DNA of 28,196 nt from Fistulifera solaris (Eukaryota), in NCBI GenBank assembly GCA_030295235.1, contig AP026154.1, forward strand, positions 558,001-586,196, written 5' to 3'. Of this stretch, positions 1 to 28,196 are shown piece after piece. Position numbers and translations under genes: made by a program. The notes under the pieces were generated by a model. It saw only the letters and a program-made list of their open reading frames with translations. It was not told the DNA's origin and did no database searches. Every line of letters begins with the position of its first letter. Position 1 is the stretch's first letter.

Positions 1-137
1 GATGCTTAAATTGACGGTTCTCTTCCTTCACTCAATCAGATGTGACTGTTATTTTCCACATGTATAGTTTCACAATATCACATAAAATTTGTATTACATT
101 ATAGTTGTTCGCAGTTCTTGTAATATCGGTTTTCACC

Positions 138-635
138 TCATCCGTCGGCCCCATCCACGGTGCATCTGATTTCGCATTTCGAATGCGGACGATCCAACAA
201 GTCACCGCGTACAGCGACAAGACAAGTCGAGTCGGGCTCGGGGACGGAAACTTGACACGTTTGCGTGTTCTTGGGAAGAGTTTGCCTGCAATCCCACCCG
301 TCCCAGTTGTCGTTTAAGCGAGGACGATGCTCGTAGGTCAAGTACATGTCAACGCGCGACGTGACGTCGAGACAAGTAGTCGTACAGTTGCAACCAACAT
401 CGGCTTCTTGGAAGACTTCGAAAATTATCCATGCATTTTCGTTCAAATCGAATACCTCTGTAGCACCGGAATCGATCACCCGGGTCGTAAGGCGATTGAA
501 GCAACTCACGAGCGCGGTCGTGAAGGTGGCGCGGTCGCCGAAAAAAGCGACAGCGTGATTCTGCGAGGAAATGCTAAACAAGAAAACCGAAAGGGCAGTT
601 ATTTTAAGACTCATTGAGACATAAGAAGACTTCAT
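138..635 (-). CDS. Secreted Cys-rich PPC-like domain protein, paralogue 1 (165 aa from MKSSYVS)
   Basis: Hydrophobic N-terminus (ITALSVFLFSIS) and shared motif SRVDMYLTYEHRPRLNDNWDGWDC...NTQTC...VAVRGD. Start at the ATG at 635 was chosen by alignment with the three paralogues. Confidence 0.8.
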   Translation of the reverse strand: MKSSYVSMSLKITALSVFLFSISSQNHAVAFFGDRATFTTALVSCFNRLTTRVIDSGATEVFDLNENAWIIFEVFQEADVGCNCTTTCLDVTSRVDMYLTYEHRPRLNDNWDGWDCRQTLPKNTQTCQVSVPEPDSTCLVAVRGDLLDRPHSKCEIRCTVDGADG

Positions 636-2203
636 GATTTTGATGGCTTGCTTTTCTAGATTTCCTTCCAATCGGTTCTTCTTGACTGGGAAAATAATGT
701 GATGCGAGATGAAAGATTGCAAATTGCAATGGGCGACAGAGATGTCAAAGAATTTGTTTACTTTATCCAAGCGACCCACCCATCTACGAAATTGTGTACT
801 AATGTCATGATGACAAAGAACCAGTCATTGTGCAAGTCATTGTTAAACAGACCAACATCCAACATATTATTCAATAGTGTTTTTAGAATGCGTTCGCTCG
901 TTGGTAGAAGCGTCTCTCGCAAACGGAATCCGAAGTCTGCACCCAAGCAAACGAGAATGTGTCCTGCCACCTGCCACACAAGCCACATGGGTGTATTTGT
1001 TGAGATCGATCAGTCTGAAAGAGAGATAGCAAACTGCGCCTTGGTTTAGCGCGCCGCGTTAATGTGTGATGCGTACCAAATGCGTTACCCACGTTAAGTT
1101 TAGTTTGAGAAAGACGGCAAAGAATGTGAGCTCTGACTATGTCGTCCTTCCCGCTGCTTCTTCGACCGGTCTACTGTCCCATTGAAATGTTTCAATGGCC
1201 ATCAACAAATACCCTTGAGTTGTGAATCAATATCGTCCAGATTGTCATTGCCATAAACAGCCTCTTGTCTTTCGAAATGATGGCCAGCCTCCTCTTACTC
1301 GTTGTCTTCATCCTTGTTTTTCTCGATCACACTGTCAACATAAATTCTTTACCTTGACACAATACAATCCACTGATTTCTCAACTGGCCGCCGAGATACT
1401 ACCACGACGATTCAAAATTCAATTGATACAAAACGCCATGACAAGCCCTGTTGTGATGATGCTGCTCGTAAATTTCGTGGAAATTGTGCATTGATTCCAA
1501 TTGAATTGCAAGAGATTTCGTTATGCCAGTGCGGAGAGTTGTCGGTATCACCGTACAAGCCCAAAAAGTTTCTTAGATAGAGCGAAACAGCTGAAACAGA
1601 CACAGTCAGAGCCAGCTTTATCCGAGCAACCTGCATCTCCAGAAAACCAAAAGTTTTGCATCAACTGATCGGATTATTCAAATGGCGAGCGAATGAAGCA
1701 CAAATAAATAGAACAACTGTCGTCTAAATCCATCACAGAACCTGCAAGGCCTGAAGAGGACGCGGTTTTCTTCGACTGGGCAGGAAACCACGGAAGAAAT
1801 GTACAATCAAAGCAACCTTATGGATCCATAGAGCATATCACTTGTAAATCCAGAATTTTGCCTCAACCAGTGAAGGAGATATTCGTACTACGTACGAAAA
1901 TGAAGATAAGATGGTACAAATAATTCGTACTACTTTGTTTGTCCTTCTATGTCCGTGCTTCTGTCGCACCAAGTAGCACGTACCGGTAGTAGTAGTACGG
2001 AGTAAACCAGTTGCTAGCGACTCCGCACTCTAATTCAATCACGAACTAACTTGAAGCAAATCATCATCGTCGACCCATTGCCATCGGAAGACATCCGAAC
2101 GAAAAACAATTCTCGACACCACAATGCTTCATTTATTATAAGATCTGTCACCACCCATTGACAGCCCCCATTCTATTTTACGAGACAAATTAATACTACG
2201 ATA

Positions 2204-3091
2204 ATGGAGCGTAGGAACTGCCGAAACGACAACTGCACGCAGCAACCACGACCCAAGTTTCGGATGTTATTGGTGCTGTTGGTAATCTCCTGTTTGCACT
2301 TGTTCCCTACCGTACAAGCTTTCTCTCTTCTGCAATCGCGACATGCGCCCACAATAATTTACTTCGAGCCAAGATCTTCGACATCACTGTATGCGAGTCG
2401 ATGGGGGATTCGCTCGAAATTAAAATCGTTCGTGTCGCGTATCGTGCGACCCCGAACGAAAGCTCCTCCTGAGATTGCCACTGACGAACCAGTGAATGCA
2501 TATTTTATTACAAATCATGAAAACGTAACAGACAAGGCAACACCACTAAACGACGAAACATTATTATTATTATCTACACCACCACAATCGACAAAGTCAA
2601 CGACCACTCATCAAGTCGATTTGACCGGTTCTTGGAAATTAATCGTCGATGATGTTTTCTTACAACAATATCAAGACTATTTGACAAAATTGGGGCAGCC
2701 GTTTTGGGTACGATCGATTGCCTTGTCAATTGTCGCGCGGACGACCGAAGAAACGAAACAAACATTGCAAGGTGAATCACTTTGGATCAAAGGGACCAAT
2801 GTGCGTGGTACTTGGGAACGAACGTTGTCGACCACCACGTCAAATGCCACGTTAGTGACGGCCGATGGAGAAACGGTTCAATATGAAGCATGGTGGGAAG
2901 GACCGGTGCATGTGTCCTGGTTGCGGGGTGTTCAAAAGTACGGGGGTGGATCGTTTGAAAGTCGACGCTTTTTGAAGGATGCTTGTTTGGTGTGCGAATC
3001 GACGTTTCATCCGATGGATACGACGCGGGATACGGCATGTGTCACTTGGACGTTTGGACGATTGGATAGAGACTCGGCAAAAAGCTCCTAA
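2204..3091 (+). CDS. Probable plastid-targeted protein with FABP/lipocalin-like C-terminal domain
   Basis: 295-aa ORF. Signal peptide ends VQA-FS (ASAFAP-like) and is followed by a Ser/Arg-rich transit-like stretch. DLTGSWKL...YQDYLTKLGQPFWVRSIA resembles the N-terminal calycin/FABP motif. The true start may be the later MLLVLL. Confidence 0.65.
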   Translation: MERRNCRNDNCTQQPRPKFRMLLVLLVISCLHLFPTVQAFSLLQSRHAPTIIYFEPRSSTSLYASRWGIRSKLKSFVSRIVRPRTKAPPEIATDEPVNAYFITNHENVTDKATPLNDETLLLLSTPPQSTKSTTTHQVDLTGSWKLIVDDVFLQQYQDYLTKLGQPFWVRSIALSIVARTTEETKQTLQGESLWIKGTNVRGTWERTLSTTTSNATLVTADGETVQYEAWWEGPVHVSWLRGVQKYGGGSFESRRFLKDACLVCESTFHPMDTTRDTACVTWTFGRLDRDSAKSS

Positions 3092-4251
3092 CAACAACTC
3101 AAGGAAACGAATCTCATCCCAAAATTGTGTTTAGCTTGGATAAGCCACAATCACAGACAAAGCAACCATGAACAACATTTCTTACAGCAGAGGGAACAAT
3201 AATAAAATGCAACACTATTACTATTACAAAAAAAACATTCTTTTCGGGTCGAGCTACGAAAAGCCGGCTCAACCGCGGATAGCACGACTGGGTGTTCATT
3301 GAAAAAGGCGGTCGATAGCGCTACAAACTACTCCTCCTTCACATCTACATCCAACTTCTGATGCAGCATTACCAGCCGCGGCATGTTTCTCGTAACTGCC
3401 GAAGACTTCCTACCATACTCGTTTCGTCAAATAGACTTCTAGAATACTAAGCATCTACCTTGTGTGTTTGTCCTTCAAATTCATCCAACTTATCCGTTTG
3501 ATTGTGCACCGGATTCCGATAAATCAAAACATCTATTTTGAAGATTCTTGCTCAAAATATCTCTGACAAATTAGCTTAATTTACCAACGTTTTTCTTGGG
3601 ACATAGTTATTTTCCCTTTTGAACGTTCCGTGGTTCGGATCGCGATGGTCACCTACGAAGTGGATTTAAAATTTCGAATTCAAAATTGCGTCAAAACGCC
3701 CCTTCGCTGTTTGGGCTCTAGAGAAGTGAGAAGCCGCGACAACGATTTATTTTCGTCGGTTTACAAGTGCGTTGCTTTAGTTTTTCTGTTTCCATTGTTC
3801 CTTCGCATGTGCTTCGCTGGGTAAAAGGTAGAAGGGCATGACGGGCAAGTGGGAGACTTTTTATCTCTCACTGTTTCATCTCATCTTGGCCCTTTGCCCA
3901 TTGCCCATTTATAATCACTGCACTGATAACAGATAACAGACACCAGACACAGGCATTGGGAGTACAGTTGACATTTACATAGGCGATTCACGATTCATCA
4001 CTCATGACTTCTGACCCACGAGAGAACAGATATCGAAGTCCCAGGTAGAGTGTACAAAGTACTGACATATTTCTGAAATGACGCGAAGACTCCGGCACCA
4101 GAGAAACAAAGAGCAAAGAACATCTACTTTCCATTGCCAAGTCATAAGTCAAAAAACCATTACTTGTGCCATTACCCTTCGCGCTTCGCCCTTTCTCGGG
4201 TTTTGCCCACATTTTTTTTAAAATAAAGTTTCGAACACCATCGACCATACC

Positions 4252-4887
4252 ATGTCATCTTCCTTTGTCTCTACCAGCTTGCAGGTAACCGCTCTGTTGG
4301 TCTTCTTGTTTGGTCTTGCCTCACAGAAACATGCGGTGATTTCCTTTGCCGACCGAACGGCATTTGCCACGACCATCGTCAGTTGCTTCAATCGCGTGAC
4401 CACCAAGGAGATCGACGCAAATGCTCCCCATGAGTTCTATTTGAGCCAGAATGAGTGGAAGATCTTCAAGGTATTCCAAGAAGCCGATATTGGCTGCGAT
4501 TGTCAGGTTATGTGTTACGACGCCAGGTCACGTGTTGACATGTACCTGACATTCGAACGTCGTCCTCGCCTGAACGACAACTGGGACGGCTGGGATTGCG
4601 ATGCAACGCTGCCCTCGAACAACCAAACTTGCAGTGCACTTGCCCCGGAACCTGATTCTCACTGCCGCGTAGCTGTGCATGGCGATTCTTTCGAGCGACC
4701 TCATTCAAAGTGCTCGATTATGTGTAACGTAGATATCGCCCAAAATCCCTGCGTCGCAAACCCAACGGACCCTACTTGTTTCTGCCTAACCAATCCGGCC
4801 AGTCCAACTTGCCTTTGCCTACTAACACCAACGAATCCTTCTTGCTTTTGCGTTACAACTCCAACTGACCCTTCCTGCAATCCCTAG
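4252..4887 (+). CDS. Secreted Cys-rich PPC-like domain protein, paralogue 2, with C-terminal Cys/Pro repeats
   Basis: 211-aa ORF with signal peptide, the RPRLNDNWDGWDC motif and an extra tail of four 11-aa repeats. Confidence 0.85.
   Translation: MSSSFVSTSLQVTALLVFLFGLASQKHAVISFADRTAFATTIVSCFNRVTTKEIDANAPHEFYLSQNEWKIFKVFQEADIGCDCQVMCYDARSRVDMYLTFERRPRLNDNWDGWDCDATLPSNNQTCSALAPEPDSHCRVAVHGDSFERPHSKCSIMCNVDIAQNPCVANPTDPTCFCLTNPASPTCLCLLTPTNPSCFCVTTPTDPSCNP
4750..4878 (+). repeat. Four 33-bp coding repeats (CxxNP/TPxxPxCx)
   Basis: CVANPTDPTCF / CLTNPASPTCL / CLLTPTNPSCF / CVTTPTDPSC. Confidence 0.9.
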
Positions 4888-5028
4888 TAAAAGGAACTAA
4901 AACTGTCGCCCGGAATAGTTTATTATTTCAACATTTAATTTGCTTGATGTTAGTCACATTGCCGTTGAGCTAAATTAATGCTCCGAACTTAGTTTACTTC
5001 GCAGAGGGCTAGCAAGGAGATGTTGCTA

Positions 5029-5453
5029 TTACAACGTCGTCACCACCTTATATACATGGCAGGCAAAGATGTTCTTCAAAGTCTCACACAATGTATTCGC
5101 AGTCGCCAAATCAACACTCTTCTTGGTTTCCCTTGCTGCATGCATAACATCGTGATCAGCTTTAAAAACTGCTATGAAAAAATCTTCGTTGTCAAATATT
5201 TGCCTTTCAACCCGTTCATCCATTGCACCGGCTTGTTCATATCCTGCAGATCCCTACCAACCGCCTTGTCTAGTTGACCGATTTCGATCATCGATTTGCG
5301 GATTGCCGTGGCTCGCGTTTTCAAGTCGGCCACTGCTTCCAAGTCTATACTCTTCGTTGTCTCCCTCGCTGCATGGATAACATCAGTATAGATGAAAGCT
5401 GCCACGTAAAAGATCTTGTCTTCAAACTCGCTTCTCGCGACGCGCTTCCACAA
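5029..5453 (-). pseudogene. Broken ORF with internal duplication of about 235 bp, unknown function
   Basis: Two overlapping frames carry DVIHAARETTKSIDL and DVMHAARETKKSVDL. The DNA similarity is visible at about 5116-5150 versus 5350-5384. Confidence 0.35.
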
Positions 5454-6231
5454 ACAAAACTCCCCGATCGTCTTGATGATTTCGCTCGCATGCTTATTTT
5501 CTTTTCATCCAATGCACTGATTTGGTCAAACCCTGTAAAATGGTTGCAGCTGATGTTGAGAATCGCATTGCAAAATATTGGAAACAGGTGACTTCAGTTG
5601 ATAATCGCGTCCAATCAGGACAGCAATAGATATCGTTGAAGAAACCGAGTAAAGATAACTTTCGTTTTTACTTCAGATTCGCAAACAACAATTTGACCTT
5701 TGAGCACTTCAGCCTCGTCCCGTGCGATGCAGCTTGGCACTGCTCGCGACGAGACTGACGTATTTCTCATGACACTGAATTATTTGTGGCCACGACGGTT
5801 TAATTTCTTTCCAGGTTAATATGGCATATGGCTGGATCATCGGAATCCTTTCCAACCTCCGTCTTCTGTTTGTCACCATACAGTGCACGTCTCGTCCGTC
5901 GTGTCTCCGACGCCGGACAACCGATCCAGCGATCCAGCCGTCTGTATCTCAAATAATAGCCTGGTTGTAAAAAGGCCTCGATTGAACGGAAACAAAAGTC
6001 CATACTCTCCAAGGATGTGTGATAAAACAAGAATTGGTCGTTCCGGTGCCGTTGGTGTACTACGTACAAAGTACTACAGTATTGAGCTTGCTGCTCGCGC
6101 TTGAATTTTCTCACAACACACTACACGACGCAAAGGATCGTTCGAACGTTTGTTTTGTTTTGTTTTGTTTCATGCTTCCTTACTTTGTTCTCTTCGAAAA
6201 GAATAATAATGCATCAAGCAATTAGGAAGAG

Positions 6232-8019
6232 ATGACGGCAAACAAGAAAATCATAAATTGCACGGAAGACGCTGTTGCAGAAATGATACAAGGATTGTTG
6301 CGGCAATATCCGGAAACATTAAAGTGTTGCGAAGCTCCCTATCAAAATATTCTCATCGGTTCTCATTATCATACCAAAGAAAGAACTGCCGCATCTTTTA
6401 CTCCTATTTCTCTGATAAGCGGTGGAGGCAGCGGTCATGAACCCAGTCATGCCGGTTGGATCGGTTGCGGTATGTTGACGTCGGTCGTCTGTGGAGGAAT
6501 CTTTGCGAGTCCTTCGATTGCTGCCATTCGTGCGGCTTTACGGGCCGTTCCTTCCGATGCGGGAATCTTGGTCATCGTAAAGAATTATACCGGCGACTGT
6601 TTGAATTTCGGCATGGCGATTGAAATGGAAAACACTAGCAACAATACTTCACCGATTGAAATGGTAGTTGTCGCGGAGGATGTCGCCTTGCCGCGAGAGA
6701 AGGGCGTTACCGGAGCACGGGGTCTTGCTGGAACGGTTTTGATTCACAAAATTGCGGGCGCGGCCGCTGCAGCGGGTTATTCGTTGTCACAAGTCGCCAC
6801 GTTAGCTCGAAACGCGTGTGCTAGGATGGGGACGTTGGGGATTGCGTTGGAAACGGTAGCGGTTCCGGGTGCTCCAGCAACGTCGTCGAGTCGTCTGCCC
6901 GATGATTGCTTTGAAGTTGGATTGGGGATACATGGAGAAGCTGGATTGAAGCAATGTCCTGCCATGACGGCGAATGAAATGGCAACCACGATGATTGTGG
7001 CCATACAGTCGTACGGTCGCATTATGAACGACGACGATGATACAATTGTCCCCATGTTCGCGTCGGGTGATGAAGTTTGTGTATTGGTGAACAATCTTGG
7101 CGGTACTTCGGAATTTGAAATGTCAATTTTGGCCAATGCTTGTGTCACAGAGTTAGAAGCGGTGCATCACGTCAAAGTGCGATTATTGTACGTGGGAACG
7201 TACATGTCGAGTTTTAACATGCATGGAGCGTCCTTGACGATTTTGAATTTGACCGACGAAATGATTGAATTATTAGAAGCTCCCACAAGTGCACCGGCAT
7301 GGAAGAAATGTCAATATTCAAAAGATCCGAATGCAATGGTTCCTGTGCCTGTTCCACCTGAATTGAAAACTAAAAGTACTTATAGAGCTCTACCACCACT
7401 GATGATCCAAGACTTTTCCACCGTTGCAAGAAAGATGGTCGCTGCTGCAGCACAAAGCTTGATTGACCATGAACCATTGATTACGAAGTATGATACTATT
7501 GTAGGCGACGGTGATTGTGGTTTGACCATGAAACGCGGAGCCGTGGCTCTTTTGAAATGCAAACACTTGGACACATCGCATCCAGTTCGATTGTTTACGC
7601 AAATTGCCGATCTTGTTTCGAGCAGTATGGGTGGAACATCGGGTGTCTTGTTGGAACTAGGCTTTCGGAAAATGGCCACTTACATGTCGCGTGCCAAGGA
7701 TCGGAATATTACGGCGAGAGAACTTTTTGCCGCGTTTCAGCAAGGTGTTCAAGCTATAAGCTTCTACGGAAGAGCAACACTCGGAGCGAGGACCATGCTG
7801 GATGCTCTGATTCCGGCCAGTCGAGTTGAAAACGCAGATTTGTTACAAGGCATGGCACAAGCCGCTCGTCACGGAGCCGACAGTACAGCAACTATGGGAA
7901 AAGCAACGGCCGGCCGAAGTAATTATCTTTCCGAAGTGTCGCTGCAAGGCACACCGGATCCTGGCGCCATTGCCATGGCGCTGGTCTTGGAAGCCATAGC
8001 GGCAAGTGTCTCATCCTAA
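6232..8019 (+). CDS. DAK1: Dihydroxyacetone kinase / triokinase-FMN cyclase (Dak1 + Dak2 domains)
   Basis: 595 aa with ISGGGSGHEPSHAG, IVKNYTGDCLNFGMA, GLGIHGEAG, VNNLGG, GDGDCG, MGGTSG, RTMLDAL and PDPGA. Confidence 0.96.
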   Translation: MTANKKIINCTEDAVAEMIQGLLRQYPETLKCCEAPYQNILIGSHYHTKERTAASFTPISLISGGGSGHEPSHAGWIGCGMLTSVVCGGIFASPSIAAIRAALRAVPSDAGILVIVKNYTGDCLNFGMAIEMENTSNNTSPIEMVVVAEDVALPREKGVTGARGLAGTVLIHKIAGAAAAAGYSLSQVATLARNACARMGTLGIALETVAVPGAPATSSSRLPDDCFEVGLGIHGEAGLKQCPAMTANEMATTMIVAIQSYGRIMNDDDDTIVPMFASGDEVCVLVNNLGGTSEFEMSILANACVTELEAVHHVKVRLLYVGTYMSSFNMHGASLTILNLTDEMIELLEAPTSAPAWKKCQYSKDPNAMVPVPVPPELKTKSTYRALPPLMIQDFSTVARKMVAAAAQSLIDHEPLITKYDTIVGDGDCGLTMKRGAVALLKCKHLDTSHPVRLFTQIADLVSSSMGGTSGVLLELGFRKMATYMSRAKDRNITARELFAAFQQGVQAISFYGRATLGARTMLDALIPASRVENADLLQGMAQAARHGADSTATMGKATAGRSNYLSEVSLQGTPDPGAIAMALVLEAIAASVSS

Positions 8020-9214
8020 CAGCCGTGAAAGTCAAAGTTGAGTCCAGTTTGTTGACCCATGTCTTCTCCATCATAGTGATCATACAAAGATAAGATATGA
8101 TATATCTATTGAAGCCTCCTCTTGTCGACCATGACTTGTTTTGAAAAACATGGTTGTTGCCTACGTGGTACCTAGCACCTAGCCAACGAGAACTGACACG
8201 GCCTTACCTGGTAGGGATGAGGTTGCTTTCGGACGCAGTTGAAGTTTCAAGGAAAAACAGCTGTTTTTGATATTTTTCAGTCCAGGATGTATCGATTTAA
8301 ATTTCGACACGATTTGGACATTAATGTCGAAAAAATTCAAAAGATGTGTTCATAATTAGCATGTTTCTCTAATTGTTGGGGGTTCAAATGTCGCATTTAA
8401 TTTGTATAAGAAACAAAGTACGATTCGGTAAAGAAAAGAGCAACGGTATCCTTTCCATCAACCCATCAAAAAAGTTGCACGCCCGTCCACAAACGAAAAG
8501 CCATCAACATCAAGCGAGGGGGACGACATTTTTGGATCCATCGTCTTTTCGTGCTCTCCAAAATATGATGCTCAATTAGCAGCACGATTCGCATTATTCT
8601 TCAAAGTCAAACAGAGCTACTTTATTACAAAAACCCACCTTTTGCGATCGCAAGAAGGACTTCATTCGCCGAGCAGTGACGAACGCGAGAATTGGCCCTG
8701 AATTTTCGCGACGCCTTGCACCTCTCAGCGTCTTGTGTTCCGGAAGGGTTATCATTTTGCAGCGTGTGTCGGAGCAGAATCCATTCAGTCCGCAAACGCT
8801 TTTCATTTGACTGTCGGCGCTCCTCTTCACGTCAAACAGAGCTACGGTACCCCTCTTATCGACGCGCACCCTTTCGTCGTCTCCGAACTGTTCGTGTGTT
8901 CTGTTCGGGTGTCTGACAGACTGCATTTTCTGAGTCTTTGCAGCGCAGTGACCAGTGACTCCTGTCGGAATTGCTCTCAGATATTGTGTACAACGGTCAC
9001 AAGCGGTCTTTACTATCCACTTTGCTGTATCGCGGTACTCGTATTCTGGGGTACAGTGCAGTATCAACGGAATTCAATTCCTGCTTGCGGAATTGAAGCG
9101 CAACAGTTTCGAACGCTTTTCGCGCTTGCTCGAACGTCACACGGTCGGCGTCGCTCACTTTCCTGATCGGATTTTATCTCCTGTTGCTCATTTTATTGGG
9201 TTCATTTGCCAACA

Positions 9215-10240
9215 ATGCGACTTATCAAAGCCGCTGTTTCATTCGTAGCCGTTTCATGGGTAGAAGGGTACGTCACAGAAGGCCCATGGTCACAACCGCC
9301 CGTCAGCGAGCTGAAAGCGGCTACAATCGCCCCATCACGGCGTGGCTGGTATCGGCGTCGCAGTAATAACGACTCTCCTACAATTATTGATAAACGCCGG
9401 CGACGAAATTCAGAGCCACCGTCGATTGATTTGCAGGGTTTTTCCACACAACCTGCTTCCGTGCGAAGCAAGCAAAGTCTTTTCCAATCACTGACTTGCC
9501 AAGGTGTTGCTTCTTTCGTGTCTCGACTCATTTCACGTGGCGCTACGAAAGGTGAAGCACACGTACAAGTACGCTTGCATCATGGACTTCGAAAACTGCT
9601 CTCCAGTGGTGTACTTCATGCCGATGCGAGCTTGGTCATTCCTCATCATCTTCATTTCAACGCCCTACGATTTTCCAGTGGTGTAGTGGAAGCAAGTGAC
9701 ATTCAATTGCATGTAGCCACGCAACAATACTTGGAACCATTTACCTTAACGGCAAAAGATGTACAACTGACGGCAAGCGATTTGATGGAGTCACCGTGTA
9801 TTCGACACGGTCTGCGGCGTCTCTTGACGCGCGTGCTGGTCTCCGATTTTGCCGTTTGTCGCATTGATGACATTCGTATACACGAGGGAACAATGGTCTT
9901 ACTTGGAACAGTGACAACAATTTTAGGGCAGCGAGTTCCTTTCCAAGTAGCTAGTGGGCTCGCGGCAGTCAATGGAATGCTCTTACTCGAAGACCTGAAT
10001 ATCCATGTCAACGGCATCCCGGTCCGAAAGTTTCCATTACTCAGTCTCCACATGGGACCAAATACGTTTTTGGAGAGCGTCGTGTTGAAAGAAGACACCA
10101 TGCATGTCTCTGCCAAGGTCATCATTACGCCCGATTTGCAAGTCGTGCCGCAAACGGTGTCACAAGACGCTACGTGGACGTTCGATGTCGGACGATGGTT
10201 GACACAAAGAGGTCGCTTTCACAACCATTCGACGGGTTAG
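9215..10240 (+). CDS. Signal-peptide protein of unknown function, possibly DUF2993/LmeA-like
   Basis: Long intact ORF from the ATG at 9215 (MRLIKAAVSFVAVSWVEG-Y). YLEPFTLTAKDVQLTASDLMES and the beta-rich C-terminus loosely recall DUF2993. The domain call is weak. Confidence 0.6.
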   Translation: MRLIKAAVSFVAVSWVEGYVTEGPWSQPPVSELKAATIAPSRRGWYRRRSNNDSPTIIDKRRRRNSEPPSIDLQGFSTQPASVRSKQSLFQSLTCQGVASFVSRLISRGATKGEAHVQVRLHHGLRKLLSSGVLHADASLVIPHHLHFNALRFSSGVVEASDIQLHVATQQYLEPFTLTAKDVQLTASDLMESPCIRHGLRRLLTRVLVSDFAVCRIDDIRIHEGTMVLLGTVTTILGQRVPFQVASGLAAVNGMLLLEDLNIHVNGIPVRKFPLLSLHMGPNTFLESVVLKEDTMHVSAKVIITPDLQVVPQTVSQDATWTFDVGRWLTQRGRFHNHSTG

Positions 10241-10891
10241 CTCCTTTTGTATATAGTTTTAATTCAATATTTAGTTGATGCATAATAAATTTCAAGATAA
10301 TAGTTCATTGCATTGAGATGTGTGAGTCAGACGAAATACTTTCCGTTTTGGGAACACGAAGCGACATAATAATCGGACCGCTTATTCCCTGTTGAAAACC
10401 GGTCACCTGTCCGATCGATCGGCGAAGTCCGAAATGACCGTGAGAGGGTGGTTTTCGGTTTTCTCAAGCGCAGGTTTTATGTGTGTTTCGGTCCTTCGCC
10501 GAATCGTGTTACGAAACGGAAAGTCGATGTTGAGTCTCCACCAAAATGTCCATGGGTACGGTATTAAGATTGCTAAGTAAAGGATTCCCTTTCCGTTTTG
10601 TTACGTCTTTATTTTTTGCTCTGTCACTTTGACAGTACATAGGGTAACAAAAGAACGTCAATGAATGACGTAATGCATGACTTATGTCTTTTTCCGCGAA
10701 GCCGTTTCTTGACGAGACGGTTTTCATTTTCATCGGTTTCCATCCTAATAAAGAAAACGGGTCAGTCACACGAAACATCAAGAACATTATTTTACAAGCT
10801 GATCGATTCGTAAACCCACAAAAAGGGAAGCTCATCAAAAACAACAACATCACAAAAAAGGATCTATTTGATCTTAACATACGAAGAAAAG

Positions 10892-11740
10892 ATGAACGCA
10901 TTTACCATGACGCTCACCTCGACGGAGAAGCGCGAAGAAGCGAAAGACAAGATTGCCGTCTTGCAACGCCAAGAAGCCACCACATATCGCCGACCGTTGC
11001 CGTCTTTTGGCTCCGATAAGCACTGGAGACAAAGCATTGTCGAATGGATGTACGACATTGTTGATTCGGCTAGTATGCAACGTGATGTCGTCGCTGTGGC
11101 TTCCTATTATCTCGATGCTACGTCGGTTTCGACGCGTGAAGAATATCAATTATGTGCGATGACTGCCTTGCAGCTTGCGATGAAACTTTATTGCAGTTCT
11201 TCGATGAGCTGGTCGAGTCTAGTGCGACTGTCACGCGGAGCCTTCAATGAAGACGACATTCGTGTTATGGAGAATCGCATTCTCGAGTCCTTGAAGTGGC
11301 GTGTCCATCCCCCAACGGCCAATTGCTTTCTTCGAGAATACCTGCAGTTGCTGCCCGAGAGCGTTGATACCAATTCACTCTACCGTCTTGAGCAAATATC
11401 ACGCTTTGTCACTGAATTTGCGAGCTGTTTGAATTCATTTTGCCAATATCAGCCCTCGCATTTGGCCTTCGCTGGAATGTGCGTGGCGATGCAGCGAATG
11501 GAGGTTGGGATGGTGACCAATATTCACGAATGCATTGAAGCTCACACGGGAATGAACTTTGACGCTATTACGACGCTGTGGACAGAACTGCAACAAAGTC
11601 TCGCTCACAATGTGTCCTTGCATGAATTGCAAGTCAGTATGGCAGCACTGTGCTCCCCGGTCCCGAGAGATACCGTTTCGCCCTTGGTCATCAAACCAGT
11701 GCTCCAATTCGGCAGGTCGCCTCGTCAAGTATCCTGCTAA
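10892..11740 (+). CDS. Cyclin (diatom-specific cyclin type)
   Basis: Cyclin box WRQSIVEWMYDIVD...RDVVAVASYYLD...YQLCAMTALQLAMKL...MENRILESLKWRVHPPT, and a C-terminal SPRQV. First ATG is at 10892. Confidence 0.92.
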   Translation: MNAFTMTLTSTEKREEAKDKIAVLQRQEATTYRRPLPSFGSDKHWRQSIVEWMYDIVDSASMQRDVVAVASYYLDATSVSTREEYQLCAMTALQLAMKLYCSSSMSWSSLVRLSRGAFNEDDIRVMENRILESLKWRVHPPTANCFLREYLQLLPESVDTNSLYRLEQISRFVTEFASCLNSFCQYQPSHLAFAGMCVAMQRMEVGMVTNIHECIEAHTGMNFDAITTLWTELQQSLAHNVSLHELQVSMAALCSPVPRDTVSPLVIKPVLQFGRSPRQVSC

Positions 11741-11899
11741 GACCCGAGTATGCGCTGTGCGGTGCCATAATCTATGTGTTTGTATGAATAACAATCATTG
11801 TACAACTATTAAAAGATTCTAGAAAACAACAACGACAACATATGACTTACTACTCTAGTTTCACGTAACGATCAAGCAGCTTCAACATCAGTATTTCAA

Positions 11900-12541
11900 T
11901 TAGGAAGCAGTTATTTGCGTTTGTTCGACGCCTTGTGTGATTTCTGCCACAGAGGAAACCGGCTTTTTCCGATGCTTTCCGAAGTAGCAACGCATGTCGT
12001 ATGCATCTTCACCATCGGCATAATATCCTTTTTCAATATCATTCACCTCATACTGCAGTGTCTGAGAGTACAAATGAAATGCGGCCCGATTCGACTGGCG
12101 AACATGTAAGGAAACATATTCCGCTTGAAAGACGTGTTCCATTTCATACTGCGAACGTCGCATCAATGCCGTCGCAATCCCCCGTTTGCGGTGCGTCCGC
12201 AAAACGCTCAAACTGGTAATATGCCCGTGTTTACTGCTACTCTCTTCATTTTCTTCCATTTTCGCAAGAACGTAGCCCACAATCTTGCCGTCGAAATCTT
12301 CCGCGACCCACAACAATTGCGGCCAGCTCAGCAAGTGATAGAAATAGTATTTCATCTGTACGAAAGAACAAAAGAAGCAGGGAGTAAGTACGACAGTCGA
12401 CAATCATATCCAAAAAGCATCAATTAAATAATACTCCGTAATGTCAATTGCTCTCCTCACCTGATAATTCTCTGGCAAACACCACAAGTTTGTCGTTTGC
12501 ATTTGCAAGAGATCGTTGACAGTTGCTTGACGAATATTCAT
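11900..12541 (-). CDS. NAA10: N-alpha-acetyltransferase 10 (NatA catalytic subunit, ARD1); exons 12541-12461 and 12355-11900
   Basis: Exon 1 [27 protein letters not shown] joins exon 2 [14 protein letters not shown]...[18 protein letters not shown]...[11 protein letters not shown] across a GT-AG intron. Confidence 0.96.
12356..12460 (-). other. 105-nt spliceosomal intron of NAA10
   Basis: Donor CAG|GTGAGG and acceptor TACAG|ATG. Removing it restores the conserved LPENYQMKYY. Confidence 0.92.
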
Positions 12542-13053
12542 AGTTGCGCAAAGTAAGTTGTGAATGGAAGGCACGAAAGAGTTTACTTGATGTTGAAAAG
12601 AATATTTAGAATGCAAACAAGCAGTTAATTTAACTCAAAAGGATGATTAATAGGAAACGCAACATATATATATATATATAAGCAAGTGAAAAAAGATAAA
12701 TGCGCACATCATTGGGCACGAGCGGATGGCGGACAGGCATAATAGAAACGTCGATAATAAAACCTCAACCCTATTCATGCACTTTATTGATTATATTCCA
12801 ATAACTTATGGTTATGACTGCTTGAGCATCGAGGCAGTAGTAGTTGACGTAAGCGCGGGAAACGTTTTCTGTACTTATGCATCGAAGTGTAGGGACGACC
12901 ATTCGCCTTTGGGAAGGAACAATCCTCGTTGGAGACTGGTGACGGGTGACAGCAGTTGCGAAAACCCGAAGCCCAAAAGCTTTTTGTCATTCAACGTTTT
13001 CAGGCAGAAACAAACGCCCATTTTTCGAATAATTGACGAAAAAAAACACCACC

Positions 13054-13572
13054 ATGAAGACACCCACTGCATCTCTTGCCGCCAAACTCACGACTGTTCT
13101 AGCCGTGCAAGCATTTTGTGGTACGATCGGCTCCAGCTTGATTTCCTCCCGCTCTGTAGCAAGTGATGAGCGAGAAGGATTCTTCATTCCTTTCTTCAAC
13201 TTCTTCCGTCGCTCGAATCTTTTCACAAAACGCATCGACTCTGGTACAAATGCTACTTTCTACATTTCCCGCAACGAGTGGCAGTTGTTTGAAGTCTTCC
13301 AGGAACCCGAAACGATGTGCAGCTGCACGGCCACCTGCTTGGATCCAGCTAGTCGCATCGATTTTTACATGACGTACGACCCTCGTGTTCGATTCAACGA
13401 CAACTGGGATGGATGGGACTGCGAACAAACGTTGCCTTCTAACACGCAAAAATGTGAGGTGCCACCACCCGTTGCGGGGGATATCTGCTGGGTGGCGGTA
13501 CACGGTGACAAGATCAATCGCCCTCATCAAGCTTGTCAAATATCTTGCACAATCGATTCTCCTGACCGTTAA
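13054..13572 (+). CDS. Secreted Cys-rich PPC-like domain protein, paralogue 3 (most divergent)
   Basis: SRIDFYMTYDPRVRFNDNWDGWDCEQTLPSNTQKC...WVAVHGD with a divergent hydrophobic N-terminus. Confidence 0.82.
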   Translation: MKTPTASLAAKLTTVLAVQAFCGTIGSSLISSRSVASDEREGFFIPFFNFFRRSNLFTKRIDSGTNATFYISRNEWQLFEVFQEPETMCSCTATCLDPASRIDFYMTYDPRVRFNDNWDGWDCEQTLPSNTQKCEVPPPVAGDICWVAVHGDKINRPHQACQISCTIDSPDR

Positions 13573-13761
13573 GCACATTTTGTCTAAAAGTAAAAAGAGT
13601 GATTCTAAGCATGTTAAGAGTAACTTGCAACATACATTTTGAGTTCCTCCATGCATAGCACCATAATGAACGTATCACTTTCCGCTTAGCGTTAATGGTT
13701 CGTGCTACTAGGTGGTGGAGTATTTGTTTGATTTTCGGCGCTGAAAACCGGGAGAAAAGCC

Positions 13762-13771
13762 GAAAAAACCG
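13762..13771 (+). repeat. Left target-site duplication GAAAAAACCG
   Basis: An identical 10-mer lies at 18057-18066, immediately outside the opposite TIR. Confidence 0.85.
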
Positions 13772-14010
13772 GAGAAGTTGTTCCTAACCAGAGAAAAAAA
13801 AAATTTCGGGTCTATAACCAGCGAAACGTGTTTACAAATTAATTAGCTTAGCGCGCCATTATTACGTATCAGTAACTCACCCTCTACTAATCTACTAATC
13901 CAAAGGGTCTATAACCAGCTAAAACCAAATTACTTTGTTTTCCGTCAGGTATTCGTTACTTACCGTTATAGTTTTTCTAATTGTTTCTAGTTTTTTTGGC
14001 GCGAACCGAT
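13772..14010 (+). repeat. Left terminal inverted repeat of MULE
   Basis: GAGAAGTTGTTCCTAACCAGAG...GGCGCGAACCGAT is the reverse complement of 17827-18056, apart from a few substitutions or indels and an 8-bp TCTACTAA duplication. Confidence 0.95.
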
Positions 14011-14166
14011 TACTATGCCGGTTTAGCCCTGCGTACAGTGAGAACACACACAATGGCCACGGCCTCATCGGCCCCTCTCGCTCCTCACTTGCCACCAACA
14101 AAAACGGAGCAACACTATTGGTCTTGAAAACATTTATTGATTACAAACACAATATATCAACCCAAG

Positions 14167-15696
14167 ATGCATTTGCGTTCTAACAAGCGCACAAGCACTG
14201 ATGGAAGCAGCACCAATGCTCCTCCGACAAAAAGGATAAAACCAAAGAAACAAAACAGACCACAGTCTTTGTTGTCAGAAGAGGACACTGTTGCTGCTGC
14301 TGTGACTGCAGCACCCCAGAAAGGTGCTAATAAAGGTTTGAAATTATCGAAAGGAAAGAGGGTGGAAGAAGGTAGTGTCTATGTCCTGAACGAGAAAGAG
14401 TCAAAGACTTGTTTTGTGCACAGTTTGAATTGTCTTCCCACAAAGAAAGTAACTGGCACTGATCGGAAAATCCAGCATATCTTGCACAACTGTCCGCCAT
14501 TGGTTAACTTTTTTCAGAAAGTGTTTCCGAGCACCCAATATTAACCTCACGTCCCGGGAAGAAAGGAGCGCTGGCAATTCTGGAAGCAGCGGGATACAAT
14601 GCAGATGATATCAAACTGACGGATCAGGTGTACAAACGGTTGAAAAGATATTTCCGTAAGCTATTTCGAAAGAAATTTGCAACTACCACGAGTTGCTATT
14701 ACCGTTCTTGAAGAAGTATGTTGCATCAAATCCCAAAGCATCAGTTGTATTTGATGTCGATGACAACAATTGCTTCTATCGTTTGTTTGGCTCTTTACCT
14801 GATGCAGCAAGACTCTTTAAAGCATCATGTATTCCGGCATTGTTTTTGGATGGTACACACCACAAGGGCCAGAATGGGATGGGATTTGTATTCCCGTGGT
14901 TGGCCCTAACGGAAACGGAAGTACAGTGCACTTAGCGGCAGGTTGGGTTCCCAGCGAGAGTGCCGCTAGCTTGGTTTTTGTGCTGAAGTGCTTACATGAT
15001 TCTGGCTTTAATTTTGACGAGTTTCCCGTGTTCACAGATAGGAGCCACATCCGTACCGCCGTACAGATCCTACTGGATAAGTATGGAATTCTTGTTTCAT
15101 TGAAGTATTGTGTTGAACATATCTACCGCAATGTTTGTCATAGATTTGAGATCAGAAACAAGAGCGGAAGTGATGTAATCGTCGCGACAAACAATGACAC
15201 AAATGCAGAACGCTCCGAATATAGATACCTTCTTGGCAGCCTGCTCCAACTTTCGTAAGGTAGTTCCAAATCAGAGACAGGCAGAAAAGATCCTAAAATA
15301 TCTTCTTTCAAAAATACATCCTAGACACTGGACTGTTTTTGGGAATCGGGTTAACTACCCAGACAGCGAGTGGGAACCTCGTGCCGTGAAAAGGTACTTA
15401 AATTTTTTGGGACGTATAGTTGGATGAAACTTCAGGGTTGGAATGAATTTGTAAGTGTCAATCAATCAGATATCATCGACCCATCTCCTGCGTGTCGAAT
15501 TTGTCGTGGTGATTGTAGAAGATACCGTTCAAAAGGGGAACCCAATGGTGTAGGAAATACTGCACCCATTGTTTCATTGCAGGCTGAAGAAGAGAATCAA
15601 CCACGTGAGTTAACATTATTAGCGTCTCGTGGGATTACACCCTTTCGGAAGCAACATCCAAGCCAAACGTTAGCAAGAAGGAGGATAAGTGTCTAG
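14167..15696 (+). pseudogene. MULE transposase, frameshifted
   Basis: Consecutive frames give FYRLF...ALFLDGTHHKG / EWDGICIPVVGPNGNGSTVHLAAGWVPSES...VFTDRSH...CVEHIYRN / FLAAC...YLLSKIHPRHW. The boundaries are approximate. Confidence 0.85.
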
Positions 15697-17003
15697 GGGA
15701 TATCATGAAGAATGGTTTCTACAGCATGTCATCAGTACCGGATGCTTCTACAGTTCAGATTGTTGACAAATGCCTTCACCGAGTCAGAGATAACACACGA
15801 GTGAAGCCACGTTTATGCTCCGAGTGTTCTTCAAAAAGGCACAATATTAGGGCGGTGTGAGATGTATCTACGGTTTGGTAGGGAATACAGACCTCCGGGA
15901 GACATTCGCGTTGCTGAACGGCTTGTTGATCATGTATATAGAAGTGAAGAGTGTGAAGACATTTACAGAGATGAGACGAACTTCCTGCAGATGGCAATTT
16001 AACTTAAGGAGGAGCTAGAAGCGTGTGCTAATGAGTTCACCAGAGATGAATGAAGACTGGAGAGGGTTTGATGTTTCAAACATTGGGTTTGTAATAGGCC
16101 AAAGTGAGAATGTTCTGTCAGCGAGAGATTCTGACGATCTATCATTTGATTCAGGACTTTCTCCCATAAATGGAAATGAAGCTGGCAATGATGGTGATGA
16201 TGAAAGCACCGAGAGTTGCACGGACAGCATTTCTTCATCAAGTAAAGCAGCGATGTCAATAGGCAGAAGTAATGTTGTTATTGCTGCTAGTAGCAATGCT
16301 CATACACGCAATGTTCCTTCTATTGTGGAGATTTCCGAAAAGAGCGATAATGAAGAAGGCCAGAACGACGACGAATGCTCGGAGTCGGTGGCGATGGTGA
16401 TTGGGAAGACTATGAAAAGGAGCAACAATTCCTGAAAGAAAATGTTATCAATCCAAAGCAGTATCCAAGAAAAAAGAAAACGTCTTTGCTTTCATAAAGG
16501 TGCAGCGCACAAGATTGTTTACAGAAAATCTGATTACGAGTTCTTTTTCCGGAAATACGGGAAAACGTACATCAAGACCGAAGAGCAGCTAGCAAATCTT
16601 GTTAATGGACATGAGTTTACGTTCAGCACGGACGACAAGCACACTGACCGTGCCGACGATGAAACTATTTCGGACAACTCACATCATGAACCTGGATTCC
16701 AGAACAAGAAGTATTTGATTTTTTGAAAGGAAGGAGGCAAGCGAGTGTCGGTGAGAACTGGGAAATGAATAGGGATTACGGAAACAGTGTTGAAGCTGGT
16801 AGTGCTAATTTACAATTGAAGACTCCCCAAGAATGGGAAGTGATAATAGATGAGCTTCGCAACAGGTCGGTAACAGATCGGGAGGCCGAAGGAAGAAGAG
16901 AAGAGGAGGGTGGACACTTGCAGTTGGTTTTGGAAATAGGGAAGATGGTAAGGAGGTTAAAGTCGAGGCTAGACAGGCTTCAAAAGATTTAAAGAGATTA
17001 CTT

Positions 17004-17711
17004 ATGGTGGCAAAGAAAGGACCAATCCATATTTTAAAGTATGGAAAAAACAGCCTGTCGGCAGATTCTTTCGAAATTATTCAGAAAAGGGGAGGAAACT
17101 TCGGCTTGGTTTTCAGAACAAATAGTGAATGCTGTGATGTGGTGCTGGAGGCAAAAAATGACAACAAAGGAGGGGGTGTTCTTACATTCAAGTTTTGTAA
17201 TGCAAATGCTTATCAGCTTTGAAAAAAGACAAGCTATTCAGCCTTGATTGTTTGCTGGTAGCCTTCTCAAATATGAAGCCTGTGTGTAACCCAGGGTCCA
17301 CAGGGCTACATCTGTTTCCGACTTGTAACAATTTACATTGGTGGTTATTGATGGTTGATACAGAGGAGAAATGTATCTTTTCAATTGATTCCTACGACAA
17401 CGACTATGGATGGCACGCATCGTTACTCGCCCTCGCTCTTCAAAGTTTGGTTAGTAGGTGACAGCGAAACAATATCTGATATGAAGGACTGGCGATACAT
17501 TAAGCTACCTGTTCCAGAAAACTATAAACAACAAGATGGCTACAATTGTGGTCCCTTAACCTGCCTTTACGCGGCCAATGTTGCAAAGCACGGGAAATCA
17601 ACAATTGAAACAATGTATTATTTGGAAGGATACAGAGGGAACGCAGATAGCATAAGAATGTACAGTGCCGACTTACTTTTTCAGTTGGGAGACAAGCCTC
17701 CTGCTAACTAG
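17004..17711 (+). pseudogene. Ulp1-like (C48) SUMO peptidase inside the MULE, frameshifted
   Basis: Catalytic His and Asp in NLHWWLLMVD...SIDS, and the oxyanion Gln and catalytic Cys in QQDGYNCG. These are split across frames near 17450. Confidence 0.85.
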
Positions 17712-17826
17712 CAAGGTAAACAAATAATAACCCATTAAACTCATTGAGAGCAATAGAGAAACTAAAGTCAAATGCATTGTATTGTGACATGCAACATACA
17801 GTCACAATAACGGGCGTGTCCGTTGT

Positions 17827-18056
17827 ATCGGTTCGCGCCAAAAAAACTAGAAACAATTAGAAAAACTATAACGGTAAGTAACGAATACCTGACGGAAAAC
17901 AAAGTAATTTGGTTTTAGCTGGTTATAGACCCTTTGGATTAGTAGAGGGTGAGTTACTGATACGTAATAATGGCGCGCTAAGCTAATTAATTTGTAAACA
18001 CGTTTCGCTGGTTATAGACCCGAAAATTTTTTTTCTCTGGTTAGGAACAAATTCTT
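17827..18056 (-). repeat. Right terminal inverted repeat of MULE
   Basis: ATCGGTTCGCGCC...CTCTGGTTAGGAACAAATTCTT mirrors 13772-14010. Confidence 0.95.
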
Positions 18057-18066
18057 GAAAAAACCG
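18057..18066 (+). repeat. Right target-site duplication GAAAAAACCG
   Basis: Identical to 13762-13771. Confidence 0.85.
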
Positions 18067-18412
18067 ATCGAATTCGAAGTCTTCATATATAATCCGGAAA
18101 CGGTATCCAAACGTGATATACACAATAACTTGAACAGGCCAAAACGTGAAAACGTGAGACCACGCCAAATTGTCAACGCCTTGCCAATTTCACTATGGCT
18201 TGAGATGTGTTACGATAAAAAAATCTTATTGGCATTTATGGGTTACACATGTTTACACACGCGAGCCTCGATCTAGGCATAATGAGTACGTTTCGTGTGG
18301 AAAACGCTGTTCTTGACAATAACGCCGCACATCACGAAGCTGCAAAGATCGCGACGTATATTTCATCAGCGAAGATTAATCCTTTATATTGTTATCAACC
18401 CTCTTTACAGCC

Positions 18413-18913
18413 ATGAACATGAAGTTTTCTGTTGTTGCTACGAGCTTGAAAGTGACGGCCCTGTTGGTGTTCCTGGTGGCTATTGCCTCACAGAAACACG
18501 CCGTAACTTCTTTCGTCGGCGACCGTGCGACTTTCAAGACCACCATTGTCAGCTGCTTCAACCGTATTGGTGTTAAAGAACTTGATTCTGGCGGCGCCTC
18601 TGATTTCACGTTGAGCGAAAACGAATGGAAAGTCTTCAAAGTCTTCCAAGATGCCGATAACAATTGCGCATGCACCGTCACCTGCGAAGACGCCAACGCG
18701 CGTATCGACGTCTACATGACCTTCGAACGCGGTCCTCGCTTGAACGACAACTGGGATGGCTGGGCTTGCAAGCAAACTTTGGCCTTCAACACGCAAACTT
18801 GCACCGCCGATGTACCGGGCCCCGATTCAACGTGCCGTCTTGCCGTCCGTGGTGACACGTTCCCTCGCAATCATTCTCCGTGCTCGGTTACGTGCACCGT
18901 TGACACCGTTTAG
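18413..18913 (+). CDS. Secreted Cys-rich PPC-like domain protein, paralogue 4
   Basis: MNMKFSVVATSLKVTALLVFLVAIASQKHA signal region and ARIDVYMTFERGPRLNDNWDGWAC...NTQTC...LAVRGD. Confidence 0.85.
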   Translation: MNMKFSVVATSLKVTALLVFLVAIASQKHAVTSFVGDRATFKTTIVSCFNRIGVKELDSGGASDFTLSENEWKVFKVFQDADNNCACTVTCEDANARIDVYMTFERGPRLNDNWDGWACKQTLAFNTQTCTADVPGPDSTCRLAVRGDTFPRNHSPCSVTCTVDTV

Positions 18914-19618
18914 TGCTTCTAGTCCAATTTGATTGCATTATGATAACCTTTCGACAAGGGATGGATGCTTCTCTCGATGGAATAGATCGTTAACATTAGA
19001 ATAGGGATATAGACAATGACTCCTATTTTCATTTTTGGCATTCACCTACAGAACCTTTTCACTGATTTCTATTCATTTATCTATTTATATTGAACTTAGA
19101 CGTTTCGAGAAAGATTCGTTTGAAGTAGCGATGTGGAAAGGTATGTGACACGCCGTTCTAGCATTCCAACAGTCCTCTTATTTCAGTTCATTTTTGACCT
19201 CAGAACTCATTTATTACTTTGTTCCTTGTTTCTCATTAAAATCACCGCAATTCATTGGACCCCTAAGTTAAATTGAAAAATACACCATTTAGTTAGACGA
19301 ATGTAAGTTTTTCAATCGACAAATAATTGAGTCAAGGCGGGACTGAAATTGGTGTCCTTCACCATGCGCAGATAGCAGATACAAGTACTTGTACCTGGAA
19401 GGTGCGGGAAAAAGTGTACACTCACGTAGGCCCCCGTAGAGAAATGTACCAAGCAGAGGTGCGTTCCCGTGTCTCGCTGTACAAGTACCGGTACCGGTAC
19501 CGTCTTCCCAGGTACGTGCGCCGTTTGTCTCATTTTTTGGTTGGCAGTCCAACCAAAGGAGTATACTCCTCGTCAAAGCGTCTCTCACGCATTCATTCCT
19601 TCTCCATCAGTGAAAGTC

Positions 19619-20400
19619 ATGCGACGACGATCTCCTTTCTCACCGTCACTTGTCTTTCGAGTCCTTGCATCTTTTACACTATTTTTGGTGATAATAAGCA
19701 CCTGTCAAGGCTTTGCCTTATTAACATCAACAACAAACACATCATCGATTGTTCATGAAAAATCATCATCGGAAGGCGTTCGACTGAACGATCGTCGGCT
19801 TCTTTGCAAACAAGTTCCATACCGACACTAGTCGGTGTTCTAGCCATGATAACATCATCACCTAGTGAAGCTGCTCCAAATACCCGTGAGCTGGACTTTT
19901 GTTTGGTACAAACGGCACGGGCGACGGCTTGGGCCCAGCAGCTATCGCAGCAACTGAAACGATCGACAGAAGTAGCATCTCTACAGAAATCCGCCTATTT
20001 GGAAGCACGCTTAGGAGCGAAAGCACTTCTGACGGGACGCATCGGTGGCGGTGCGAATGCCGCTGTCTATCGTTTATCGACCTTACAATTCACCGGTTGT
20101 TGCAACGATTTAGTCGACTCCTATCAGGCGAATGCCCAACTATTGCAAACATGGCGTGAAGAATTTGCCGCTCTGGTGGAATTTGATGGCTTGGACAGTG
20201 TCCTGGATCCGTCTCCGCGATCCTCTTTGACATTGCAACAATACAATGAGAAAAAACGAACCTTTGTGCAACGTCAACTCGAAGAACGAATCGTTCCGAC
20301 GGGGATACGTGTGATGCAACTATTTCCAGAACGACAAGCACGGGTGCAACAGTATTTGCAAACATATTATGCGGATGAACTCCTCTTCATTCAGTCATAG
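19619..20400 (+). CDS. Probable thylakoid-lumen protein of unknown function, with one apparent frameshift near 19803
   Basis: Frame 1 from the ATG at 19619 has a signal peptide ending CQG-FA and runs to LNDRRLL. Adding one T joins it to LQTSSIPTLVGVLAMITSSPSEAA and the 198-aa frame, giving a twin-arginine Tat-type signal. Confidence 0.7.
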
Positions 20401-20449
20401 TTTTTCACGTCTACTAGTTTTTCAATTGCGAAATCCTGCTCAAATCGTA

Positions 20450-23212
20450 TTACACAACAAATAGTAGACACATTAGCAACCATACAGCACCTCGTCCAAA
20501 CAACACCAATCCGTCTCTTCTTTTCGTAGATGATCCATTTTCCTCACCAGCGCGATCGGATGTCGGCAAAGTTCTTATCAAAATAGTTTCGTCTTCGTTG
20601 TCGGCATTCAATGCCGCTACCACCACGATTTCATCGCTGGATTGCGGAATGGCGACACTCAACAATTCAAATTGATATCCTCCCATCTCATTCGTGACAC
20701 TTCTTTGAATAACCGCGCCATTCATTGTTTCCACACGCACTGTAGCATTGGCAACAAACGCCAAGGACGGTGCGGAACCCATAATCAGACTGGTTCCCAC
20801 GGCACTCAAGCGCTGTTGTAATGTCGTTGGGTCCACAAGTGACGGATTCGTAGTGGTAGTATCAACGGCACCGATGCACGGTGCATTGATCCAAATGGCC
20901 GTCTCTTGCGCGGTAAAACCGAAATCGTCACTCATCAGCGGTGCTGAAGAACTGACTTGATCGGCGATGTAGTTGATCGGCAGATCATTCACCCACGCCA
21001 ATTGACGAAGCGAGCTGTACGAAGCACCATCCATTCGTTCGACATCAATGATATTGCGCATACCGAAACTCGGACCACCCACATTGCTCGTCGTGACACC
21101 GTTGGTGTATTGATTCAAATAATACAGGAGCGCCGCTTTCAATGATTGGCTGTCGGGTAAAAGAAAGGAATCGGTGAAGAACGTCAAAGCGCGACTGGGA
21201 TCGAATACATTGGCCGCTAACTCATTCGATGCTTCCATCACAAATGCTTGCACTTTGGCACCACGATACCAAAACTCCGATACAGCATTAATCGTAGCAT
21301 TCCCTTGGATCACGGGGTCTTGTAAGGCGGATCCCATTGGAACAATCGGTGCATTGACATAAATACCCGATGAAACAGTTTCGGCGTTGCTGGACAACAC
21401 GTTGCCTTCGCTACGATACGTATCGGCGGCGTATCCCGATGGCGGTCGCACATACACAATCTCCATGTAATCCGAATACCTCTCTGCATCAATGTGATGG
21501 TACACAACAATGGGTGCACCAATCATTTGCGACAAATCAGTTGGTGTCACGACATAGAGCGTATTCCAAGGAAGATCCGCTGTCGTCGTTTCAGCTGTAA
21601 TCAAATTTGGTGATGTCTTGGCGGAATACATGTAGAACATGAACATCTGAGTGGGTTGATCATTGTACCAGAGGGAATGTGCCGAAAAAAGTCTTGTTTC
21701 CGGATTGTATCCTAGTTGCGACGGCGTCACGATGCCGTTGCTTGATTGCGATTCATAAATGGTGGGTGGCGCACCGCCAATATAATCATTGACATCCACT
21801 GTACGAAAGACGGTACCATCTGCACGCAAGTACACGACAGCGACTCCGTCTGGAATAGTCGAGCTCAAAACCGTCATTTCATACACACCAAACTGATCCG
21901 TTTGCGTATCGGCCAAGACCGTGCCCTGTGGCGTCAATAATTCAACGGCTATTCCCTCTACGTTTCGAAACGTCCACTCACTTCCCATAATACGAGTCGA
22001 ATTTTGATTCACAGAAACCGATGTCAAGAACGATATGCCGGTGGGTCTTGTCAAAGTATCGTTGCTGGACGCCGAGACAGAACCGACAATGGGAGCATTG
22101 ATGAACCAAGCTATCAACTCCACTTGAAATCCATTCGCGTCAGTCAAATCATTTGCCGACTGCACTTGATCGGCTCTAAAATCCATAGGAACACTCTTGA
22201 CCCAGTTCATTTGCACCAATGGCGAATAGAGTGGATTTGTTCGATCATATGGCACCACATTTCGCATCCCTGCCACACTCGGACCACCATTGTTCACTCC
22301 GGCTGTCACATTTGTAGTATAGGCATTTAGAAAATACAACGGATTGCTTTGTACGCTCCCTGTTACAGCAAATTGAGAATTGATGAGAATTTGCAAACTG
22401 GGGTCGGAGTTCGATTCCGGGCGTGTGTACGCAAAGAATTCGGCTCCGCGCACATCATTCGTTTCCATAACATACATCCAAACATCGACACCCTTATACC
22501 ATGCAATTACTGGATCAATTGGCGCTGTTATTTCTGACTCGTTAATCGTAGTTTGTAGTTTTCTTGTCCGAGTCGTGTTGGTCGTAGCGTCTGTCAAATT
22601 TCTGTCGGCATCCGTCGTGTTCGTATCACCCATACCTGTCGAATTCGTATCCTCCTCTACAATTTGACGTATACGAGGATCTTGTAAACGACTATTGATG
22701 GGAACCAACGGCATATTGACGACAATTCCGGTCGATTGTACGGGTTGTCCACTTTGCAAAACATCCAATTCACTGCGAAACAAATTGGCTTCGTAGTAAT
22801 CCGTCGGTACCGGCACCAGCAGCAACTCAGCAAAATCTGAGTACGAGATGTTGTCTAAATGATGATACGCAAGGATCGGACGTCCCATAACACCTGTCAA
22901 GGCAGTGTCGTTTGTCATCAAATAGATTTTATTCATCGGAACATCATTACTGCCCGACAAGCTCGTGTAGCCTTCTTCATCGCTGTAAACACGGAATCTG
23001 TAATACGATACGACTTGATTGTCAACATATTGCGTTTGTACACGAAACACATTGTTGACGAAATCGTAATCTTCATTTTGAAAACGAATCGGCTCCGTTT
23101 CGTAAGCGGTCAACGGCGTCGTCGTTATCCAGTCGTCCGCGACACCGTTGACGAATGCAGCATATCGCGTGACCAGAAAAAGCTGTAAGAAAAGCGACAG
23201 AAAGTATTTCAT
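20450..23212 (-). CDS. Large secreted, probably GPI- or membrane-anchored protein built from two homologous halves
   Basis: About 920 aa from MKYFLSLFLQLFLV (signal peptide), with a hydrophobic C-terminus AVWLLMCLLFVV. Duplicated blocks include GGPSVAGMRNVV...YSPLVQMNWV versus GGPSFGMRNII...YSSLRQLAWV. Confidence 0.88.
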   Translation of the reverse strand: MKYFLSLFLQLFLVTRYAAFVNGVADDWITTTPLTAYETEPIRFQNEDYDFVNNVFRVQTQYVDNQVVSYYRFRVYSDEEGYTSLSGSNDVPMNKIYLMTNDTALTGVMGRPILAYHHLDNISYSDFAELLLVPVPTDYYEANLFRSELDVLQSGQPVQSTGIVVNMPLVPINSRLQDPRIRQIVEEDTNSTGMGDTNTTDADRNLTDATTNTTRTRKLQTTINESEITAPIDPVIAWYKGVDVWMYVMETNDVRGAEFFAYTRPESNSDPSLQILINSQFAVTGSVQSNPLYFLNAYTTNVTAGVNNGGPSVAGMRNVVPYDRTNPLYSPLVQMNWVKSVPMDFRADQVQSANDLTDANGFQVELIAWFINAPIVGSVSASSNDTLTRPTGISFLTSVSVNQNSTRIMGSEWTFRNVEGIAVELLTPQGTVLADTQTDQFGVYEMTVLSSTIPDGVAVVYLRADGTVFRTVDVNDYIGGAPPTIYESQSSNGIVTPSQLGYNPETRLFSAHSLWYNDQPTQMFMFYMYSAKTSPNLITAETTTADLPWNTLYVVTPTDLSQMIGAPIVVYHHIDAERYSDYMEIVYVRPPSGYAADTYRSEGNVLSSNAETVSSGIYVNAPIVPMGSALQDPVIQGNATINAVSEFWYRGAKVQAFVMEASNELAANVFDPSRALTFFTDSFLLPDSQSLKAALLYYLNQYTNGVTTSNVGGPSFGMRNIIDVERMDGASYSSLRQLAWVNDLPINYIADQVSSSAPLMSDDFGFTAQETAIWINAPCIGAVDTTTTNPSLVDPTTLQQRLSAVGTSLIMGSAPSLAFVANATVRVETMNGAVIQRSVTNEMGGYQFELLSVAIPQSSDEIVVVAALNADNEDETILIRTLPTSDRAGEENGSSTKRRDGLVLFGRGAVWLLMCLLFVV

Positions 23213-23315
23213 TTTGATTTTTTTGATTGTGTAATTGGCAAGTCGAAAGAAAAGGAGTGTCATTCGATTGCCAAGGAACGAATGAGGCTTCGTCGTTTTG
23301 TTTCTCGCGAGTCAA

Positions 23316-23335
23316 GGGGGGGGGGGGGGGGGGGG
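23316..23335 (+). repeat. G20 homopolymer
   Basis: 20 consecutive G about 100 bp upstream of the start of the minus-strand 920-aa gene. Confidence 0.85.
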
Positions 23336-23604
23336 TAGATTGTTTGAGGGGGCCGAGTTGTCGGAATGGCAATCTTCTTTACAATCTGTATCACGCCAAA
23401 GCGTCTAAATATAAAGATAATTACCAGTACCGGTACCTATTCAACGATGAACGATGAGGAGTGAGGAGTTGTGTTTCAAATCCGAGAGTGTTTCGATTTG
23501 CTGCTTAAGTGCAATACCTGGTAAGAATGATACTAAATCAATAATGTACTCCGTATCTTGCAAGAAGGCATCCGTGACTGCAAAGACGTACACAACGGAA
23601 AAGC

Positions 23605-23847
23605 AGGGTTAGGAATTTGGAAATTGGGATATGGAACTTGGAACTTGGAAAAGGAACTTAGAACTAGGTAAAAAGGAAGTAGGAATCAGCAACAACGGAG
23701 TCAGGAAGACGGAATAGAAAACTCAAGAAGAACACCTGCCCATTAGAAAAGACAGGCCCATTTTCCGCCATCCAAGTCATTGCAAGCTTATGTTCCTGCA
23801 AATCAGAATCAGGAATTGTGTTGGCTTCTCACAATATTATCGCGAAA
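23605..23847 (-). repeat. Family A subtelomeric element, proximal copy
   Basis: The first 115 bp or so (AGGGTTAGGAATTTGGAAATTGGGATATGGAACTTGG...GGAATAGAA) match 27334-27454. A 34-bp stub of the same start lies at 23848-23881. Confidence 0.8.
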
Positions 23848-23881
23848 TAGGGTTAGGAATTTGGAAATTGGGATATGGAAC

Positions 23882-24035
23882 GTTAGGGTTAAGGGTTAGG
23901 GTGGAAAAAACGGCTATAGGAAGAAATTGAGCTAGAACTACGAAAACCAGCCTGATGAGACATGTAGGGTGATGGAGAGGATGCAATGAGAATGATGCAA
24001 CCAGGAATACAAGTGGCAGGTTGCACAAGAGAAGA
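23882..24035 (-). mobile_element. Family C (CRE retrotransposon) short 3'-end-only copy
   Basis: Three telomeric units, then TGGAAAAAACGGCTATAGG...GCACAAGAGAAGA, nearly identical to 24381-24514. Confidence 0.88.
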
Positions 24036-24361
24036 TTAGGGTTAGGAATTTGGGAATTGGGATATGGAACATGGAACTTGGAACAAGGAAAGCGTAGAAG
24101 TAGGAAGTAGGAATTAGAGAAGCGGTAACTTAGAAGTAGAAAGTAGGAATTTTAGTAGTGGTAGCATTACATGGAAGTAGGAATCAAAGCAGGAGGAATT
24201 GAGGAAGAAGTGAAGCTAGGAAAAAAGGGGGAATAAGGGGAAGAATAAGAAGGAAAGGGAGACAAGAGGGGATAGGGAATTTAGAGGAATGAGGAACAAT
24301 GAGCACTTGCAAAAACTGTTGTATCTATCAATGTTTTGCTCCTGTAAAAATATATTTGCAC
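24036..24361 (-). repeat. Family B subtelomeric element, copy 1 (shortest)
   Basis: Purine-rich unit TTAGGGTTAGGAATTTGGGAATTGGG...TATATTTGCAC, repeated at 26122 and 26515. Confidence 0.9.
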
Positions 24362-26110
24362 GTTAGGGTTAGGGTTAGGGTGGAAAAAACGGCTATAGGA
24401 AGAAATTAAGCTAGAACTACGAAAACCAGCCTGATAAGACACGTAGGGTGATGGGGAGGATGCAATGAGAATGATGCAACCAGGAAGACAAGTGGCAGGT
24501 TGCACAAGAGAAGAATGGACTCCAGATGGGAGAGCAGCAGCTCTAATAGAGCAAAAGACCTGAGCCATCCCAGGTGGGTCTATCGCGCGGAGGGGCTCCA
24601 TCCCTCAGCGCAGCAGCATGCTGACAGACCGGACCAGTGAGATACTCAGGGCGTGATCGTACAAATCCACACCGCGGTAGAATACGATCGCCCCCACTTT
24701 TTTGGACAGGGCGGCGAGCCAGGGCGTCGCGAGGCGGCCGTGGCTTGCTCACCCATCAACCCATCCACAGAAAAGAGCGAGTGGAGTAAAGTCTAGGTCG
24801 GCGTGCCCTGCAGGGCTCTTCATAGAGGTCCCGCTTCTCACGCTCCTGCTTGGCAAGGACTTTAAAGGGGTCCTGCCCGAATGGGATGGGGCATCGGTGT
24901 CCGTGACTCGGGCGTCGAAGATGGTGGTCTTACCCGGGTCCAGAACCCATGGGTAGAGATGTCTCCACGCAACTCCGAAGCTTCTGCGTCTAAGCCAACA
25001 GCCGGTGTGTCGCGATAGGTGTTGATTTTGTGTTCATCGCGAACCGCACGGGGCTGAAGGCCTGTGCGCAGAGGGACATGACTTCCATTTTCAGGTCATC
25101 ATGTCGCATCGTTACCAGTCCACCCTTCTTGCACGTTTGGGAGTGCGCTGAGAGTGAAGGGTTTGCCACACCATCACAGGTGACTGGTAACGCGGTCACT
25201 GGGAGACCCATTCGGATGCGGGCGCTGTCGCGGAACTCATCGCGGGAAAGGTCCGTACCGTTCAGGGTCTGGGGAAGGACAGAAAGCCAGAGACCCGTGT
25301 GTCTGGCTTTAAGGAGAAGCGGCGAAGTTTCTCGCGGGCCCTCCTACTGACAGATCTGCTGGAGCTGGGCAGCATCTGCAGCCTATCTCTCCCCCTGCAG
25401 TGCAAAGCGCCGGCTCCCTCGCATCGCGACTGGTGTGCCGCAACATTCAAGGGGCTGTTTCGAGAGAAGACTGTCGGCGGATTCCGTGATGGAGAGAGAG
25501 CTGGAGTGATTGTGGGCAGCCGTGGAGGTGGGGTTGAGGATCCCAAGGCCTGCAGACTTAACGCTCAGCTTCGTCAGGAGACGCAGTGCATCTCCTGGCG
25601 CTTCATTCTACGCCGAGGGAGGGAAGGGAATGAACTTCTCCCAGTTTCACGCTCCAATGGGGCAAAGGCTTCACCGCGGTCGGGAAGCACTCTCTGCAAG
25701 TAAAGCCACTCAGCCTGGAGTGACTTGCAGAGGCCAGCATATGCAGTCTGTGGATACTGCATTGCGGCTTTCGCCAAACCACGGACCCCAAAGCACCACG
25801 CATCGATCTGTGGCTTAAGCCACTCCGGCTTGATCAATGGGGCTTCCAATGAATCCTCCCAGGTAGCGAGCTCCTGTGGCATACTGAAAGTGAAATGCCG
25901 CCAAGTTGCGCTGGGCCTGAGCCTGGTGTGCTTGGCGGCAGACCAGGATGCTCTTCCGGTTCGGGGGAAGTAACCACGGTTTGGGGCCAAAGCGCTGCAA
26001 CAAAAGTGTTGCATTCACAATGCCACGGACTGTTCCCGCCATAGCCATGTCATTCGGCATACCAGGGCTGAACAACATCCTTGGTAGCGAATTTGCTTGG
26101 CGAGTGGTGA
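24362..26110 (-). mobile_element. 5'-truncated CRE-clade non-LTR retrotransposon whose 3' end abuts telomeric repeats
   Basis: Minus-strand RT, zinc knuckle and RLE motifs are followed by a 3' UTR of about 160 bp ending in (CCCTAA)3. The 5' end is cut just upstream of YADD. Confidence 0.9.
24543..26100 (-). pseudogene. CRE-type RT / zinc knuckle / restriction-like endonuclease ORF, frameshifted
   Basis: Read across frames: VQPWYADD (1-bp insertion, about 26049-26061), RGYFP..KSILV, TGARYLGGFIG, PQTAYAGL.KSLQAEWLYLQRV, CDG...HSQTCKKGGLVTMRHDDLK, LRGDISTHGFW...TIFDARVTDTDAPS, FTPLALSVDG, SMLLR, WDGSGLLLY*. Confidence 0.9.
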
Positions 26111-26513
26111 TAGGGTGAGGGTTAGGGTTAGGAATTTGGGAATTGGGATATGGAACATGGAACTTGGAACAAGGAAAGCGTAGAAGTAGGAATTAGAGAA
26201 AGCGGTAACTTAGAAGTAGAAAGTAGGAATTTTAGTAGTGGTAACGTACATGGAAGTAGGAATCAAAGCAGGAGGAATTGAGGGAAGAAGTGAAGCTAGG
26301 AAAAAAGGGGGAATAAGGGGAAGAATAAGAAGGAAAGGGAGGCAAGAGGGGATAGGGAATTTAGAGGAATGAGGAACAATGAGCACTTGCAAAAACTGTT
26401 GTATCTATCAATGTTTTGCTCCTGTAAAAATATATTTGCACATTTGGACCCTCTTGCTTCCGTGATTTTTGCTTTCCGGATTGCGTAATGAAAACTGTTT
26501 GTGAAACTGTTGC
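26111..26513 (-). repeat. Family B subtelomeric element, copy 2
   Basis: Same unit as 24036-24361, extended by about 70 bp to GTGAAACTGTTG. Confidence 0.9.
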
Positions 26514-27333
26514 GTTAGGGTTAGGAATTTGGGAATTGGGATATGGAACATGGAACTTGGAACAAGGAAAGCGTAGAAGTAGGAAGTAGGAATTAGAGAA
26601 AGCGGTAACTTAGAAGAAGGAAGTAGGAATTTGAGTAGTGGTAGCATTACATGGAAGTAGGAATCAAAGCAGGAGGAATTGAGGAAGAAGTGAAGCTAGG
26701 AAAAAAGGGGGAATAAGGGGAAGAATAAGAAGGAAAGGGAGACAATAGGGGATAGGGAATTTAGAGGAATGAGGAACAATGAGCACTTGCAAAAACTGTT
26801 GTATCTATCAATGTTTTGCTCCTGTAAAAATATATTTGCACATTTGGACCCTCTTGCTTACGTGATTTTTGCTTTCGGTTAAGTAATAAAAACTGTTTGT
26901 GAAACTGTTGTGTTAGTACCTCTCTTATCTACTTGGCACAATATAAACATTGTTAAACTGTTGTTTTATTACCTCTCTTATCTACTTGGCACAATGAAAA
27001 CATTTGCAGTCACAATCCTTCACGTTTGGGTCAATTTCCACAACCTTAATAAGAGTTGTGCCATCATAGTTGACACCATCCCTATAAGTTGTCTGTGTGT
27101 GGTCATATAGCTTTGTCGTTGCAATGTTTACAATGCATGAGTCATTCTTGTATGCAATCCCCTGCAAGGCATCCAAAACCAGTTTCACGCAGTTGTCGAT
27201 GTCAGGAGCATTTGTGACAAATTTGGGAGCTGTTGGTTTCAACAGCCATTCTTATGATGCTGGTCCAAGTAAGAAATGGGTCTTGGGTCTTGGAAAGTAG
27301 AACTTTCACGGTGATTGAGCATGGATTGCCATT
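26514..27333 (-). mobile_element. Family B subtelomeric element, copy 3 (longest), containing the RusA-like ORF
   Basis: The same unit continues past the ends of copies 1 and 2, with no telomeric linker, directly into the RusA-like coding sequence. It is cut at 27333 by GGGTTAGGG. Confidence 0.8.
26982..27333 (-). pseudogene. rusA: RusA-family Holliday junction resolvase, N-terminally truncated
   Basis: NGNPCSITVK / FYFPRPKTHF...S*EWLLKPTAPKFVTNAPDIDNCVKLVLDALQGIAYKNDSCIV matches the RusA pattern FxFPRPKxH...PDxDNxxKxxxDAL...xD. There is one in-frame TAA (27252-27254) and a 1-bp shift near 27304. Confidence 0.87.
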
Positions 27334-27454
27334 GGGTTAGGGTTAGGAATTTGGAAATTGGGATATGGAACTTGGAACTTGGAAAAAGGAACTTAGAACT
27401 AGGTAAATAGGAAGTAGGAATCAGTAACAAGGGAGTAAGGAAGATGGAATAGAA
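27334..27454 (-). repeat. Family A subtelomeric element, distal copy
   Basis: Matches 23605-23719 with a few substitutions. Confidence 0.85.
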
Positions 27455-27476
27455 GGAAATGTTGGAAATAAGGGAA

Positions 27477-28196
27477 AGGGTTAGGGTTAGGGTTAGGGTT
27501 AGGGTTAGGGTTAGGGTTAGGGTTAGGGTTAGGGTTAGGGTTAGGGTTAGGGTTAGGGTTAGGGTTAGGGTTAGGGTTGGGGTTAGGGTTAGGGTTAGGG
27601 TTAGGGTTAGGGTTAGGGTTGGGGTTAGGGTTAGGGTTAGGGTTAGGGTTGGGGTTGGGGTTAGGGTTAGGGTTAGGGTTAGGGTTAGGGTTAGGGTTAG
27701 GGGTTAGGGTTAGGGTTAGGGTTAGGGTTAGGGTTAGGGTTGGGGTTAGGGTTGGGGTTAGGGTTAGGGTTAGGGTTAGGGTTAGGGTTAGGGTTAGGGT
27801 TAGGGTTAGGGTTAGGAGTTAGGAAGGTTAGGAGTTAGGAGTTAGGAGTTAGGAGTTAGGGTTAGGAGTTAGGGTTAGGAGTTAGGAGTTAGGAGTTAGA
27901 GGTTAGGAGTTAGGAGTTAGGGTTAGGAGTTAGGGTTAGGAGTTAGGAGTTTAGGGTTAGGAGTTAGGAGTTAGGAGTTAGGAGTTAGGAGTTAGGAGTT
28001 AGGGAGTTAGGGTTAGGGTTAGGAGTTAGGGTTAGGGTTAGGGTTAGGGTTAGGAGTTAGGAGTTAGGAGTTAGGAGTTAGGGTTAGGAGTTAGGAGTTA
28101 GAGAAGGGTTAGGGTTAGGGTTAGGGTTAGGGTTAGGGTTAGGGTTAAAGAGTTAGGGTTAGGAGTTAGGGTTAGGGTTAGGGTTAGGGTTAGGAG
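27477..28196 (+). repeat. Telomere: (TTAGGG)n with occasional TTGGGG, then mixed TTAGGAG/TTAGGG from 27812
   Basis: About 720 bp of tandem G-rich repeats running to the end of the window. Confidence 0.98.

Follow-up and report, generated by a model that had tools for sequence, protein, structure and literature searches.

A telomere-anchored repeat family with a RusA gene fragment in a chromosome-end array of Fistulifera solaris

The array at the chromosome end

The window examined in this study, meaning the whole analysed stretch of 28,196 nucleotides (contig AP026154.1, positions 558,001 to 586,196, assembly GCA_030295235.1), terminates at a chromosome end. Positions 23606-27476, which separate unique DNA from the TTAGGG telomere, are occupied by eight 5'-truncated units of three families (A, B and C) arrayed head to tail, as follows:

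23606..23847, minus strand: family A unit 1, the innermost unit, 242 nt (blastn, junction table)
23848..23881, minus strand: family A unit 2, the 34-nt 3' module alone, truncated at 23881 (blastn, junction table)
23882..24035, minus strand: family C unit 1, approximately three telomeric repeats and then a fragment of the 3' UTR of the reverse-transcriptase (RT) element, truncated at 24035
24036..24361, minus strand: family B copy 1, part of the 3' UTR alone (MAFFT, blastn)
24362..26116, minus strand: family C unit 2, a 5'-truncated, frameshifted non-LTR retroelement (three-frame translation, intact relatives, profile matches)
26122..26513, minus strand: family B copy 2, with its right end inside the 53-bp repeat region and a GTTAG seed
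26515..26981, minus strand: family B copy 3, non-coding part, a 467-nt CT-rich 3' region past the RusA stop codon that ends ...CCCAAATTCCTAACCCTAA
26897..27002, no strand: 53-bp tandem duplication (91% identity) repeating the last RusA codons and the stop codon
26982..27333, minus strand: RusA pseudogene fragment, codons 106-221 of the intact relative P0001 plus the stop codon
27334..27476, minus strand: telomeric seed GGG and family A unit 3, the outermost unit, 140 nt (blastn, junction table)
27477..28196, plus strand: terminal telomere, G strand, with 70 TTAGGG, 29 TTAGGAG and 6 TTGGGG units

All eight array units (8/8) are oriented alike, with their 3' ends centromere-ward (blastn and junction table), and the telomeric tracts between them measure 8-20 nt (junction table). 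Copies of the three families are confined to 23605-27476 in a blastn comparison with the whole window, and none occurs in positions 1-23600. Family A unit 1 has no clear coding frame and meets the unique DNA via GGGTTAGG only. At the truncated ends, the junctions carry telomere-like seeds of 1-5 nt, with C|GTTAGGG at three of them (junction table). Within the terminal telomere, all of the TTAGGAG units (29/29) lie distal to 27812.

The three family B copies have a common left end, TTAGGGTTAGGAATTTGGG, both in a MAFFT alignment of the copies and in a blastn search of copy 3 against the window (extents 24036-24367, 26122-26518 and 26515-27333), and their right ends differ (24361, 26513 and 27333), each being followed by telomeric repeat (junction table). 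This arrangement is the one described in the initial annotation of the stretch. The repeats are long and near-identical, and chance matches are no explanation for them. Copy 1 is 97.9% and copy 2 94.1% identical to copy 3 (blastn); because the adjacent copies 2 and 3 are the least alike, separate additions from diverged sources fit better than local tandem duplication. The strand on which RusA is read identifies the fixed end as the 3' end. As proposed, B is a separate unit that is anchored in telomeric repeat at this fixed end and truncated to varying extents at the other.

Families A and B have in common a CT-rich 3' module of approximately 55 nt, with two differences, that ends in CCTAACCCTAA; they are otherwise unrelated. 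The final letters of the B 3' region (...CCTAACCCTAA) are complementary to the telomeric G strand. The A and B 3' ends read CCTAACCC(TAA), while that of C is (CCCTAA)3 (junction table), and no B-C or A-C similarity beyond telomeric repeats was detected by blastn. The A/B module is a degenerate 7-mer run (GGTTAGG AATTTGG GAATTGG ...) and could be an old degenerate telomere tract instead of a transcribed tail; RNAalifold gave no consensus structure for it (0 pairs), and the A/B tail pattern had 0 matches in the viral-contig and genome-contig collections. The module might conceivably derive from the 5' part of a telomerase RNA, through template-boundary read-through, but no Rfam telomerase RNA match in 23000-27600 supports this, and A and B extend far beyond the module. 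Poly(A) or poly(T) is absent at the fixed end of B, the left-end junctions being TTAGGGTTAGG|AATTTGG without a run of T, and neither AATAAA nor ATTAAA occurs near it, the sole such signal in B lying 456 nt from the end; the missing poly(A)/poly(T) and nearby polyadenylation signal argue against B being an ordinary processed pseudogene. No RT or Gag-like ORF was found in B, and a hammerhead search of both strands of 23000-27600 returned 0 Rfam 15 matches at E <= 1.

Family C unit 1 is 96.1% identical to 24362-24514 (blastn). Unit 2 starts with (CCCTAA)3 at 24362-24380, followed by a 3' UTR and the ORF stop at 24543-24545; its coding part takes in the RT, beginning at the YADD-equivalent region, and a C-terminal domain of Cys/His plus acidic type. 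It aligns in three shifting frames to the intact ORFs P0011 and P0012 (989-1127 aa) at 41-50% identity (E 1.7e-30 and 9e-19). Against RT cores in the PDB, a P0011/P0012 profile matched, with marginal E-values, LINE-1 ORF2p (E 9e-4 to 2.6e-3) and R2 (E 8.5e-3). Pfam RVT_1 matched two of four members among the relatives of family C, below the cut-off, while Pfam gave no match on the family C ORFs of the window and phmmer none for P0011 against the PDB. A CxxC...H...C...RHDD plus acidic motif, a candidate for a restriction-enzyme-like endonuclease domain, was recognised by eye in P0011/P0012 and has no Pfam or PDB sequence match. The AF2 model of P0011, built from 4 sequences, reached a pLDDT of 35.2 and was unusable. 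As a lead only, RVT_1 occurs on 21-47% of the members of the atlas clusters nearest to P0011. Judged from its sequence, family C is a decayed, 5'-truncated non-LTR reverse-transcriptase element of a non-fungal eukaryote, with (CCCTAA)3 at the 3' end of its copies.

The RusA fragment and its relatives

The longest B copy does run into a minus-strand RusA sequence, as the initial annotation stated. The ORF at 26982-27242 matches PF05866 (RusA) at profile positions 76-116 of 124 with 46.6 bits (E 6.3e-12; gathering score 22.8) and includes PDIDNCVKLVLDAL...KNDS. Homology extends to 27333 and is there broken by GGGTTAGGGTTAGG, so that the fragment is indeed cut by telomeric repeat; this is not the sole damage, however. 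Relative to the intact 221-aa P0001, codons 106-221 are present and codons 1-105 missing, the reading frame is shifted by a single additional base near 27303-27307, and a Gln codon at 27252-27254 has become a premature TAA. The catalytic block DIDNCVK...ND is kept. In a small sample, the GC3 of the fragment (0.45) is host-like when compared with four host ORFs (0.46-0.55), that of family C being 0.61. The window copy is, from these lesions, evidently a dead, truncated pseudogene fragment.

B and RusA are joined elsewhere too. A 656-nt contig from another run, X1, contains B body and RusA; it covers 26676-27334 and differs there by 8 substitutions and 5 gap letters. A single 683-nt record from a further run, X4, combines the B left end (24037-24151) with RusA (26966-27334). 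The B match in the latter begins at 24037, behind 61 unrelated, non-telomeric letters, bringing the number of distinct sequences that precede the B left end to four (three in the window and this one). X1 also yielded a truncated A joined to a C start (27375 to 24362); this run gave no cover at 23440-23579 and 26240-26379.

The intact P0001 matches PF05866 over profile positions 2-116 (67.2 bits, E 2.7e-18). Its AF2 model has a pLDDT of 90.1, with the N-terminal ~30 residues poorly modelled (pLDDT 51-62), and Foldseek places E. coli RusA (1q8r_A, 2h8c, 2h8e) at the top of the PDB matches (probability 1.0, TMt 0.66-0.70); the fold comparison thus concerns the intact relative rather than the window fragment. 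D149, D151 and D169 do not vary among 54 sequences, and K155 reaches a conservation of at least 90%. These residues align to positions 70-76 and 90-91 of E. coli RusA, which contain its catalytic acidic residues and lysine (D70, D72, K76 and D91). RusA here belongs to a real, conserved enzyme family whose sequence and modelled fold predict a Holliday-junction resolvase.

P0001 and approximately 55 full-length relatives are stand-alone proteins of 200-260 aa with their own start. Lengths among the best 150 of 4003 RusA relatives range from 77 to 427 aa, too short for an RT, and the contigs that encode the relatives are mostly 1-4 kb. P0001, the closest intact RusA, is the one member of its 90% cluster, on one contig of 55 kb, and a near-length search with it found just three more fragments (64-67% identity); this is unlike a high-copy element in the protein collection. 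A metagenome scan with the RusA alignment found a relative encoded in 148 of 282 candidate stretches, 80 of which were kept; the sole long-type RusA among them, L001 (41% identity, 1084 nt), has no telomeric repeat in its DNA and a neighbouring ORF without a Pfam match. No relatives of P0001 were found in the viral-contig and genome-contig collections. The nearest atlas clusters to P0001 are phage RusA, an observation that serves only as a lead. Of 156 sequences examined, 41 have a CxCxxC motif in the C-terminal extension, and in a tree of 150 sequences all 39 rows with the motif fall within one 66-row clade. The sequences delineate a long, stand-alone RusA subfamily with C-terminal CxCxxC, comprising approximately 55 full-length clusters (50% identity) from environmental contigs only.

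Origin of family B

It had been proposed that family B is a retrotransposing telomeric unit that encodes RusA. The anatomy of B and its layout, which is that of family C, bear this out in part; however, the RusA copy is a pseudogene fragment, and duplication at the DNA level gives the same pattern. The reading favoured here, to which we would give slightly less than an even chance, is that B is a RusA unit of the MoTeR2/HeT-A kind, non-autonomous and brought to the chromosome end when an RT acting in trans copies it there. B would represent the 3' portion of a small transcription unit whose sole known ORF is a stand-alone RusA of the 221-aa type, the ORF being followed by a CT-rich 3' region of ~470 nt that is telomere-complementary at its tip. 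The B RNA would be copied onto the chromosome end or into nicked telomeric repeat, presumably by an RT acting in trans, and copying from the telomere-complementary tail would produce the fixed 3' end. Incomplete copying or terminal erosion would shorten the distal 5' end, which telomerase or the next addition would cap at the telomere-like seeds of 1-5 nt. On this view the window copy is a dead, truncated by-product; intact RusA of the same kind exists elsewhere. RusA itself may have a telomere role, such as cutting t-loop or recombination junctions. The layout of B is matched by a real RT element, family C, in the same array, and the reading also draws on the 3' module common to A and B, on the B-RusA joins of other contigs, on the conservation of the RusA family and on the like design of published telomeric arrays. 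In its fullest form, the proposal would have a protist clade harbour a small non-autonomous telomeric retroelement with RusA as its sole protein and a telomere-complementary RNA tail, and the resolvase would act on telomeric junctions, such as t-loops or recombination intermediates, so as to open ends for addition; we regard that form as rather doubtful.

Several observations weigh against this retroelement reading. Neither a trans-acting RT with an A/B-type tail nor a full-length B was seen, B lacks the 3' end of family C, B itself contains neither an RT nor a Gag-like ORF nor a hammerhead, and the A/B module is possibly an old degenerate telomere tract. P0001 is low-copy in the protein collection, L001 lies in DNA without telomeric repeat, and the GC3 of the RusA fragment is host-like, albeit in a small sample. 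For MoTeRs, moreover, it is documented that the same picture arises with no RNA, through break-induced replication at interstitial tracts of telomere repeat and subsequent healing (PMC7367193, available portion). An origin at the DNA level, with no RNA intermediate for A and B, is the main alternative, though a less likely one. RusA would be a telomere-linked host gene, like the fungal telomere-linked helicase genes, and an old, degenerated telomere tract would stand at the start of its downstream flank; an end that had broken or eroded would invade the short TTAGGGTTAGG tract at another end and copy outward, by break-induced replication or unequal exchange, before terminal truncation and healing by telomerase. 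The 7-mer-periodic, telomere-like left module of A and B favours this explanation, as do the stand-alone, low-copy RusA relatives and the host-like GC3. Further support comes from the published fungal arrays, as far as the accessible text describes them: the 1-5 nt seeds and three C|GTTAGGG junctions resemble the de novo telomere addition of MoTeR truncations, break-induced replication at interstitial telomeres is documented in MoTeR arrays, and FoTeRs co-localise with host telomere-linked helicases. However, the shared boundary offers only ~11 nt of perfect telomeric homology, little for repeated break-induced replication, and neighbouring B copies are the most diverged pair. The orientation of all eight units is as for cDNA primed at its 3' end, a true retroelement (family C) sits in the same array, and the environmental relative in X4 has the same B boundary behind unrelated sequence.

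It is also conceivable, but improbable, that a host RusA mRNA was captured when the RT of a telomeric LINE, or telomerase, mis-primed at an internal CCUAACCCUAA in its 3' UTR; priming would be from the G-strand 3' end with copying toward the mRNA 5' end, and the fixed end would be the internal priming site. A fixed end without poly(A), an RT source nearby in family C and the resemblance of RusA relatives to ordinary small genes are in line with such a capture, and the 61 non-telomeric letters before the X4 boundary could be the rest of the 3' UTR; however, three B copies of diverged source stand within one telomere, and the same 55-nt module on the unrelated family A suggests a recurrent specialised tail, not an accident. 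Two mobilisation routes raised in the initial annotation gain little from these data: B lacks the 3' end of family C by blastn, so that a passenger mobilised by the neighbouring element is not indicated, and a Penelope-like RT finds no counterpart, there being no hammerhead and the sole RT of the window being LINE-1/R2-like by profile. The same annotation's autonomous element, of Terminon or Penelope-like type with RusA as one ORF and an RT upstream of 27333 lost by truncation, is very unlikely. Terminons bear accessory nucleases and are mostly seen as 3' fragments (PMC6431247, in the available text), and reverse-complement telomeric repeats at the 3' end are as expected of them; however, B has neither RT nor hammerhead (Rfam, 23000-27600), the RusA relatives are proteins of 200-260 aa with their own start (at most 427 aa among the best 150 of 4003), and their contigs are mostly 1-4 kb. 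Chimeric joining of near-telomere repeats in the long-read assembly would be a most improbable source of the array. The region is highly repetitive and the 29 distal TTAGGAG units may be base-calling noise, but independent contigs repeat several of the joins, those of RusA with the B body (X1) and with the B left end (X4) and that of a truncated A with the C start (X1).

Comparison with known telomeric elements

Telomere-specific retroelement arrays occur in flies, silkworm, rotifers and a few fungi, and to our knowledge the cargo known in telomeric retroelements consists of Gag, RT or accessory enzymes. No link of RusA to telomeric elements was found in the accessible portions of the literature. 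If the retroelement reading is true, a RusA resolvase combined with a telomere-complementary tail would add to the cargo of telomeric elements something new and would tie a phage resolvase to eukaryotic telomere dynamics, raising the question of whether a junction-cutting enzyme helps an element to reach chromosome ends. Even under an ordinary reading, the CxCxxC RusA subfamily and the non-fungal non-LTR element with 3' (CCCTAA)3 hold. The RusA of E. coli and lambdoid phages (PF05866; 1q8r, 2h8c) is like P0001 in fold, Pfam match and the D-x-D-N-x-x-K ... D block, whereas the P0001 type is ~100 aa longer, with a C-terminal extension carrying CxCxxC.

Among telomeric elements, MoTeR1 and MoTeR2 of Magnaporthe oryzae and the FoTeRs of Fusarium are telomere-targeted non-LTR retrotransposons of the CRE/SLACS clade. 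According to the available portions of PMC7367193 and PMC12857005, they share with the present array the head-to-tail arrangement in TTAGGG telomere, the proximal 3' end, short interstitial tracts and seeded 5' truncations, as well as the pairing of an RT-bearing element with a short non-autonomous partner that contains an unrelated insert. In the head-to-tail arrays of MoTeRs, 0.5 to >20 repeats separate the elements, truncated copies have seeds of 1-7 nt in 17/23 cases, and the non-autonomous partner is MoTeR2 (PMC7367193, accessible text); in FoTeRs, 3-7 repeats come after the 3' end (PMC12857005, accessible text), and approximately three lie behind the 3' end of family C. Unlike in the MoTeR type, the 3' module of B is common to A and not to the RT element C, with which terminal-sequence sharing is absent; the insert of B is a recognisable enzyme gene (RusA), while that of MoTeR2 is without obvious function; and the host is non-fungal, with cyclin and DAK genes in the window.

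The endonuclease-deficient Penelope-like elements Athena and Coprina, and the Terminons, resemble the array in their 3' reverse-complement telomeric repeats, head-to-tail arrays and 5' truncation by short telomeric repeats, the last being reported for Terminons in PMC6431247, and also in their accessory nuclease ORFs and captured host genes (PMC8557442, PMC6431247, each as far as available). In contrast to them, the window has no hammerhead by the 3' repeats and no giant multi-ORF unit, and the profile of its only RT matches LINE-1 and R2 chains, where a Penelope/Athena type would be expected. HeT-A of Drosophila is similar to B in being non-autonomous, with one non-RT ORF, a long 3' UTR, a borrowed RT and a centromere-ward 3' end (PMC5537684, available portion). 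Whereas HeT-A has Gag and a poly(A) end and replaces telomerase, the B array has telomerase repeats, a telomere-complementary tail and a nuclease ORF.

Structure of the array and its surroundings

The chromosome end is a 720-nt terminal telomere (27477-28196, G strand on the plus strand), and the interval between it and unique DNA (23606-27476) is made up of eight units from three repeat families (A, B and C).

Features of the window upstream of and within the array
6232-8019, DAK gene, ordinary eukaryotic gene upstream of the array
10868-11740, cyclin gene, likewise
11900-12403, GNAT gene, likewise
23606-23847, A1
23848-23881, A2
23882-24035, minus strand, C1
24036-24361, minus strand, B1
24362-26116, minus strand, C2
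26122-26513, minus strand, B2
26515-27333, minus strand, B3
27337-27476, A3

When the units were compared with the whole window by blastn, their copies were confined to 23605-27476, and none was found in 1-23600. Every unit opens, at its left edge, with 8-20 nt of telomeric repeat; the right stops all differ, and the next unit's telomeric tract begins at each of them. Three junctions read C/GTTAGGG (slash at the join), with seeds of up to 5 nt at others. Comparison of units and junctions bore out the coordinates and end points given for family B in the initial annotation. The last ~55 nt of A and B on the sense strand are common to both families (2 differences) and terminate in ...TTCCTAACCCTAA, while the bodies are unrelated; this shared module is CT-rich with a 7-mer periodicity, and no consensus structure was predicted for it.

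In the distal third of the telomere (27812-28196), TTAGGG is interspersed with 29 TTAGGAG heptamers and 6 TTGGGG units, the proximal part being almost pure TTAGGG; these units may be a genuine variant repeat or else base-calling noise of long reads. The gene nearest the array (20450-23263, minus strand) encodes a 937-aa protein built from two similar halves; its N terminus is signal-like, its C terminus is hydrophobic, and its only Pfam matches (Ig-like and carboxypeptidase-regulatory-like) are weak and fall below cut-off. Just upstream of this gene, ~270 nt to the inner side of the first array unit, lies a run of ~22 G (23316-23337), at the site of which metagenome contigs stop in G runs.

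The RusA sequence of family B

The open reading frame at 26982-27242 (minus strand) in B3 matches the Pfam RusA profile (PF05866, E 6.3e-12), as the initial annotation had proposed from its motif. A search of a large protein collection recovered an intact 221-aa relative from outside the window, P0001, 95% identical to the fragment over this frame, and five others of 214-237 aa at 50-72% identity. The window copy is a dead, 5'-truncated one, since only codons 106-221 of P0001 are present, one of four amino-acid differences turns Gln into a stop (TAA at 27252-27254), an additional base near 27303-27307 puts the sequence out of frame, and telomeric repeat begins directly at 27334, at the truncated edge. 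Within the 3' UTR, a 53-bp tandem duplication (26897-27002, 91% identity) gives a second copy of the final RusA codons together with their stop, and the truncation point of B2 falls inside this region.

The family of P0001 is real RusA. P0001 itself matches PF05866 (E 2.7e-18), and its AF2 model (pLDDT 90.1, 54-sequence alignment) has E. coli RusA 1q8r, 2h8c and 2h8e as best PDB matches (probability 1.0, TMt 0.66-0.70). In the alignment, the D-x-D-N-x-x-K ... D block shows little or no variation, and it lines up with RusA 70-76 and 90-91, which we take to be the catalytic residues; the PDB title 'RusA D70N' points the same way. With phmmer, P0001 matched 4003 of 1.84 billion representatives at E <= 1e-3 (197 at E <= 1e-10, 17 at E <= 1e-30), and ~55 representatives of 200-260 aa among the matches listed align over nearly its full length. 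This long subfamily (P0001-P0066) has an N-terminal G-x-P-R-P-Q block and a C-terminal CxCxxC motif, both absent from phage RusA; the latter, found in 41 of 156 sequences examined, may be a metal-binding addition. In a quick IQ-TREE phylogeny of 150 rows (6 sequences <120 aa left out), all 39 CxCxxC rows fall inside one 66-row clade (SH-aLRT 83), with none among the other 76 rows, and P0001-P0005 form one clade (99%). P0001 lies on a 55-kb contig (its cluster has one member, on one contig), and its close relatives are all on 1-4 kb contigs from JGI, ENA or Logan.

The join of B to RusA is not unique to this locus, as X1 and X4 show among four sequencing runs (X1-X4) whose contigs were compared with 23300-27480; X1 is possibly from the same sample as the assembly and so not fully independent, and the metagenome contigs are independent. 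X1 holds 52% of B3's sampled words, and five metagenome runs hold 5-16%. A 656-nt X1 contig spanning 26676-27334 (8 substitutions, 5 gap letters) is a second copy with B body and RusA contiguous, and it lacks base 27307, which restores the RusA frame at that point. X1 likewise has the junction at which a truncated A runs into the beginning of C. In a 683-nt contig of X4, a sediment metagenome, 61 unrelated letters are followed by 24037-24151 (the B left end), ~135 letters and 26966-27334 (26 substitutions); a diverged relative thus also links the B tail to RusA, with the B boundary unchanged after a fourth different upstream sequence. Of a 934-nt X3 contig, 189 nt match 27145-27334, and the other 745 nt probably extend upstream of the RusA truncation point.

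Family C, a telomere-associated LINE

Translated in three shifting frames on the minus strand, family C aligns with P0011 (1127 aa, E 1.7e-30) and P0012 (989 aa), intact relatives from outside the window, over their last ~490 residues. The match begins just before a W-Y-A-D-D block, presumably the active-site motif of reverse transcriptase (RT). In the PDB, a profile of four P0011-type proteins matched LINE-1 ORF2p (E 9e-4 to 2.6e-3) and R2 (E 8.5e-3 and 0.014), in both cases at the RT core; Pfam RVT_1 matched two of the four below cut-off (best E 6.6e-4) and, as a lead only, is present on 21-47% of members in atlas neighbour clusters of P0011. At the C terminus they have a CxxC...H...C...RHDD region and, after it, conserved acidic residues, which look like a candidate restriction-enzyme-like nuclease as in the R2/CRE group; sequence searches gave no match for this part, and the AF2 model of P0011 reached a pLDDT of only 35. 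Because of the RT matches, and because both copies (23882-24035 and 24362-26116) carry CCCTAA about three times at the 3' end, family C is a true non-LTR retroelement with the layout of A and B, its 3' end fixed at telomeric repeats and its 5' truncation variable. This telomere-associated LINE has a non-fungal eukaryote as its host, and Pfam barely recognises its RT.

Origin of family B and known telomeric arrays

Since the anatomy and junction signature match those of known telomeric retroelement arrays, our tentative reading is that B is the 3' portion of a small unit coding for RusA, and that this unit would be added again and again at chromosome ends by way of RNA copied by an RT acting in trans; RusA may then have a telomeric role. 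The retrotransposition proposed in the initial annotation is plausible and unproven. Against an RNA route, no RT bearing the A/B tail was seen, B is without C's tail (blastn within the window), none of the B copies seen is full-length, RusA relatives resemble low-copy stand-alone genes, GC3 is host-like in the RusA fragment and not in family C, and the shared A/B module may simply be an old telomere tract that has degenerated. The main alternative, somewhat less probable, is that break-induced replication, acting at short interstitial telomere tracts, duplicated a telomere-linked host gene at the DNA level, with truncation and healing afterwards, a process that the MoTeR study documents alongside transposition (PMC7367193).

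Occasional mis-priming on host mRNA is improbable. Still less probable is a larger autonomous element, an option of the initial annotation that is without support: among the best 150 of the 4003 RusA relatives the longest is 427 aa, so no RT fusion occurs there. The Penelope-like option likewise found no backing, as Rfam returned zero matches at E <= 1 in 23000-27600 and hence no hammerhead. The telomere-anchored, 5'-truncated unit with RusA sequence is real, given the joins in X1 and X4, and an assembly artefact is very improbable.

Literature listings that pair RusA with telomeres, retrotransposons, diatoms, eukaryotes or horizontal transfer contained no RusA-carrying telomeric element. Known telomere-embedded arrays have the anatomy seen here. 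The RT of MoTeR1 is CRE/SLACS-like and includes a REL-ENDO domain; MoTeR1 has a non-autonomous partner, MoTeR2, with an unrelated insert, and the arrays run head to tail with 0.5 to >20 repeats separating elements (PMC7367193). Truncated MoTeR copies carry the same signature as the window's junctions, with 1-7-nt seeds in 17 of 23 and five of the six exceptions ending in C (PMC7367193). FoTeRs have 3-7 repeats after their 3' ends and co-localise with telomere-linked helicases (PMC12857005). Similar anatomy is described for Athena/Coprina and Terminons (PMC8557442, PMC6431247) and for HeT-A (PMC5537684).
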